Shown piece by piece: positions 1 through 64,000 of a stretch of DNA of 64,000 nucleotides. The stretch is from an uncultured Hyperthermus sp. (lineage in GTDB: Archaea; Thermoproteota; Thermoprotei_A; Sulfolobales; Pyrodictiaceae): positions 8,496 through 72,495 of the forward strand of contig CAZCGO010000004.1 in NCBI GenBank assembly GCA_964498685.1, given 5' to 3'. Each line of letters begins with the position of its first letter. Position 1 is the first letter of the stretch. The notes under the pieces are model-generated. The model was not told the origin of the DNA. It made no database searches and saw only the letters and a list, made by a program, of their open reading frames with translations. The position numbers and the translations under genes were made by a program.

Positions 1-2052
1 ACTGGTCCCTTTTTGCACTGTTAGTGTCAAGTTAATGTTGAGGGTGTCGTTGTAGATACGTATCTTCAGCGGAGCCTGGGGGGCGCCGCCGGTATACGTG
101 TCGACGAGCCGTAGCTCCACATTGAGGATTCTAAGATCCACCTTAAAGGCTGTGGCTGCTAGCAGCGTGGAGCCTGTTATGTTGCTTCTCTCTACGGGTA
201 CGTGTATGCGGTCCAGCGGCGTTATTGTGATGTTGTAGGTGAGGACCGGTATAACCCCTATCTCGGCGATGCCGTTACTGCCGGTTCGTGTCTCGTTTAG
301 CACAAGTATCCTGGAGCCGTTTATATCAATGAAAGCCTTGTACGATATGTTGAACCTCTTGAGGGGGCGCCCTATTTCATCTACAACACGTATCTTTGCT
401 TCTGTTAGGCGGTAGGGTGCGAGGCTCTGGAGGTATCCTTGGTGAACTGATGACGCGATAGCTGCTACTGCTGCTATACCACGGTTGGAGGTCGCTAATA
501 TTAAGTCTCCTTTCCGGAAGACGAACGAGGATGCATGGTACCCTGTCTTTATGTAGGGCAGGCCTTCTCGATATGTATAGACGTGTACATTGCCGACTAC
601 AGGGTTTATGTAGACTATTGCCAGGTTGCCGTTAGCGGACCCTACGGCTATAGAGTAGTAGTTAGAGTTAGGTGAGCCGGTTCTCCCTATGCTGGCTGCT
701 GTTGGCTTCGAGTCTATACTTGTACTCCATAGGAGCTGGTAGGCGCCGTTGGAGCGGCTTGCTACCAGTACCTCCCCGTTGCTAAGCGTGATTAGGATGA
801 GTTTCCCGTCGGCGGATACCTCTGCGAGCACGGGCTCGGCTCCTATGTAGTATGTGCGTATGTTCTCCGGTATGGGGTTCAGGGTTGCCTCGTTCACGGG
901 TATTATTTGGAGTGTGAGTCCCTGTTTTGTTGGAACCGAGGCTACTATGTATAGCGTATTGTTCTGCTCGAATACTAGCAGTATGTTGAGACTAGTTGTC
1001 GTTATGTTCAGGTTTATCGGCGTAAACGTAGGCGTGAGGGGGTTTCTGCCCGGCTCTACTAGGAAAAGGCGGTAGGGCTTCTGCTCGGAGGGGCAGAGCG
1101 TCGGCAGTGTGTTGTTACGTATAACCAGCGGGTTGCGGAGGATGAAGTAGTCGGTTCTCACCTTTATGACGTCGTTGGGAGTTATTGTGAAGCTGTAGCA
1201 GCCTCTCTTGGCCTGCACGTAGAGGACTAGTTGTTTAAAGCCGGCAGGTGCGGGGGCGGTGAAGCTGCCCGTAGCTGTGGTAGTCGCTGCACCCACCAGT
1301 GCGCCCAGTGTTAAGTCGACCACGTACACAGTGGCGTTCTGGAGCGGCCTGAGTGTAGCGTTGGCGCCGCTTGTAAACACCATGCCTGCTAGTGTCGCGC
1401 CCCCTGTAACGTTTACAGCTTTACTCTCGGCTATCATAACTGCCTTCCTGCCTACGTCGATGCCGCTTGGTGTTAGCGTGTGGACAGGTACAAGGCTGAG
1501 GGGGTTTATGTTCTCTCGACGTGTGGGCAGGAGGTCGCCTACTCGCAGCCTAGCCTCGTACCAGCCCAGCTTTGAGGGGCTGAAGGCATAGAGCGTGTTA
1601 CCTTTAGCCTCCTTGCTCAAGACGAGGAACGTTGTGTTTACGAACGCTGAGGCAACTGGTGTACCCGAGATAGCGTACTCGTGCACTGAGCCGTCTGTCA
1701 GCTTAAGTAGCTCTACCTGTGATGTGGGCAGGACGACGCCAATGTAGTGGGGGCTAATGTAAGAGTCTATGGCTGCTGTTTGGGGTCTCGCAGCGTACTG
1801 GGCGAGGGGGCGGGCACTGATTCTCGGAAGGGGGGCTGGGCTGGTGAGGTTAAGGGCCAGTAGCCGTGCCCTACCCCCGTCCACCGTCACAGCGTAGATG
1901 GCTTTACTAGTGTTCCAGAGGAATGCGACGCTGCTATTTGTCAAGTACTCTGCCGTGAAGGGTGGCTGCTCTGCGCGCGCTGCTGCGGCAGTCAGTGCTG
2001 AGGCTAGGAGCACCGCTAGGGCTAGAAGCGTTGTGAGGCTTCTCCGGTTCAT
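1..2052 (-). CDS. large secreted / cell-surface protein, partial (C-terminus lies beyond window start)
   Basis: The minus-strand frame is open from ATG (2050-2052) to position 1. No complete minus ORF is listed here, which fits one edge-truncated ORF. My translation starts MNRRSLTTLLALAVLLASALTAAAARAEQPP, a Sec-type signal peptide with an AxA site. The body is rich in N-x-S/T sequons and short beta-strand-like repeats. No family recognised. Confidence 0.7.
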   Translation of the reverse strand, partial: MNRRSLTTLLALAVLLASALTAAAARAEQPPFTAEYLTNSSVAFLWNTSKAIYAVTVDGGRARLLALNLTSPAPLPRISARPLAQYAARPQTAAIDSYISPHYIGVVLPTSQVELLKLTDGSVHEYAISGTPVASAFVNTTFLVLSKEAKGNTLYAFSPSKLGWYEARLRVGDLLPTRRENINPLSLVPVHTLTPSGIDVGRKAVMIAESKAVNVTGGATLAGMVFTSGANATLRPLQNATVYVVDLTLGALVGAATTTATGSFTAPAPAGFKQLVLYVQAKRGCYSFTITPNDVIKVRTDYFILRNPLVIRNNTLPTLCPSEQKPYRLFLVEPGRNPLTPTFTPINLNITTTSLNILLVFEQNNTLYIVASVPTKQGLTLQIIPVNEATLNPIPENIRTYYIGAEPVLAEVSADGKLILITLSNGEVLVASRSNGAYQLLWSTSIDSKPTAASIGRTGSPNSNYYSIAVGSANGNLAIVYINPVVGNVHVYTYREGLPYIKTGYHASSFVFRKGDLILATSNRGIAAVAAIASSVHQGYLQSLAPYRLTEAKIRVVDEIGRPLKRFNISYKAFIDINGSRILVLNETRTGSNGIAEIGVIPVLTYNITITPLDRIHVPVERSNITGSTLLAATAFKVDLRILNVELRLVDTYTGGAPQAPLKIRIYNDTLNINLTLTVQKGTS

Positions 2053-2105
2053 GCCGGACACCTTTGTCGCGGTCTCTCCCCGGCTGGCCGAAGCGTCAGC
2101 CTTGC

Positions 2106-2195
2106 TTTATATAAGTGGGTCTCTCCGTTACTCTGGGTATTAAAGCCGTGGATGCTGCGGGCGCTTATCTCCATATATAAGGAGAGGGTATATTT
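2106..2195. promoter_or_regulatory. divergent promoter region with TATA-like boxes (tttatataa 2106-2114, atatataa 2173-2180, gtatattt 2188-2195)
   Basis: These are the only strongly A/T-rich elements in the 195-nt gap between the divergent start codons at 2052 (-) and 2248 (+). Inferred from position and composition only. Confidence 0.35.
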
Positions 2196-2247
2196 GCTAC
2201 ATTGAGGCGGCTTAGCAGCGTAGGGTTATAGGGCCGGTGCGAGGGCT

Positions 2248-3945
2248 ATGCCCGCAATTCGTCTCAGGTTGAAGCTCCGTAGGGGTAAGGGTAGCGGAGA
2301 GGCTGAGGCGGAGGAGGTACAGGCGACGGACAGCGGCGAGGAGAAGGCTGCAGCGAAGACTGCCGAGCCGGTAGGCACGGTGCCCGGCTTCACCGCGGTG
2401 AGCGCAGCCAAGCTCCTCAACACCAGAGACTACGACGAGGTAGAGAGCTACCCGCTAGAGGAGCCCTGGGTCTACGCGCGTATACTGCGCCATAAGCGTA
2501 CCAGCGAGTACGTCTACTATGTCTATGAGATCCCGCTTACACCTAAGGAGAGGCAGCTCTATACGCAGATAATGGATGCCCTCTACTGGGAGATACAGCC
2601 GCCACCGGGCGACGTGGACACTATAACCTACTTCTATCGCGAAGCGAGACGCATTGTGCGCACCTTCCAGATACGCCTAGGCCGTACGCCGGGCATCTCG
2701 TGGAGGAAGATACTGTACTATGTGACGCGTGACGCAGTGGGCTTCGGCCCAATAGACCCCTTGATGAAGGACCCGGAGATCGAGGACATATCGTGCAACG
2801 GCGTCAGGCGTCCCGTCTACGTCTGGCACCGCAGATACGAGTACATAAAGACCAACATAGTGTTCGACCGGGAGGAGGACCTAGACAACCTTGTTGTTAA
2901 GCTTGCACACATGGGTGGCAAGCACATCTCGGTTGCGTTCCCAGTGGTTGACGCGATACTGCCAGGCGGCCACCGCTTGGCCGCCACTTACCGTAAGGAG
3001 GTTACGACTAGCGGCAGCACGTTCACAATACGTAAGTTCCGCGAGGACCCGCTCACAATAGTAGACATGGTTATGGGTAACACGTTGAGCCCGGAGGTCG
3101 CCGCGTACTACTGGGTCCTAATGGAGCACAAGAGGCCTGGCATGGTTATGGGTGTCACCGGGTCCGGTAAGACCACGACAATGAACGCCCTGTTGACGCT
3201 GCTTAAGCCCTCTGTCAAGGTGGTTTCGATAGAGGATACGCCGGAGCTGAAGCTCCCTCTCGAGAACTGGGTCCAGCTCATACCGCGTATGAGCTACGGC
3301 TTCGGCTCCGAGGGGCGCAACGAGATAACACTTTACGATCTGATAAGGATAAGCCTGCGATACCGTCCCGACATAATAGTGGTCGGCGAGGTCCGTGGCG
3401 AGGAGGCATATGTACTGTTCCAAGCAATAGCGACCGGCCATGGTGGCATGACGACGCTGCACGCTGAGAACATTGACGCGGCGGCTAAGAGGCTGACCAG
3501 CCCACCTATGAACATACCGCGGGGCTACATACCTTTGATGAACTTCGCGCTGCTCATACGTCGAGTCGAGATAGTGGACAGGGAGACCAAGCGCTCGAGA
3601 ATAGCGCGCCGCATAACCTATACGTGGGAGATAAGAGACTTCGGCGAGTACGTCCCGGTTCACAAGTGGAACGCCTATACTGATGAGCATGAAACCTTCT
3701 TCGATAAGAGCTTCCTCCTGCGCCATATAATGGATCTTGTCGGCTGGTCTGAGGAGGAGATGCAGCGTGAGATAAGCCGCCGCTCGACGGTCATACGCTG
3801 GCTTGCTGCTAAGAAGATGAGAGGCTACCATGACGTGGCGAGGGTTGTCCGCGAGTACTATCAGAACCCGGAGAGGGTCTACAACCGCGCAGTAGGGGAG
3901 CTAAGCGAAGTAGGTGGGGCGAGCGAAGGGGTTTCCATCATCTAG
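2248..3945 (+). CDS. type II/IV secretion-superfamily ATPase (FlaI/ArlI / pilus-assembly ATPase family)
   Basis: 565 aa. Walker A GVTGSGKTTTMNALL, Walker B/Asp box DIIVVGEVRGEEA, His box ATGHGGMTTLHA. Charged low-complexity N-terminal ~55 aa. Confidence 0.9.
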   Translation: MPAIRLRLKLRRGKGSGEAEAEEVQATDSGEEKAAAKTAEPVGTVPGFTAVSAAKLLNTRDYDEVESYPLEEPWVYARILRHKRTSEYVYYVYEIPLTPKERQLYTQIMDALYWEIQPPPGDVDTITYFYREARRIVRTFQIRLGRTPGISWRKILYYVTRDAVGFGPIDPLMKDPEIEDISCNGVRRPVYVWHRRYEYIKTNIVFDREEDLDNLVVKLAHMGGKHISVAFPVVDAILPGGHRLAATYRKEVTTSGSTFTIRKFREDPLTIVDMVMGNTLSPEVAAYYWVLMEHKRPGMVMGVTGSGKTTTMNALLTLLKPSVKVVSIEDTPELKLPLENWVQLIPRMSYGFGSEGRNEITLYDLIRISLRYRPDIIVVGEVRGEEAYVLFQAIATGHGGMTTLHAENIDAAAKRLTSPPMNIPRGYIPLMNFALLIRRVEIVDRETKRSRIARRITYTWEIRDFGEYVPVHKWNAYTDEHETFFDKSFLLRHIMDLVGWSEEEMQREISRRSTVIRWLAAKKMRGYHDVARVVREYYQNPERVYNRAVGELSEVGGASEGVSII

Positions 3946-5821
3946 CTCCTCAGGAAGCCGCGGCTTCTCGGGAACGGAGGTGGCTGTGTTGGCGAGTGCA
4001 CGCGGCGAAGCTCTCCGGCAGGGGACCAGCGTAATAGACGCTATGGCGCTCGCGGTCTTCGGCTCGATAGCGGAGAAGCTGTCGGCGTCCTTTAAGCTGC
4101 ACGAGTCGCTGCGCCGCGCGGGGCTCAACATACACCCCCGCCTCTACATGGCGAGGGTCCTCTTCTACGTCTTCATGTCGGTGCTCGTGCTAGCCAGCAT
4201 AGACTTCTTCGTCTTCATATTTGTAGGCAATCTTATTGTGAAAATAGTCTTACTATTGGCAACCCTAATGACGCCCCCTATAATACTCGCATGGGGCCTC
4301 TACTATCCTGAGGCTAAGGCGTCTGAAAGAGCAATGAAGACGGATCTGGAGTTCCCGTTCTTCGCCGCGTACATGACGGCCATGGCTTATGGCGGTGTGA
4401 GCCCGGAGAAGCTCATAGAGAGGCTCACCCAGATAAGGGTCTTCAAGGCTCTGCGGGAGGAAGCGCTGCGTGTGCTCCGCGACGTCAAGATTTTCGGCCA
4501 GAATATTCTCTCCGCACTTGAGAGAAACGCGCTCTGGCACCCATCGAGGCTGTACCGGGACTACATGCTGGGCTACTTGACAACCATACGGACGGGTGGC
4601 GACGTTATACATTACCTGGAGATAAGGACACAGGAGGTATTCCAGTCTAGGATGGAGGACTTGAAGAACCGCGCAGAGAGGGTTGGTTTCATAGTAGAGG
4701 CCTATGCAGCTGTAGCGGTGCTGGGCACACTGTCACTCTACATATTCTTCATCATCAGCGGCCTCATCTCGAGCGGCGGCGGAATGGGAGGCACCATGGG
4801 TATAATACTGTACAGCTTCGTCCTGCTTCCAATGCTAGTAATGGTAATCATAATGATGCTCAACAGCCTGCTCCCAAGCCAGGAGAACATAATGGAGCCC
4901 TACGCGTACCTCTTTATAAGCGGCCCCGCAGCGCTACTAGTAGCGCTGGCCGGGATAGCGCTCAGCGGCGGCCTCACGCCACGAGTAACGGGCAACGGCA
5001 TAGACACGGGGCATATACGCAGCATCATCATGGTGCTAGGGCTCTCCTTTATAGTTCTAAGCCTTGGGCCAACCATGGTCTACATGAAGAAGGTGAGGAG
5101 GGAGCGGGCGGTCTCAAGGAGCCTCGCCAACTTCTTCCGAGACCTCTCAGAGGTTAGGAGGACAGGCCTGAGCCCCGAGAAGAGCATAATAATGCTCTCT
5201 GAGCGCGACTACGGCCCCTTGTCGCCCATAATCAAGAGAATAGCCGGCGCCCTCTCTATAGGCCTTCACGTGGAGAAGGCCGTGAGGCAGGCGATACGGG
5301 GCTACCACAACTGGGTGCTCCGCGTCACAATGAGATTCCTCGTAGACGCCATGGAGGTTGGCGGCGGCAACCCTCATACACTTGACTCCCTGGCACGCTA
5401 CATCTCGTCGCTCGTCGAGATAAACGACCAGCTCAGGAAGCGCCTACGAGCCTACATAATAATGCCATACTTCGGCGCGATAATGGTTGCTGTTACGAGC
5501 ATCCTGACCCTGACGATGCTTGTCAGCGCCGTCGCCCAGGCCGGCCTTGTCGGGGGAGGCGGCGGCCTAGGCGCAGCCGGCGCCGTGGGTGGCCTGAAGG
5601 TGAATATATCGCCGCAGAACATAGCTAACCTCCTGCTTATCGCGTCGGCGGCCTCGGTGTTCAACGCGTGGCTTAGCGGCCTGGTTGCTGGTAAGATACA
5701 GGATCAGAGCCTCGCCGCGGGCTTCCTGCATGCAGCGATACTTACCGGCATAACAGTGGCCGTGCTTGTGATGCTGCTCAGCGGCACCGGCGGCCTCCTG
5801 GCGGCAAAGACAGCCCACTAG
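3914..5821 (+). CDS. FlaJ/ArlJ/TadC-like polytopic membrane platform protein
   Basis: 635 aa with many hydrophobic helices in two blocks separated by soluble segments. GTG start overlaps the ATPase gene by 32 nt, as in ATPase-platform pairs of archaeal type IV filament loci. The start could be further downstream. Confidence 0.8.
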   Translation: MGRAKGFPSSSSSGSRGFSGTEVAVLASARGEALRQGTSVIDAMALAVFGSIAEKLSASFKLHESLRRAGLNIHPRLYMARVLFYVFMSVLVLASIDFFVFIFVGNLIVKIVLLLATLMTPPIILAWGLYYPEAKASERAMKTDLEFPFFAAYMTAMAYGGVSPEKLIERLTQIRVFKALREEALRVLRDVKIFGQNILSALERNALWHPSRLYRDYMLGYLTTIRTGGDVIHYLEIRTQEVFQSRMEDLKNRAERVGFIVEAYAAVAVLGTLSLYIFFIISGLISSGGGMGGTMGIILYSFVLLPMLVMVIIMMLNSLLPSQENIMEPYAYLFISGPAALLVALAGIALSGGLTPRVTGNGIDTGHIRSIIMVLGLSFIVLSLGPTMVYMKKVRRERAVSRSLANFFRDLSEVRRTGLSPEKSIIMLSERDYGPLSPIIKRIAGALSIGLHVEKAVRQAIRGYHNWVLRVTMRFLVDAMEVGGGNPHTLDSLARYISSLVEINDQLRKRLRAYIIMPYFGAIMVAVTSILTLTMLVSAVAQAGLVGGGGGLGAAGAVGGLKVNISPQNIANLLLIASAASVFNAWLSGLVAGKIQDQSLAAGFLHAAILTGITVAVLVMLLSGTGGLLAAKTAH

Positions 5822-6663
5822 CCTGAGTGTTGTTGCTCTTTGTCTCCGCTGCGGGGCGCGAAGTAGTCGAGGAGGCTCCGCGTCTTCTCGTCGCTCTTTA
5901 TTTCGCCTCTCTCGATGGCTTTCTGGTATATCCTGGCCACGTCTACCTGCCGGTACTCTAGGCCTAGCGATTCTAGCAGCTTCTTGGCTTCCCTGGATAT
6001 GCTGGGGGCTACCAGTATCCCCCTTACCGGTGCCGCCGGGTTCTCCTCCCGCAGCTTCTCCACGTAGCGGTGTAGCTGTCTAACAGCCTCCCGTGTCGCG
6101 GTCACCCGTTTCACCTCGATAACCACGTAGCGGCCCTCACGGTCTCTGGCCACGATGTCCGCGTAGCCGGTGCCTATGGGTCGCTCTTTTCTTATAACGT
6201 GGAGCCCCTCCTCTATCTCATCGGGGTTTGCCGCGAGGTAGTCGCGCAGCTCGGCCTCGTCAAGGTACTCTATGAACTCCGCGTTGTCACGCAGGCCCTC
6301 GACAACCAGCACAGCGTAGACATCGTGGAACAGTATTTCGAGCACCTCCCTGGGCCTGCCTCTAACGCTTCGTAGTATCAGCGTGTCCCCCTGCTGCTCC
6401 GCCGTTAGTGCCTGGCTGTCCGGCTGCCAGTTGACGGGGGAGTAGCCGGAGGGCCGGTGGACGAGAACAGCGCCATCCGGCTTCACCACTACCATGCGGT
6501 CTCCCGGCCCTATCCTGCTCGCCCCTCTGCCACGGTAGTTTACGCTGCAGTTACCGAAGACCACTATGTAGCTGTGCCTGCTTATAGCGTCCGTTAGTAT
6601 TGTCGCCGCGCGGCGTATATCCATGTTCGACGCGAAAACTATGCCTGGACGCGTCGCCGCCAT
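5818..6663 (-). CDS. nucS: endonuclease NucS / EndoMS
   Basis: Shows a RecB-like nuclease core: GYADIVARDREGRYVVIEVKR...REAVRQLHRY, with N-terminal domain FGNCSVNYRGRGAS. Trimmed from the longest ORF (to 7011) to ATG 6661-6663 (MAATRPGIVF...). The upstream extension is low-complexity and overlaps priL. Confidence 0.85.
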   Translation of the reverse strand: MAATRPGIVFASNMDIRRAATILTDAISRHSYIVVFGNCSVNYRGRGASRIGPGDRMVVVKPDGAVLVHRPSGYSPVNWQPDSQALTAEQQGDTLILRSVRGRPREVLEILFHDVYAVLVVEGLRDNAEFIEYLDEAELRDYLAANPDEIEEGLHVIRKERPIGTGYADIVARDREGRYVVIEVKRVTATREAVRQLHRYVEKLREENPAAPVRGILVAPSISREAKKLLESLGLEYRQVDVARIYQKAIERGEIKSDEKTRSLLDYFAPRSGDKEQQHSG

Positions 6664-6848
6664 GCCGTCTTCTCCGGTCTCAGCCTCGTAGCGCCTTACC
6701 GGTAGGGGTTTAGGCTCGGGTAGCACCGAGGCCCATAGCTTATAGCCGGCAGAGAAGGCAGGCAGCCTAAATGTTACGGCTGCGGCCCTCCTGCCCTCCC
6801 GCGCTAGCAGCGGACGAAGGGAGGGTAGTGGCGGAAAAGGGTGCCTCC

Positions 6849-8012
6849 ATGTTGCTTGCCGGCTATCTAGCCGAGGTGGATGCACGGCTTTTCCCATACT
6901 TCGTTGACCCTGACCGTGTAGCGCGTAGCCGTTACGGCGTCCCCGCGCTCGAGGTGCTTTCGAGGAACAAGGGGCTGCAGGAACAGGGGTTTGAGCGTCT
7001 CCGTCTCGCATTGCGCCGTGCGCGTGTCCCTAAGCCCCGTGAACGGGTGGAGGAGGAAGTACTGGGGTTCTACGCCGCCGCCCTGCTGGCCTACCACAGC
7101 GGTAACCGCTGGGCTGTCTCCCGTCTCGCCCTGGCCGAGGCTGAGAGGTCCTATGCTGCCCTGCTCGCTCTCCCCGACGAGGCCTTGGCGGCTGTGGCGC
7201 GGCTGGCCGGCATTGGTAGCATGTATTTCTCGCCGAGAGCCTATAGCGAGCCTATAGCGGTCAGTGGGTTGACTCCCCTGTACCGTGTCTACGGTTTCGT
7301 TGTCCGGTTTACGGATTACGTAACCTATGCGCGCCGCCTGCTTGGCGACGACAATTGGAAGCCGGTAAACCTGCCAGTCCGTGGGGGCCGCGTCTATCTC
7401 GACAAGCAGAGGGCCGCCCGTCTAGCTAAAGAGGCTATAGACGTCTACGTTGAGAGGAGGATAATCCAGCTGGGCTCGTCGCTCAGCGAGCTTCCGGCGC
7501 CTCTCGCAGAGCTGCTCGACAAAGTGCGCGAGGCGGCCGCGGAGGCGACACGGGCCCGTAGACATGTAGCCGGGTTGCCGCGTCTCCCTAAAGGCCTGGT
7601 AGTGGAGGAGGCCTTCCCGCCTTGTATTAGGGATATATATGAGCGTGCTCGCCGTGGCGAGCACCTGAGCCACCACGAGCGCTTCGCTATAGCAACCTTC
7701 CTCTTAAACATAGGCGCCGACGTTGACACTGTGGTCGATGTCTTCAGAAACATGCCGGACTTTAAAGAAAGAATAACGAGGTACCAGGTCGAACACCTAG
7801 CGGGTCTACGCGGCTCCGGGAAGAAATACAGCACCTATAGCTGCGAGAAGATGAAAACACTGGGCCTCTGCAGGGCCGACTGCGGCACGAAGAACCCAGT
7901 ACAGGCATACTATCGGAACCTACGGAGAAGAACGGATGCCCAGGGAGGCGGCAGCCCCGGCACCAAGGCTGCCGCGAAGGAGCAGCAGCCTCCACGCGGG
8001 AAAAGCATGTAA
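6849..8012 (+). CDS. priL: DNA primase large subunit PriL
   Basis: C-terminal Fe-S domain signature FPPCIRDIYERARRGEHLSHHERFAIATFLLNIG...YSCEKMKTLGLCRADCG. Trimmed to ATG 6849 (MLLAGYLAEV...). Confidence 0.85.
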   Translation: MLLAGYLAEVDARLFPYFVDPDRVARSRYGVPALEVLSRNKGLQEQGFERLRLALRRARVPKPRERVEEEVLGFYAAALLAYHSGNRWAVSRLALAEAERSYAALLALPDEALAAVARLAGIGSMYFSPRAYSEPIAVSGLTPLYRVYGFVVRFTDYVTYARRLLGDDNWKPVNLPVRGGRVYLDKQRAARLAKEAIDVYVERRIIQLGSSLSELPAPLAELLDKVREAAAEATRARRHVAGLPRLPKGLVVEEAFPPCIRDIYERARRGEHLSHHERFAIATFLLNIGADVDTVVDVFRNMPDFKERITRYQVEHLAGLRGSGKKYSTYSCEKMKTLGLCRADCGTKNPVQAYYRNLRRRTDAQGGGSPGTKAAAKEQQPPRGKSM

Positions 8013-8096
8013 CCCCGGGCGTGTCCTCCTCCTCTCTCCTCCCTTGGCTCGCCGCTGAGCATCCCCTAGGGGAAGAGGGGCCGGGGGTGCCCAGCG

Positions 8097-8324
8097 GTGC
8101 CAGCCCAGGTAACAATAGATAATGTAGATAAGTCTATTCTCCTGGCCCTTAGCGAGATCGGGAGGCCGGCGAGACCTAGGGAGATAGCGGAACGGGCCGG
8201 TATAGACGCCCGCCGGGTAGCGGCCAAGATGAGGAAGCTGAGAAGGCTCGGCCTTGTGAATCGGGTAGGGGAAGGGGTATACGTGGTGACCGAGGAGGGC
8301 AAGCGGCTGATAGCTATGCATTAG
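8097..8324 (+). CDS. small winged-helix DNA-binding protein (MarR/TrmB-like HTH)
   Basis: 75 aa. ILLALSEIGRPARPREIAERAGIDARRVAAKMRKLRRLGLVNRV is a typical wHTH pattern. Confidence 0.6.
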   Translation: MPAQVTIDNVDKSILLALSEIGRPARPREIAERAGIDARRVAAKMRKLRRLGLVNRVGEGVYVVTEEGKRLIAMH

Positions 8325-8399
8325 CGGCCAGCGCTGCACAGTTGAGGATGCGTAGCGGTTTTTATCGCGGCGTGCGGCCCCCGGCTCTTACTCCCCCGG

Positions 8400-8648
8400 G
8401 TGGCTGCGGTGAGCGAGAAGGCAAGAGAGTTCACTGCGTTTGTCCCCGAGAACATCTACAGGCGAATAGCTAGAGACATACGGCGCGAGAAGTTCGTCAC
8501 ACCATACGCCATTGCTGAAAAGTACAGTATGACTATTAGCCTGGCAAAGCAAGTGCTGAAAAGGCTGGAATCCGAGGGCCTTGTCCAGCTCTATGCTAAG
8601 AATAGGCGGGCACCCCTATACCTGGTGGTCCAGCAGCAGAAGAAGTAA
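8400..8648 (+). CDS. rps25e: 30S ribosomal protein S25e
   Basis: 82 aa. RREKFVTPYAIAEKYSMTISLAKQVLKRLESEGLVQL matches the S25e winged-helix core. Confidence 0.8.
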   Translation: MAAVSEKAREFTAFVPENIYRRIARDIRREKFVTPYAIAEKYSMTISLAKQVLKRLESEGLVQLYAKNRRAPLYLVVQQQKK

Positions 8649-8840
8649 CGCTATGCACCCCTCTTTGCTCTTTGTATAGTCCCTGTCCCTCTAGAGGGGT
8701 CGCTGCCCGGGCCTCGGGACATGCTCCTACCACATGTCTAGGCGTCCCCGCAGGCTAGACATCGTCCTCATTAGGGCCACGGGCCGGTCTCACGCCTAGC
8801 GAGGGTAGCTGAAGCCTTGCCGCTGAAGCGTAAGAGAAGC

Positions 8841-10835
8841 ATGACCAGCTTTGATGTTGCGAGCGTTGTGCAGGAGATGGGAGGGCTAACAGGGTCACGT
8901 GTCTCTAATATCTACGGTCTGCCTGGCGGCGGTTTTCTCTTCAAGCTACAGGGGGGTCGCAGGATAATAGCTGTCCCGGGTGAACGCGTCCACATTACGA
9001 GCTACGATATAGGCGAGAAGGGGTTCCCCCCGCCCCTCGTAATGGGGCTGCGTAAGCACCTGCGGGGCGCAAGGCTGAGAAAGGTTGAACAGCTAGGCTT
9101 TGACCGTATTGCCGTCATGGACTTCGAGAATAGTGGCTCCATGTTCCGCGTTGTTGTCGAGGTGCTTCCTCGCGGCGTTCTGGCGCTGCTCAGCCACGAA
9201 GGGGCGGTGCTGCAGGCCAGCGAGTTTAGGGAAATGCGTGACCGTGTTATTAGACGCGGCGCCGTCTATGAGCCGCCGCCGGGTAGGCTGAAAAGCCCCC
9301 TCGAGCTGAGCGAGGACGAGATCCGCGGCATTGTAGAGGGCTCCGAGGGCGAGGCCGTACGCGTGCTCGTACGGAGCCTGGGCTATCCCGGCGAGGTTGT
9401 CGAGGAGGCCCTGCTGAGGATAGGCCTTGACCCCTTAGCCTCGGTTAAGGAGGTGGCGGGCAGTACGGCCCAGCTGCTAGACCAGCTTCGCAGAATCTAC
9501 GAGGAGGCGTTGACTGGCCGGGGCAGCGTGCTTTACAGCGGAGAGGCCCCCCTGACTGTTGTCACCTTTGAGCCACGTGGGCTTGTCGAACGCTACGGCT
9601 ACACGGTGCGCAGGTTCTCCTCTGCCAGCGAGGCCTTCGACGCCTACTTCGTGGCCGGCCTGAGGCAGATAGAGGAGTACGAGCACGCGTCCAGGGTTAG
9701 CGCCGAGAAGGAGAGGCTTCTGCATAGCATAGAGCGTGCAAAGAAAAACCTCGAGGAGCTAAAAGAGAAGCTGGCCAGGATAGACCGCTACATAGAGCTC
9801 GTCGGAGAGAACATAGGCGCCCTCTATGAGGCCTACGAGTGTGCGCGCCGCGTCAAGGAGAGGAGCGGGTGGGAATACATAGCCGGCAACTGCCCCGGCG
9901 TGGTTGACGTACAGCCACGGGAGGGCAAGATAGTGGTCTCCATAGGCGGCACAATGGTCCCTATGAGTATACGTCTACCACCGGATAGGCTGCTCGTCGA
10001 GCTCTCCAGGAAGAGGGGCGAACTAGAGGCCAAGATATCCCGTGGGCGGAAGGCCCTAGAGGAGCTCGAGGCAAAGCTACGCGGCCTCGAGGAGAGCGCT
10101 CGGCGCCTAACGCTCCGCGGACGCGCACTCGTGAGGAAAAAGGAGTGGTACGAGAAGTACCACTGGCTAGTAACCAGCGACGGCTTCCTCGCAATAGGCG
10201 GGAGGGATGCGAGCCAGAATGAGAGCGTCGTCAAAAGATACTTGAACGACAAGAGGATATTTATGCATGCCGACGTGCACGGCGCGCCGATAGTAGTCGT
10301 GTTCGCCGAGGGGGCTACGCCTCCGGAGAGGGACATGCGGGAGGCCGCTCTCCTGACAGCAGCCTACTCGAAGGCGTGGAAAATGGGGCTAAGCAGTGTT
10401 GACGTCTACTGGGTCTGGGGCAGCCAGGTCTCCAAGTCGCCCCCTGCCGGCGAGTACCTGGCAAAAGGCGCATTCATGGTCTACGGCAGGCGTAACTACA
10501 TACGCGGCGTGGAGCTACGCATAGCTATCGGTGCAGGGATCGAGGAAGAATACCCGGTCGTAATAGTCGGGCCGGAGGACCTGGTGCGCCGACGCTCCGC
10601 ATCTTATGTAGTCCTTGTTCCTGGCGACGAGGACCCCTCCCGTCTAGCTAAGAGGCTACGGCGGCTGCTCGCGTCGAAAGCCGGGACCGAGCACCGGCCC
10701 ATTATAGAGTCCCTGAGGGTAGAGGACATACTTCCCCGCATACCCGGCAAGTCCAGGGTGATACATGTTGGGAGAGGGGACGCGGCGGAGCCACCTAGAC
10801 CCCTTAAGCGTCTACATGGAGAGAAGGCTGGCTAG
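8841..10835 (+). CDS. NFACT-family protein (Rqc2/RqcH/FbpA homologue, ribosome quality control)
   Basis: N-terminal NFACT-N (MTSFDVASVVQEM...), central coiled coil, and a DUF814/NFACT-R motif YHWLVTSDGFLAIGGRDASQNESVVKRYL...IFMHADVHGAPIVVV. The longest ORF starts at TTG 8817; ATG 8841 is preferred. Confidence 0.85.
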   Translation: MTSFDVASVVQEMGGLTGSRVSNIYGLPGGGFLFKLQGGRRIIAVPGERVHITSYDIGEKGFPPPLVMGLRKHLRGARLRKVEQLGFDRIAVMDFENSGSMFRVVVEVLPRGVLALLSHEGAVLQASEFREMRDRVIRRGAVYEPPPGRLKSPLELSEDEIRGIVEGSEGEAVRVLVRSLGYPGEVVEEALLRIGLDPLASVKEVAGSTAQLLDQLRRIYEEALTGRGSVLYSGEAPLTVVTFEPRGLVERYGYTVRRFSSASEAFDAYFVAGLRQIEEYEHASRVSAEKERLLHSIERAKKNLEELKEKLARIDRYIELVGENIGALYEAYECARRVKERSGWEYIAGNCPGVVDVQPREGKIVVSIGGTMVPMSIRLPPDRLLVELSRKRGELEAKISRGRKALEELEAKLRGLEESARRLTLRGRALVRKKEWYEKYHWLVTSDGFLAIGGRDASQNESVVKRYLNDKRIFMHADVHGAPIVVVFAEGATPPERDMREAALLTAAYSKAWKMGLSSVDVYWVWGSQVSKSPPAGEYLAKGAFMVYGRRNYIRGVELRIAIGAGIEEEYPVVIVGPEDLVRRRSASYVVLVPGDEDPSRLAKRLRRLLASKAGTEHRPIIESLRVEDILPRIPGKSRVIHVGRGDAAEPPRPLKRLHGEKAG

Positions 10836-11082
10836 GCTGAAGCTCTCCCTCCTACGCGTGGCGGCCTCCATGGCGGTCGGCGTCCTCGCCGGCTACTATG
10901 GGGGCGCCGTGTGCGCCGCAGCCCCTGCCGCTATGGCCGCGTTATACCTCTTGACTGGCATGTATGCCTCTAGGAGGCTCCGCGTGCTAAGGGGCCGCGA
11001 GGCGTGGTGGGTGGGGCTAGTCTCCGCGCTGGCCGGCTTCGTGGTCGGCCTATACCTGGGTACAGCCATTACTGCCGGCTAG
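10816..11082 (+). CDS. small membrane protein (2-3 TM helices), function unknown
   Basis: MERRLARLKLSLLRVAASMAVGVLAGYYGG... with hydrophobic helices. ATG 10816 overlaps the NFACT stop by 20 nt. Confidence 0.45.
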   Translation: MERRLARLKLSLLRVAASMAVGVLAGYYGGAVCAAAPAAMAALYLLTGMYASRRLRVLRGREAWWVGLVSALAGFVVGLYLGTAITAG

Positions 11083-11749
11083 CCAGGTACTCCTCGTAGC
11101 CGAGGCCTCCCCGGAGGAGCCGCACAACCTTCTCGTAGATAAGGGGCTTGCCGTTGACCACTGGGTAGGCGAAGGGCAGCACGACTTCTCTAACCAGGCC
11201 GTCACCCATCTCTATCTCTATCGAGGGGTTCTCGACAAGCTCTATGTCCTCCAGCCGCGTGCCCTGAGCCACAAGGTGCGCAACATAGACGGCGCCGTCT
11301 ATGCTCAACTGGCGGGGGCCCAGGTTGCGCGCCCTCATACCCATCCTCGCGGCTTTTTCCGTTAAGAGGCTCCACGTCCTCCCGCGGGGAGGATGGTCGC
11401 CTAATATGCCTCCAACGACTATGGCCTCGGCCTCGGCTGCCTCGTGGGGCTCTAGCCGCTGGGCGGCGCGCGGGTCAAGTACTATGACCTTCTCGGGTCT
11501 CTGGTAGAGCCTGCCCGCGAGCTCGAGTATGCTCTCCCGGAAACATGCCCCTTCTCCCACTATGCGCGACAGTTGGCCGCAGAACCTGCCCGCGTTGGTA
11601 ATGACCAACTTTGTGCCAACTAGTTTCCTTGCGTGCTCGTACTCGGCGCTTATCCACCTAGAGGCGTGGTCCTCAAGGTGCTCTACCACTATTAGCGGGC
11701 CGCCCCTGGCCGCGCCAGAGCTGTTTACGTAGAGCCTCGAGGGGCTCAT
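11069..11749 (-). CDS. predicted SAM-dependent RNA methyltransferase (DUF431/Bmt5-like)
   Basis: 226 aa. LIVVEHLEDHASRWISAEYEHA at the N-terminus and GGILGDHPPRGRT resemble the DUF431 family as I recall it. Start uncertain, since it overlaps the upstream gene by 77 nt. Confidence 0.5.
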   Translation of the reverse strand: MSPSRLYVNSSGAARGGPLIVVEHLEDHASRWISAEYEHARKLVGTKLVITNAGRFCGQLSRIVGEGACFRESILELAGRLYQRPEKVIVLDPRAAQRLEPHEAAEAEAIVVGGILGDHPPRGRTWSLLTEKAARMGMRARNLGPRQLSIDGAVYVAHLVAQGTRLEDIELVENPSIEIEMGDGLVREVVLPFAYPVVNGKPLIYEKVVRLLRGGLGYEEYLASRQ

Positions 11750-12590
11750 AGCTTACACCCATATACTCTGCAGCCGATACAACCCTTGCCACGCCGGCCT
11801 CGTTAACGCTGCGCAGGTAGTCCGGATAGGCTAGGTCGCGCGCGAAATGGTGATCCGCAATAATAGTTCCCTGCAGCCTTGAGGCCAGCAAGGCCAAGCC
11901 ATTAAGCCCTTTTTCGACATCTTCGCGCGGCACCTTGTAGCCCGCGAAATAGGTCGGCGGGCCGCTAATATACACGACATCCGGCCTAAGTGCTAGTATC
12001 CAGTCAATCGTCTTCTCGCACATTGGGCCCTGGACGTCGGACGCGTGGAGGAATGTTTCGCCGCAACACGACACCGCGGCCATGACCACGTAGCCCAGCT
12101 TGGAGCCAGGCGCCCCATGCGGTACAGGGGGCGATACCCGTACCTGGACGCCGTTGTCAACAGTCAGTGTTCTGGCATCCGCATAGATGACCTGCTTGGC
12201 TAGGTCGGCGACACGGTTCTTCTTCAGGAACCTGTGTGCCCTTATCTTCTGGCTTAGGTTGATGTCCCGCAGGGGGTGCTTAACTATGAGCACCTTGCCT
12301 CTAAACAGGTCCGCGTACTCTGGTTCACGCAAATAGTGATCATAGTGGTAATGGGTTATAATGACGTAGTCTGCATCCCTGAGCTCGTCGACTATTCTTT
12401 CCCGTATCTCGTCTAGGCGTTGTAGCTCTAAAGGATGCGGGGGCAGCCCATACCTTCTCGGCGCATAGCTTACCCCCGGGTCTATGAAGACCTTGACGCC
12501 GTCGGCCTCGACTATAGTCGCCATGCTGCGCGACCCGAAACTATCAGCGCCTATAATGCGGACACGCAGCCCCAAGGGAGGTGGCACCAC
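11673..12590 (-). CDS. metallo-beta-lactamase fold hydrolase (UPF0282-like)
   Basis: 305 aa. HxHxDH-type motif ITHYHYDHY, with later His/Asp ligands (HASDVQGP). Confidence 0.75.
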   Translation of the reverse strand: MVPPPLGLRVRIIGADSFGSRSMATIVEADGVKVFIDPGVSYAPRRYGLPPHPLELQRLDEIRERIVDELRDADYVIITHYHYDHYLREPEYADLFRGKVLIVKHPLRDINLSQKIRAHRFLKKNRVADLAKQVIYADARTLTVDNGVQVRVSPPVPHGAPGSKLGYVVMAAVSCCGETFLHASDVQGPMCEKTIDWILALRPDVVYISGPPTYFAGYKVPREDVEKGLNGLALLASRLQGTIIADHHFARDLAYPDYLRSVNEAGVARVVSAAEYMGVSYEPLEALRKQLWRGQGRPANSGRAP

Positions 12591-12669
12591 CGTGCCTCCC
12601 GGTGGCCGTGGCTAGCAGCGTAGCGTGAGGTGCAGCGTCCGCCCGGCGGAGAGGGTGGCCTCAACCACT

Positions 12670-13092
12670 TCAGCCCTCTGCAGGTTCCGCAGTGTAGCCC
12701 TTGAATAGCCACCGGTAGCGCCTAAAAAGGGAGCAGTCGACCAGCACGTCCTCGCCCTCGACCACCACCCTGAGCCCCTGTAACGGGCTACTAGGCGGCC
12801 GCGGATAGCCCCTCAGTTCCGGGGGCTTCTCTGTGCCGATGTACCTCCAGCGGAGGCGTTTACGCCCCTGGCTGCTCGTATAGCCCAGTCTCCACCAGTA
12901 GCGCCCAATGTAGAGGTAGCGGCGCCGCGTGCCGTCCGGAAGCCTCCTCGTGACGATATGGACGGGTTTGAGATAAAACCCGGTTCCGGATATAATACTG
13001 TTATAGCGGTAGATCTCCCGCTTATACGCCTCTAGCGCCTCCATGACGGCCTTGTAGCCTCCTCTTATGCGGACCATGCAGCGCCTCGGCAT
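12670..13092 (-). CDS. hypothetical protein, R/Y/W-rich
   Basis: 140 aa, co-directional with metG and the MBL gene. Has an internal repeat-like RRYLYIGRYWW / RLRWRYIGTEKP. No family recognised. Confidence 0.5.
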   Translation of the reverse strand: MPRRCMVRIRGGYKAVMEALEAYKREIYRYNSIISGTGFYLKPVHIVTRRLPDGTRRRYLYIGRYWWRLGYTSSQGRKRLRWRYIGTEKPPELRGYPRPPSSPLQGLRVVVEGEDVLVDCSLFRRYRWLFKGYTAEPAEG

Positions 13093-13149
13093 AAGGCACC
13101 CTTCTTCCAGGACCCTTCGCGTCCACCGGTTGGGGGAAGAGAGGCGGGA

Positions 13150-14871
13150 TTATTGCCAGCGGAGCAGTGGCGGCCTCTTCTCCATGACTCTTCTCCTGGC
13201 CTCGGCTATCATGGCCTCCGCCTTCTCTGCGAAGTCTGGGGGAAGCTTGCTGAACAGCGGCTCCGGCCTCGATATACGGTGGCCCGGCTTTAGTAGCGGC
13301 TTCTTTGCCTCCAGCCAGACACCGGCTCTATGCACGGTGCCCTCGAGGCCTAGCATGCGCCAAAGCCGGTCCGCGGCGGCGGGCACGAAGGGTGCTAGCA
13401 GCACTGCTAGTGTTGCGACAGAGTTGACCGCGTTGTACATTATGGTTGCAGCCTCGGCTGGCGCCATTTTAGCCTTCTCCCATGGTGCCCGGGCGTTTAG
13501 GTACTGGTTCCCGCGCCTGGCTAGCTCGATGACCTCTTCTAGGGCCTGTTTTAGGCGGAAGCTCTCTAGGTGCTTGGCTACACGGTCGGGGGCGGTGGTG
13601 TAGTATTCCATGAATTCTTCGTCTTCTCTGGTGGCGGGGCCGGGCTCTGGCACCGTGGCGTTGAACCGCGAGTAGAGGAACTTGAGCACCCGGTGGACAT
13701 AGTTGCCTATATCGTCGTTCATGTCGCTATTTACTATACGGTAGAACTCCTCCCATGTGAAATTCGTGTCCTTGGTCTCCGGCCTCATCTTTATGAGAGC
13801 GAACCTCCAATAGTCCGCTGGCAGCAGCTCAAGCGCCTCGTCTATCCATATCCCGTGGCGCCTGCTCTTAGAGAACTGCTCCCCCTCGTACATTAGGTAC
13901 TCGGTCGCAGAGATATACCATGGCAGCGTGTATGGCTCACCGCTGGCCATCAGCATGGCTGGAAATATGATTGCGTGGAAAGGTATGTTATCCTTCCCTA
14001 TGAAGTAGACGGTCTTCGTCTCCTGGTCAAACCAGTAGGTCTTCCAGCGGTCAGGCTCGCCTAGTTTCTCGAAATACTCTATCGTTGCCGAGATGTAGCC
14101 AAGGAGTGCCTCGAACCACACATAGATTGTTTTGCCTTCTGCGCCGGGGAAGGGAGCCGGTATCCCCCACTTGTTGTCCCTGGTCACGCTCCTAGGCTTT
14201 AGCCCCTCGGCAACCCAGTTGAGGCTATAGTTCTTTACATTCGCTGGCAGGCTGGAGTTTTTCAGCCATGCGAGTATGCGGCCCTGGAGCTTTGGCAGGT
14301 CGAAGAACCAGTGCCTTGTCTTGCGGAACTCTACGGGGCCGCCGCAGATAGCGCACCTCGGGTTTATTAATTCAGTCGGGTGGAGGAGCCTTCCACAGTT
14401 GTCACACTGGTCGCCATGAGCCTTCGGGTACCCGCAGTAGGGGCATGTGCCCACAACGAAACGGTCGGGTAGGAACATCTTGTCCCTAGGACAGTAAGGC
14501 AGCGTATCGTACTGGTCAAATATGTAGCCGTTCTCATAGAGCCTCATGAAGAAGCCTTGTACAAACCTCTTATGGGTCTCGCTCTCCGTCCTCGTGTAGT
14601 TATCGAAGCTTATCATGTACTCCTGGAAAAGTTTTGAAACATACTCGTGGGCCTGGTCCGTGAGCTCCTTCGGGTGCACGCCGCGCTTTATAGCCTCTAT
14701 CTCTATCGGCGTGCCGTGCTCATCGCTCCCGCTTACAAACACGACGTCTTCTCCGCGAAGCCTCAGGTAGCGTGCAAACACGTCAGCGGAGAGTATGGAG
14801 CCTATTAGGTTGCCCAGATGCGGCACGTTATTCACATACGGCCATGCAGAGGCCACTACCCACTTAGCCAC
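13150..14871 (-). CDS. metG: methionine--tRNA ligase
   Basis: HIGH-type motif PHLGNL, KMSKS-type QFSKSRRHG, zinc knuckles [18 protein letters not shown] and CAICGGP. Confidence 0.95.
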
Positions 14872-15052
14872 CCTGAGGCACCTCCGCTTGAGTCAACCCT
14901 CCGAGTCAGCGTGCAGCGCTACCCCCGGGGCTCCTAGCTAGGCGCCGGCTCGGCTCTAGAATATAGCGGGCCCAGGGCGGTACCCGCTCAGGATTAAGTA
15001 CCTCGTCCTCGGGCCCTCGTACAACCAGCCAGAGACGGTGGAGGTGTAGACG

Positions 15053-15970
15053 ATGGTAACCCACCTAGCAATAGGCCATATAAATATAGACATGTATATG
15101 GTTATCGAGAGGCTGCCCGGGCCGGATGAGAACGTGGTCGCCAGCGAGACCTATATCGGTCCTGGCGGCGCTGCAGCCAACTACGCCGTTGCAGCCTCCC
15201 GTCTCGGCTCGACAGCCTACCTGGCAGCCCACACGGGGAGGCTGGCGAGAGAGCTGGGAATACTGTCACAGCTAGAACGCAGCGGGGTCCGCCTCGACTA
15301 CGTGAGGATACATGAAGACCACCCTCCCGGGCTCGTCGTGGTGCTCGTAACCAGGACCGGCGAGAGGTCGATGATAACAATGCGTGGCGCGAACGAGATG
15401 CTCCGGGGCGACGAGGCAAGCGGCTCCTATGACGCGGTTCACGTCGCCAGCCGCGGCCCCGAGACGCTGCTAAACGCCTGCCGTAGCGTCAGTGCAGCCT
15501 TCGCCAGCTACGATCCTGGCGCCTCCAATACGTCCAGGAGGCCGCGTGAGGTAGTAGCTGCGGCAAGGCAGTGCGCCAAGCTGCTCATACTAAACCGTGC
15601 CGAGTTCCGCCACATTATGGGAGACGCTGAGATCGAGGAGGCAAGAAGGCTACTGGGCGACAGCCTATCAATGGTGCTGGTGAAGAGAGGCCCAGAGGGA
15701 GCCGCGCTCGTGACACGAGACGCACTGTACAGTGTCGAGGCATACCGCCCCGGCCGTGTACTAGACACGACAGGAGCTGGCGACGTCTTCGCGGCGACGT
15801 TCAACACGTACTACTTAGAGACGGGCGACATCGCTAGGGCCTTGCAGGCGGCCTCTATAGCTGCAGGCCTCAAGGTCTCTAGGAGGGGCGCGCAGAGTGC
15901 ACCTAGCAGAAAGGAGGTCGAGGAGAGGCTCCAGACGACACCCCCCAGGGTCACGGTCCGCCGCCTATAG
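15053..15970 (+). CDS. PfkB-family carbohydrate kinase (ribokinase-like)
   Basis: 305 aa. N-terminal GGAAANYA and C-terminal DTTGAGDVFAATF signatures. Confidence 0.8.
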   Translation: MVTHLAIGHINIDMYMVIERLPGPDENVVASETYIGPGGAAANYAVAASRLGSTAYLAAHTGRLARELGILSQLERSGVRLDYVRIHEDHPPGLVVVLVTRTGERSMITMRGANEMLRGDEASGSYDAVHVASRGPETLLNACRSVSAAFASYDPGASNTSRRPREVVAAARQCAKLLILNRAEFRHIMGDAEIEEARRLLGDSLSMVLVKRGPEGAALVTRDALYSVEAYRPGRVLDTTGAGDVFAATFNTYYLETGDIARALQAASIAAGLKVSRRGAQSAPSRKEVEERLQTTPPRVTVRRL

Positions 15971-16385
15971 CTGGCGTCGCGGAGAGCTTAGGCTCAACTG
16001 CCGCATCGGGGACCGCTACTGCGCGAAATGCTGCTACGATACCAGTATGCCGCTAAGCCGTGCGGATATAGCGCGGCTCATGAGGCTCGGCTACCGTCTC
16101 GAGGAGTTTGCAGAGCTTGGACCCGACGGCGTGTATTATCTGCGCAACGTTGACGGCCACTGTGTCTTCCTCGACACCGCTACTGGCAGGTGCAGGGTAT
16201 ACCCCTGGCGGCCGGAGGGGTGCCGCCTCTACCCCCTGGTCTACGATCCGGAGTCCGGCGAGGTTACTGTGGACCCCGAGTGTCCGCTGGCGGGCCTCGT
16301 GCCCGCTAGCGTCGTCAGGCGGCTTGCGCCCCGCCTAAAGAGGCTTATACGGGAAATATATGGGGCAAATACGGGTACCCCTTAG
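15897..16385 (+). CDS. YkgJ/UPF0153-type cysteine-cluster protein
   Basis: CAKCCYD plus GHCVFLDTATGRCRVYPWRPEGCRLYP. The GTG start overlaps the kinase gene by 74 nt, and I saw no alternative in-frame start. Confidence 0.6.
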   Translation: MHLAERRSRRGSRRHPPGSRSAAYSWRRGELRLNCRIGDRYCAKCCYDTSMPLSRADIARLMRLGYRLEEFAELGPDGVYYLRNVDGHCVFLDTATGRCRVYPWRPEGCRLYPLVYDPESGEVTVDPECPLAGLVPASVVRRLAPRLKRLIREIYGANTGTP

Positions 16386-17929
16386 CGTAGGAGGCCTGCC
16401 TGCCGTAGACGGTACACGCGGTAGCTGGGGGTCACGGTCTTTGGGTGGTTAGCGTAGACGTCGTCCACCCGCCTAACGGCAGTGTTCCTAGGCGCGTCCT
16501 TCAGCGCGGCGGGGTTGTGGTACGCTTCTTCGAGTATCTCGCGGAGGGCAGCAGCATAGTTCTCGATCACGCTTGCGGGCTCGCTCTCAGTGAACTCCAC
16601 CATAAGCGCCTCCTCGACTATCAGGGGGAAGTAGATTGTTGGCGCATGCAGGCCGCGGTCAAGCAGTGCTTTAGCCACGTCAGCGGCGCTTACGCCCGTC
16701 TCGCGCTGGAGGGGCTTAACCGATACCACTACCTCGTGTTTCCTAGGCCTCTCGGGGCTATAGGGTATCTCGAGGCCCTTAGCGCCTCTAACAAGCCTTA
16801 TGAAGTAATTCGTGTTCACCACGCTCTGTATTGCTGACTCGCGGAGCCCCTCGCCGCCGAGCGCTGCGATATAGAAGAAGCCCTTCAACAGCGGCACTAT
16901 GTTCCCGTAGAACGCCCGGACACGGCCTATGCACTTATCGCAGTCGTAGCTCCAGTAGTACTTGTCGCCCCTTCTCTCGATAAGCGGGCGTGGGAGGTAG
17001 TCAACTAGGCTGCCTTTTGCGCATACGACGCCTGCGCCAGGCCCTCCTCCCCCATGGGGTGCCGCAAAGGTTTTATGTATGTTCAGATGTACGACGTCGA
17101 ACCCCATGTCTCCCGGCCTTATAAGCCCCATTATGCCGTTAAGGTTTGCGCCGTCGTAGTAGAGTAAGCCCCCTGCATTGTGCACTTTCTCCGCTATCTC
17201 TACTATACGGTCCTCAAACAAGCCAAGCGTGTTAGGATTGGTCAGCATTATACCCGCCGTTCTCTCGCCCAATGCCTCCTCGAGAGCGTCCATGTCAACC
17301 GTGCCCTCTGGGCCCGTAGGCAGCTTGACCACGCGGAACCCCGCCATCGCGGCGCTTGCCGGGTTGGTACCGTGGGCAGAGTCGGGTACCAACATCTCGT
17401 CGCGGCTTGCCTCTCCCCTGTCAACATGGTACTTGCGTATCATAAGCGCGCCTGCGAGTTCTCCCGCCGCACCGGCAGGGGGCTGGAGGCTACACCTATC
17501 CATACCGGTCAGCTCTGCTAGCCATCTTTCTAGCAGCCAGAGGGCCCTCATGAGTCCCTGCACAGTGTCCTCGTCCTGGTAGGGGTGGAGCAGGTGGACA
17601 CTCATCGCTGAGACAAGCTCCTCGCCTATACGCGGATTATACTTCATGGTGCAGGAGCCTAGCGGCACGGGCCCCGTGTCGACGCCGTAGCTCATCTGCG
17701 TGAGCCGTGTGTAGTGTCGAACAGCCTGGTTCTCCGCTAGTCCTGGCAGCGGCGGCGCCTCGCCGCGAGCTAGCTCGCCCAGCGCCTTCTCAGGCGAGCC
17801 AAGCTCAGCCTCGAGCAGCGCGTCGTCCTCGGAGTAGGGCGTTATGAAGCCAGTGTAGCCCGGGTCGCCGATCTCGTAGACAAGCGGTTCCCTCCAAACG
17901 GCTTGCCTCCAGGGTCTCCCAGCCAACAC
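16382..17929 (-). CDS. gcvPB: glycine dehydrogenase (decarboxylating) subunit 2
   Basis: 515 aa. PLGSCTMKYNP, HLNIHKTFAAPHGGGGPGAG (PLP-lysine region). Confidence 0.95.
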   Translation of the reverse strand: MLAGRPWRQAVWREPLVYEIGDPGYTGFITPYSEDDALLEAELGSPEKALGELARGEAPPLPGLAENQAVRHYTRLTQMSYGVDTGPVPLGSCTMKYNPRIGEELVSAMSVHLLHPYQDEDTVQGLMRALWLLERWLAELTGMDRCSLQPPAGAAGELAGALMIRKYHVDRGEASRDEMLVPDSAHGTNPASAAMAGFRVVKLPTGPEGTVDMDALEEALGERTAGIMLTNPNTLGLFEDRIVEIAEKVHNAGGLLYYDGANLNGIMGLIRPGDMGFDVVHLNIHKTFAAPHGGGGPGAGVVCAKGSLVDYLPRPLIERRGDKYYWSYDCDKCIGRVRAFYGNIVPLLKGFFYIAALGGEGLRESAIQSVVNTNYFIRLVRGAKGLEIPYSPERPRKHEVVVSVKPLQRETGVSAADVAKALLDRGLHAPTIYFPLIVEEALMVEFTESEPASVIENYAAALREILEEAYHNPAALKDAPRNTAVRRVDDVYANHPKTVTPSYRVYRLRQAGLLR

Positions 17930-17941
17930 GGGCCACCTAGC

Positions 17942-19315
17942 TTAACCCATTATCTCAACTAGGGTATTGATTAGCGTATCTATATCCTTCTTGGAGTGGA
18001 CCTCGGTCGCGCAGAAGATTGCCTCCCTACCGCTGCCGGCGCCGTACCGGGATACATCTAGCCCGCCCAGGATTCCTCTGCGCAACAGCTCACGGTGTAT
18101 AGGCGCATAGGGCTTCTGGAACCGCGCCAGAAACTCCTTGAAGAACTCGGAGCTGTACACCGGCGCCTCCACGCCTACCTCGCGTAGACGCTTTGCAAGA
18201 TAATGGCTGCGGAGCCAGATGCTCCTGGCAAGCCTCCTTAACCCCTCGCCCCCCAGCAGGGTAAGGTAGATGGCGGCACGAATAGCCATCAGGGACTCGT
18301 TTGTCGTGATATTAGATGTAGCCTTCTCTCTCCTTATGTGCTGCTCCCTAGCTTGGAGTATCATCGTGAACGCTCTTTCGCCCTCGGCGTCTCTCGTAAG
18401 GCCTATTATCCTTCCCGGCACTTGTCGGAGCAGTTTACGGTCCCACCTAACAGCCATTATGCCGAGGCCCGGGCCTCCATAGTTCATTCCTAGTCCCAGT
18501 GGCTGGCCCTCGGCCACGGCTATGTCTACACCTAGCCGGCCCGGCGGCTTGACGATGCCCAGGCTTAGCGGCTCAAAGACCTGTACCAGCAGGCCGCCGT
18601 GGTGGTGCACCTGGTCTGCTAGGAACCCTATGTCGCGCTCGAAGGCTCCATAGAAGTTGGGCGATGCCACGATGACGGCGGCCGTGTTTGAATCTATGTG
18701 TTCGTCGAGGCTCTCCGTGTCTACCTGGTATGTGTCTTCGCGTCGAGGGATGAAGCGGATCTCAACGCCTTTGCCGTAGAGCCACGTTTTGATAACATCA
18801 ATGTACTCCGGGTGTAGGGTGGAAGATAGCACTATCTTCTTTCTCCTTGTCACACGGAGCGCCATGAGGGCTGCTTCTGCGGCCGCAGTGCTGCCGTCAT
18901 AGAGTGACGCGTTGACTATCTCGAGTTCCGTGAGGTCAGCTATTAGGCTCTGGTACTCGAAGAGGGCCTGGAGGAGGCCCTGGTTTATCTCCGGCTGGTA
19001 GGGCGTGTAGGCTGTCAGGAACTCGCCGCGGGACACGATATAGTCGACTATAGATGGCACCCAGTGGGGGCACCACCCCCCTCCGGTGAAAGGAGGAGGC
19101 CCTGTGAACACGGTATTCGAGGACGAGATTTCACGCGAGAGGCGGCGAAGCTCCTCCTCGGAGAGCATCCTCCCAAAGCCTACACTCGGCGCCCTGTCGA
19201 GCAAAAGCTCCCTAGGCACATCGCTGTAGAGTTCGTAGACGCTGGAAACACCTATGGCTTCTAGCTGGCGCGCTCGGTCCCTGATGCCGGGAACCCAGTG
19301 GACTGGCTTATCCAA
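17942..19315 (-). CDS. gcvPA: glycine dehydrogenase (decarboxylating) subunit 1
   Basis: 457 aa. AYTPYQPEINQGLLQALFEYQ is typical of the P-protein alpha subunit. Lies directly upstream of gcvPB. Confidence 0.95.
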   Translation of the reverse strand: MDKPVHWVPGIRDRARQLEAIGVSSVYELYSDVPRELLLDRAPSVGFGRMLSEEELRRLSREISSSNTVFTGPPPFTGGGWCPHWVPSIVDYIVSRGEFLTAYTPYQPEINQGLLQALFEYQSLIADLTELEIVNASLYDGSTAAAEAALMALRVTRRKKIVLSSTLHPEYIDVIKTWLYGKGVEIRFIPRREDTYQVDTESLDEHIDSNTAAVIVASPNFYGAFERDIGFLADQVHHHGGLLVQVFEPLSLGIVKPPGRLGVDIAVAEGQPLGLGMNYGGPGLGIMAVRWDRKLLRQVPGRIIGLTRDAEGERAFTMILQAREQHIRREKATSNITTNESLMAIRAAIYLTLLGGEGLRRLARSIWLRSHYLAKRLREVGVEAPVYSSEFFKEFLARFQKPYAPIHRELLRRGILGGLDVSRYGAGSGREAIFCATEVHSKKDIDTLINTLVEIMG

Positions 19316-19597
19316 TACACGGCACCCGGAGGGCCTATACTGCGGGCCAATGAGCCAAAACGCTTGCCTCCCTGGCCAAGGGAGGGTGAGCCGGGAGGGC
19401 TCAGCTACCCCAGGGGATTTAGCATCACGTGTCAGCAGGCATGACTATCTTCATGGCCCCCGCGAGGAGCTGCCAGACACGTACGGGGTTAAAGACGCCG
19501 CCTCCCCCGGCGCAGCACCCACTCTGCCGCATGAACCAGAGGGGTCTGCCCAGCACGGCGTAGAGAAGGAGCCGAGAGGCGGGGAAGGCCCGCAGGT

Positions 19598-19704
19598 TGG
19601 AGCCGCCGCCGGGATTTGAACCCGGGACCCCCGGCTCCCTCGGAACCCGCGGACACCACGGGTGGCTTACGAGGCCGGTGCTCTGCCGGCTGAGCTACGG
19701 CGGC
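19598..19704 (-). tRNA. tRNA-Thr (anticodon CGU) with a ~31-nt intron at 37/38, CCA encoded
   Basis: Reverse complement: GCCGCCG-TA-GCTC-AGCCGGCA-GAGC-A-CCGGC-CTCGTA[intron]A-GCCGG-GGGTC-CCGGG-TTCAAAT-CCCGG-CGGCGGC-T-CCA. All four stems pair. Confidence 0.9.
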
Positions 19705-20213
19705 GACCGTTAGACATGACGACCCCAGCAGGGGGATTATTAGGGTTTCACTCGCGCGGAGAATCAATAAAGGAGTCGTGCTTTGCCTCAACTGCAGTGG
19801 CCGATGCGGTGGCACGCAGGCCTAGTAGTACCCCGTCGCGGGGAGATGCTAGGGCCCGTCCACGACCGAGGCCTCCTGTTGCTAGGCCCTTGCGCAAATC
19901 TACCCGCGCTGTCGGTGCTCAGCCTGTTCATCACAGCGTTTACCGGCTTAGGGGCAGCACCCACGCAGCTTTTTATGGCGATGCTCTAGGGTGGTGTGCT
20001 CAGCCAGCGCTATTCTCGTCATCCTTGGCTCCTCCCGGCTACGTTGTGCACTACTTGCCCCCTATGGGCTTGTAGGCCTTGTGGCGGGTGATGGCCTGTA
20101 CTGCTGTTGTGCCAGGTAGGATAGGGGCCGTTTTTAGCTTCCCACGGTTCCCGGGTTATCGTCGGGAATCGGTGCGGCATCACGGTCTTAGAGAGGCCGC
20201 CAGGGTGTAACGC

Positions 20214-20948
20214 ATGCATAGCCCGATGAGTGAGAAGTCTATGATAATACTAGGCCAGTTATTTATGATTGTGCTTTCGCTGGTTCTAGCATTCGAGCCC
20301 AGGCTATACATGGTGGCGATAATTGTCTATTTCGGTTTGATAGTAGGTATAGGCATGGTGCGCTCTAGGCGGGGCACAGGGGCAGTATCTAGAGAGGAGG
20401 TATTGAAGAGCCGCACGGTTTTCAAGGAGGATAAGGCGCTTGAAATAGCCCTGGAGGACGACGAGTACGTGAAGGCTATGTCCAAGCAGGCAAAGGCGAT
20501 GATAATACCGTTGCTCTTGTTCCCCCTCTATATAGTAATATTCCGCTACGTTCCATTGATTGAGAACAAGGTGGCCCCGCTCGTGGGCGATAAACGCGTC
20601 GCGACATTCATAATATGGCTCGCAGCGTTTGAGGCGATGTTCCTGCTGAACCAGGTAATAAGGAGGATGAGTGCAGGCAAGAACGTCGTCGCACCGATGG
20701 TTCCTGCAGGGTACCGTGTTACACCGAAAGGGATAGTGCTCAAGGGAGGCATGGGCCAGGTAATAGGGTTCCCCTTCCCGGAGGGCACAGAGGTCAGGCT
20801 TAACGCTGAGCGAAACTATGTCGAAATTAGGCTGCCGAATAGCGGCTCACGTATACGTCTCTACAGCAGAAAGGCCCGCAGGCTCTACGACATTATAGCC
20901 CGGTACGGGATCGGCGAAGGTAGAACAGGGGAGGGGAAAACCCAGTAG
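20214..20948 (+). CDS. membrane protein, function unknown
   Basis: 244 aa with four hydrophobic helices in the N-terminal two thirds and a soluble C-terminal domain. No motif recognised. Confidence 0.6.
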   Translation: MHSPMSEKSMIILGQLFMIVLSLVLAFEPRLYMVAIIVYFGLIVGIGMVRSRRGTGAVSREEVLKSRTVFKEDKALEIALEDDEYVKAMSKQAKAMIIPLLLFPLYIVIFRYVPLIENKVAPLVGDKRVATFIIWLAAFEAMFLLNQVIRRMSAGKNVVAPMVPAGYRVTPKGIVLKGGMGQVIGFPFPEGTEVRLNAERNYVEIRLPNSGSRIRLYSRKARRLYDIIARYGIGEGRTGEGKTQ

Positions 20949-20975
20949 CATCCTGGCTGTGTGGCTGTGGCGGCT

Positions 20976-22088
20976 TCATATCTTTTGTTCGATGACCATC
21001 CTGTATTCGAGCTCGTCTATATCCGCGCCTCTACGTAGGAGGTCGAGCAGCTTCTCTATCCTGTCCTGCTCCTTTTTCCATTCGCCTGGGCAGCCCTCGC
21101 CGAGCATGATGGGCTTCTCTAGGCGTGATAGTAGCACAACCCGGCTTTCGACCTGCTGTGACAGTATATTGTATCCGGTCATTTCTGCGAACTTTTTGGC
21201 AAACTCTAGGACTTCTAGGTGTTTAAGCATGTCAGTCTTGGATAGACGCTTGCGTGCAGCACCAACATGCATGTAGGATTTGAACTCGATGTAGGTTGGC
21301 TGTGCTGTCTCCACTATTTTCGCCCACGCTTTGAGCGCTTCGTCATGCATGTTGAAGCTTCGGACAAGGGTGAACCGTATAACAGTAGGGCTTGAAAATG
21401 ATGGAAGCATTTCAAGAGTCTCCATTGTCAGCTCCCATGCACGTGGAACCAGCGGGCGTGTGAAGTAGTTGTAGCTCCGCTTATCCCACGCCTCCAGGCT
21501 CACGTACAGCTGGCTGGGCTCCTCCTCTAGGTTCGCGAGCACGTCGGGCCTAACTCCACGCGTCACAAGGAAGGTAGTCATCCCACGCCGATGGTACTCT
21601 TCTATGAGCTCGCCGAGCCTCGGGTACAGTGTAGGCTCGCCGGTGAGGCTTATAGCCACATGCTTCGGGTTCATAGCCTCTTCGAGGAGCTTCTTGTCTG
21701 CATGTGGGTGGCCCCAGTAACCCATAAGGCTCTCTCTATGCGCCTCTATGCTCCCCTCAGCTATGAGCTCCGGGTCGTCAACCCATGGTAGCTTGGTGTC
21801 GTCCCACTTTAGGCTGTCTGTTGGGCGGAGACGCCAGCAGTGAAGACACGCATTCCAGCACCAGAGAGCTGCAGGGCTCATCTGTACATCGCGGTGACTT
21901 GCTATACCGTAGAACTTGCACTTGTAGCAGAACCTCTTCTCAACTATCGCGGCGTGTGTCCAGTGGCACTTCTTCACGACACTGTGGCGCCCGACTATTA
22001 TGTAGCCCTGCTTCTGAAGTATACGGTAGAGCGTCCTATAGGGCTCCGGAAAGTCGTCGATTCTCAGTTTCCACTTTTTACCGCGCAC
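20976..22088 (-). CDS. taw1: tRNA 4-demethylwyosine synthase (radical SAM, Taw1/TYW1)
   Basis: Radical-SAM cluster CWNACLHCWR and an auxiliary Cys cluster KKCHWTH...FCYKCKFYG. Trimmed from the longest ORF (22298) to GTG 22088; GTG 22121 is an alternative. The longer form would overlap ogt. Confidence 0.85.
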   Translation of the reverse strand: MRGKKWKLRIDDFPEPYRTLYRILQKQGYIIVGRHSVVKKCHWTHAAIVEKRFCYKCKFYGIASHRDVQMSPAALWCWNACLHCWRLRPTDSLKWDDTKLPWVDDPELIAEGSIEAHRESLMGYWGHPHADKKLLEEAMNPKHVAISLTGEPTLYPRLGELIEEYHRRGMTTFLVTRGVRPDVLANLEEEPSQLYVSLEAWDKRSYNYFTRPLVPRAWELTMETLEMLPSFSSPTVIRFTLVRSFNMHDEALKAWAKIVETAQPTYIEFKSYMHVGAARKRLSKTDMLKHLEVLEFAKKFAEMTGYNILSQQVESRVVLLSRLEKPIMLGEGCPGEWKKEQDRIEKLLDLLRRGADIDELEYRMVIEQKI

Positions 22089-22228
22089 GGTTCGCGGCTG
22101 GAAATCTAGGAGGCGCTCCACTCTCTTCCCCCATTCTCTAGAGGGGTCGTGTACACGCCCCTGGCACGAATATGTATTACATACGTCGTTAAAGAACGCT
22201 CTACTGTGCTGACGCCGCGTGGCGGCTG

Positions 22229-22633
22229 GTGGCGCTGTTGAGGGGTGGGCTTCCTGAACAGTATAGGCGCTGCTTTGAACAGCTCCGCGAACCCACATCT
22301 AGGAGAGATATTGTCTATATTATTCTGCAACTTGTCCCGCTTGGTGCTGCGGTAACATACGGCGTTTTGGCGGCACTTGCAGGCACCAGCCCGCGGACAA
22401 TAGGGGCCTACATGAGGAGCAATAGGTGTCTTGTACTCATTCCTTGCCATCGTGTGGCTGCTAGACGCGGGATCGGCGGCTTCTCTAAAGGTGTTGAGTT
22501 TAAGCTTAGACTGCTAAGGCTTGAGGGCTGGAGTGGTGAAAAGATAGATAGTGTTAGCGATTTTTGGAGAGTTGTTGAAGAGGAGGGGCAGGATGTAGAA
22601 CTTAGCGGCTGTGATGATGACCTTTGGGGCTGA
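22229..22633 (+). CDS. ogt: methylated-DNA--protein-cysteine methyltransferase (short MGMT/Ogt-type)
   Basis: Active-site motif LIPCHRV preceded by the HTH region VTYGVLAALAGTSPRTIGAYM. 134 aa. Confidence 0.8.
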   Translation: MALLRGGLPEQYRRCFEQLREPTSRRDIVYIILQLVPLGAAVTYGVLAALAGTSPRTIGAYMRSNRCLVLIPCHRVAARRGIGGFSKGVEFKLRLLRLEGWSGEKIDSVSDFWRVVEEEGQDVELSGCDDDLWG

Positions 22634-22823
22634 GATGGTGTGATGACTTGTGCGGAGCACTGAGCCGCGTCCTGGGGTCAGGCCTGGCCACTTAGTTCAT
22701 GGCGTTTTGCTCCTCTTAGGGTGTGTACACATCATCCCCATAGGGAGTATGAACTATGGGGCGAAATCTTTAATAAAGCTAGTGGGTTCAATGATGCTAC
22801 ATGGATGTGTGGCGGGGTAGCAT

Positions 22824-22900
22824 AGCGGGGTAGGGTAGCCTGGTAGCCCGCGGGGCTCATAACCCCGAGGTCGGTGGTTCAAATCCACCCCCCGCTACCA
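22824..22900 (+). tRNA. initiator tRNA-Met (CAU), CCA encoded
   Basis: AGCGGGG...CCCCGCT-A-CCA with an A1:U72 pair. The anticodon stem has three consecutive G:C pairs (CGGGG-CTCATAA-CCCCG). Both are archaeal initiator hallmarks. Confidence 0.9.
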
Positions 22901-22976
22901 TTGCCCCCGCACCGCCCGCAAGGGCGGCCCCGCCACTACTCCTCTCCATCGATAAAAACGGCCACTGTTCCACGTC

Positions 22977-23729
22977 CTAGGCTAGCATCACTCGCAGCCT
23001 ATCGCTGTAGAGCCGGGCAGCCATGCTCCGCGGGTCGAAGTCTATTCCTACAGCGTGTACCGCGACACCCCTCCTAGCCGCTTCTGCTATAAGATCGGCC
23101 ATCTCGGGATCCACATCGCGGTTAGGCATGAAGTAACTTGCTGCGCTGAAAGCGGCAACAAACAAGAGATAAACCATTACCCCCCTAATCCGGAGCTTTA
23201 TTAGCTCCTTTACGTGCCTCCTTCCCCTCGGGCTGGGCGCATCAGGGTAAAGCGCACCGCCATCGTCGGTAGCCAGTATCGCGCTCTTCATCTCCATGTA
23301 GGCTTCTCTCCCGCCGCAATCAAGGAGGAAGTCAATTCTAGACGAGCCTATCTTTACATGACGCTTCCTCGTCTTGCATCGCGGCAGCCAGCTTAGTACC
23401 CCCCGGTCTATTGCGTTCCTCACCGCCTCCTCTTGTGAACGTGTATCGATTAGAGCGTAGCCCTGCCGATATTCCACAGCAAGGAGCCGTAGAGAAGTCT
23501 TCCGGGGACGCAGCGTTCTTATACAGAAGGCGCGGCGGCCCCTGACCAGCACGTCTATAAGCCTACCAGTGTTGGTGTTGTGCACATCCACCAGTGTACC
23601 GTCATCTAGCTCCACAAGTACGATGAACCTGTTTCTACGCTTAATTATCGTGCACTCAGTGACGGGGCTGAACCGTATGAGTTCAACCGTTTTACCGCTC
23701 TCTGCCATAGTTACAGCCGCCTCGGTCAT
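22977..23729 (-). CDS. sfsA: sugar fermentation stimulation protein homologue SfsA
   Basis: KRRNRFIVLVELDDGTLVDVHNTNTGRL..., SRIDFLL, YMEMKS, YPDAPSPRGRRHVKEL. Start trimmed to ATG 23729; ATG 23708 is also possible, and the longest ORF reaches 23816. Confidence 0.85.
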   Translation of the reverse strand: MTEAAVTMAESGKTVELIRFSPVTECTIIKRRNRFIVLVELDDGTLVDVHNTNTGRLIDVLVRGRRAFCIRTLRPRKTSLRLLAVEYRQGYALIDTRSQEEAVRNAIDRGVLSWLPRCKTRKRHVKIGSSRIDFLLDCGGREAYMEMKSAILATDDGGALYPDAPSPRGRRHVKELIKLRIRGVMVYLLFVAAFSAASYFMPNRDVDPEMADLIAEAARRGVAVHAVGIDFDPRSMAARLYSDRLRVMLA

Positions 23730-23986
23730 CGCCGGTAGCCGCTGGGGGCTGTATCCCGGTGTAGGCCTCGGGGAGGCCAGGTACCGTATGCGCGTACCCC
23801 TTAAAGCCACAGCCAAGGAGAAAAGGTGCCCCCACGGCTGCTAAGCCCTGGTGCATCTGCAGCAGCTTAGGCTGCTGTAGCTATGTTCAAGGACGGGGCT
23901 GTGTAGCTAGGTGCCGTGTTCGAGACCGGGTCTGCGAGGTAGGAAGTAGTGGGGCCGGCGTTTACGAGGCAGGGGATAACACCGTT

Positions 23987-24841
23987 TTGAAGCAGGCGCC
24001 GCGGTATAAGGTGAGGCTAAGCGAAGTGAGGGTAATAGGCTCCAGTGTGGGTATAGGTATCTTCGTCGAGATAGTTCTTGCTGCGGACCCGCCCCTCGCT
24101 ATAACGTGTAATGCCCTGAGCTGTACTTACGCGATAGGTCCGGACGGCACAATGACTATCTATACGTATAGTAGAAGCGATGAGCTTGTTAACCCCTTGA
24201 AAATAAGGCTTAGCTATGGCTCGTATAGCGTAGCCGCGGAAATAACGATACCGCTATGCCACTGCATAAATAGCAGTGTGAATATAGTAGCCATACACAG
24301 TATAGAAACCACAGACATAAACGTTGCAAATACAGTATACTTCCTCGAACTCGGCTTCAATCAAATGCGAAAAGAAGACTGCATAAACACGCTGCTGGTA
24401 AGTGTAAACGGGCTACCAGCTAGCTACTTAATAGGCCAACCTGCGCTGCGTCTAACACCGGGGCTCTACGTACAAGCAGTAGGTGGCGCCGCTAGGCGCG
24501 TCGAATGCCGCGACGAGGCTTTGGAGACCCCCCACGGAAAAAAGGTATGTGTTGAGTGCAGCGCCTGCGTCGCCGCCGGATGCAGTAGCGTCTCCTTCTC
24601 GGAGAAAGTAGTCTGCCTCGGGCTCGACGAACTAGTGAGAGCGCCTCTGGTGCTATATGATGCGAAGAATGGAAACCTCCTTGACGGAGAGAAGCTAATA
24701 GTTAGTGTTCTCGAAAAAATGCTACGCGTGGCTGTCGTTAGTGCCGTTAAGCTTCTTGAGTTGGTCAATGACGTAGGCCCTTATCTCGCTGACGCTAGGA
24801 AGGTTAGCTACTATGCGGCCGTTATCGAGGACCTTCTTTAG
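23987..24841 (+). CDS. hypothetical Cys-rich protein with N-terminal hydrophobic segment (orphan)
   Basis: 284 aa and the only long ORF in a visibly lower-GC stretch. TTG start. The last 120 nt overlap the convergent NAPRT gene. No family recognised. Confidence 0.4.
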
Positions 24842-25942
24842 CATAGGCTTTGCATTAGGACAATCTTCCGGCACATGGCCCCATGGTTTGACGCGTTTGT
24901 CGAGCGGGTTATCGCTGCACCAGTAGAGCTGCTTCATGCCGGGCAGTTTACCTCTCTTAGTTATGGCAACCCATTTTTCGCCGCGTTTTACCTCAACTAT
25001 ATCCATGCTTATATCGATGGAGGGTGGGAAAGCTATCGAGGTACCGACTCCAAAGCCGTCAGCTATGTCGCGCAGCTCTGCAACCTCCTTCTCGTCGAGA
25101 CCACCGCTTACTATAATTTTAACATCTTTATAGCCGTGAAGATCGAGCGTCCAGCGCACCTCCTGGACTATTTTCCTCATGTTACCTCTCCGGCTGCTCG
25201 GAGTATCTAGCCTCACCCCATGCAGCCTCTCTTTCAACGTTTCAGCAGCCAGTAGAGCCTCGTAACGCTCGTCAAAGAAAGTGTCTACAAGCATTATTCT
25301 GGGCACATGAGGGTCGACGGTGTCGTCAAAAGCAAGCCAGGCCTTACGGGGGTCGCCGAATACTATGACAAGTGCGTGTGGCATCGTGCCTTGGGGCTTC
25401 AAACCGAGGAAGGGCTCTGCCTCAGTGCCCGAGACGCCGTCAACGCCACCTATGTATGCAGCCCTATCGGCCATGGGAGCTAGCGCTGGATGAAGCGAGC
25501 GAAGACCGAAGAACAGAACAGTTCGATCTCCTGCAGCGACGCGGATACGGGCAGCCTTGGTAGCTATACTTGTCTCATGCCTAAGTGCTCCGAGTACAGG
25601 CGTCTCTAGCTCCACAAATTCACAGTAAGGACCCTCGACGACCATTAATGGATCCATTGGGCGGAACAGTGTACCCTCCGGGATAGAGTAGACAGTGACC
25701 TTCCTCCCTCTCAGTATTTCCAGGGCTTCCTCGAGGCCTGCGAACACGGCCCAGTCGTAGCCCCTGGGAAGGCTATAGGAGTGAAATTCTGCTCTAACCC
25801 AGGTGTTGCACATGCCATGTTTTTCGAGTATCTTCTTCGTTCTAACGAAATATATGTCAGTGATTTTCCCGGCCTTTATCTCCTCGGCACCAGCTATGTA
25901 GAGACGTGTCCCTCTTTTGCCCGCAGAGCCCGTGGACGGCAC
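24722..25942 (-). CDS. nicotinate phosphoribosyltransferase (archaeal NAPRT family)
   Basis: 406 aa. [35 protein letters not shown]. Confidence 0.85.
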
Positions 25943-25972
25943 AGTACATCACCCGGCCGGCTCCTATGGCGG

Positions 25973-26395
25973 CTATGCTTCGCCAACTACCTGTATTACC
26001 ACACGCCTAGTCCGCGGCCCATCAAGTTCCAGCAGTATAATATTCTGCCATGTTCCTCGTACACATCTGCCGTCTATAACGGGAAACACGCGCGAGGGGC
26101 CTATCAGGGCAGCAGCCAGATGCGCGTGGGCGTTGTTATCTATACGGTTATGCCTCCACTCATGATCCGGCTTAAAGACTTCCTTAATAAGGTCGATATA
26201 GTCCTGCATCAGGCCCGGCTCTGCCTCGTTAGCTATAATAGCAGACGTCGCGTGAGGTACGAACACCATGCAAAGACCGTTCTTAATACCGCTCTCGTCA
26301 AATACGTCCTCTACAAGATGGGTTATGTCGATAGCTTCAAGCCTACGGTGAGTAGTGACACGCAGCTCCCTCGTGAACACCTTCAGCGAAGACAT
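25973..26395 (-). CDS. YjbQ/UPF0047 family protein (secondary thiamine-phosphate synthase-like)
   Basis: 140 aa. VPHATSAIIANEAEPGL...NAHAHLAAALIGPS...GTWQNIILLELDGPRTR. Confidence 0.85.
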   Translation of the reverse strand: MSSLKVFTRELRVTTHRRLEAIDITHLVEDVFDESGIKNGLCMVFVPHATSAIIANEAEPGLMQDYIDLIKEVFKPDHEWRHNRIDNNAHAHLAAALIGPSRVFPVIDGRCVRGTWQNIILLELDGPRTRRVVIQVVGEA

Positions 26396-26529
26396 TCCGG
26401 CTACACCACCTCCCTCCTCTAGAGGCTAGACAGCTAGAACCAGGCCGCTAAACATAGACTCCGCCCTACTTCGCCTACAAGTGGCTCTATAAGGGGAGGC
26501 CGGCCGCAGCTGCCAACCAGGCGGGAATT

Positions 26530-26961
26530 ATGAGCGCCCAGGGGCTACGCGAGGAGGCAGAGAAGCTAGTTAAAGCGGTAGAAAAGAAACTGAACATGCT
26601 GGAAAGGGAGCTTGGCGACCCCCTCCTATATCTAGACAAGGAGAACTTTGACAAAATACTGTCCCGCTACAAAGTCGTGGTCGTCGAGTTCTCAGCACCC
26701 TGGTGCAACCCCTGCAAGGCCTACACGCCGGTCTTCAAGCGTGTAGCCCGCAAGCTGGCATCGCCGGAGAAAGGGGTTGTATTCGCATACCTGGACAGCG
26801 ACAAAGCCCCCGAAATAGCTGACCGCTATAATGTAGAGAACATACCAACTACGATAATATTCGTCAACGGCCACATAGCCGACGTAATAATCGGCGCAAC
26901 ACAGGAATCAAAGCTTGCAGAAAGAGTCCAGAACATTGTGAGAGAGGTTCTGCGCAGCTAG
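26530..26961 (+). CDS. thioredoxin-fold protein with CxxC active site
   Basis: VVEFSAPWCNPCKAYTPVF (WCxPC), with a ~45-aa helical N-terminal extension. Confidence 0.85.
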   Translation: MSAQGLREEAEKLVKAVEKKLNMLERELGDPLLYLDKENFDKILSRYKVVVVEFSAPWCNPCKAYTPVFKRVARKLASPEKGVVFAYLDSDKAPEIADRYNVENIPTTIIFVNGHIADVIIGATQESKLAERVQNIVREVLRS

Positions 26962-27184
26962 ATACGGCCCCGGATCACAGCGTCGGCAACGGGGGAGGCT
27001 CTTCATCCCTCAGCGGTCTAAATATTGGGGACAGCGTCTCCCCACCCGGTTTCCACACAGAGCCCTTGATACACGGTAGCTAGCCCCGCGCTCCTTTATA
27101 CATACATGTTATTATCGCCCGGCGGTAGGGCTGGGGAAACACCAGTACCGGGCGGTGACGAAGAGAAAGAGATGACGGAGGCTG

Positions 27185-28066
27185 ATGTCGATGCTGAAAG
27201 AGGATGGCGCCGAGCCTCGCCTTATACCTATGCTAGGCTACAAGCCCCTTATCGGCGTCGTGCACCTGCCTCCCTTAACCACCGAGAGGAGACGGGGAGA
27301 CGATATAGACCATCTAATTGAATACGCGATAAGTGAGGCGGTGAAGCTCGAAGAGAGCGGCTTTGATGCAATAATAGTTGAAAATTTCGGCGACGGCCCA
27401 TACCATATGGATCCAGGCGATGACAAGCTATTGATAGCCACGATGGCTGTAATTGTGCGAGAGATAACTAGGAGGGTAAAGTTACCCGTAGGAGTAAATG
27501 TGTTGAGAAATGCCGCAACGTCCTCGCTCGCAGTAGCATACAGCTCTGGGGCGCACTTTATCAGAGTGAATAGTTACTGCGAAACAAGGCTTACGCCAGA
27601 GGGCCTTATGGAGCCAGCTGGAGCGGCAGTAGAGGATATGCGTTCACGGCTCCCCCGCTATGTCGCCGTCTTTGCTGATGTCGACGTTAAGCACAGCTGG
27701 GGGCTAGCCCCGGTTGAGGAGTCCGTTAGGGAATGCGTCGTGAGAGGCTCCATGGATGCGCTTATTGTTAGCGGCTCCAGGACGGGGGCGGCTCCCCAGC
27801 CGGGCTATGTTGCCTCCATACGAGCACTTGCAGGCAATAAACCAATAATTATAGGCAGCGGCGTCTCATACGAGAACATTATAAATTACTGGACAGTAGC
27901 AGACGGCTTCATAGTGGGCACTTCAATAAAGCTCTGGGGCACACGTTCTCCAATATCCGTAGAGAAGGCGGCAAAACTAGCTCAAAAAGTCAAGGAGCTT
28001 CGGAGCGGGAGGGACATACCTCTAGGAGGACGTTTCCTGCTAGAACACTGGGACCGCAAGACTTAG
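27185..28066 (+). CDS. BtpA/SgcQ-family TIM-barrel protein
   Basis: PLIGVVHLPPL...GFDAIIVENFGDGPY...GVNVLRN resembles the BtpA family pattern. Confidence 0.7.
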   Translation: MSMLKEDGAEPRLIPMLGYKPLIGVVHLPPLTTERRRGDDIDHLIEYAISEAVKLEESGFDAIIVENFGDGPYHMDPGDDKLLIATMAVIVREITRRVKLPVGVNVLRNAATSSLAVAYSSGAHFIRVNSYCETRLTPEGLMEPAGAAVEDMRSRLPRYVAVFADVDVKHSWGLAPVEESVRECVVRGSMDALIVSGSRTGAAPQPGYVASIRALAGNKPIIIGSGVSYENIINYWTVADGFIVGTSIKLWGTRSPISVEKAAKLAQKVKELRSGRDIPLGGRFLLEHWDRKT

Positions 28067-28137
28067 TATTCAACGCCGCCGCCGCCGCGCCGTCAAGGGC
28101 TATGTGGGTACACGTTGCGGCCCGGCAACGGGTGACG

Positions 28138-28869
28138 ATGTTGCTCATAATAGCCGAGCTTGAGCCTGCACGCAAAAAGGAGAAACTTGAACGATATGTA
28201 AAGAACCTTGCGGCAAACGTGGATGCTATAGATATACCCGAGGTTCCTATGGGGAGACCGGTCGCCAGCGCGTCAGTCATAGCCGCCCATTTTAAGGCGA
28301 TATACGGGGATGTTGAGTTCATACCACATATACGGGTTATTGACCTAAACCGGGTAGGCCTGCTGAGCCTTCTTGCAGGGCTACATGTAGCAGAGATAAA
28401 AGAGGCGGTCCTACTGCGTGGTGACGACCCAGTTGAGGGGGGAAAAGTAGAGGACGTTAACGTAGAGGAGGCAGCCAGGCTGGCAAAAATAAGGCTCCGA
28501 GATAAGAGGCCCCGCCTCGGCGCAATGCTCAGCATGAGATACCCGTTTGAAAAGATAGAGGAAAGGATGAAGGCGGACCTAGAGTTCTTCATGGTGCTTC
28601 GGGGGCTGTACGACTACGATAAGCTTGCGCGCGCCAGCAGAGTCGCGAGAAGGCTAGGGAAGAAGCTCTACGCATACGTGATAATAGGAAGCAGCAGGAA
28701 CATCGACATGCTTAGGTCTATGCTGGGCGGCCAGCCAGTGTATAGGATAGAAGATGTGGAGCGTGTGGTGGAGCGCCTCTCGCCGCTGGTTGATGGAGTC
28801 ATTCTCTCTAGCCCTGGCGACATGGAGGCTATTGTGGAGGCGGCTCAGCGCCTGTCTAGAAAATTCTAG
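28138..28869 (+). CDS. methylenetetrahydrofolate reductase (MetF)-like TIM-barrel protein
   Basis: By eye it is colinear with MetF: IIAELEPAR / AIDIPEVPMG / IPHIRV / VLLRGDDPVEG versus FSFEFFPPK / VSITYGAMG / HLTC / LALRGDPP. Trimmed to ATG 28138; the longest ORF starts at 28102. Confidence 0.5.
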   Translation: MLLIIAELEPARKKEKLERYVKNLAANVDAIDIPEVPMGRPVASASVIAAHFKAIYGDVEFIPHIRVIDLNRVGLLSLLAGLHVAEIKEAVLLRGDDPVEGGKVEDVNVEEAARLAKIRLRDKRPRLGAMLSMRYPFEKIEERMKADLEFFMVLRGLYDYDKLARASRVARRLGKKLYAYVIIGSSRNIDMLRSMLGGQPVYRIEDVERVVERLSPLVDGVILSSPGDMEAIVEAAQRLSRKF

Positions 28870-28898
28870 GAATCTTTTCTCCCAGCATCCACATAGGC

Positions 28899-29183
28899 CT
28901 AGTCCTCTACAGTTCTAGGCGCGACTACGTAGCCTTTCTCGGTCTTCGCAGCGTTCAGCAGCGCATAGTCCCTCTCAAGGCCGGCGCCTGGGACGTCTTC
29001 ACGGAGCTTGCCTGCCTCATCCTCGTTGGGGTGGTACAGGGGCTCCACGTTCTCGGTGTCCGCGTTTAGCAGCCTATCTATGAGCGTCCTCATGGCGTTG
29101 AGCCTCCTCTCCAGCTCCCTAGCCTCCTCCTCGTTTAGCTCTAGCCTAGAAAGCCAGGCTAGGTGACGTATATCGAAATCCAT
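28899..29183 (-). CDS. gatC: Asp/Glu-tRNA amidotransferase subunit C
   Basis: 94 aa. IRHLAWLSRLELNEEEARELERRLNAMRTLIDRLLNADTENVEPLYHP...LREDV. Confidence 0.85.
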   Translation of the reverse strand: MDFDIRHLAWLSRLELNEEEARELERRLNAMRTLIDRLLNADTENVEPLYHPNEDEAGKLREDVPGAGLERDYALLNAAKTEKGYVVAPRTVED

Positions 29184-29211
29184 GGTGCCACGCCTCTGCC
29201 GGCGGCCCTCG

Positions 29212-30255
29212 CTACGACTCCCTGGGCTGATAGAAGGCGTTTATGCCTAACTCGCGGGAAACGTATGAGGCGAAAACCTGTGCTGCCTCTCCTCCACGCG
29301 AGGAATCAACCACCAGTAGCCGCGGCCGAGCCTCTTCCACGTACTCGACAAGCTGCGTGAAGTCGGCATGGTCGCTGAACGAGACTATCCAGTCCCGAGG
29401 ACCAACGCGCCTATAAGGCGAGCCGAACTCCCACCCACTGAGAAGTATGTTGACAGCGCCGTTCGGGCCTGCTAAGTGGCGCCGCCGCCAGCGGAAAAAG
29501 TGCTCAAACGCAATATACCATCCACCTCTTTTTACCTCAAAGCACTCGGGCGAAGACTCGACAACAAAATCGCCGAGCCGGTAGCCGTGCCTCTCGAGCA
29601 CCTCAACCACTCTCTTCTTCTTAGCTGGCAGCACAAAAGGCGCAGTAACGCCCATCCTGCGTAACAGTATCATTACCTCCTCTATCTTCCCGTTATAGGC
29701 ATAGATCCTTACGGGCCCATGCATCAGCGCCTCATTAACTATGTCTGCGAGGAGGTACTCGATCTCGTCCTGCCAGGGCCTCCGCCACTCGGGCTTGCCA
29801 TATGTAGCGTCTATTACCAGGACATCGAGATCCTGCAGCACGACGGTTCCAGGCAGTTTAAAGTCGCCGGTGTAGCCTACTCTCAGCCCCTCTGGGTGCT
29901 CGACCACCACCTCAGCGGCACCGGGGACATGGTTGGCACGGTGAAGGGTCACCACGTAGTCTTCTATCCTCATCCTTGTCCCATAGGATGCCTCTATTCG
30001 CCGATGCAGGGGGAGCCTGTGCCCGTGCGCCTCGAGAAGCTCTATGGTGAGAGGCGTGGCGACAAGGAGCTGGCCGGCCCTTGCGCTGCGTGAGAGGTAC
30101 CTAGTATGGTCGTTATGTATATGGGTAACCACGCGTGCCGTGGCGCCGTCGTAGTGGCCGTCGGCTACAATGCTGCTAGAGAGAATTATCGCCCCGTTCC
30201 TTTCGACGAAGCTCCTAAGCCTCAATATCTCGGTCATTGTTGTCATCCTTTTCAC
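29212..30255 (-). CDS. short beta-CASP / metallo-beta-lactamase family nuclease-like hydrolase
   Basis: HIHNDH (HxHxDH), GYTGDFK, DATYG (beta-CASP motif A-like), SFSDHAD (motif C-like). 347 aa. Confidence 0.7.
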   Translation of the reverse strand: MKRMTTMTEILRLRSFVERNGAIILSSSIVADGHYDGATARVVTHIHNDHTRYLSRSARAGQLLVATPLTIELLEAHGHRLPLHRRIEASYGTRMRIEDYVVTLHRANHVPGAAEVVVEHPEGLRVGYTGDFKLPGTVVLQDLDVLVIDATYGKPEWRRPWQDEIEYLLADIVNEALMHGPVRIYAYNGKIEEVMILLRRMGVTAPFVLPAKKKRVVEVLERHGYRLGDFVVESSPECFEVKRGGWYIAFEHFFRWRRRHLAGPNGAVNILLSGWEFGSPYRRVGPRDWIVSFSDHADFTQLVEYVEEARPRLLVVDSSRGGEAAQVFASYVSRELGINAFYQPRES

Positions 30256-30442
30256 TCTCTATTACAGTGGCGTGATGATAGTGTGCCGTAATACTGCCTA
30301 TGCTTAACTACAGTTAAGCTTTGGCTCAAATCCCTCTGGATTGGTGTGGGCCGCTCTCGGTGAGGGTATTACCACTACGCTATGGTGCTTCTAGACAGCT
30401 AGACTCCGGCTCCGTATGATGTGTATATGGGGGCGAAGAGAG

Positions 30443-30452
30443 TAATTTTTAA
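30443..30452 (+). promoter_or_regulatory. TATA-like box (taatttttaa) about 42 nt upstream of the 30494 start; a GGTGG Shine-Dalgarno-like element lies at 30485-30489
   Basis: Inferred from position and composition only. Confidence 0.35.
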
Positions 30453-30493
30453 CTCGGGGGCAGAATGTCTAGAGCACTTGGAGTGGTGGGACT

Positions 30494-31510
30494 ATGCTGC
30501 TACCGCCTCTGACCTTGGAGGCCAGGGTACCTCGTAGGTTCAAGGAGTTAGCCGCGGCAGCGCAGGGCAAGCTGGGCGGAATATCGGGCCTTGTTGAGTT
30601 CTATAAGGATATGCTAGCAGGCGCTGCGAGTCCGGGAGAGGAGCCCAAGCGCGTAAGCGAGATAGTGGGCGGCATAGTGCGCGTAGAGATGCTTGGAGAG
30701 AAGTACGTAGCCCTAAAGAACTTCGGTATGAGCGACCTCCTCTACTACCTAAGGATGATGCAGAGCTTCGGCCTAGTCAAGGTAATAGCCTACAGCGAGG
30801 CGCCTAGGAGGCTCAACGATGTGGCGCTGCAGCGCACTGCGCTCGGCGAGACCGTGTTCAAGGCTGCCGATAGGCCAGAGGCTGCTGCCATGTTCGGCTT
30901 CTACATGGGTATAGTGTTCGACACGCCTGCGAGGCACGTGCTATTCGTGGGCCACAACAGCGAAAGTATAATCGATATAGCTCTTAACGAGAACTTCAGG
31001 AAGGCGTACGCCTACAACACGGTGCTAAGCGGGCAGGTGCTTCTACGCGCTAGCGCCGAGCAGATGCTTGCCAGCGGCAGAGGCAGGCCCTGGTACGAGC
31101 CCTTCAGCGACCTCAGCGGCATAGTGGCCCTGCTCGGTGCGCTGCAGGCGGCCAAGATAAGGCCCAGCCCGGACAAGATACTAGGCATACGTGTCCTCAG
31201 CAAGATAAAGAAGCAGGTACTGAAGCTCGTCGACCCCTATGGTGACTACATGCTGCCAAGAGGCACGCTGGTGCTCGAGCTGGACAAGCTGATAAATGAG
31301 CGTGAGGAAGACCCCGTGACAGGCATGAAGTACGATGAAATAGGCGTGGGCATGGCTAAGGACATAACCTGGTTCCGCGGCAAGATACCGAGCCGGGCAT
31401 ACAACGCACTAGAGGCGATAGCTAAAGCCGTCAAGGAGAACCGCGAGGAGATAAAGAAGGAGCTCGGGCAGCTCTACAACCTAACCTTTGGCTTCAGCAA
31501 GGAGCAGTAA
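30494..31510 (+). CDS. hypothetical protein (338 aa), no recognisable family
   Basis: Clean ATG ORF with upstream TATA- and SD-like elements and an oligo-T tract downstream. Soluble, with mixed charge. Confidence 0.65.
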   Translation: MLLPPLTLEARVPRRFKELAAAAQGKLGGISGLVEFYKDMLAGAASPGEEPKRVSEIVGGIVRVEMLGEKYVALKNFGMSDLLYYLRMMQSFGLVKVIAYSEAPRRLNDVALQRTALGETVFKAADRPEAAAMFGFYMGIVFDTPARHVLFVGHNSESIIDIALNENFRKAYAYNTVLSGQVLLRASAEQMLASGRGRPWYEPFSDLSGIVALLGALQAAKIRPSPDKILGIRVLSKIKKQVLKLVDPYGDYMLPRGTLVLELDKLINEREEDPVTGMKYDEIGVGMAKDITWFRGKIPSRAYNALEAIAKAVKENREEIKKELGQLYNLTFGFSKEQ

Positions 31511-31539
31511 CGGGTAACGGCCAAGATACAGTCTATAGA

Positions 31540-31587
31540 GTACCTGCATTGTTTTTCTCCTCCAGCTCCTGCCTACATGCAGGGTAC
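31540..31587 (+). terminator. imperfect inverted repeat (gtacctgcat ... atgcagggtac) enclosing a T5 tract (31552-31556); a second T4 at 31609-31612
   Basis: Lies 30-100 nt after the 31510 stop. Archaeal termination typically uses oligo-T tracts. Inference only. Confidence 0.3.
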
Positions 31588-31723
31588 CTCCCGGTTGATG
31601 ATGCATTGTTTTCGCGGCGTTTCCGTGTCCTACAGCATGGCTCTGCTCATACAGCACCCCGTAGCCGTTACCCTTAAAAAGGGGGCTCGTCTGGCTGTAC
31701 CGTGTTATATGGATAGGCGTTCT

Positions 31724-31800
31724 GGGCCCGTAGCTCAGCCCGGCAGAGCGCCCGGCTCATAACCGGGTGGTCGGGGGTTCGAATCCCCCCGGGCCCACCA
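31724..31800 (+). tRNA. tRNA with CAU anticodon (elongator Met or Ile2/agmatidine type), CCA encoded
   Basis: GGGCCCG-TA-GCTC-AGCCCGGCA-GAGC-G-CCCGG-CTCATAA-CCGGG-TGGTC-GGGGG-TTCGAAT-CCCCC-CGGGCCC-A-CCA. Met versus Ile2 cannot be decided by eye. Confidence 0.9.
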
Positions 31801-31980
31801 CCGCTGGGCTCTGCTCGTCCTGCCCTGGTATGTTCCACTAAGGGTTCTTCTCCGGGTTGTGTCGTCCTCGTCTCCTCCTCTCTGGGAGACTCCTAGAAGC
31901 CCCGGGATTAGAGGTAAGCTTCATAAAGGGGGCTGGCTGGTGGGAGTGTCATGGCCGCCGGGTCTGGGTTAGCGACCTGG

Positions 31981-32057
<77 letters not shown>

Positions 32058-32188
32058 CTTCTCGGCCTCGCTGCTGCACGGCTCTGCTGGTAGCAGCTGC
32101 GCCCGGGCTCCATGTATTGGAAGGGATTTGTGTGGGGTCTGGTGGCGTGGGGCGCGACGCTGCCTGGGGGCTCCCCCTGTTATGGTAC

Positions 32189-32656
32189 ATGTATACGAGG
32201 GGCGGATGTGCTGAGAGGGGCCTACTCGCCCACTATCTCGGGGTTGACTTGGCTGCTGTGAGGCGCATGCTTTGGGGGCTCCGCCGTCGAGGCCTGGTCA
32301 GCTTTGATGGTGGGAGCGCCTGTGTGACGAAGGCGGGGGTGCGCCGCGTCGGGGACTTCTTCTACGCGGCGCGTAAGCGTGGGAAGTTTAGCTTCCTCTC
32401 ACCCAGCCTGCTCGTCTACGTGGTTGTACGTGCAAAGGGTGCTAGGGCTCACGTCGTGCCTTTGGAGCTGGCTTGCCGCGTCTGCAGTGAGGCCGCCTCG
32501 TCTCTGTCGGCGGGGCCCCGCCGGGTCGCCTCGCGGCTAGGAGTTGCGTCGAAGACTGTATCCTACGTGTTGAAGGCGCTTGACGTGCTTGGCTGCCCTT
32601 CGAGCGTTTGCCCCCTTAGCTGTTGCGGTGCACAGGGTGTGGGTGGAAAGAGTTAA
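32189..32656 (+). CDS. hypothetical protein, possible winged-helix (weak)
   Basis: Sits between two tRNA genes. The longest ORF starts inside tRNA-Asn, so I trimmed it to ATG 32189 (MYTRGG...). AVRRMLWGLRRRGLVSF is wHTH-like. High-GC context, so it could be spurious. Confidence 0.3.
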   Translation: MYTRGGCAERGLLAHYLGVDLAAVRRMLWGLRRRGLVSFDGGSACVTKAGVRRVGDFFYAARKRGKFSFLSPSLLVYVVVRAKGARAHVVPLELACRVCSEAASSLSAGPRRVASRLGVASKTVSYVLKALDVLGCPSSVCPLSCCGAQGVGGKS

Positions 32657-32754
32657 ACCCCCTCGGGGCGTTATGCTAGCTGTATACTGGGTTGAGCCCC
32701 CGGCTGACCCGCATAGGCGGGGATGAGCTGCATGGTGGGCCCAGAGAGAGGTAT

Positions 32755-32898
32755 GGGCCCGTAGCTCAGCTAGGCAGAGCGCCGGGCTCCAGACCAGCCG
32801 GTCCACACGGCCACTAGGCGCCGGGTCTGTCGATATACCTGTCTCGATGAGAGGGAGAGACCCGGAGGTCGGGGGTTCAAATCCCCCCGGGCCCACCA
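32755..32898 (+). tRNA. tRNA-Trp (CCA) with a ~67-nt intron (about 32793-32859), CCA end encoded
   Basis: GGGCCCG-TA-GCTC-AGCTAGGCA-GAGC-G-CCGGG-CTCCAG[intron]A-CCCGG-AGGTC-GGGGG-TTCAAAT-CCCCC-CGGGCCC-A-CCA. Intron GGGAG can pair with the anticodon-loop CUCC, as expected for a bulge-helix-bulge site. Confidence 0.9.
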
Positions 32899-33052
32899 TG
32901 TTGCCCTCCACTTTCTCCACGCACGGCTGCTGCGTTGACGGCCTCCGGCGCCAAGACGCTGCCCAGGCACGTTTCGCCGTCCCTGCCGGCTGCTTGTAGG
33001 AGACGTGAAATAGGCCCGGGGTCGGTTGCCGTGCCGTCTGGGTGCGTTTGCG

Positions 33053-34306
33053 GTGTCGCGGATACGTGACCCCTCGCTTGCGGAGCAGGGCAGGCTGCAG
33101 ATAGAATGGGCAGAGATGCATATGCCCGTCGTTGCCCGCTATATTAGGAGCCGGTTCAGCGAAGAGAAGCCCCTTGAGGGTGTCCGCGTCGGTGCCGTGC
33201 TTCACGTGACGAAGGAGACGGCTGCCCTGGTGCGTACGCTGGTATCCGGGGGCGCTGTTGTGAGGCTCGCCGCCAGCAACCCGCTCAGCACACAGGACGA
33301 CGTAGCCGCTGCCCTGGCGTCGCAGGAGGGTATAGAGGTCTGCGCCTGGAAAGGGATGAACGAGGACGAGTACTTCTCGTGCATACGCTGGGTGGCCGAA
33401 TGGGAGCCCAATATAGTGATAGATGACGGCGGTGATCTCCACGCGCTCCTTCACCGGGAGTACCCCGAGGTGGCCTCCAAGGTCTGGGGCGGCACCGAGG
33501 AGACGACGACGGGCGTCATACGTCTCCGTGCAATGTCTAGCCAGGGGGTTCTCCGCTACCCGGCAATAGCCGTGAACGATGCCTACACAAAAATGATGTT
33601 TGACAACCGGTACGGTACAGGCCAGAGCACTATCGATGGCATCCTCCGCGCGACTAACATACTCTTTGCGGGCAAAACCGTGGTGGTCGCCGGCTATGGC
33701 TGGGTTGGCCGTGGAATAGCTATGAGGGCCCGCGGCATGGGGGCCAAGGTCGTTGTGACAGAGGTTGACCCGATAAGAGCACTGGAGGCCGCAATGGACG
33801 GCTACCTCGTGATGCCTATGCTAGAGGCGGCGAAGATAGGCGACATATTCATAACAGCCACGGGGGACAAGAAGGTTATACGCAGGGAGCACTTCGAGGC
33901 AATGAAGGACGGAGCTATACTGGCCAACGCAGGCCACTTCAACGTCGAGATATGGATACCCGACCTCGAAGCCCTCGCGACGTCTAAGAGAAAAATAAGG
34001 CCATACGTGACCGAGTACCGTCTACACGACGGCCGCCGCCTCTACCTGCTGGCAGAGGGCAGGCTTGTCAACCTTGTAGCCGCAGAAGGGCACCCCAGCG
34101 AGGTCATGGACATGAGCTTCTCCAACCAGGCTCTCGCGGCAGAGTACCTCGTGAAGAACCGTGGCAGGCTCCGGCCAGGCCTCTACCGTGTACCCAGAGA
34201 GATCGACGAGACGGTTGCCAGGCTGAAGCTGAAAGCGATGAACATAGAGATTGACAGGCTAACCGAGGAACAGGAAGAGTACCTCCACAGCTGGCAGCTT
34301 GAATAA
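33053..34306 (+). CDS. ahcY: adenosylhomocysteinase
   Basis: [22 protein letters not shown] site [38 protein letters not shown]. Trimmed to GTG 33053; the longest ORF starts at TTG 33026. Confidence 0.95.
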
Positions 34307-34516
34307 CCCCTATGGCTGTTCCCCGGGCCGCAGGGGGCTATGAAGTCTTACAGCCGAGCCGAGGCCCCAGAGGGGGCCGCTGCGGAGTTTCGCCCCTAGG
34401 AGCCCCCGCCTCTACGCACAGCCGCCGATGAAGACTACGCCAGCGCCTGACCCTCCCTAGAGGAGCCTGCTGGCTCAGGGGGTGCTGAGTGACTTGGCTC
34501 CGAGGCTCTCCCGGTC

Positions 34517-35347
34517 CTAGCTCTCTTCCTGCGCCGGCTCTTCTGTGAGCTTCCACGCGCGCTTCGTGGCGTCGAAGTATATGAGGCCGCTCTCCTTAAG
34601 CCTTTTGAATAGGTCGTACTGCTGGCTGGTCAGTAGAAGTTTTATCTCGTCCTCGTTCGCGGTCGGCAGGGCCTCTAGCTTCTCCTTGAAGTTGTTCCAG
34701 AAGGAGGGGTCAACTGCAACCCTCTCGCCGCCTAGCTCGAGAATGACCGCGCCCTCCCTACGCAGCTTCTCGAAGAAGGCATCCCGGTCCCGCAGCCACT
34801 GAACGTCGTGCTCGTATACTACACCCTGCTCTCTCAGCCTGTCTATTGCGGTGCGCCTCCTACCGTGGCGGTGCTCCCTACGCTCATACTGGTGGCCGCC
34901 TGGGGGAGGGTACGCAGCCTGGACCTCCCTCCTCTCCCGCTGCGGCTGCTGCGTCCTCTGCCCGCTCTCGACCTCTCTCAGCCTCTCCTCTATGGATTCC
35001 AGCTTCTCCTGTAGCTCGGCCAGCCTGGCCTGAACCTGGTCTATCTTAGCGGTCCACGGGTTCACCATGTCCTGCAGGCGGCGCTGTAGACGGGCCAGAA
35101 CCTTCTCGATGATACGGTCCACGTCAATGGCCTCTACCTCAACTTTCCCCTCTTCTCCTACAAGCTTTCTCAGTTCCTCCCTTACTATCTCCCGCAGCCT
35201 CTCGTCTCCCTCCTCGCCATACCCCAGTTCTCTTAGGACTATGCTCCTCACGTAGTCTGAGACGAGGCTGTAGCCTCGCCTCTCCGCCCGGCGCCGCAGC
35301 TCCTCATATACGTCCTCGGGTAGTGTGAAGGCAACCAGTCTTGCCAC
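34517..35347 (-). CDS. ribbon-helix-helix (CopG-like) domain protein with coiled coil and C-terminal globular domain
   Basis: N-terminus MARLVAFTLPEDVYEELRRRAERRGYSLVSDYVRSIVLREL is an RHH pattern. The central part is a heptad-like, E/R/L-rich segment. The C-terminal ~110 aa are unassigned. Confidence 0.65.
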   Translation of the reverse strand: MARLVAFTLPEDVYEELRRRAERRGYSLVSDYVRSIVLRELGYGEEGDERLREIVREELRKLVGEEGKVEVEAIDVDRIIEKVLARLQRRLQDMVNPWTAKIDQVQARLAELQEKLESIEERLREVESGQRTQQPQRERREVQAAYPPPGGHQYERREHRHGRRRTAIDRLREQGVVYEHDVQWLRDRDAFFEKLRREGAVILELGGERVAVDPSFWNNFKEKLEALPTANEDEIKLLLTSQQYDLFKRLKESGLIYFDATKRAWKLTEEPAQEES

Positions 35348-35566
35348 AGCCTCGCCACCCGTCTCTAGACTAGCAGCCTACACGCCGCTATGAAAACACC
35401 GCATTGGGGCCCGTTCCCCGCGCATTCCCGGCCCCCAATGGTGCGGGGAAAGCACCCCAGGCAGGCCCCTCCGCAAGAGGAGCCCAATTATTAAGACCTG
35501 CTTTGCCTCCACCGACGGGCACTGGGAGCTAAAGGGCCCTGGAGGAGGTAGAGAGGTGGAACCGGC

Positions 35567-36040
35567 ATGGATGAGGTAATTGCAGTACTGTACGACGTCT
35601 CGAGCGCGCAGCGCCTCATAGACATGGCAAGGCTCGTCTACGGGCTGGGTCTGCGCCACTTCGTAGTGGTTAAAGCCTATGGCGCGGCGGCCTCGAGCGG
35701 CGTGCCGGAGGTCAACCGGCTCGCCCTACGCTTAGGGAAGAGCCTAGCAGTGCTACCCACGCTCCGCGACTTTGTGGAGATATACAAGCCTGGCAGGATC
35801 GTGGTCGTGAGCCGCGAATATGGTGAGGCGCGCCCGCTCGAAGAGATAGCTGACATGCTTCTCCGTGGTCAGAAGCCCGTAGCCCTGCTAGTAGGCGGGA
35901 TAGACCCGGCGCCGGGCAAGGAGGCCGCCACGGTCGGTGAGGCAGTGTATCCGGCGGGCGCCGAGGCGCGTCTCGGCCCAGTGGCTGAGGCGGCGCTCAT
36001 ACTCTACGAGGCGCTCCGCCGCTCCCCCGCTCAACGCTAG
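35567..36040 (+). CDS. conserved-looking hypothetical protein (157 aa), possibly SPOUT-like; unassigned
   Basis: Clean ATG ORF with alternating beta/alpha pattern (VIAVLYDV...HFVVVKAYG...IVVVSRE...ALLVGG). Family assignment is only a guess. Confidence 0.5.
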   Translation: MDEVIAVLYDVSSAQRLIDMARLVYGLGLRHFVVVKAYGAAASSGVPEVNRLALRLGKSLAVLPTLRDFVEIYKPGRIVVVSREYGEARPLEEIADMLLRGQKPVALLVGGIDPAPGKEAATVGEAVYPAGAEARLGPVAEAALILYEALRRSPAQR

Positions 36041-37041
36041 CTGTTTTCAAGCCTCCTCCGAACCTCCCAGGCGATGGCCTCAGCCAGCGGCACGGGGACG
36101 GCCTCGCCGACCTGGTTGTATTGCTCGTCGCGGCCTCCAAGGAACACGTGGTCGTCAGGGAAACCCATCAGCCGCGCCTGCTCCCTCACGGTGAGGAAGC
36201 GGTCCTCAAAGGGGTGGATGAACCTGCTGCTGCCCAGCACTGTTGGCGCGTGGCGCCGTGGGTCGAGCCTAATAAGGTTGGGCAGCCTCCTCCCCTCGGC
36301 GCCCTCATAGTATATCATTGCTTGGCCCCAGCGTAGCCGCGCTATCCTCTTCAGCTTCCTGGGGGAAACGGGCGGGGCCTCATGGTTGGGCGGCTGTCTC
36401 GAGCCGGGCGCCGGCAGGCCCCTTAGGGCCTCGCTCACCGTGATTAGGCGCTTCGCGGGGCGCGGGTGGAGCGGCACGTTTGAGACGAATACGCGCAGCC
36501 GGTGGCTGGGCGTACCGTACCGTTCAGCTAGTAGCTTGTTGAAATAGATAACGGGGTAGCCTGCTTCGGCGAATATCCTCCTAAGCTCGTCCTCAACGTC
36601 CAGTATGCCCGGCACGTTCTCCATGACAAAGATTTTTGGCCTCAGCTCCGCCACGATGCGTGCAAAGTGGAGTACGAGCTGGCCTGCGGGATCCTCGTAC
36701 AGCCTCTCCACGGGGTCACGTCTACGCCTAGGGTTCGCGCCAGTGTATGGCTCGCAGGGCGGGCTCCCGATTACAACGTCCGGCCTGCCGGCGAGGCGCT
36801 CGATCAGCAGCCCGCCTACCTCCTTGATGTCCATGGAGAGGGCTACCGCCTCCGGGAAGTTCGCCTTAAAACTCCTAATAGCTGCCGGGTCGTTGTCTAC
36901 GCCTAGGAGCACGCGGAACCCTGCACGCCTAAAGCCTTCCGCGAAGCCGCCGGCGCCGCTGAATAGGTCAACCAGTGTTGGCCCGTCTCCCCGCACCAAC
37001 CTCAGCCTCCAGGAGGGACACGTATCGGCGGAGAATCTCAA
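36037..37041 (-). CDS. DNA (cytosine-5)-methyltransferase family protein
   Basis: Motif [16 protein letters not shown], motif [11 protein letters not shown], motif [23 protein letters not shown], motif X-like [12 protein letters not shown]. Start uncertain: TTG 36999 and GTG 36996 are alternatives. Every option overlaps the tfe 3' end. Confidence 0.85.
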
Positions 37042-37504
37042 TCCTCATATCCCTATCCTCGTCGGGCTGGAGCGGCGAGCCGCAGCGGGGACAGGTGAAC
37101 TCGTACTCCAGGGCCTCGTCGAAGGTATACCGTGTCCCGTCGAGAGGGCATACAAAGTACTGGGTCTCCTCCTCGCTGGCCAGGAGCGAGCGCAGCCTCT
37201 CCAAGGCAGCACGCTTACGCGCCTCCAACACGCTCGGGAGGCCCTCGTAGTTTATCCTCCAGTAGAACACTATGCGGCCCTTCTCCGGGTGGCGCAGTTT
37301 ACGGTAAACCACGAAGCCCTTCTCGGCTAGCAGGTTCAGGACGCGGCGCACAACGCTCCCCCGGAGCTCGCTCTTCTCTATTATATCGTACTCGGAGAGT
37401 TCGTCGCCGGCCTCGTAGAGTATCTCGAAGACCCTCCTAGCGTCCCTGTCTATCAGCCTCTCGACGAGCAAGTAGAGCTTCTTTATCTCCTGGTTCTCGC
37501 TCAC
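36968..37504 (-). CDS. tfe: transcription factor E (TFIIE-alpha homologue)
   Basis: Winged helix ([31 protein letters not shown]) plus zinc ribbon ([13 protein letters not shown]...[10 protein letters not shown]). Confidence 0.9.
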
Positions 37505-37527
37505 TACAAGGCACCCTAGAATTAATA

Positions 37528-38094
37528 CTAGCCTCCTTCCAGGCTTACTACCTTTTTGCCGCGCGGCGAGGGGATAATCTTAACCCTGGCATTGTCGAAC
37601 TCGAGGCGCAGCTCGCGGCCCTCATACAGCCTGTCTAGGAAAACAGCCAGCGCGGCAACCTCGCTATGAGGCTGGTTCCCTACGGCCACGTTGTAGTCGG
37701 CGTTCTCGTAGTAGAAGGGCGGCACCTTCTCCGCGCCGACAACAATCAGCTTAGGCCGCCTGCTCTCGCGTATAGAGGCTATCACGTCGTCCACGTGGAG
37801 CCCGTACATGGTCAAGTGGATTACCTCGCCCCCCTCCTCGCGCCAGCGCCTCACGTAGCTCCGCCCAGGCACGCCGCAGGCCAGCTCCATGTAGCCCCCC
37901 CAGCGCTCCAGCACACCCCGTATAGACGACATGACCTGCTCGTCGCAAAGGTCGGCGAGAACGAAGCCGTTGGCGCCAAACGCCCTAGCCACAAGCCCCA
38001 CATGCGTAGTGATCCTCTTGTCGCGCTCCGGCCGGTGGCCGAGCCTCAACACGTAGACCTTTCCATACCTCTCAGCAGGGTGGCCAGACGGCAA
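37528..38094 (-). CDS. trm56: tRNA (cytidine56-2'-O)-methyltransferase aTrm56
   Basis: [33 protein letters not shown] is the aTrm56 SPOUT signature. The start may be GTG 38052 instead of TTG 38094. Confidence 0.85.
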
Positions 38095-39164
38095 CGCAGC
38101 TCCTCCAGCCCCTCGCCGCGCAGAGCTGAGACCGGTATAACCCCTCTCAAGGCGGGATACACGGATGACGCCATAGCCTCGACTAGGCGGAGCCTACGCT
38201 CCAGCTCTTCTCCATCCCCGACAAGGTCGGACTTGTTGGCAGCCACTAGTAGCGGTGTCCCCACCACGCCGAGCCTCCTCAGCACCTCCATGCCCTCGCC
38301 CAGCTTCTCGGCCAACGCGTCCTCTCTCTCGCTGATGTCGAGAACGTAGAGTAGGAGGTCCGCGGTCACAGCCTCCTCAAGAGTGGAGTAGAAGGCCTCA
38401 ATTATCTCCGGCGGTATGCGCGAAATGAAGCCAACCGTGTCGACGAGCGCTGCTTTTACGCCGCCCATGTCGACCGCGCGCACCTTTGGAGACACGGTGG
38501 TAAAGTACTCGTCCCCAGCGGGCTTGGACAGGCCGGTTATCTGGTTGAATATCGTGGTCTTGCCAGCACTGGCGTAGCCGACGATAGCCACGTGGGGCAG
38601 CCCTGCGCTCCTCCTCTTCATCCTCTCCTTCCTTCGCCGCTCCCTAAGCCTCTCCAGCTCCCTCCGGATACGTGCCATCCTAGAGACCATGTACTTATAG
38701 TACTTGTCTACAGCATAGCCGCCCGGCCCTAGGAAGCCCGGCAGCTCCCTCATCTTCGCCAAGCGCACCGCTTCACGTACAAGGGGTAGACGGTGGCGCA
38801 GCCTGGCAAGCTCTATCTGGTACTTAGCCTCCTTACTGCCGGCATGGAGCGCGAATATCTCCAGTATGAGGAGGGTCCGGTCGATGGCCTCCACGCGGGC
38901 CTCACGCACTATCCTGAAATACTCGCGCGGCCTCAGCTCGTCATACACTATTATTCTCGCGTTCTCGTCCCCGCGTAGCCTCTCGGCCTTAGCCGCGAGC
39001 TCCTCGAGCTTAGCCCTGCTCAGGAGGCGCGAAGAGCTAACCCTCCGGTACCACAGTGTGTCTACCACCTGGTAGCCGGCGGACTCGACCAGAGCACGGG
39101 CCTCGCCCAGCTCCCAGCCCGAGAGGCCCCTCGGGAGCAGCAGCAGCGCGCGCCGCTCAGGCAC
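38046..39164 (-). CDS. hflX: GTPase HflX
   Basis: HflX N-domain ([26 protein letters not shown]), G1 [17 protein letters not shown]3 VDTVGFI, G4 ANKSD. Confidence 0.9.
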
Positions 39165-39252
39165 CTTGCAGCCGTTCCCCCTGTCTCTCCAGAGGCCTAC
39201 ACGGCGGCTCCGAGACTTATTAATGCAAAAACATGGAGACCTGCCGCGCCGG

Positions 39253-39849
39253 CTAGTCTTCGCGCAGCTCCGCTATGTCCCCAAGGGTGAGCTGGAAGTC
39301 CTCGCTGCCTCCACTCTCCTCCTCGTATTCCTCGGCTACAGGCTCCAGGAGCTTAACGCCCAGCACGCGCTCAAGCCTCCTAGCCAGGTCGATGGGGGGC
39401 ACAAGTGTGCCCGCCTCTATCCTCTTTATCACCTTCTCCCCCACCTTCACCTTTATCGCCAGCTCTTTCTGCGTGAGGCCGAGCTTCTCTCTAGCTCTCC
39501 TAACCCTCTGCGCGTAGTCCTCCACTACCTCGTACTTCTCGACGCCGCCGAGGCCGCCGCTGCTCCGCCTAGGCTTTGGCCTGCTGCGTGCAGCCGGCTT
39601 AGGCCTGGCCCGGGCTACGGGTGTGGCCCGCCGCTGCTCCGCCTGGGGCTCGCGCCTCGTGCTTGGGCCGGCTACTCGTAGGCGAAGCGGCTCGTCCGTC
39701 CGAGCCTTGACGGCCCTGCTCATGTAGCGTCGGTAGCATCTCTCGCAGACAACCATTTCGACGCCTTCGACTACTATCGTGTAGGCGCGTCCCTCTATAG
39801 GTGCCCCGCACATCTCGCAGTACAGTACCTCGCGCCGCCTCGCAGGCAA
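39253..39849 (-). CDS. mbf1: archaeal multiprotein-bridging factor 1 (zinc ribbon + XRE HTH)
   Basis: N-terminal CEMCGAPI...VCERCY zinc ribbon. C-terminal HTH RRAREKLGLTQKELAIKVKVGEKVIKRIEAG. TTG start. Confidence 0.85.
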   Translation of the reverse strand: MPARRREVLYCEMCGAPIEGRAYTIVVEGVEMVVCERCYRRYMSRAVKARTDEPLRLRVAGPSTRREPQAEQRRATPVARARPKPAARSRPKPRRSSGGLGGVEKYEVVEDYAQRVRRAREKLGLTQKELAIKVKVGEKVIKRIEAGTLVPPIDLARRLERVLGVKLLEPVAEEYEEESGGSEDFQLTLGDIAELRED

Positions 39850-39977
39850 GGGCTGGTTACCTCCACGTGGCTGGGGCAGCCCGGGCCCCAGGTAGTGTTC
39901 CGGTAGTTATTGTGGCGTAAACCATTATTTAGGCTTCACATGGCTTCACGGAAGTATGGTAGTGGTGACTCAAGAGT

Positions 39978-41186
39978 ATGCAGAGAGGTACAAGTAGAGA
40001 TGACGGGGACGCTCTAAGGGACTACATCTACCACCTGGAGAAGCGGATACGGGAGCTCGAGGCCGAGAGGGCCGAGCTGCGCCGCGAGCTACGCCGCTAC
40101 AGGCTAGAGGTGGATAAGCTACTCAGCCCGCCCCTAATAGAGGCCATGGTGCTGTCCGTCCTCCCGGATGGCCGCGTGGTCGTGAAGAGTAGTACTGGCC
40201 CCAACCTGGTGGTCAGCGTCTCAGCCAACGTTGACGCCTCGAAGCTAGTGCCCGGCGCCTATGTGGCTCTCAACCAGCGCGGCTCGATGATAGTGGAGGT
40301 TCTCCCGGAGAGAGAGGACCCCTACGTGAAAGCCATGGAGGTTATAGAGAGGCCCCGTATCGGCTTCGAGGATATCGGCGGCTTGGAGGTGCAGAAGAGG
40401 GAGCTCTACGAGGCAGTCATACTCCCCCTGACGAAGCCGGAGCTGTTCCGCGAGATAGGCATAGAGCCGCCGAAGGGCGTGCTCCTCTACGGCCCGCCGG
40501 GGTGCGGTAAAACGCTGCTGGCAAAAGCGGTGGCTGCGATGAGTAATGCGGCCTTCATACGTGTAGTGGGCTCCGAGTTCGTGCACAAGTATGTAGGTGA
40601 GGGGGCGAGGATCGTACGCGAGGTGTTTAAACTAGCGAGACGCAAGGCTCCCGCAATAGTGTTCATAGATGAGATAGACGCGATAGCCGCGAAGAGGATA
40701 GATGTTGGCACCAGCGGTGAGCGGGAAGTACAGCGCACACTCATGCAGCTGCTCGCAGAGCTGGACGGCTTCGATCCGCTTGGCGATGTAAAAGTGATAG
40801 CAGCCACTAACCGTATAGATATCCTCGACCCGGCCCTCCTGAGGCCGGGCAGGTTCGACAGGCTCATCTACGTGCCGCCGCCCGACGAGAAGGGCCGCTA
40901 CGAGATATTCAGGATACACACGCGGCGCATGAAGCTAGCTGACGACGTAGACCTCTGGCAGCTGGCTAAGCTGACAGAGGGCGCTACCGGCGCCGACATA
41001 AAGGCGATAGTTATGGAGGCCGGGTATAACGCCATACGCCGCGGGGCAAGGGTCGTAGAGCTGAAGGACTTCATGGCTGCGATAGACAAGGTGCTGAGGA
41101 AGAGGAAACGCTACCAGTACGAGACGCAGGATTACATAGAGAGCAGCATAGTACACAGCAGCGAGCAGAACGTGATGCACATCTAG
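39978..41186 (+). CDS. pan: proteasome-activating nucleotidase (AAA+ ATPase)
   Basis: N-terminal coiled coil, OB region, Walker [16 protein letters not shown], Walker [34 protein letters not shown]. Confidence 0.9.
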
Positions 41187-41917
41187 CCGCTTTTAGCGGA
41201 ACGCAGCGGCCCCCGCTCTCGGCGGGTACCAGCCTCCCCGGCCCCGAGTGCGCGGTGGACCCGGCGGTACCTCCTCCACACGCTGCCCATCCGCTGCACC
41301 ATTGCGGCCCACTCATTCGGCGAAGCCTCCCTGTACATTATCTCGACCCTGCCGTCGCGTCCCACCCTATACCCTGTCTTGATGTAGCGCCTGCCGTTTC
41401 TCGACGCAAACACGGTGCAGTAAGTCAGCATGCATACTATGGGCTTGCCCGCCTTGCCGAGCATCTCTTCAAGCATGCAGCCGCCCTTCTCCACGTCGAA
41501 GAAAATGCAGCGCCCCATAGGCTCCGTGTCTAGGCGGTACACGGTGACACGGCCGCCCGGTGTACGTAGCCTCTCACGGGGCTGCGCCTCGACCCGGCGC
41601 CTAAGCTCCGGGGGAAGCATGCGGGCCTCAACGTCCAGCATGAAGGCCCCGCTGTGTATAACGCAGCAGCGGTTGCATCCCCGGGGGCACTCCATCCGGT
41701 AGGCGTCGCTGAGGACACTCTCCCCCATCTCTTCGAAGACGAGCCTGTTCACATGCGTGCCCGGGGAAGGCTTGAACACCGCGAGCAGCCTCTTAAGCCG
41801 GGGACTATAGTATACGCCTATGAACCACCGCTTAAGCCTGGCAGCCTCGCGCAGCGCGTAGATATTCCACCCGCGGTCTCCTCTCCTCGGCTCCTTCAGA
41901 ACCCATACCTTGCCCAT
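41183..41917 (-). CDS. YkgJ/UPF0153-like cysteine-cluster protein
   Basis: CPRGCNRCC plus [16 protein letters not shown]...PIVCMLTYC. 244 aa. Confidence 0.55.
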
Positions 41918-42025
41918 GGCGGCGCACCACTGCTCGAAGCCCGTGCTGCAGCCGCGTGCCCCATGGAGTGGAAGAAAGCCGCCGCAACACAGTGAGACCA
42001 GGCCGAAGCCGCCATGGTATTATAG

Positions 42026-42532
42026 CTAGCGGCTGGCGCTCCTCCTGGCTTCCTCAAGTGCCTCCCTTACTTCGCCGCAGAGCCTGCGGCGCTCCACCGG
42101 CGGCAGCCGTCTCAGCGTCGCGTTGAGGCTGCTCCACCGGCTCCACTCGCCATGCCTCCTAAGCCCCCCGGTGAAGCCTCGAGGTATGTGCAGTAGCTCG
42201 TGCAGCAGGACCGCCAGCAGCCTATCGCAGCTCTCGCCAACGAGGTTCTCGTACACAAGCTCGATAACGTATGTCGGCTCGCATACGCCGAGCTTCACGA
42301 AGGGGCCGGGCGTGCCCCAGATTCTCGCATAGGCCCTTGTCCTGGCGTTGAAGCTGACACTGCAGAAGACCCTATCGACACGCACGTGGCTTAGGTCGAG
42401 CAGCTCGGCCATTCTAGCCACTACTGCTTCGAGCCTCTGAGAGCGGATGTAGCGTATCCTGGCCACACTAGCCTCCACCACCAGCCGGCCAGGGCGCGGC
42501 AAACACCTGTACAGGGTAATGCTGGAGACCAT
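42026..42532 (-). CDS. predicted zinc metalloprotein/metallopeptidase (HExxH)
   Basis: 168 aa. LLAVLLHELLHIPRGFTGGLRRHGEW gives HExxH plus a downstream His. Starts 13 nt after the PhoH-like gene. Confidence 0.6.
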   Translation of the reverse strand: MVSSITLYRCLPRPGRLVVEASVARIRYIRSQRLEAVVARMAELLDLSHVRVDRVFCSVSFNARTRAYARIWGTPGPFVKLGVCEPTYVIELVYENLVGESCDRLLAVLLHELLHIPRGFTGGLRRHGEWSRWSSLNATLRRLPPVERRRLCGEVREALEEARRSASR

Positions 42533-42545
42533 GAAAGGGAGGGGG

Positions 42546-43706
42546 CTAGCGCCTCTTTCTCCTCTTCTTGCGCTGCTCCTCCTCTGCGGCCTCGTATGCT
42601 TTCACGCCTACTCCTAGGAGCTTCCGGAAGACTGCGTCGAGGAACTTTATGTGGAAGCCGCGCTGCCCGACGAACGCGCCGAACTCGCTGCTGCGCACCC
42701 TCACCGCCAGGAACGGGCCCTCGAAGTCAACGTCTATTACGTGTTTGTATATCCAGCTTACCGGGTGTATCGCGCGTATGATGTTAGTGAAGTCTAGTGT
42801 GAGCTCTACTGCGCGTAGCCTCAGCTCCGTGTCCTCCTCTATCTTCTGTATCCGCTCGCCGCCCCTGCCGACTAGCCGGCCAAGGTAGCCCTCCTTGACA
42901 AGCAGCAGCGCGTCGGGGACGTGGTCGGCCGTTATGCCGAACTGCTTCTTGGCGTCTATGAACTCGACCGCTGTTATGACATCGGCGTCCGGCGCGTATA
43001 TGCGTGCCGCCTCGATTATCTTCTTCTCTATGTCGTTAAGTGGCCGGTTCCTCATCCGGAGCTCTATTAGCAGGCGTATGCCCCTCCTGGCGCCGGGCCT
43101 CACGATGTCCTTAAGCCCCAGGTCCACCACCTTGGCTTTTTCCTCGCCGAGTAGAACCTCCCTCATAACGGTCGCGCCGTCGCGCTCCATGCCGTGCGGC
43201 TTCTGGAAGACCGGGTCGCCAGCTATGACGAACTTGCTGTTCCTGCCTATCCTCATTAGTATCTCTATGCTGCTCTCCGGTGGTATGTTCTGCGCGTCGT
43301 CAAGAAAGATTATCGAATCGTCAAAAGTGCGGCCACGCAGGTAATGCGTGTCGGCGAACACTATGCGCCCCTCCTCTATGAGGCGCCTCACCCGGCTCCA
43401 CTCCACGAATCCCGAGAGTATGTCCTTGAGGTAGGCGGATGCGAGTTCATAGTACTGCTCGCCTAGCTCGCGGGCAGTAAGCTCCTTGCCGGTGACGACA
43501 TCCACTACAGGCCTTGACACTATGAGGCGCCTATACTTGCCGGAGATGACGGCATCTATACCGTAGAGCACGGTGAAGAGGCTTTTCCCGCTGCCGGTGG
43601 GCCCAAAGAGCCCAACTATCTCGTAGTCGCTGCTCGTGAGCGCCTCGAGCATCTCCTCCTGGCCCGGGCTCATGGGCTTCAGCTGCTCCAGCACCCCCTG
43701 GGCCAC
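42546..43706 (-). CDS. PhoH-like ATPase fused to a C-terminal KH domain
   Basis: LKPMSPGQ..., Walker A GLFGPTGSGKSLF, Walker B IIFLDDAQN, KH GxxG LVGRGGERIQKIEE. Start uncertain: GTG 43706, GTG 43694 or ATG 43673 are possible, and the longest ORF reaches 43802. Confidence 0.8.
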   Translation of the reverse strand: MAQGVLEQLKPMSPGQEEMLEALTSSDYEIVGLFGPTGSGKSLFTVLYGIDAVISGKYRRLIVSRPVVDVVTGKELTARELGEQYYELASAYLKDILSGFVEWSRVRRLIEEGRIVFADTHYLRGRTFDDSIIFLDDAQNIPPESSIEILMRIGRNSKFVIAGDPVFQKPHGMERDGATVMREVLLGEEKAKVVDLGLKDIVRPGARRGIRLLIELRMRNRPLNDIEKKIIEAARIYAPDADVITAVEFIDAKKQFGITADHVPDALLLVKEGYLGRLVGRGGERIQKIEEDTELRLRAVELTLDFTNIIRAIHPVSWIYKHVIDVDFEGPFLAVRVRSSEFGAFVGQRGFHIKFLDAVFRKLLGVGVKAYEAAEEEQRKKRRKRR

Positions 43707-43851
43707 GCAGCCACACCCCCTCTGCGCAGCAGCTATTCTCCCCGATACGCGGCCCTCCGAGAACCACCGGCACCGGCGCCGGTTAGGCCCTAGGCCTACC
43801 AAGGCCCCTTTATCAACCCTCTCGTTGCCCGTGGGTCTGCCGGTGGGAGAG

Positions 43852-44484
43852 ATGACGGAGCGGTGGGAGGAGAGAAAGCTACAGGCTTGGAACAGGATGT
43901 GGGAGGATCTCCATATAGGCTACCTGGACGAGGACATACTGGACGTGCTGGTGGAGATCTTTCTCCGGCCAGGCCTCTACCCTAAGAGCAGCTGCTCCGG
44001 CCGCATAACGGTGATAGACAGCGAGTATCCATGGGCGAAAGAGGACACAATGACAATATTCAAGAAGCATGCGCCGGTCACGGTCGAGGAGGTTGACGCG
44101 GTGGCCAGGAAGCCTTTCGCCCATCGCCTCTGGCTCAGCGCGCAGGGGCCAATATACCACGTCTACGCCCAGGACGTGGACGCGGCCTCGGAGCTGCTCG
44201 CAGCCGCCAGGGAGGCTGGGTTCAAGCACAGCGGCGTAATGGTTCTAGGCTCAATGCCCCTCGTGGAGCTGCGCACCGGAATACGGGGCGACCTGCTCCT
44301 AGCCACGAGGCGGCACAGGATACTCGACGGCGATGCCCTACGAGAGGCCGTCGCAGTGGTGAACGATATACTCGCCCAGGCTAAGGAGCGCAACCGCCGC
44401 CTCCTGGCGGCGTTGAGGCGGAGGAGGCCGCCACGCCTCTGGGGGCCTGCTGTCGAGAAGGCGAGGGAGCTGGGCATTCTCTAG
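43852..44484 (+). CDS. taw3: tRNA wyosine-derivative methyltransferase Taw3/TYW3
   Basis: TYW3 signature KSSCSGRI, and FKHSGVMV further on. Trimmed to ATG 43852 (MTERWEE...); the longest ORF starts at 43636 in low-complexity sequence. Confidence 0.8.
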   Translation: MTERWEERKLQAWNRMWEDLHIGYLDEDILDVLVEIFLRPGLYPKSSCSGRITVIDSEYPWAKEDTMTIFKKHAPVTVEEVDAVARKPFAHRLWLSAQGPIYHVYAQDVDAASELLAAAREAGFKHSGVMVLGSMPLVELRTGIRGDLLLATRRHRILDGDALREAVAVVNDILAQAKERNRRLLAALRRRRPPRLWGPAVEKARELGIL

Positions 44485-44554
44485 CCCCGGCGCGCCGCTC
44501 TGGCCTCGTGGAAACAGCTCACTTAAACCTCCCGCCATGGTAGCCGGGTGCTAG

Positions 44555-45010
44555 ATGGAGAGGCGTGTGGCTATGAGCCAGCCCGAGGAGCTGAAAATAT
44601 CCGATGTCATGACCACTAGTGTGGTGACCTCCCGCCCCGACGAGACAGTGGTGGACGCGGCGCGCAAAATGGCGGAGAACCGGATAGGCTGCGTGGTGGT
44701 CGTTGACGAGAAGAACACGATACTGGGCATCGTAACTGAAGGGGATATTGTTAGACGCGTAGTGGCAAGGGGCTTAGACCCCGCATCTACGGTTGTCGAG
44801 ACGATAATGACGAGGAACCCGGTTACAGTATACGAGGACGCAAGCCTGGCAGCGGCGGCAGAGATTATGAGGGAGAAGGGCATAGGCCACCTGCCGGTGG
44901 TTAACGAGAAAGGCCGCCTAGTGGGCATCATAACCAGGAGCGATATAGTTAGGATAGCGCCGAGCCTCATAGAGGTGCTCTACCTGCGCGGCGGCGGGGA
45001 GGCCGAGTAG
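44555..45010 (+). CDS. CBS-domain pair protein (151 aa)
   Basis: Two CBS motifs: ISDVMTTSVVTSRPDETVVDAARKMAENRIGCVVVVD...GIVTEGDIV, and IMTRNPVTVYEDASLAAAAEIMREKGIGHLPVVN...GIITRSDIV. Confidence 0.85.
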   Translation: MERRVAMSQPEELKISDVMTTSVVTSRPDETVVDAARKMAENRIGCVVVVDEKNTILGIVTEGDIVRRVVARGLDPASTVVETIMTRNPVTVYEDASLAAAAEIMREKGIGHLPVVNEKGRLVGIITRSDIVRIAPSLIEVLYLRGGGEAE

Positions 45011-45159
45011 GCACGCAGGGAGGATAACCCAAATCAACAACCACGCGCAATTGTTAACAAACCGGTGGGAGCCTGCCCGTCTCCTCGCTCACGGACCTAC
45101 CTCTCCTGCACTACCCGCCGGTAACACCCGACGAGCCTGCCGCGAAGATACGGAGGCTC

Positions 45160-45870
45160 ATGGTCGACGAGCACCTCCGCGTGGTCCCCGTGGTTCGCGA
45201 CGAGAAGAGCCTGCGCCTCGCCGGCCTCGTGTGGCGCCGCACACTCCTCTCCGTAACCTCAGCCAAGGCGGGCCTCACGGCCGCGCAGCTGCTAGAGGAG
45301 CCTCCCCTGAGCCTCCACGCCCACACGGCGCCCAGGGCCGCAGCCCGGTCAATGCTGGGCGTGGATGCCTGGTACGCCCCCCTCCTAGGCGATGCCGAGG
45401 AATACGTAGCAATGGTGGGGCTGGAGTCGTTCATCCAGTACCTTGTCGAGGCCTCACACCCCGTCCTCGAGGAGCCAGTGCTGCACCATATGAGTAGGGA
45501 GGTTATCCACGTAGACCCCGAGGCGCCCGTCTACCGTGTCTGGCAGCTGATGCTCTCCCGCGGGCTCGCTGCGCTGCCAGTTGTAGAGAAGAGGGGCAAG
45601 CTCGTCGGGGTCGTTGCTGAGCACGATCTCCTCTCCCATGGCTTCACTAGGCCGGTGCTGGAGGCCGAGGCCGGCCCGCGCCGTGGCCCCCGCGTCCGCG
45701 AGGTCATGACGACTCCCCCTGTCGTGGTGGCCGAGAACGCGCCACTGGGCGAGGCGGCGGTGGCGATGCTGAGACGCGACATAGGCAGGGTCTACGTGGT
45801 TGATGCTGGGGGTAGGCTGCGTGGCGTTGTTGACCGCAGCGATATCGTCTCCGCGTGGCTGGGAGAGTAG
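45160..45870 (+). CDS. CBS-domain protein (236 aa from first ATG; N-terminus questionable)
   Basis: CBS motifs such as HMSREVIHVDPEAPVYRVWQLMLSRGLAALPVVE...GVVAEHDLL and VMTTPPVVVAENAPLGEAAVAMLRRDIGRVYVVD...GVVDRSDIV. CBS-like sequence continues in frame upstream of the ATG (see findings). Confidence 0.75.
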   Translation: MVDEHLRVVPVVRDEKSLRLAGLVWRRTLLSVTSAKAGLTAAQLLEEPPLSLHAHTAPRAAARSMLGVDAWYAPLLGDAEEYVAMVGLESFIQYLVEASHPVLEEPVLHHMSREVIHVDPEAPVYRVWQLMLSRGLAALPVVEKRGKLVGVVAEHDLLSHGFTRPVLEAEAGPRRGPRVREVMTTPPVVVAENAPLGEAAVAMLRRDIGRVYVVDAGGRLRGVVDRSDIVSAWLGE

Positions 45871-45954
45871 AGGCATAAATGCCCCGGCCATGCGTATGTT
45901 GGTAACGTGGGAAGAGAGGAGAACTAAATCACCGCATGGCGACCAATTCCGGAG

Positions 45955-46917
45955 GTGGTGTTGGTGCGTAGAGGCGTCGTTGCGCCGCCCCGCAGGCCTG
46001 AAGGGATAAGATGGCTCCGCAGCGACGGGACACCGAACTTCAGCGACCGCGTCCACAAGCACCCAGGTGACGCGAAGATAATAGCCAGGCGCCCAGTATA
46101 CACGACAACCAAGACCGCAACAATCCTCATGGCTGCTGAGGAGATGACGCGGCGCGGTGTGAGAGCACTACCAGTCGTGGTGCCCAACAGTGAGAAGCTT
46201 GAAGGCATGCTGACCACTATGGACCTGGTGAACTACCTCGGCGGAGGCGAGCTATACAACATAGTGAAGAACCGCCACGGCGGTAACATATACTCGGCTC
46301 TGCTCAAGGAACATGTCGAGTCAATAATGAACCCCAATCCCGTCTACGTGACGATCTACGACAAGCTGCCTAAAATACTCGAAACAATGGTGCTGAGAAA
46401 CGTTGGAGTCATACCGGTCGTCATGGATGACGGCAGCATATGGGGCATCATAACCGAGCATGATCTTGTAAGGGAGCTTGTAGAGAAAAAGGTTGGCGTC
46501 AAGGTGGCCGAGGTGATGACGAAAGAAGTTATAACTATAGGTTCCTCGTCCTCGATAAAGGAGGCTGCAGAGAGGATGGTCAAGTACGGTATAAGGAGGC
46601 TCCCAGTCGTAGAGGATGACGGCAGCATATGGGGCATTGTTACGGCTAAGGACATAGTGCGCTTCTTCGGCAGCCATGACGTGTTCCGGTACATAGAGGG
46701 AGCCTCCATGGAGGAGGCGCTGCGTGCCCCAGTGAAGCTAGTGGCAGCCCCCGGCTACTACACTATAAGCCCCGAGGCCGATGTAGGCGACGCGGCAACA
46801 CTGATGGCCGAAAAGGGCACCAGCAGCCTACTGGTCGTAGAGGACGGCCAGCTCCGCGGCATAATAACCGAGAGAGACGTGCTCTTCGCGGTGGCCGCTA
46901 GCCGCGAGAAACACTAG
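45955..46917 (+). CDS. CBS-domain protein (four CBS motifs, 320 aa)
   Basis: Repeated hhhh-P-V-V-x-D/E...G-I-h-T-x-x-D-h-V pattern, for example VRALPVVV...GMLTTMDLV, VGVIPVVMDDGSIWGIITEHDLV, IRRLPVVEDDGSIWGIVTAKDIV, TSSLLVVEDGQLRGIITERDVL. Several adjacent GTG/TTG starts. Confidence 0.85.
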   Translation: MVLVRRGVVAPPRRPEGIRWLRSDGTPNFSDRVHKHPGDAKIIARRPVYTTTKTATILMAAEEMTRRGVRALPVVVPNSEKLEGMLTTMDLVNYLGGGELYNIVKNRHGGNIYSALLKEHVESIMNPNPVYVTIYDKLPKILETMVLRNVGVIPVVMDDGSIWGIITEHDLVRELVEKKVGVKVAEVMTKEVITIGSSSSIKEAAERMVKYGIRRLPVVEDDGSIWGIVTAKDIVRFFGSHDVFRYIEGASMEEALRAPVKLVAAPGYYTISPEADVGDAATLMAEKGTSSLLVVEDGQLRGIITERDVLFAVAASREKH

Positions 46918-47007
46918 CCCCCGCGTCGCAGGCCTCACGAGACTCTTTGCCTCATTGTTTTTGCTATAGTTGTCTAGGACTAGGCACGTCCTAGCCTCCG
47001 TGCCCGT

Positions 47008-47877
47008 GTGGAGGTCAACTCAGGCATGAAGACGTATCCCCGCGTAGAGGAGTTCATGTCCTCGCCCGTGGTCGTAGCCCGTCCGGGCGACAACCTGGCA
47101 CACGTGCGCCGCCTCATGCTGCGCCACCGTGTCGGCAGGATAGTGGTGGTCAACGACGCGTTGAAGCCCGTGGGTATAGTTACCCGCAGCGACTTCATCA
47201 AGCTGGCCGGGGGCCCCCTCGCCCGCCGCAGCCTTGACAGCGTGCCTGTCGAGGAAATAATGACGCCCAACCCCGTGGTGATAGAGTACAACCGCTCTCT
47301 CCGAGACGCAGCGAAGCTTATGCTGCAGCACCAGGTCAGCAGCCTGCCCGTGGTGGACGACGAAGGGATACTCGTAGGCGTAATAACTAAGACCGACGTG
47401 GTGCGGGCCTATGCTGAGCGCCTCCGCGGCAGGTACCGTGCCGGCGACTACATGTACCGCGACTTCCCCACGGCTTCCCCCGCCCACAGCGTCGCCTACG
47501 TGGTCGAGCTTCTGGAGCAGCACCCTACGCGCCGCGTCCTAGTGGTTGACGGCGACAAGCTCGTCGGCATAGTAGCGCCCAGCGACATAGCGTTCACGGC
47601 GCTGGACACCTCCCCGGCGCCAGGCAAGGAGAAGTACGTCCGCAGGTTCGCCCTGCTCCCCAAGGGGCGGCTCGGCCCCGTCTACGACTACGTTATGACA
47701 ACGGCAGCCGACGTGATGACCCCGGACCCCGTGACCGGCGGGGTAGGCGACGACCTGGCAGCAATAGCCCAGGCCATGATACGTGGCGGGTTCAGCTCTG
47801 TGCCGATCGTCGAGAACGGGCGACCCGTGGGCCTGGTTGTCAAGCATAACATACTTGAGGCGATAGTTGGCCGGTAG
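47008..47877 (+). CDS. CBS-domain protein (four CBS motifs, 289 aa)
   Basis: VGRIVVVND..GIVTRSDFI, VSSLPVVDDEGILVGVITKTDVV, TRRVLVVDGDKLVGIVAPSDIA, FSSVPIVENGRPVGLVVKHNIL. Confidence 0.85.
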   Translation: MEVNSGMKTYPRVEEFMSSPVVVARPGDNLAHVRRLMLRHRVGRIVVVNDALKPVGIVTRSDFIKLAGGPLARRSLDSVPVEEIMTPNPVVIEYNRSLRDAAKLMLQHQVSSLPVVDDEGILVGVITKTDVVRAYAERLRGRYRAGDYMYRDFPTASPAHSVAYVVELLEQHPTRRVLVVDGDKLVGIVAPSDIAFTALDTSPAPGKEKYVRRFALLPKGRLGPVYDYVMTTAADVMTPDPVTGGVGDDLAAIAQAMIRGGFSSVPIVENGRPVGLVVKHNILEAIVGR

Positions 47878-47963
47878 CGCTCTGGCCGTTTGTCTCAGGG
47901 TTTTATCCCTCACCCCGCTAGCGGGGGTACAAGCATGCGTGGAGGAGCGTAGTTGGAGCCCAG

Positions 47964-48785
47964 GTGGTGTCCCCTATGAGCCTGGCGGAGAAGAAGGCCC
48001 GGGATATAATGATGCGTGACTACCCGGCAGTAGACAAGGACGAGACGCTTGAACACGCGGTCCGCGTGATGAAGCGCTACGACACAGACCGCGTGCTGGC
48101 CTTCGAGGACGAGAAGCTGGAGGGCATAATGACGAAGAAAGATATAATGATGAAGCTCGCGACGTTGAGGACACGTAACGTCGCGCCCGGCAGGATGCAC
48201 GTCTCGAGCTTCATGACCTGGAACCCGAAGACAGCGCCACCCGATGCAACCGTTACAGAGCTGGCGCAGCGCATGATAAGCGAGGGGATAGGGAGCTACC
48301 CTATAGTAGAGGGCGACAAGGTGGTGGGCCTGGTAACCAGGTGGGAGATAGCGTCTCTCGCGCCACTATTCGAGAACGTCAAGGTAGTCGACGTGATGAC
48401 CACTGTCCCGGAGGTTCTGCGCACTACCCACAAGGTGCTACACGCTAGGCAGCTCCTTCTCCGCTACAACGTGCTGTTCCTGCCGGTGGTCGACGAGGAG
48501 GGCAGGCTAATAGGCTACGTGACAACAGATGAGATAGCAGACGCGCTGCTAGCCTTCCACGACATTGTGCCCGAGAAGTTCCGCAAGGAGAGAATAGACC
48601 ACCTCCTCGTCGACGACATAATGAGGCTCAGGCCGCCAACAGTGAGCCCCGACGACAGCGTAGCGACAGCCTTCGAGAAAATGAAGTCAAAGAAGACCAA
48701 GGGCGCAGTGGTAGTACACGAGGGCAAGCCAATAGGCCTAGTGACGCTCAACGAGCTGGTCAAGCTGGTAGCTAGCAGAGGCTAG
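47964..48785 (+). CDS. CBS-domain protein (four CBS motifs, 273 aa)
   Basis: TDRVLAFEDEKLEGIMTKKDIM, IGSYPIVEGDKVVGLVTRWEIA, VLFLPVVDEEGRLIGYVTTDEIA, TKGAVVVHEGKPIGLVTLNELV. Confidence 0.85.
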   Translation: MVSPMSLAEKKARDIMMRDYPAVDKDETLEHAVRVMKRYDTDRVLAFEDEKLEGIMTKKDIMMKLATLRTRNVAPGRMHVSSFMTWNPKTAPPDATVTELAQRMISEGIGSYPIVEGDKVVGLVTRWEIASLAPLFENVKVVDVMTTVPEVLRTTHKVLHARQLLLRYNVLFLPVVDEEGRLIGYVTTDEIADALLAFHDIVPEKFRKERIDHLLVDDIMRLRPPTVSPDDSVATAFEKMKSKKTKGAVVVHEGKPIGLVTLNELVKLVASRG

Positions 48786-49020
48786 CCCTCGGCAACCCGT
48801 TTTCCCCTGCACTTCCTTCTCCGCGGCCCAAGGCCATGCTACCGTCCGGCTGCTAGCCCTCACAGACGGGCACGTAATGCGGCAGCCCACAACCACGCCC
48901 GCCTATTCTACTGCCATAGCGCCAGGGCTACCCACGGCCAGGCGGCACGCCTCCAGAGCCCCCAGGGGGCGGCAGGTATTACGGGGTACTTGGCTGCCGC
49001 CTGGCCGTGGGGGACCAGGT

Positions 49021-49512
49021 GTGCCGGAGCACCGGTTCATAGTCGACTCTATGCTTGGTAGCCTTGCCCGCTGGCTCCGGATGCTCGGCTACGACACTGT
49101 GTATGCGAAGAACTGGCCTGATGGCCGTATCCTGGAGAAGGCTGCGGAGGAAGGCCGCGTGGTGGTGACTAGGGATCACGGCCTCTACGTGCGGGCGAGG
49201 CGGCGTGGCCTGGTGGCGGTGCTTGTGCCGGAGAGGCTTGAGGATGCTCTCGCCCTGCTGGCGCTGGGGCTTGGTATAGACCTCGTGGTGGACCCGGATA
49301 GGAGCCGCTGCCCCCTCTGCAATGCGCCGCTGCGCCGCGCGTCGCTGGAGGAGGTGCGGGGTCGTGTGCCGCCCAGGGTTGCCGAGTCTTTCAGGGAGTT
49401 CTGGGTGTGCACCGGCTGCGGCCAGGTCTACTGGCGGGGCGGGCACTGGAGGGGCATCGAGGCCACGTTGGCGGAGGCTAGGAAGAGGCTCCGGGAGCTG
49501 CGGGGCGGTTAG
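49021..49512 (+). CDS. Mut7-C/DUF82 PIN-like RNase domain protein with zinc ribbon
   Basis: FIVDSMLGSLARWLRMLGYDT...VVTRD...CPLCNAPL...FWVCTGCGQVYWRGGHW. Trimmed to GTG 49021; the longest ORF starts at 48877. Confidence 0.8.
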   Translation: MPEHRFIVDSMLGSLARWLRMLGYDTVYAKNWPDGRILEKAAEEGRVVVTRDHGLYVRARRRGLVAVLVPERLEDALALLALGLGIDLVVDPDRSRCPLCNAPLRRASLEEVRGRVPPRVAESFREFWVCTGCGQVYWRGGHWRGIEATLAEARKRLRELRGG

Positions 49513-49623
49513 CGATCGAGGGCCTCCTCATAGGCGTGGCGTTATCCTCGGACGCGTTTGCAGTCGCCACCCCGCCCTGGGGCCGGCTCCTGAGGCGGGG
49601 CACTCTTATCTTCTCTCCGTGTA

Positions 49624-50520
49624 TTGGTGCAGTCTTCGTGGCCCCTGGCGGGCTCTAGCGCGGCGTTAACGCTCTCACCGCTGCTGGAGGCTTGGTGGTG
49701 GTTGGGCTCTACTGGTGCGGGTGCGGCGCCTAACGCTGCTGGAGGCTTCGAGGAGCTTGTGAGGAGCCTGGGGCAGCGGCTGCTCTCCGTGAATCCGGCT
49801 TTGGCGTCGCTCGTGATATCGTTTGTGAGCAATGCAATACCCTTCATGACTGTGCCTTACCTGTTCGTTATAGCCCAGTATAGCGCCTTTATAGACAGTG
49901 TCTACGAGAAGGTGCTGATAGCGATAAGCGGCGGGCTTGGCGCGGCCCTCGGGAAGCTAGTCGTGTTCTACATGGGCCAGGGGGTGCACCACGTCCTCTC
50001 AGAAGAGAAACGCGAGGACCTGGAGTACTTTGTCCGCATGTTCCGTAGAAGCATGTTCCTGGCCGTGTTTCTCTTCGCGGCCCTGCCGCTGCCTGACGAC
50101 CTCCTCTACATACCGCTCGGCATAGCCGGCTACAGCCCGCTCCTCTTCTTCCTAGCAGTAGCCTCGGGCAAGATAGTACTCACCGCGCTGGCCGTGCTCT
50201 TCGGCGACGCTGTGAGAAGGCTAAGCGAGTGGCTGGGAGCCCAGCTAGGCGTAAACATGAGTGGCTCGGCGGCAGCGGGCCTGACCACGACGCTGCTCCT
50301 CGTAGCCCTGGGCTTGGTGATAGCCTACGTAACGGTGCGCATGAACTGGAGGAAGATAGTCGACGCGTACAACACGTATGGCCCCCTCATAGGCCTTGCC
50401 GAGATGGTGGTGCAGTTCTTCATAGCCCTACTGCCTAGGCGCGTGGCGACGCGCGTAGAGGAGAAGACCGATGCTCTCTTATCGAGGCTAGCAAGAGGAC
50501 GAGGGAGGCCACAGCGATAG
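49624..50520 (+). CDS. polytopic membrane protein (possibly VTT/DedA-like)
   Basis: 298 aa with about six hydrophobic helices. FVSNAIPFMTVPYLFV...GAALGKLVVFYMGQG is reminiscent of VTT-domain proteins. Start uncertain (TTG). Confidence 0.55.
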   Translation: MVQSSWPLAGSSAALTLSPLLEAWWWLGSTGAGAAPNAAGGFEELVRSLGQRLLSVNPALASLVISFVSNAIPFMTVPYLFVIAQYSAFIDSVYEKVLIAISGGLGAALGKLVVFYMGQGVHHVLSEEKREDLEYFVRMFRRSMFLAVFLFAALPLPDDLLYIPLGIAGYSPLLFFLAVASGKIVLTALAVLFGDAVRRLSEWLGAQLGVNMSGSAAAGLTTTLLLVALGLVIAYVTVRMNWRKIVDAYNTYGPLIGLAEMVVQFFIALLPRRVATRVEEKTDALLSRLARGRGRPQR

Positions 50521-51007
50521 CCAGGTTCGCCCAGTAGCCCCTACTGCCCGGCCTGGCCCCAGTAGCCCCTCTAGGCCGGGGACGCGTCGCCCCCTCTGCC
50601 GCGCGGCGCGTAGGCGCGGCATCTCCGCTGCTCCCCGCCGAGGAGGCGGCGGCGTCCATGAGGCGGCGCGGCGCGTGGCCGCCCCTCTCGGCGGCCTCCG
50701 GGCGCAGGGGGATAACCATCCTGGACCCGTTGTGGAGCACCACCTCGACACGCGCCCCCTGCCCGAGGCTCATGGGGCCTGCGCGGTAGACCGTGCAGCC
50801 TCCCCGGCTCCCGGCGGGAGCCGCCTCCACGGGGGGAGAGGCGGCAGAGGGGTAGACGGCTACACGTGCCCCGGCCGGCGCCTCGACCACGACAAGGTAG
50901 CCCGTGGCCGCGCCGGGTAGGACGCTCTGAGGGGTGGCGTTCACCGCGAGGCACGGCTGCATGGCCAGCAGCGAGGCGGCCGCCGCGAGCAGCAGCGAGG
51001 CCTGCAC
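50435..51007 (-). CDS. hypothetical secreted protein with C-terminal membrane anchor
   Basis: N-terminal signal-like MQASLLLAAAASLLAMQPCLAVNATP and a C-terminal helix YWANLAIAVASLVLLLASI followed by basic residues. Very GC-rich context, and 86 nt of convergent overlap with the previous gene. Confidence 0.4.
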   Translation of the reverse strand: MQASLLLAAAASLLAMQPCLAVNATPQSVLPGAATGYLVVVEAPAGARVAVYPSAASPPVEAAPAGSRGGCTVYRAGPMSLGQGARVEVVLHNGSRMVIPLRPEAAERGGHAPRRLMDAAASSAGSSGDAAPTRRAAEGATRPRPRGATGARPGSRGYWANLAIAVASLVLLLASIREHRSSPLRASPRA

Positions 51008-51034
51008 GGCTGCTCCCTTTGCTCCCCGCCCGGG

Positions 51035-53179
51035 CTAGAGGTGGAGCAGAAGCTCCGCGGCTATTCCTTGCAGGCTCCTCCTTATCTCCCCTGTGGCGGC
51101 TAGGTGCCCTATCTCCCTGGGCGTCCGGCCCTGCAGCACCCTCGTCGCCGCCACTAGCCTCTCCTTCTCGCCCAGCAGCCAGAGCCCCCCGTAGCGGGCC
51201 GCGAGGGCCTGCAGCCCGGCGGCTATGGCGTCGAGGGCCGACTCGGGCAGCGCCTGCCCAGCCGCAGCCCTCCGCAGCCTGGCCACCTGTGTCCTGGAGA
51301 GGCTGGCGCCGGGCAGTAGGCCTGCGAGCGCCGGGTCGCCGGCCAGCAGTAGGCCCGCCGCCTCCGGGTCGAGGCTCCGGTATAGGCTGCCGAGCCCCCA
51401 GAGGAGCCTCGAGGCGGCGTCCGCGGCGGCCGCGGCTACGAGCCTCGCCCCCTCGCTGTCGAGGCCCACGGCGGCTCCTACGTTGTGCTCGCCGGTGGCC
51501 CTAGAGGGGAGCGGGGAGACGTAGACGGGGAGGAGGCCGTTGCGTAGCCAGAACCGTGTCACCCGCGGCCTGCCGTAGATGGCGCCGAGCCAGCTGGCCC
51601 CGCTGCGCCTGGCCTCGGCCAGCAGCAGCTGGAGCATCCTGCTGCCCAGGCCTTTCCGCTGCAGCCTCGGGTGAACCGCTATGCGCACTATCCTCCAGCC
51701 GGTGAGGGGCCGGTAGGAGCCGGCTGCCTCCGCGAGCCGGTCGTAGAGTATCCGGTGCTCCCACCTCGTCCCGGGCCCCTCCTCTGCAACATCCGCAGCA
51801 GCCACCACGTGGCCGTCCTGCTTCAACGCGTAGAGGCGGTGGTGCGGCGCGTCCAGCATGAGGGCCAGGTCGTCTGGCTCGTTGCGGTAGTGGGCGGCGG
51901 CGAGGAGGGAGTAGACGGCGGCCAGTAGGCCTTGGTTCCGCGCAAGCTCCCTGCGGTCCAGCTCCACGAGCACCGCGTGGGCCGGGTCGGGCTCGGCGGG
52001 GGCGGGCGGTTCATCCACGCGCAGCATGAAGGTGGAGTAGAGCCACTCCTCCAACGGGTCCCCAGGGGGGTAGCGGACCGGTGTCCGCAGCTCCACGCTC
52101 AGCCGGGGCTCGGGCAGCAGCTCGCCAGCGGCGTGGGCGAGCAGCCTCCCCGAGCCCTCGTAGCCGTGCACCGTGGACGCAGCCAGGAGCCGCGGGCTCC
52201 TAGAGGCGATGGCCCGCAGCCTCGAGGGGCCTACGGCGGCGGCCTCGTCCACGACGGTGTAGGCCCCCGGCGCGGCCTGGTCAGGGGTATGGTAGCGGAC
52301 ATGGAACCAGGGCCCGGCGGCCCCGACGACCAGGCCGTGGCGGCGTATGAGCCAGTGCCGGTCTCCGAGCCGTGTGAGCGCAGAGTCTAGGACGTGGAAG
52401 AAGCTCTGCACGCTCCAGGCGGTGGGCGCGGTAACCGACACGAAGCCGGCCATGTGTGCGTGGACGAGGTACGCGACAGTCAACGCTAGCAGGCCCGACT
52501 TGCCTCTGCCCCTGTCGCCGAGCACTAGCACGCTGCGCCCCCGTCTCCGTAGGAACCCGACTATCTCGTCCAGAGCCTCCGCCTGCTCCCTGGTCGCGGC
52601 CGCCTCGACCAGCAGCCTGGGCAGGGGCTCGCGGGGGCGGTAGCCGGCCGGGGGCTCGGGGCGGCCCGCGCAGCAGGCGGGAAGCCGCTCGGCGTAGACG
52701 GTGTCCTCGTCCAGGGATGCCCAGAAGAGGCTCCTAGCCGAGTAGAGCCGCTCGACGAGGTAGACGCGGTAGGCCCCTATGCTCTCCTCGCCGCCGGGCT
52801 GCCAGGCTGGAAGCGGCGGGGCGACGAGCGCGAGGACGCCGCCGCCGCGGACCGCCTCGCCGGCCGCTGCAAGCAGGTTGGGGCGGAGCAGCCGGGGTAC
52901 GAGCAGGAGCGCGAACCCGGCCTCGGCGCCAAGTATCTCCTCTACGGCGCCGGGGCTCATTAGGCGCCTGCAGGCGCCTCTCGCTGCCTGGGCTAGCCGG
53001 CTGCGGTGCTCCGCTGGCGCCACGCAGAGCCCCGGCCCTAGCTGGCCGTGGAGGAGGCCTGCCAGCCGTTCTGCCGTGCCTGCAAGGTCTGTGGTGTGGA
53101 GGAGTACTAGGCCCCTGTAGCCCCCGGTGGACTTCAGGGCGTCGAGCCAGTCGCCTAGAGAGCGCCACACCTGCCACAA
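51035..53179 (-). CDS. tmcA: tRNA(Met) cytidine acetyltransferase TmcA (NAT10/Kre33 homologue)
   Basis: Helicase-type Walker A LVLGDRGRGKSGLLAL, then DEAAAV. GNAT core WRIVRIAVHPRLQRKGLGSRMLQ. The longest ORF starts at ATG 53284, abutting the divergent M42 gene; TTG 53179 or GVG-adjacent GTG 53170 is more plausible (...LDALKSTGGYRGLVLLH). Confidence 0.85.
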   Translation of the reverse strand: MWQVWRSLGDWLDALKSTGGYRGLVLLHTTDLAGTAERLAGLLHGQLGPGLCVAPAEHRSRLAQAARGACRRLMSPGAVEEILGAEAGFALLLVPRLLRPNLLAAAGEAVRGGGVLALVAPPLPAWQPGGEESIGAYRVYLVERLYSARSLFWASLDEDTVYAERLPACCAGRPEPPAGYRPREPLPRLLVEAAATREQAEALDEIVGFLRRRGRSVLVLGDRGRGKSGLLALTVAYLVHAHMAGFVSVTAPTAWSVQSFFHVLDSALTRLGDRHWLIRRHGLVVGAAGPWFHVRYHTPDQAAPGAYTVVDEAAAVGPSRLRAIASRSPRLLAASTVHGYEGSGRLLAHAAGELLPEPRLSVELRTPVRYPPGDPLEEWLYSTFMLRVDEPPAPAEPDPAHAVLVELDRRELARNQGLLAAVYSLLAAAHYRNEPDDLALMLDAPHHRLYALKQDGHVVAAADVAEEGPGTRWEHRILYDRLAEAAGSYRPLTGWRIVRIAVHPRLQRKGLGSRMLQLLLAEARRSGASWLGAIYGRPRVTRFWLRNGLLPVYVSPLPSRATGEHNVGAAVGLDSEGARLVAAAAADAASRLLWGLGSLYRSLDPEAAGLLLAGDPALAGLLPGASLSRTQVARLRRAAAGQALPESALDAIAAGLQALAARYGGLWLLGEKERLVAATRVLQGRTPREIGHLAATGEIRRSLQGIAAELLLHL

Positions 53180-53283
53180 GGCCCCGATGCACCCGGCACG
53201 CGCCCGCCGGGAGACATGGGCGAGGCGTTTAACCCTAGGGCTGCTTTGTGGCGTCCTCCCGGCTACCCGGAGGGGCGCATGCA

Positions 53284-54411
53284 TTGACGGCCGGAGTGTT
53301 TGGGGACGACGAGCTGGCGGGCTTCTTCTCCCTGCTTAAACGCCTCTCCGACGCTTTCGGCGTCTCGGGCTACGAGGACGAGATACGCGGCATAGTATTG
53401 GACGAGCTTAGACAGCATGCGGACGAGCTACGTGTCGACAGGTTCGGCAACGTGATTGCGGCGAAACGGTCGGGCAGGGGCTACCCCCGCGTGCTCTGGG
53501 ACGCCCATATAGACGAGATAGGCTTCTTCGTAAGATACATAGATGAGCGTGGCTTCCTCTATCTTAGCCCCGTGGGCGGCTGGAGCGAACGCGTCCTGCC
53601 CGGCCAGCGTGTGCGCATCCTATCCAGCACGGGCAGGATAGTCCGCGGCGTGGTCGGCTCAAAGCCCCCGCACCTCTTGAAGCCGGAGGAGAGGGACAAG
53701 GTGACGCCCCTGGACCGCCTCTTCGTCGACATAGGGGCTTCCAGCAGGGAGGAGGCCGAGAAGCTGGGCGTACGGGTCGGCTCCCCGGTGGACCTCGACC
53801 GGGAGGCGGTGATGCTCGCGGGGACGCGGGCCACCGGCAAGGCGTTCGACGACCGTGTCGGCGTGGCGGTGCTCCTGGACGCGTTCCGCCGCATAGAGCC
53901 GCGCGAGCAGGACGTGTACCTCGTCCTCGCGGTCCAGGAGGAGGTCGGCCTGAAGGGTGCCCGTGTCGCCGCGCAGCAGGTTCAGCCGGACGCGGCGATA
54001 GCCCTAGACGTGACTACGGCAAACGACGTGCCCGACGTGGCCAGGCAGGACTGGGTCGCCGAGCTAGGCAAGGGGCCCGTGCTCAAGGTCGCCGACGGCC
54101 GCGGCGCAGGCGGCCTCATAGGCAGCCCGAGGCTTCTATCGCTGCTCGAGGAGACAGCCCGCAGCCTAGGCATAGCCTACCAGAGGTCGATACTCCCCGG
54201 CGGCACCACCGACGCCGCCATAATAGCGCTAACGGGCCGCGGCGTGCCCTCGGCGGTCGTGGCGGTGCCCACCAGGTACATCCATAGCCCTGTAGAGCTC
54301 CTCGACCTCCGCGATGCCCTGGCGGCCTCAAGGCTCGTGGAGGCGGCTACGCTGAGGATAACGCCGGACTGGTACCGGGAGAACCTAGAGGAGAAGAAGC
54401 TCAAACCCTAG
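53284..54411 (+). CDS. M42-family metallo-aminopeptidase (TET/FrvX-like)
   Basis: LLKRLSDAFGVSGYEDE, WDAHIDEIGF, GKAFDDRVGVAVL, AVQEEVGLKGA. Start options are GTG 53248, TTG 53284 and GTG 53296. Confidence 0.85.
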   Translation: MTAGVFGDDELAGFFSLLKRLSDAFGVSGYEDEIRGIVLDELRQHADELRVDRFGNVIAAKRSGRGYPRVLWDAHIDEIGFFVRYIDERGFLYLSPVGGWSERVLPGQRVRILSSTGRIVRGVVGSKPPHLLKPEERDKVTPLDRLFVDIGASSREEAEKLGVRVGSPVDLDREAVMLAGTRATGKAFDDRVGVAVLLDAFRRIEPREQDVYLVLAVQEEVGLKGARVAAQQVQPDAAIALDVTTANDVPDVARQDWVAELGKGPVLKVADGRGAGGLIGSPRLLSLLEETARSLGIAYQRSILPGGTTDAAIIALTGRGVPSAVVAVPTRYIHSPVELLDLRDALAASRLVEAATLRITPDWYRENLEEKKLKP

Positions 54412-54465
54412 CCCCCTCCTCATAAGCCCCCGACTAGGGTCTAGACATTTTCACGGCGGCAGGCT

Positions 54466-55995
54466 ATGCGCCGGGAACTGCTTGACGAGCTCCGGGAGGC
54501 AAAGAGGCGGCTTCTGTCACCGGACCCGGAGAGGGCGCAGAGGCAGAGGAGGAAAGGCAAGCTGCTCGCCAGGGAGAGGCTCGAGCGGCTCCTCGACCCG
54601 GGCAGCCTACAGGAGATAGAGGCGTTCCATGTGAGCCCCTACACGCCGGGAGGGCGCTGGGGGGACGGCGTAGTAGCCGGCCTCGGCCGGGTCAACGGCC
54701 GCCCCGTCTACGTCTTCGCGCAGGACTTCACCGTTATGGGTGGAAGCATAGGCTACGCGCATGGAGCCAAGATAGCCAGGACGATAGAGATGGCTGCAAA
54801 GACGGGCGTCCCCGTGGTGGGCCTATGGGACTCGGGCGGGGCCAGGATACCCGAGGGCGTGGCCGCCCTCCACGCGGTAGGCATGATAATGAACGCGATA
54901 GTGCAGGCGAGCGGCGTGATCCCGCAGGTGTCCCTGGTGCTAGGCCCCAGCGCCGGCGGCGCCGCGTACGCCCCCGCCCTTATGGACTTCACCGTGATGG
55001 TCGAGAAGACCTCGTACATGTTCATAACAGGGCCGGACGTGGTCAGGGAGGTGACTGGGGAACAGGTAGACTTCGAGCAGCTCGGCGGCGCCAGGGTGCA
55101 CTCCGAGAAGAGCGGCGTAGCCCACTACGCCGCCGCCACGGAGGAGGAGGCGTTCGAGTATACCCGCTCACTGCTCTCCTACCTGCCCGACAACAACGAG
55201 GCGCCCCTCCCGGTGGCGGAGCCAACGGACCCCCCGGAGAGGAGCCTAGATGACATCGAGGCAGTGATACCGGACGACCCTAACCGGCCCTACGACATGC
55301 TCGAGGTCGCGCAGAGGATATTCGACGAGGGCTCCCTGCTAGAGCTGCAGCCCGACTACGGCCAGTCACTGATAACGGCCTTCGCGAGGCTAGGCGGTAT
55401 ACCTGTCTGCCTCGTAGCCAGCCAGCCCCTCGTAGCAAGCGGCGCCATAGACATAGCCGCCTCCGTCAAGGCCGCCAGGTTCGTCCGCTTCTGCGACGCC
55501 TTCAACCTCCCCATAGTAACCCTCGTAGACGTCCCCGGCTACATGCCCGGCGTGGGCCAGGAGCACGGCGGCATAATACGCCACGGCGCGAAGATGCTCT
55601 ACGCCTACGCCGAGGCCACGGTGCCCAAGATAACACTCATCGTGAGGAAGGCCTACGGGGGAGCCTACATAGCCATGGGGAGCCGCAGCCTTGGCGCAGA
55701 CCTGGTATACGCGTGGCCCACCGCCGAGGTAGCCGTGCTCGGCGCCAGGGCCGCGGTAAGGATACTCCACCGCCGCGAACTAGCAAGAGCCGACAACCCG
55801 GAGGAGCTGCGACGCCGGCTCGAGGAGGAGTACACTGCCGAGATGCTCAACCCCTACCGGGCGGCCGAGACCGGCCTAGTAGACGACGTGATAGAGCCCC
55901 GCGAGACCAGGGCCCGGCTCTACCGTGCACTACGCGCCCTGCTGCCCAAGCGGGAGCACAGGCCCCCGCGGAAGCACGGCAACCCGCCCCTCTAG
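54466..55995 (+). CDS. pccB: acyl-CoA carboxylase carboxyltransferase subunit (propionyl/acetyl-CoA carboxylase beta family)
   Basis: 509 aa. GKLLARERLERLLDPGS, FAQDFTVMGGSIG, GGARIPEG, GPSAGGAAYAPALMDF, RKAYGGAYIAMG. Confidence 0.9.
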   Translation: MRRELLDELREAKRRLLSPDPERAQRQRRKGKLLARERLERLLDPGSLQEIEAFHVSPYTPGGRWGDGVVAGLGRVNGRPVYVFAQDFTVMGGSIGYAHGAKIARTIEMAAKTGVPVVGLWDSGGARIPEGVAALHAVGMIMNAIVQASGVIPQVSLVLGPSAGGAAYAPALMDFTVMVEKTSYMFITGPDVVREVTGEQVDFEQLGGARVHSEKSGVAHYAAATEEEAFEYTRSLLSYLPDNNEAPLPVAEPTDPPERSLDDIEAVIPDDPNRPYDMLEVAQRIFDEGSLLELQPDYGQSLITAFARLGGIPVCLVASQPLVASGAIDIAASVKAARFVRFCDAFNLPIVTLVDVPGYMPGVGQEHGGIIRHGAKMLYAYAEATVPKITLIVRKAYGGAYIAMGSRSLGADLVYAWPTAEVAVLGARAAVRILHRRELARADNPEELRRRLEEEYTAEMLNPYRAAETGLVDDVIEPRETRARLYRALRALLPKREHRPPRKHGNPPL

Positions 55996-56447
55996 CCGCA
56001 GCGTATGCGGAACAGGAGCCCGCCGGCGGCGACACCTCCCCCGGGCTCAGCGAGCTCCTCTACAACGCCGCTGCACGGGGCCCTGACCTCGTTAAGCATC
56101 TTCATTGTCTCAACTATTAGCACGACGTCGCCCTCCGATACCCTCGAGCCCGGCTCTACGCGGGCCTCCACGACCCGTACAGGCAGCCTCGCCCGGACAG
56201 CGCCCTCGGCCTCCGAGAACTCGGCCAGCCAGCCCCCCCGGCTCCGCCTGGCCCCGCCCCGTCTCCCGCGGAGATCGGACACGTGGTACGAGCCCCATGG
56301 CGTCTCCAGCACGCCATCCCTGGCCCTGACGCGGAGAGAGCGCCTCTCGCCGCCCTCCTCCACCACTACCAGGTAGACGCCGGGGGCCTCCTCCCTGACC
56401 TCTACCACCCTGACGCTACCACCTTGACGGCGGCCAGGGCCAGCCAT
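55992..56447 (-). CDS. accB: biotin carboxyl carrier protein
   Basis: C-terminal biotinyl domain GDVVLIVETMKMLNEVRAPCSGVV (xMKM biotinylation motif). Overlaps the accC stop by 32 nt. Confidence 0.8.
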   Translation of the reverse strand: MAGPGRRQGGSVRVVEVREEAPGVYLVVVEEGGERRSLRVRARDGVLETPWGSYHVSDLRGRRGGARRSRGGWLAEFSEAEGAVRARLPVRVVEARVEPGSRVSEGDVVLIVETMKMLNEVRAPCSGVVEELAEPGGGVAAGGLLFRIRCG

Positions 56448-57963
56448 GCCACTCCACCAGCCCGGGGCCCCTCGCCGCAGCGGCCGGCGTGTTGCCGAGC
56501 CTGCCGGCCACCTCTGCGGCTATCATGCGCCGCCTCTCCGCCTCGGCCAGCAGCTCGTCCAGCCTCTCCTCCAGCGTGGCCGTGTGGAACTCGCCCCGCA
56601 AGAACCAGTCCGAGCCCGCCACCACCCTCAGGAGGTCGAGGTTGGTCTCAACGCCCGCCACGACGGTGTCCCTAAGCGCGGCGTGGAGCCTCGAGACGGC
56701 CTCCCCGCGGTCACGCCCGTACGCGATTATCTTCGCGAGGAGCGTGTCGTAGCCGGGGTCGACTCGGACGCCGGGCTCGAGGGCGTGGTCGACGCGCAGC
56801 CAGACACCCTCCGGCGGCCTCCACGCCGCCACCACCCCGGTGGACGCCCTGAACCCCTCCCAGGGGTTCTCGGCGTAGAGACGCGCCTCCACGGCCCAGC
56901 CGTGGAGCCTCACCTCCTCCTGCCTGACCCCCAGCTCCCTGCCGGCGGCAACCAGCAGCTGCTGCTCCACGATGTCGACCCCGGTGACCATCTCTGTGAC
57001 GCCGTGCTCCACCTGCAGCCTCGTATTCGCCTCGATGAAGTACGCGTTCCCGCGCTCATCCACTACGAACTCGACCGTGCCGGCGCTCGCGTAGTCGACG
57101 CTCTCCCCGAGGCGGAGGGCGTAGTCGAGAAGCCTCTCCCTTAGCCCGCGCAGCCTCTCGGCCAGCGGGCTGGGCGCCTCCTCGACTATCTTCTGCCTCC
57201 TCCTCTGTATGCTGCACTCCCTCTCATAGAGGTGGACGACTCGCCCCTGCCCGTCCCCCAGTATCTGCACCTCCACGTGGCGCGGCCTCTCGACAAGCTT
57301 CTCCACGAAGACGGCTCCGGCGTCGCCGAAGCCCCTCCTGGCCTCCTCGGCCACCAGGCGGTAGGCCTCCGCCGCCTCCTCGGGGCCAGCGGCGACCCTC
57401 ATGCCGCGGCCACCGCCCGCCCTAGAGGCCTTGACCACCACCGGGGCCCCCAGCCTCTCGGCGCACCTCTCCGCCTCCCTGGGGCTCCCCGCCCTGCACC
57501 AGGGCACCGTCGGCACGCCCAGCTTCTCGGCGAGACGCTTGGCCTCCCACTTGTCCCCCAGCAGCCTCATAGCCTTAGGGCTGGGCCCGGCCCACGCCAC
57601 GCCGGCGTCTAGCACCTTCTCGGCGAACACCGGGTTCTCCGAGAGGAACCCGTAGCCGGGGTGCACTATGTCGGCCCCGGCCTTCTCCGCCGCCTCGACC
57701 AGGGCATCGACGTCGGTATAGGAGGGCACCTCTATCGAGAACAGGCCCGCCCTGACGTGGGGGCTCCCCCGGTCGCCCCTCGTGTACACGGTTACGGGCT
57801 CCCAGCCGAGGCTGCGCACGCTCCTAGCTATCCTTACCGCTACCTCCCCCCTGGCGGCTATCAATACGCGCAATCCAGGCAACGCCCCCAGCCACTGTGC
57901 GTCATGGTTTAATACCGTGCCAGCGTGACTCGGCCCCGGCCGCCGGGGCCGGGCCATGAGCAC
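56416..57963 (-). CDS. accC: biotin carboxylase
   Basis: VLIAARGEVAVRIARS, ATP-grasp VVKASRAGGGRGMRVA, HVEVQILGD, ERECSIQRRRQKIVEEAPS. The start is probably downstream of 57963. Confidence 0.9.
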   Translation of the reverse strand: MLMARPRRPGPSHAGTVLNHDAQWLGALPGLRVLIAARGEVAVRIARSVRSLGWEPVTVYTRGDRGSPHVRAGLFSIEVPSYTDVDALVEAAEKAGADIVHPGYGFLSENPVFAEKVLDAGVAWAGPSPKAMRLLGDKWEAKRLAEKLGVPTVPWCRAGSPREAERCAERLGAPVVVKASRAGGGRGMRVAAGPEEAAEAYRLVAEEARRGFGDAGAVFVEKLVERPRHVEVQILGDGQGRVVHLYERECSIQRRRQKIVEEAPSPLAERLRGLRERLLDYALRLGESVDYASAGTVEFVVDERGNAYFIEANTRLQVEHGVTEMVTGVDIVEQQLLVAAGRELGVRQEEVRLHGWAVEARLYAENPWEGFRASTGVVAAWRPPEGVWLRVDHALEPGVRVDPGYDTLLAKIIAYGRDRGEAVSRLHAALRDTVVAGVETNLDLLRVVAGSDWFLRGEFHTATLEERLDELLAEAERRRMIAAEVAGRLGNTPAAAARGPGLVEWHGWPWPPSRW

Positions 57964-58086
57964 ACATTAGGCGCCATGAGCGATGTGCACCCTTCTTCGG
58001 GATAAAAACACTAGACTCCAAGACGGGCGCCTAGGACAGTATACGACAAACGTCGAGGAAAGACTATACCAGGCAGGCAGATAGCC

Positions 58087-58788
58087 ATGAAGAACCGGAG
58101 GCCAAAACTACTCAGCATAGAAGCCTACGACACAGTAACAACGACAATGGACACCGAGCCCCCACTCCTACCCGGCGCGACAATAGCCAGGCAGCAAACC
58201 CGGGGAAGAGGAAGAACCGGCCCATGGCAAAGCTCCCCCGGAGGGGCATGGCTAACACTCCACACACCCCAGCCCCCGCCCCCAGGCCTACCCGTAGCAG
58301 TAGGCGGCTGCACGGCCACAAAACTAAACCAGCTACTAGGCCGACAAGCAGTAGCAGTAAAATGGCCAAACGACCTCATAGCCGCGCCATGCGGCCCAAA
58401 GCTCGGAGGAATACTCGTAGAGCACCGCGGCGCAGCCACCAGGATAGGGATAGGCATAAACGTCTACAACAACCCCCCGCCAGGCGCCACAAGCCTCAGC
58501 CAGCTAGGCTACAGGAAAGGACTAGCACAGGTACTACAGGCCGCCATAGAGGCAGCACTCGAAGCACTAGCCAACACAGCCACCTGCATAGAAGCCGCCA
58601 GGAGGCTAGACGCGCTCAAAACAGCAACAGTCGAGGTAGAAACACCAACAGGCACGCTAAGAGGAACCGCAGAAGGCATAGCCAGCGACGCAGCCCTAAC
58701 AATAAGAGACCCCCATGGCAGGCTACACAGGGTAACCTGCTGCCACGTGAAAACCTACCACTGCGTATTACCCAGCCCCAGGCGCTAA
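58087..58788 (+). CDS. birA: biotin--[acetyl-CoA-carboxylase] ligase (no N-terminal HTH domain)
   Basis: GRGRTGPWQSSPGGAWLTL (GRGRxGRxWxSPxG motif), VKWPNDL, KLGGILVE. 233 aa. Confidence 0.85.
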   Translation: MKNRRPKLLSIEAYDTVTTTMDTEPPLLPGATIARQQTRGRGRTGPWQSSPGGAWLTLHTPQPPPPGLPVAVGGCTATKLNQLLGRQAVAVKWPNDLIAAPCGPKLGGILVEHRGAATRIGIGINVYNNPPPGATSLSQLGYRKGLAQVLQAAIEAALEALANTATCIEAARRLDALKTATVEVETPTGTLRGTAEGIASDAALTIRDPHGRLHRVTCCHVKTYHCVLPSPRR

Positions 58789-58828
58789 CCACAACCCAGA
58801 GGAATACCAGCCACACGGGCCCCCAGCC

Positions 58829-59359
58829 ATGATACTCGCAGACCGAGACATAGCCTGGTACATGGAGAAAAACCTCCTACGCATCACCCCCCTCTCCCCC
58901 GACACCATAAGAGAGAACGGCATCGACCTACGCCTAGGCGACGAGTACTGCCGGTTCAACCAGGACGCGCCCGAACTCGACACCGCGGAACCCTTCGACA
59001 GGAGAACCTACTACCAGTGCAGCAAGGCGGGAAGAGAAGGCTACACCATAAAACCATACGAGCACCTACTCGCAACCACAATAGAGACAATATGCCTACC
59101 CGACGACCTCGTAGGCCTAGTCAACGTCAGGAGCACCTACGCCCGCCTAGGCCTCTACATACCACCCACGGTGATAGACGCCGGCTTCTGCGGACAGGTA
59201 ACAATAGAGATAATCGGCTCAGCCTACCCGATACGCCTCTACCCCGGCCAACGCTTCCTCCACGTAGTCCTCGTTAAAACCACGAGCCCGGTGGCAAAAC
59301 CCTACAACGGAAAATACCAGCACCAAAAAGGAGTAACACCGCCAAAGCCAGACAACTAG
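58829..59359 (+). CDS. dcd: dCTP deaminase
   Basis: MILADRDIAWYMEK...IDLRLG...VNVRSTYARLGL...IDAGFCGQVTIEI. Confidence 0.9.
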   Translation: MILADRDIAWYMEKNLLRITPLSPDTIRENGIDLRLGDEYCRFNQDAPELDTAEPFDRRTYYQCSKAGREGYTIKPYEHLLATTIETICLPDDLVGLVNVRSTYARLGLYIPPTVIDAGFCGQVTIEIIGSAYPIRLYPGQRFLHVVLVKTTSPVAKPYNGKYQHQKGVTPPKPDN

Positions 59360-59391
59360 ATTCAAAATATATTTTAATATTTAAAAATAAT

Positions 59392-60018
59392 CTAGGGAAG
59401 TGGTAGTATTGATACAACGTAGTAATTGTTGTTAATGCGGGTAGCTAATGCAACGCTATAAACATAGCCGGGTTGAACACCTTGGGCCTCAACTTTGAGA
59501 ACAGTGTAGCTCCCCGGCCTTAGAATACCAGCATCAAACAGTCTAATACTGCCAGCATTTCCCTTTAGTTCGCCAATGCCGTAGTAGCCGTCCTTAATAT
59601 AAACGTAGACATGTCTTGAATCAACACTGACGGAGGGCAACAAGTTCCACCCGTTATCGTACTCTAGAGGTGCCGCTGCAGAACTCATGTTATAGACCGT
59701 ATAGGTCAATGATGGCAGCAGTACTGGCAGGTTTTCGCTGTTGTACGTAAGTACGAAAACATAGAGCCTCGTAGCACTCGTACCGCTATTTATAACTACA
59801 GTTACTGCTTTGAAACCTCCTGTAGAATTCTCGAAGCCTTCAAGCGACATTGATAGAGCGGCTGCTATATTCGAGAGCGTGTTCATTATTTGCTGGTTAG
59901 CTCTTGCTTGAACTAATAAAGGAGTAAAATAGTACACCATTCCAAGCGCTAATACTATAGCTATCGAAACTATTATTACTGTTGACAAAAGCTCTGCCTG
60001 CGTCCTCATTTCTATCAC
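59392..60018 (-). CDS. putative type IV pilin-like protein (class III signal peptide candidate)
   Basis: 208 aa. MIEMRTQA/ELLSTVIIVSIAIVLALGMVYYF has a short charged leader plus a hydrophobic helix, followed by a beta-rich S/T/N/Y-rich domain. The gene is AT-rich. Confidence 0.6.
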   Translation of the reverse strand: MIEMRTQAELLSTVIIVSIAIVLALGMVYYFTPLLVQARANQQIMNTLSNIAAALSMSLEGFENSTGGFKAVTVVINSGTSATRLYVFVLTYNSENLPVLLPSLTYTVYNMSSAAAPLEYDNGWNLLPSVSVDSRHVYVYIKDGYYGIGELKGNAGSIRLFDAGILRPGSYTVLKVEAQGVQPGYVYSVALATRINNNYYVVSILPLP

Positions 60019-60019
60019 C

Positions 60020-62344
60020 TTAGCGATGTAGATACCACATACCTAGCCATTCTACTGCAAGTGTAAAGTCCATATCATTATGTTCATAGTCGAAGCTCCA
60101 GCCGTATGGATCGTTCACTACAAATGCGACATAGTAGTCATTTGGCTGGTTAGGTAGCAGCAGGAAGACACTATCAGTCACCCACTGCGTGTTAGGCGGC
60201 CACGTGTCCTCTATATTCATCAATTGCTGGTAAATATAGTCGCTCGTCATATATACAGTGCCGTTTGGCGATATAAGTTGGAATGACATTAAGTATTGCT
60301 TAGGATCGTCTACATCATTTACGTCGTCCGCCGCATTATCATGGAACTTGTAGCGTATTTGTATTGAAACTTGTGCTATCTGACTACCATTTATACCATA
60401 AGGTCCAATGAACTTAAGATAGACCTTATTTATTGTTTGCTCGAGACACCCTACCTTCAAGGAGTCGGTATCGTCGTCAAACGCAGTGTAAATATGAGTG
60501 CCTAGATCATCGTAACTATCGCGATAGCCCCAGTCAGTCCCCTCATCAATAAATATTATCTCGTTAAGCCCGTTACCGTCGGTGTCTGCTATTAACGTAA
60601 AGGGTTCTATACCACTAGTAGCACCGCTGACAAAGTTAAAGAAGGTTAAAGTCGCATCTCGCAGCTCGTAGTCAAGTATCGCATGTGCTATATTCCTATA
60701 TGTGCCGTCGCCACTGTAATAGTAGAAACCAAACGCCTTTGCACCCTCAAGGTTGCTGTTTGTTGCATCATTGTGTGTACTTAAGAAGGTTGTAACTCCT
60801 CTCATCTTTATCCTTACTGGTTTTGCGTAGTCCTCGCTGTCTCTGTACGTGTTTATATCCTTGTCATACTCGAGAGATGCGTTTATGTTAGCATTGTTAT
60901 CGCGGCCGAAGTAGCCGAGACTATCGTCTCCCTGAAAGTTTTTAATTGAAATATTTATGTTTAAGGCAGTTCCGTATTCTGGGTTTTCTATACCGTCAGG
61001 TCCTCCTAGCGCGATGCAATCGCTCATTTGCATGAGGAGCTTATCGTTGTTTTGTTCTATGTTAGCTATCGAAGAGAGTGGGCAGTATATGATAAAGGGT
61101 CCTCCTTCGTATCTATCGTGCCCCTGATAATAGGTTCCTGTTGGTATGTAAATGTAGGCTCCAAAGCCTTTGGTGTCGAATATTATTTTAGCTTCTCTGT
61201 TCTTTATCGAGATGTTTTCGGTGGAACCTTTCTTAAGACGGGCTACTTTTCCGTATGCGTTTTCAACCACTTCATATTCAAGGGCTGCCAGTTTAGGTGA
61301 TAATTCGGTGCTATTTATTTTTATTATTGCTTGGTCATCGTTGGGCCATACAAATACCGCAAACCACTCGGCGCCATCCCGTACGGCAACTATGGCTGGC
61401 TCGGAGCCGTTGTAAGGCGCATAGGTATACATGCCGATTAGCGCTGCGGATTTAAATGGTGGTGTGTAGGGGGCTCCCCCGCCGCCAATCACAAAGCTTC
61501 CTGCTATAGGCTCTAGGTTGTGGATGAATATCGCGTCAAAACTTGTTTGGTTAAGGTAGTCGGCGGGCTGGAAGCCTCCCTCATAGAGTTTTTCGTTAAC
61601 ATAGCACAGTGATTTGACCATGTTTTTCCAGAATATTGACGTATTTGTGGATGATGAGTTGGGGCTTGTGCCTATTACGATATTGGGGTTATTAGCTAGT
61701 TGCGCTAGATCGTTTATCCCGGTTAGATTGAAGTAATTTGTTTTTACTGAACCTGCTACTGCTGCATACTGTGTTTGGCCGCTGCTTGGTGGGGGTGGCG
61801 TTATCGGTTTTATGTATGCACCGCTCGAGAGTACTGCGCTTATGAGTTCGCCGTTTACCACGGTAATCTTAGCTTTACCATTAGGATGTAGTAGGAGCTT
61901 GGAGCCATCTACTACTGCATTGCTGATTGGTGTAACATATACCTGAGCTGTGCCTGCTGTACATGCGCTTGTCACGCAGAGTCCTGGCTTTACGAAATAA
62001 GTGTCACCATTACTATCTTTTACTGAGAATATAACAAAACTATGCTCCTTACTATCCTTATTAGTAACTAGGTACACCTTTTTCGTCAATGAGCTGAGCG
62101 TGTAATCAAGTGTTATATTAATTGGCGCGTTTGCCGACCGTATCTTCTGTACAATACTTTGAGCGAGCTGTATGTTAGACTGGGCTGATGCTAACAAGTT
62201 TATCAGCAAAGGCACAAGCGCGGTAAGTATAAATGTAAATACTATTAGGCCGGCTATAGTGTTCGAGATAGCGCGGCGTGGCCTCTTGATATTGGCGCTA
62301 TATGTATCTCCAGCTTCAGTAGGCCTTGATGGCATGGCATGCAC
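60020..62344 (-). CDS. large (774 aa) surface protein with type IV pilin-like N-terminus; possible adhesin
   Basis: ...NIKRPRRA/ISNTIAGLIVFTFILTALVPLL resembles the archaeal prepilin motif [KR][GA]/[ILV]S..I. It is followed by ~740 aa rich in N/S/T/Y/D/G. Contains an FG-GAP/EF-hand-like loop ADTDGNGLNEIIFIDEG. GTG 62344 or ATG 62335 start. The gene is AT-rich. Confidence 0.7.
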   Translation of the reverse strand: MHAMPSRPTEAGDTYSANIKRPRRAISNTIAGLIVFTFILTALVPLLINLLASAQSNIQLAQSIVQKIRSANAPINITLDYTLSSLTKKVYLVTNKDSKEHSFVIFSVKDSNGDTYFVKPGLCVTSACTAGTAQVYVTPISNAVVDGSKLLLHPNGKAKITVVNGELISAVLSSGAYIKPITPPPPSSGQTQYAAVAGSVKTNYFNLTGINDLAQLANNPNIVIGTSPNSSSTNTSIFWKNMVKSLCYVNEKLYEGGFQPADYLNQTSFDAIFIHNLEPIAGSFVIGGGGAPYTPPFKSAALIGMYTYAPYNGSEPAIVAVRDGAEWFAVFVWPNDDQAIIKINSTELSPKLAALEYEVVENAYGKVARLKKGSTENISIKNREAKIIFDTKGFGAYIYIPTGTYYQGHDRYEGGPFIIYCPLSSIANIEQNNDKLLMQMSDCIALGGPDGIENPEYGTALNINISIKNFQGDDSLGYFGRDNNANINASLEYDKDINTYRDSEDYAKPVRIKMRGVTTFLSTHNDATNSNLEGAKAFGFYYYSGDGTYRNIAHAILDYELRDATLTFFNFVSGATSGIEPFTLIADTDGNGLNEIIFIDEGTDWGYRDSYDDLGTHIYTAFDDDTDSLKVGCLEQTINKVYLKFIGPYGINGSQIAQVSIQIRYKFHDNAADDVNDVDDPKQYLMSFQLISPNGTVYMTSDYIYQQLMNIEDTWPPNTQWVTDSVFLLLPNQPNDYYVAFVVNDPYGWSFDYEHNDMDFTLAVEWLGMWYLHR

Positions 62345-62612
62345 CCATATTTAATTATCTGTCATACAATAGAGCAACGATACCCCCATCTAATTAACAT
62401 AGTCGGCGTGGCTGATAAAACAAATCTTTAAATAAGGCAAGTAGGGTATGCTTTATGGTAATCCTCCTTGCTTTCTTGCTTTCATTGTTGCCCGCCGTAG
62501 GATGAGGGGCGAGATAGAGGGTAGGAACGGCTGTTGGGGTAGTGCCGGATGTGATAGTGGATCTGGCGTGATTTTGCCGCAAATCCCGGCAAGTCCTATA
62601 GTTAGTATTCGA

Positions 62613-62721
62613 TGGTGGGGCCGCCGGGATTTGAACCCGGGACCACCGGCGCTCCGGCCCGTGGCCCCCGGCGCGGGGTGGGTCCCCAGGCCGGCATCCT
62701 GCCAAGCTAGACGACGGCCCC
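62613..62721 (-). tRNA. tRNA-Pro (GGG) with a ~32-nt anticodon-loop intron, CCA encoded
   Basis: Reverse complement: GGGGCCG-TC-GTCT-AGCTTGGCA-GGAT-G-CCGGC-CTGGGGA[intron CCCACCCCGCGCCGGGGGCCACGGGCCGGAGC]GCCGG-TGGTC-CCGGG-TTCAAAT-CCCGG-CGGCCCC-A-CCA. The D stem contains G:U pairs. Confidence 0.85.
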
Positions 62722-63001
62722 TTTTCCTTGCTCCCTGTGGGTCCCCGGGTTGGGGCCCCGGTGTTGTGTGGTTGGGGTCGGCCGGGGGTCTTATTTTTGT
62801 CTTGTTGCGGTTCCTTTTGGGTTTGGCTGGTTGATGCTGGTAGGGGTGTTCCTGATGTTCCTTTTTCGCTGTGTTTTCTACCGGGGTTGATTCTGCCACA
62901 CGGAATTATTAAAAATGTGTCTCCGCCTTTCTCGTGTGTAACATTTTCATGGGAATAGGTGCTGTGCGGCAGAGGGCTAGCTGGCTGGAGGTGCTCTAGC
63001 G

Positions 63002-64000
63002 ATGGTGTACCCGGCTTGGTCCTCCTACCCCGTGCCGGGGATGCGTGCGCTGTCGTTCGTCGGCATCGCGGTGCACTGGATTATACTGCAGTACGTGCTG
63101 GGCCTGCCGTTCCTGGCGTTCCTGGCGCTGCTGGTCTATAACATGAAGCGGGACCCGGTGTGGATGAAGATAGCGAGGACTCTGGCTAAGGGCTTTGTCG
63201 TCGTGTTCGCCGTGGGCGCCGCCACCGGTACTGCTAGCGAGTTCGGGCTTGTGCTACTGTGGCCTAACCTCACCGAGGCCGCCGGCAGGTACATCTACTT
63301 CCCGCTGTACGCGGAGATATTCGCGTTCATGATGGAGGTAGTGTTCCTCTATATGCTCTGGTACGGCTGGAACCGCATTAACCCCAAGGCGCTGACTGTT
63401 GTCGCTTTCCTGGGCTTCCTCGGCGCCTGGTACAGCGCCTCTATGATAGTCAGCGTCAACAGCTTCATGGTGGCGCCCACCGGGATAGTGCCGGCGATCC
63501 GGGTTGAGAACGGCCACCTGGCCTACCTCTACAGCCAGGGCTACCCGAAGGTAACCGCCGCCGTGCCGGTGCCCATAGTGAGGCTGCTCAACGTCACGAC
63601 GCTGACCAAGGTTGCCCACATGGAGGTGCTGGGTACTGGTAAGGTCAGCCTGGCTGGGACGGAGGTGCCGGTGGTGCTGGTGAGGCTGCCGGCGCGGGTA
63701 GTGCAGCAGCTCGTCAGGGAAGCCTACGAGGGTAAGACGGTCGCGGAGAGCGTGCTGGCGGCCAAGGTTAACGGCAAGTACATCCTGCTCAACACTACCG
63801 GCATAGCGGCGCTGGCCAAGAACCCGGAGGAGCTGCGCACGCTGCTAAGGATAACGGGCAGCATGTCTATAGTGGAGAGCATGGGCGTCCGCCTCGAGGC
63901 CGGCACCCAGCTGACGCCGCAGCAGCTGGCGAAGGTGCTCCTCAGCCTGCCGGTGAAGAACGTCCTCGACCCTATACTGCTCGCAACGATAAAGTCTGTA
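63002..64000 (+). CDS. cydA: cytochrome bd-type quinol oxidase subunit I, partial (continues beyond window end)
   Basis: The frame is open from ATG 63002 to 64000 (333 codons); it is missing from the ORF track because it is edge-truncated. TM1 His (GIAVHWII), GAATGTASEFGLVLLWPN, and PLYAEIFAFMMEVVFLYMLWYGWNRI match CydA regions (E. coli [27 protein letters not shown]). Confidence 0.8.
   Translation, partial: MVYPAWSSYPVPGMRALSFVGIAVHWIILQYVLGLPFLAFLALLVYNMKRDPVWMKIARTLAKGFVVVFAVGAATGTASEFGLVLLWPNLTEAAGRYIYFPLYAEIFAFMMEVVFLYMLWYGWNRINPKALTVVAFLGFLGAWYSASMIVSVNSFMVAPTGIVPAIRVENGHLAYLYSQGYPKVTAAVPVPIVRLLNVTTLTKVAHMEVLGTGKVSLAGTEVPVVLVRLPARVVQQLVREAYEGKTVAESVLAAKVNGKYILLNTTGIAALAKNPEELRTLLRITGSMSIVESMGVRLEAGTQLTPQQLAKVLLSLPVKNVLDPILLATIKSV

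Follow-up and report, generated by a model that had tools for sequence, protein, structure and literature searches.

Pyrodictiaceae cells, which grow at close to 100 °C, produce unusual extracellular matrices, and to our knowledge no component of their type IV pili has so far been characterised. Large glycoproteins with class III signals occur in Crenarchaeota, for example the sugar-binding proteins of Sulfolobus. In bacterial minor pilins and adhesins, a bulky C-terminal domain can sit solely at the filament tip, and PilY1 carries a calcium loop of the DxDxDGxxD type. For the Desulfurococcales, loci of subclade 4A were described as holding untraceable extra components, for which a minor pilin set was proposed (Makarova et al., 2016; PMC4858521), and in subsystem 4A the platform gene was described as being followed by genes for pilins and a PilY-like adhesin (preprint 10.64898/2026.04.22.720090).

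We analysed a pair of adjacent genes within a 64,000-nucleotide stretch of DNA (hereafter the window, meaning the whole stretch) from an uncultured Hyperthermus sp., a deep-sea-vent archaeon of the Pyrodictiaceae. The small gene (59392–60018, minus strand) encodes a 208-aa protein. The large gene (60020–62344, minus strand) begins 1 nt away and encodes a 774-aa protein whose basic leader and pilin module precede a hypervariable middle and then a conserved C-terminal domain. On one side lies dcd (58829–59359, plus strand), convergent with the small gene; on the upstream side lies tRNA-Pro(GGG) (62613–62721, minus strand), co-oriented with the pair and with an intron of ~32 nt and an encoded CCA. 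Rfam model RF00005 identified tRNA-Pro at 62616–62721 on the minus strand (40.1 bits), ARAGORN did not detect it, and the anticodon GGG, the arm CCGGC-CUGGGG and the CCA reaching 62613 were read from the letters. This layout agrees with a preliminary description of the sequence, which had placed two abutting minus-strand genes between dcd and a tRNA-Pro 3' end at 62613. The AT-rich spacer of 268 nt that separates the large gene from the tRNA (62345–62612, minus strand; GC 0.41–0.49) contains no ORF with homologues and presumably serves as the promoter and 5' region, and the AT-rich spacer of 32 nt between dcd and the small gene (59360–59391, read from the sequence; GC down to 0.385) is presumed to be a bidirectional terminator. 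As argued below, we think it probable that the pair is an operon of two type IV pilin-like proteins, belonging to a pilus system specific to the Desulfurococcales/Pyrodictiaceae and inherited vertically at this locus.

The case begins at the N-termini. In the large protein, a basic leader of variable type (aa 1–25, 62270–62344, minus strand) ends in KRPRRA at the presumed prepilin-peptidase site R-A/I-S, giving the boundary KRPRRA/ISNTIAGLIVFTFILTALVPLL; the corresponding boundary in the small protein is MR-T/QAELLSTVIIVSIAIVLALG. Across the large family the leader varies in both length and sequence, and conservation begins exactly at R-[A/G]-[I/L]-S-N-T-I-A-G-L-I-V, with glycine (71%) or alanine (23%) at position -1. 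The 15 members of the small family share an invariant R-x-Q-A-E-φ-φ-S-T-x-I-I-V-S-φ-A, and the window's small protein has an atypical threonine at what is presumed to be position -1. When the class III rule was relaxed to [KR][GAST] directly before the hydrophobic helix, it was passed by 83 of 90 large-family and all 15 small-family members; in the window, just the two target ORFs passed among 53 control ORFs. We also applied our own regex implementation of the strict FlaFind pattern, [KRDE][GA][ALIFQMVED][ILMVTAS]x3 followed by a hydrophobic stretch. It was passed by 36 of 90 members of the large superfamily, by none of the 15 in the small family and by neither window protein, and the residues at +1 to +3 (I-S-N in the large protein, Q-A-E in the small) fall outside it. 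The class III-like N-termini claimed in the preliminary description thus hold up under the relaxed rule, with the quoted sequences present, but not under the strict regex. On this evidence, the prediction that both proteins have pilin-type, class III-like N-termini is supported. No prepilin peptidase motif was found in the window; a published supplementary table gives one prepilin peptidase each for Pyrolobus and Hyperthermus (PMC4858521).

The strict-regex failure and the threonine at -1 would also fit a different reading, in which the two proteins stay uncleaved as N-terminally anchored envelope proteins. They would be struts of the wide pseudo-periplasm, of an ArlF/ArlG-like kind or associated with the S-layer, with an archaellin/pilin fold but no polymerisation into a pilus. 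Such struts might also act as a tether or guide for the passage of the pilus machinery, or of some other surface structure, across the S-layer. Invariant helix residues and a [KR]-[G/A] boundary beneath a variable leader are, however, typical of processed pilins rather than of simple anchors.

Structure prediction and profile searches support a pilin-like module, consisting of a helix and a β-sandwich, in both proteins. The AF2 model of the small protein (pLDDT 90.6) has a helix at residues 2–54 and a β-sandwich at 55–206. In the large protein, the pilin module (aa 26–180, 61805–62269, minus strand) comprises an invariant hydrophobic helix, an amphipathic helix and a β-sandwich, of which AF2 modelled the helix at 27–69 with low confidence and the β-sandwich at 75–172 with pLDDT 80–90. 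The N-terminal helix plus β-sandwich that had been proposed as a check is therefore present in both models. The overall model of the large protein was poor (pLDDT 54, with the C-terminus unmodelled at pLDDT <50), and a Foldseek search with it returned nothing. With the small protein, Foldseek listed the archaeal pilin 8fk7 among the matches (E = 2e-3), and its globular domain matched generic β-sandwiches (CBM3, SdrG) better than pilins. Searched individually against Pfam, NCBIfam and the PDB, the window proteins gave no pilin homology, and neither matched Pilin_N, TIGR02537 or other curated pilin models. At the profile level, the large superfamily matched the archaeal type IV pilus subunit 8fk7 from Pyrobaculum calidifontis over its full length (E = 4.6e-5 for A5 and 2.5e-4 for A6), the match covering the N-terminal ~145 residues of the profile, and distant superfamily members matched UpsB (1.3e-6), UpsA and Pilin_N at their N-termini. 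The small-family profile alone had no significant match in the PDB, and hhalign aligned it with the large-family pilin module at 93.9% probability (E = 1.6e-7). The large-superfamily profile further matched the soluble domain of FlaG from S. acidocaldarius (E = 1.7e-3) and an archaellin (E = 0.025). The FlaG match would suit anchored struts; the best PDB match, however, is to a true filament subunit.

Both proteins fall into unannotated families of the Desulfurococcales/Pyrodictiaceae. The large protein has 8 close homologues, its superfamily comprises 105 cluster representatives, and no family in Pfam or NCBIfam matches it. Behind the pilin module, some 590 extra residues follow. Their middle (aa 331–510, 60815–61354, minus strand) is hypervariable and rich in indels, with a column identity of 0.22–0.33 and the highest dN (0.26–0.33) and dS of the gene among close relatives. 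The C-terminal domain (aa 571–774, 60023–60634, minus strand), which ends in EWLGMWYLHR, is conserved (column identity 0.66–0.77) and is the signature of the superfamily, being the sole part common to distant members of 500–680 aa. Each large protein has one calcium-loop motif, here ADTDGNGLNEIIFIDEG (residues 586–602, 60539–60589, minus strand), in which a DxDxNGxxE loop precedes a hydrophobic strand in the FG-GAP/PilY1-type calcium-loop pattern. The superfamily conserves D, D, N, G, E and F of the motif (D587-T-D-G-N-G-L-N-E595-IIF); D587, D589, G590, N591, E595 and F598 are invariant in A1, and the equivalent D, D, E and F are invariant in A6. The FG-GAP/EF-hand-like loop noticed earlier is thus a real and conserved motif, but its family assignment fared less well: among 54 members, the PilY1 Pfam model had no match and FG-GAP_3 gave sub-threshold matches in two (best E = 0.013). 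We regard this domain, with its predicted calcium loop, as a candidate archaeal pilus adhesin.

Twelve sequons and 6 invariant cysteines are extracellular features that fit a pilin pair. Sequons and invariant cysteines in these proteins, together with the existence of large class III-signal glycoproteins in Crenarchaeota, would be compatible with large secreted glycoproteins that share no more than a pilin-type signal with pilins, being either the main S-layer pair or substrate-binding proteins of the bindosome type. We consider this very improbable: ABC-transporter genes do not adjoin the pair in the window or at the syntenic loci L001–L009, no solute-binding or S-layer domain was matched, the pilin β-sandwich module is kept, and the large protein has a small pilin-like partner to which it is tightly tied.

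The preliminary description had also located an assembly ATPase and platform at 2248–5821, and Pfam agrees. A secretion ATPase of the T2SSE family with a PilB3_C tail (2248–3945, plus strand; T2SSE 8.4e-32, PilB3_C 1.2e-7) overlaps a T2SSF/TadC-type membrane platform protein (3914–5821, plus strand; T2SSF 1.6e-20), 54 kb from the gene pair. The large and small genes occur together in all loci examined, and the question whether their homologues sit in pilus loci is answered by two distant lineages in which they cluster with T2SSE and T2SSF genes. In L014 the operon order is ATPase, platform, large, small, with no archaellum genes in the locus; in L031 the same four genes form one cluster together with a canonical pilin. 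The pair is probably also clustered with an ATPase and platform in L023, and in L016 and L021 it adjoins Pilin_N-type pilins. The window ATPase is 60% identical over its full length to that of L014 and 51% identical to that of L031, and the window platform is 39% and 37% identical, in both cases over the full length, to the respective platform proteins. Because these orthologues are clustered with the pair in two distant lineages, the genes at 2248–5821 are, judging from sequence, the probable assembly machinery of the pair. Pyrodictiaceae have three to four paralogous clade-4 ATPases (PMC4858521), so the choice of the cognate one depends on orthology.

In most loci, including the window, the pair is not adjacent to an ATPase or platform gene, as might be expected of anchored struts, and certain accessory proteins encoded in type IV filament loci are noted to be S-layer-like and may prime the wall (preprint 10.64898/2026.04.22.720090). 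Against struts stands the L014 operon, where the pair is joined to ATPase and platform in a locus devoid of archaellum genes. On balance we judge the strut reading unlikely.

Under the pilin-pair reading, both precursors would insert into the membrane through the N-terminal hydrophobic helix, and a PibD-type prepilin peptidase would remove the short basic leader, cutting at R-A/I-S in the large protein and probably at R-T/Q-A-E in the small one. The T2SSE ATPase and T2SSF platform would then pull both proteins out of the membrane to build a helix-bundled filament. The large protein is plausibly a tip adhesin or a non-canonical subunit or minor pilin. Since its bulk would fit solely at the tip or base of the filament, it would most likely act as a tip adhesin, possibly binding calcium, or as a priming minor pilin; the small protein would be its constant partner, either an adjoining minor pilin or the main subunit. 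A literature search found no experimental data on either family. This reading places two "hypothetical proteins", with the ~105 sequence clusters akin to the larger of them, in a pilus system; it links them to a probable ATPase and platform despite the distance of 54 kb and delimits a C-terminal domain that lacked annotation and bears the conserved calcium-loop motif.

The history of the locus is a separate matter. GC content is 0.39–0.47 over 59300–62500 and 0.58–0.73 in the flanks, in line with the abrupt AT-rich switch reported earlier, and the GC3 profile agrees. The pair has the two lowest GC3 values (0.426 and 0.449) among the 53 long ORFs of the window (mean 0.712, sd 0.096), ~3 sd below the mean, so the anomaly affects not just amino-acid content but also the choice among synonymous codons. 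It had been suggested that this composition might simply resemble that of other surface-protein genes in the genome; another surface-glycoprotein gene in the window (1–2052) leans weakly that way, with a below-average GC3 of 0.62, but is still far above 0.43. The sudden fall in GC with a tRNA gene at its border, and the status of both genes as compositional outliers, had been taken to indicate horizontal acquisition, namely a foreign island recently integrated at the 3' side of tRNA-Pro. That proposal is contradicted by what surrounds the genes. The order tRNA, large, small, dcd recurs in every Pyrodictiaceae relative with enough flanking sequence except L011, at 32–44% protein identity; the syntenic relatives L001–L010, L026 and L029 all carry the pair at this site, with a tRNA at the equivalent position in L001 and L004; and no relative showed an empty site or any presence/absence polymorphism. 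The interval 59360–62612 holds only the two genes, with no integrase or mobile-element gene, and no direct (att) repeat of the tRNA-Pro 3' end was found. In every orthologous locus, too, the GC3 of the large gene lies below that of its flanks. Deviant composition is all that fits an island, an origin to which we give almost no credence. We conclude that the pair is an old, vertically inherited part of the proposed pilus system at this locus and not a recently imported island. As a caution, a sharp GC trough flanked by a tRNA gene can be an old, syntenic and fast-evolving surface-protein locus.

The low GC may instead reflect allele exchange in situ, because the dS of the large gene is two to three times that of the flanks (0.89–1.39 against 0.36–0.81 among close relatives). 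Here the locus would be ancestral and its alleles would have been swapped by homologous recombination from lower-GC Pyrodictiaceae, in this genome and repeatedly in relatives, which would explain the deviant composition. Consistent with this, the gene pair of L011-type relatives has a GC3 of 0.36–0.40, between L006 and L007 the small gene behaves like the flanks whereas the large gene does not, and identity is 40–48% for the pair but 64–83% for dcd, accC and the cytochrome bd-like gene. However, no closely similar donor allele of low GC came to light (identity to the nearest relatives is 44–45%), and weak codon constraint or alignment noise in the hypervariable region could raise dS. We therefore treat allele replacement as a tentative possibility, somewhat short of an even chance. 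It concerns the history of the locus and is compatible with the functional reading as a pilin pair.

It could also be that the two proteins form a complex, not described before, for the tip or the priming of a Desulfurococcales pilus. In it, a pilin module would be fused to a calcium-loop head, with the hypervariable middle of that head exchanged among lineages through such replacement. This fuller picture is doubtful, and we hold it to be unlikely. If true, it would amount to a surface-antigen-like variable locus in hyperthermophilic archaea, and the head might be a receptor or docking site for viruses, neighbouring cells or the calcium-dependent cannulae of Pyrodictiaceae.

Compared with known systems, the two proteins resemble archaeal type IV pilins and the archaellin fold (8fk7, UpsA/UpsB) in their short basic leader, [KR]-[G/A] boundary, hydrophobic α1 and β-sandwich head, in profile-level homology (8fk7, with weak UpsA/UpsB matches in distant members) and in their linkage to a T2SSE/T2SSF pair in some lineages. 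They differ in that the large protein is 4–6 times longer, with its unannotated extension, that no curated pilin model is reached and that the genes lie far from the machinery in this genome. Bindosome-type proteins are likewise large glycoproteins with pilin-type signals that depend on a T4P-like ATPase and platform, whereas here an ABC-transporter context and a solute-binding fold are missing and a complete pilin β-sandwich follows the helix. Allele replacement in situ would resemble bacterial variable surface-antigen loci. By analogy, the pair also recalls bacterial GspK, TcpB/CofB and PilY1 with its minor pilins, where a pilin-type N-terminus or partner may be combined with a bulky C-terminal domain, although no sequence homology is detectable and the archaeal machinery works without a secretin. 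Unlike the components described for subsystem 4A, the large protein gives no PilY1 Pfam signal in its family, and the system here has a single platform gene where the minimal 4A system of the preprint has two (10.64898/2026.04.22.720090). The likeness to 4A, drawn from the published descriptions (which name arCOG11238 and arCOG06117), lies in the same taxa and, in L014 and L031, in the same place downstream of the platform gene.

Between dcd (58829-59359, + strand) and a gene for tRNA-Pro(GGG) (62616-62721, - strand), the window carries two minus-strand ORFs separated by a single nucleotide: one of 208 aa (59392-60018; hereafter small), convergent with dcd, and one of 774 aa (60020-62344; hereafter large). 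Rfam resolved the tRNA (106 nt, 40 bits) as containing a ~32-nt intron, and ARAGORN reported no tRNA beside large; read directly from the sequence, the anticodon arm is CCGGC-CUGGGG and the encoded CCA reaches 62613. Two more intron-containing tRNA genes, at 19601-19704 (-) and 32755-32895 (+), were detected by Rfam at 56-57 bits and likewise missed by ARAGORN; their introns identify the organism as archaeal. The preliminary description of the gene pair, its dcd border, the tRNA-Pro and the abrupt switch to AT-rich sequence was borne out in all particulars, with GC content falling to 0.39-0.47 over ~59300-62500 from 0.58-0.73 on either side.

Both proteins begin in a manner reminiscent of archaeal prepilins. 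Alignments revealed that the leader of large varies in length and sequence and that conservation in its family starts exactly at R-[A/G]-[I/L]-S-N-T-I-A-G-L-I-V-x-T-F; in the small family (n = 15), the pattern R-x-Q-A-E-φ-φ-S-T-x-I-I-V-S-φ-A never varies and usually lies only two residues after the start. With an exhaustive HMM search, the large family grew to 105 cluster representatives, most of them 500-680-aa proteins of Desulfurococcales MAGs, every one named "hypothetical". These wider members have their C-terminal ~200-260 residues in common and show N-termini such as RKG|ISAAIAGVIVL, HKG|VSSIIGAIIAI and RGQAEVIGALLAV. A relaxed class III rule was passed by 83 of 90 full-length large-family members, with G (71%) or A (23%) at -1, mostly S at +2 and a median leader of 7 aa, and among the window's 53 long ORFs, used as controls, it was passed by the two target genes only. 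The claim of class III prepilin-like signals thus held under this relaxed rule but not under a strict FlaFind-type regular expression, which neither window protein passes, nor any member of the small family, and which 40% of the large family pass. In the window's small protein, residue 6, the presumed -1 position, is T (R-T|Q-A-E), whereas G, A or S occupies it in every relative, and this protein might be processed poorly or differently. A scan of the window for prepilin-peptidase motifs was negative.

Pfam and NCBIfam returned nothing above threshold for the two proteins, 15 small-family members or 54 large-family members, and PDB sequence searches with narrow family profiles found no match; only broad profiles reached pilins. 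A 54-sequence profile of the large superfamily matched the solved structure of a type IV pilus subunit of Pyrobaculum calidifontis (8fk7) over the whole length (E = 4.6e-5), followed by the soluble domain of Sulfolobus acidocaldarius FlaG (1.7e-3) and archaellins. The main rival explanation is that large and small are uncleaved, ArlF/ArlG-like envelope anchors. Distant large members gave weak N-terminal matches to UpsB (1.3e-6), UpsA and Pilin_N, and the small-family profile aligned to the N-terminal module of the large family with 93.9% probability. The predicted structures contained the anticipated N-terminal helix and β-sandwich: in the model of small (pLDDT 90.6), a single helix (residues 2-54) runs into a β-sandwich, and in the poor model of large (pLDDT 54), a helix (27-69) is accompanied by a confident β-sandwich (75-172). 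Foldseek retrieved mostly generic β-sandwiches for small, along with the 8fk7 pilin (E = 2e-3), and no credible match for the poor 774-aa model. Taken together, the N-terminal rule, the models and the profile matches lead us to conclude that both are pilin-fold, pilin-signal proteins, an assignment for which the evidence is indirect in the case of small. As for the cannula proteins CanA/CanX and TasA-like AbpX, we rejected homology because neither PDB sequence searches nor fold searches gave a match and because the literature presents them as Sec-dependent donor-strand polymers. A literature search found no paper describing the large/small family.

In large, the variable basic leader (residues 1-25) and pilin module (26-180) are followed by a Pro-rich linker (after residue 180), a conserved stretch (190-330), a hypervariable, indel-rich middle (331-510) and a highly conserved C-terminal domain (571-774) ending in EWLGMWYLHR. 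All six cysteines are invariant, and N-x-S/T sequons number 12, where 7.9 ± 2.6 would be expected. The FG-GAP/EF-hand-like calcium loop proposed earlier is present as a D-x-D-x-N-G-x-x-E motif and subsequent hydrophobic strand (residues 586-602), conserved superfamily-wide, which fits the calcium loops, nine residues long, that occur in FG-GAP repeats and in PilY1. Domain searches of 54 members gave FG-GAP_3 hits in 2 only, both below threshold, and no PilY1 hit.

The AT-rich composition and position beside a tRNA had suggested horizontal acquisition. In a word-indexed search of a 5.8-billion-protein collection, the 774-aa protein had only eight relatives, 38-44% identical over their full length, all in Pyrodictiaceae MAGs from hydrothermal vents. 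Every contig with enough flanking sequence shares the order of two cytochrome bd-like genes, an intron-bearing tRNA, large, a ~205-aa small, dcd, birA and acetyl-CoA carboxylase genes, with one exception that differs downstream. At this locus (L011:571-3575), the only one in Pyrodictiaceae where dcd does not come after the pair, the two genes (GC3 0.36-0.40) instead precede ORFs of 123, 202 and 629 aa that by eye look HEPN-like, PIN-like and iorA-like. No integrase was found between dcd and tRNA-Pro, and the tRNA 3' end proved not to be duplicated when att-like repeats were sought. Given the conserved tRNA-large-small-dcd order and these two negative results, we rejected a horizontally acquired island. 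Compared with two relatives (L001 and L004), flanking proteins are 64-83% identical (birA 45-59%) and the large/small pair 40-48%, indicating that the locus is old and that large and small are orthologues evolving fast.

The GC3 values of the target genes, 0.426 and 0.449, are the two lowest of the 53 long ORFs (mean 0.712, sd 0.096). GC3 of large is also low in each orthologous locus (0.58 versus about 0.72, 0.65 versus 0.73-0.90, 0.57 versus 0.79-0.89 and 0.40 versus 0.47-0.63); the effect is strongest in the window and, for small, weak in relatives. If the composition simply matched that of other surface-protein genes, the secreted glycoprotein gene at 1-2052 should resemble the pair. Its GC3 of 0.62 lies below the mean but well above 0.43, so surface-protein status alone is insufficient to explain the values. 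Composition in the window is very heterogeneous (GC 0.43-0.73, with 0.73 at 51-53 kb, 0.71 at 56-57 kb and a GC3 of 0.90 in accC), making GC alone a poor guide to foreign DNA there. On the coding strand of birA and dcd (58000-59100, +), A very strongly outweighs T (AT skew about +0.5), and the orthologous regions of L001 and L004 mirror this. Among three close relatives, flanking proteins are 86-97% identical, large 72-78% and small 86-98%; dN/dS is 0.05-0.25 throughout, with no positive selection detectable at the region level. The dS of large is 0.89-1.39 versus 0.36-0.81 for the flanks, which is compatible with in-situ replacement (alleles that are imported or older) or with weak codon constraint.

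In most loci, the window included, the pair lies apart from any ATPase. Large and small nevertheless stay together throughout the superfamily (L012-L022, L030 and L031), and some of its contigs connect them to assembly genes. In L014, dcd, carboxylase genes, a T2SSE ATPase (with PilB3_C), a T2SSF platform, large and small follow one another on one strand. In L031, the cluster starts with the same ATPase and platform and also holds a canonical short pilin, three large-type paralogues and one small-type gene; a TnpB/Cas12f1-like_TNB transposon-type gene (L031:6173-7417, -) splits the ATPase/platform end from the small/large genes. A platform fragment lies upstream of the pair in L023, and Pilin_N-type pilins adjoin it in L016 and L021. 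Three tandem large-type paralogues beside one small-type gene (L016:9385-16232 and L031:9423-14745) occur in some Desulfurococcales lineages; L016 has, in addition, a Pilin_N pilin and a pilin-like gene of 152 aa. Identity to the ATPases of L014 and L031 is 60% and 51% for the window's ATPase (2248-3945), and identity to their platforms is 39% and 37% for its platform (3914-5821), all over full length. Because of these matches, the ATPase/platform pair 54 kb away (2248-5821), singled out earlier as a candidate, is the probable cognate machinery of large and small, with the caveat that Pyrodictiaceae have 3-4 clade-4 ATPases. The platform gene is followed, at 5818-8012, by genes for a NucS endonuclease (-) and for the large subunit of primase (+), whose ORFs as listed overlap by about 240 nt, probably through over-extended starts. 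Divergent from the ATPase gene, the partial ORF at 1-2052 (-; at least 684 aa, running off the window start) has a classic Sec-type signal (MNRRSLTTLLALAVLLASALTAAAARA|EQ), 17 N-x-S/T sequons and a weak CarboxypepD_reg match, and may encode an S-layer or adhesin glycoprotein.

We propose that both precursors would insert into the membrane via their hydrophobic helix, a PibD-type peptidase would remove the leader, and the ATPase and platform would build the helices into a filament. Large would most likely occupy the tip or a priming position, since its ~590-residue extension cannot fit the filament wall; its variable middle would be exposed, and its conserved C-terminal domain, whose loop motif may bind calcium, would either carry out binding or keep the structure together. 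Small could be a neighboring minor pilin or the main subunit. The suggested role of large as a tip adhesin or non-canonical subunit is plausible.

Pilin-like proteins as such are known, and 26 class III proteins have been predicted by FlaFind in P. delaneyi, 0 of them characterized. Makarova et al. (PMC4858521) suggested that 3-4 additional, untraceable components observed in subclade 4A loci of Desulfurococcales form a minor pilin set; according to a 2026 preprint (10.64898/2026.04.22.720090), subsystem 4A has accessory genes located downstream of the platform gene, specific pilins and a remotely PilY-like adhesin. Large and small are probably part of this accessory set, matched by description rather than by arCOG. 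They are a real, conserved pilin-like gene pair, and add an unannotated member to these systems.
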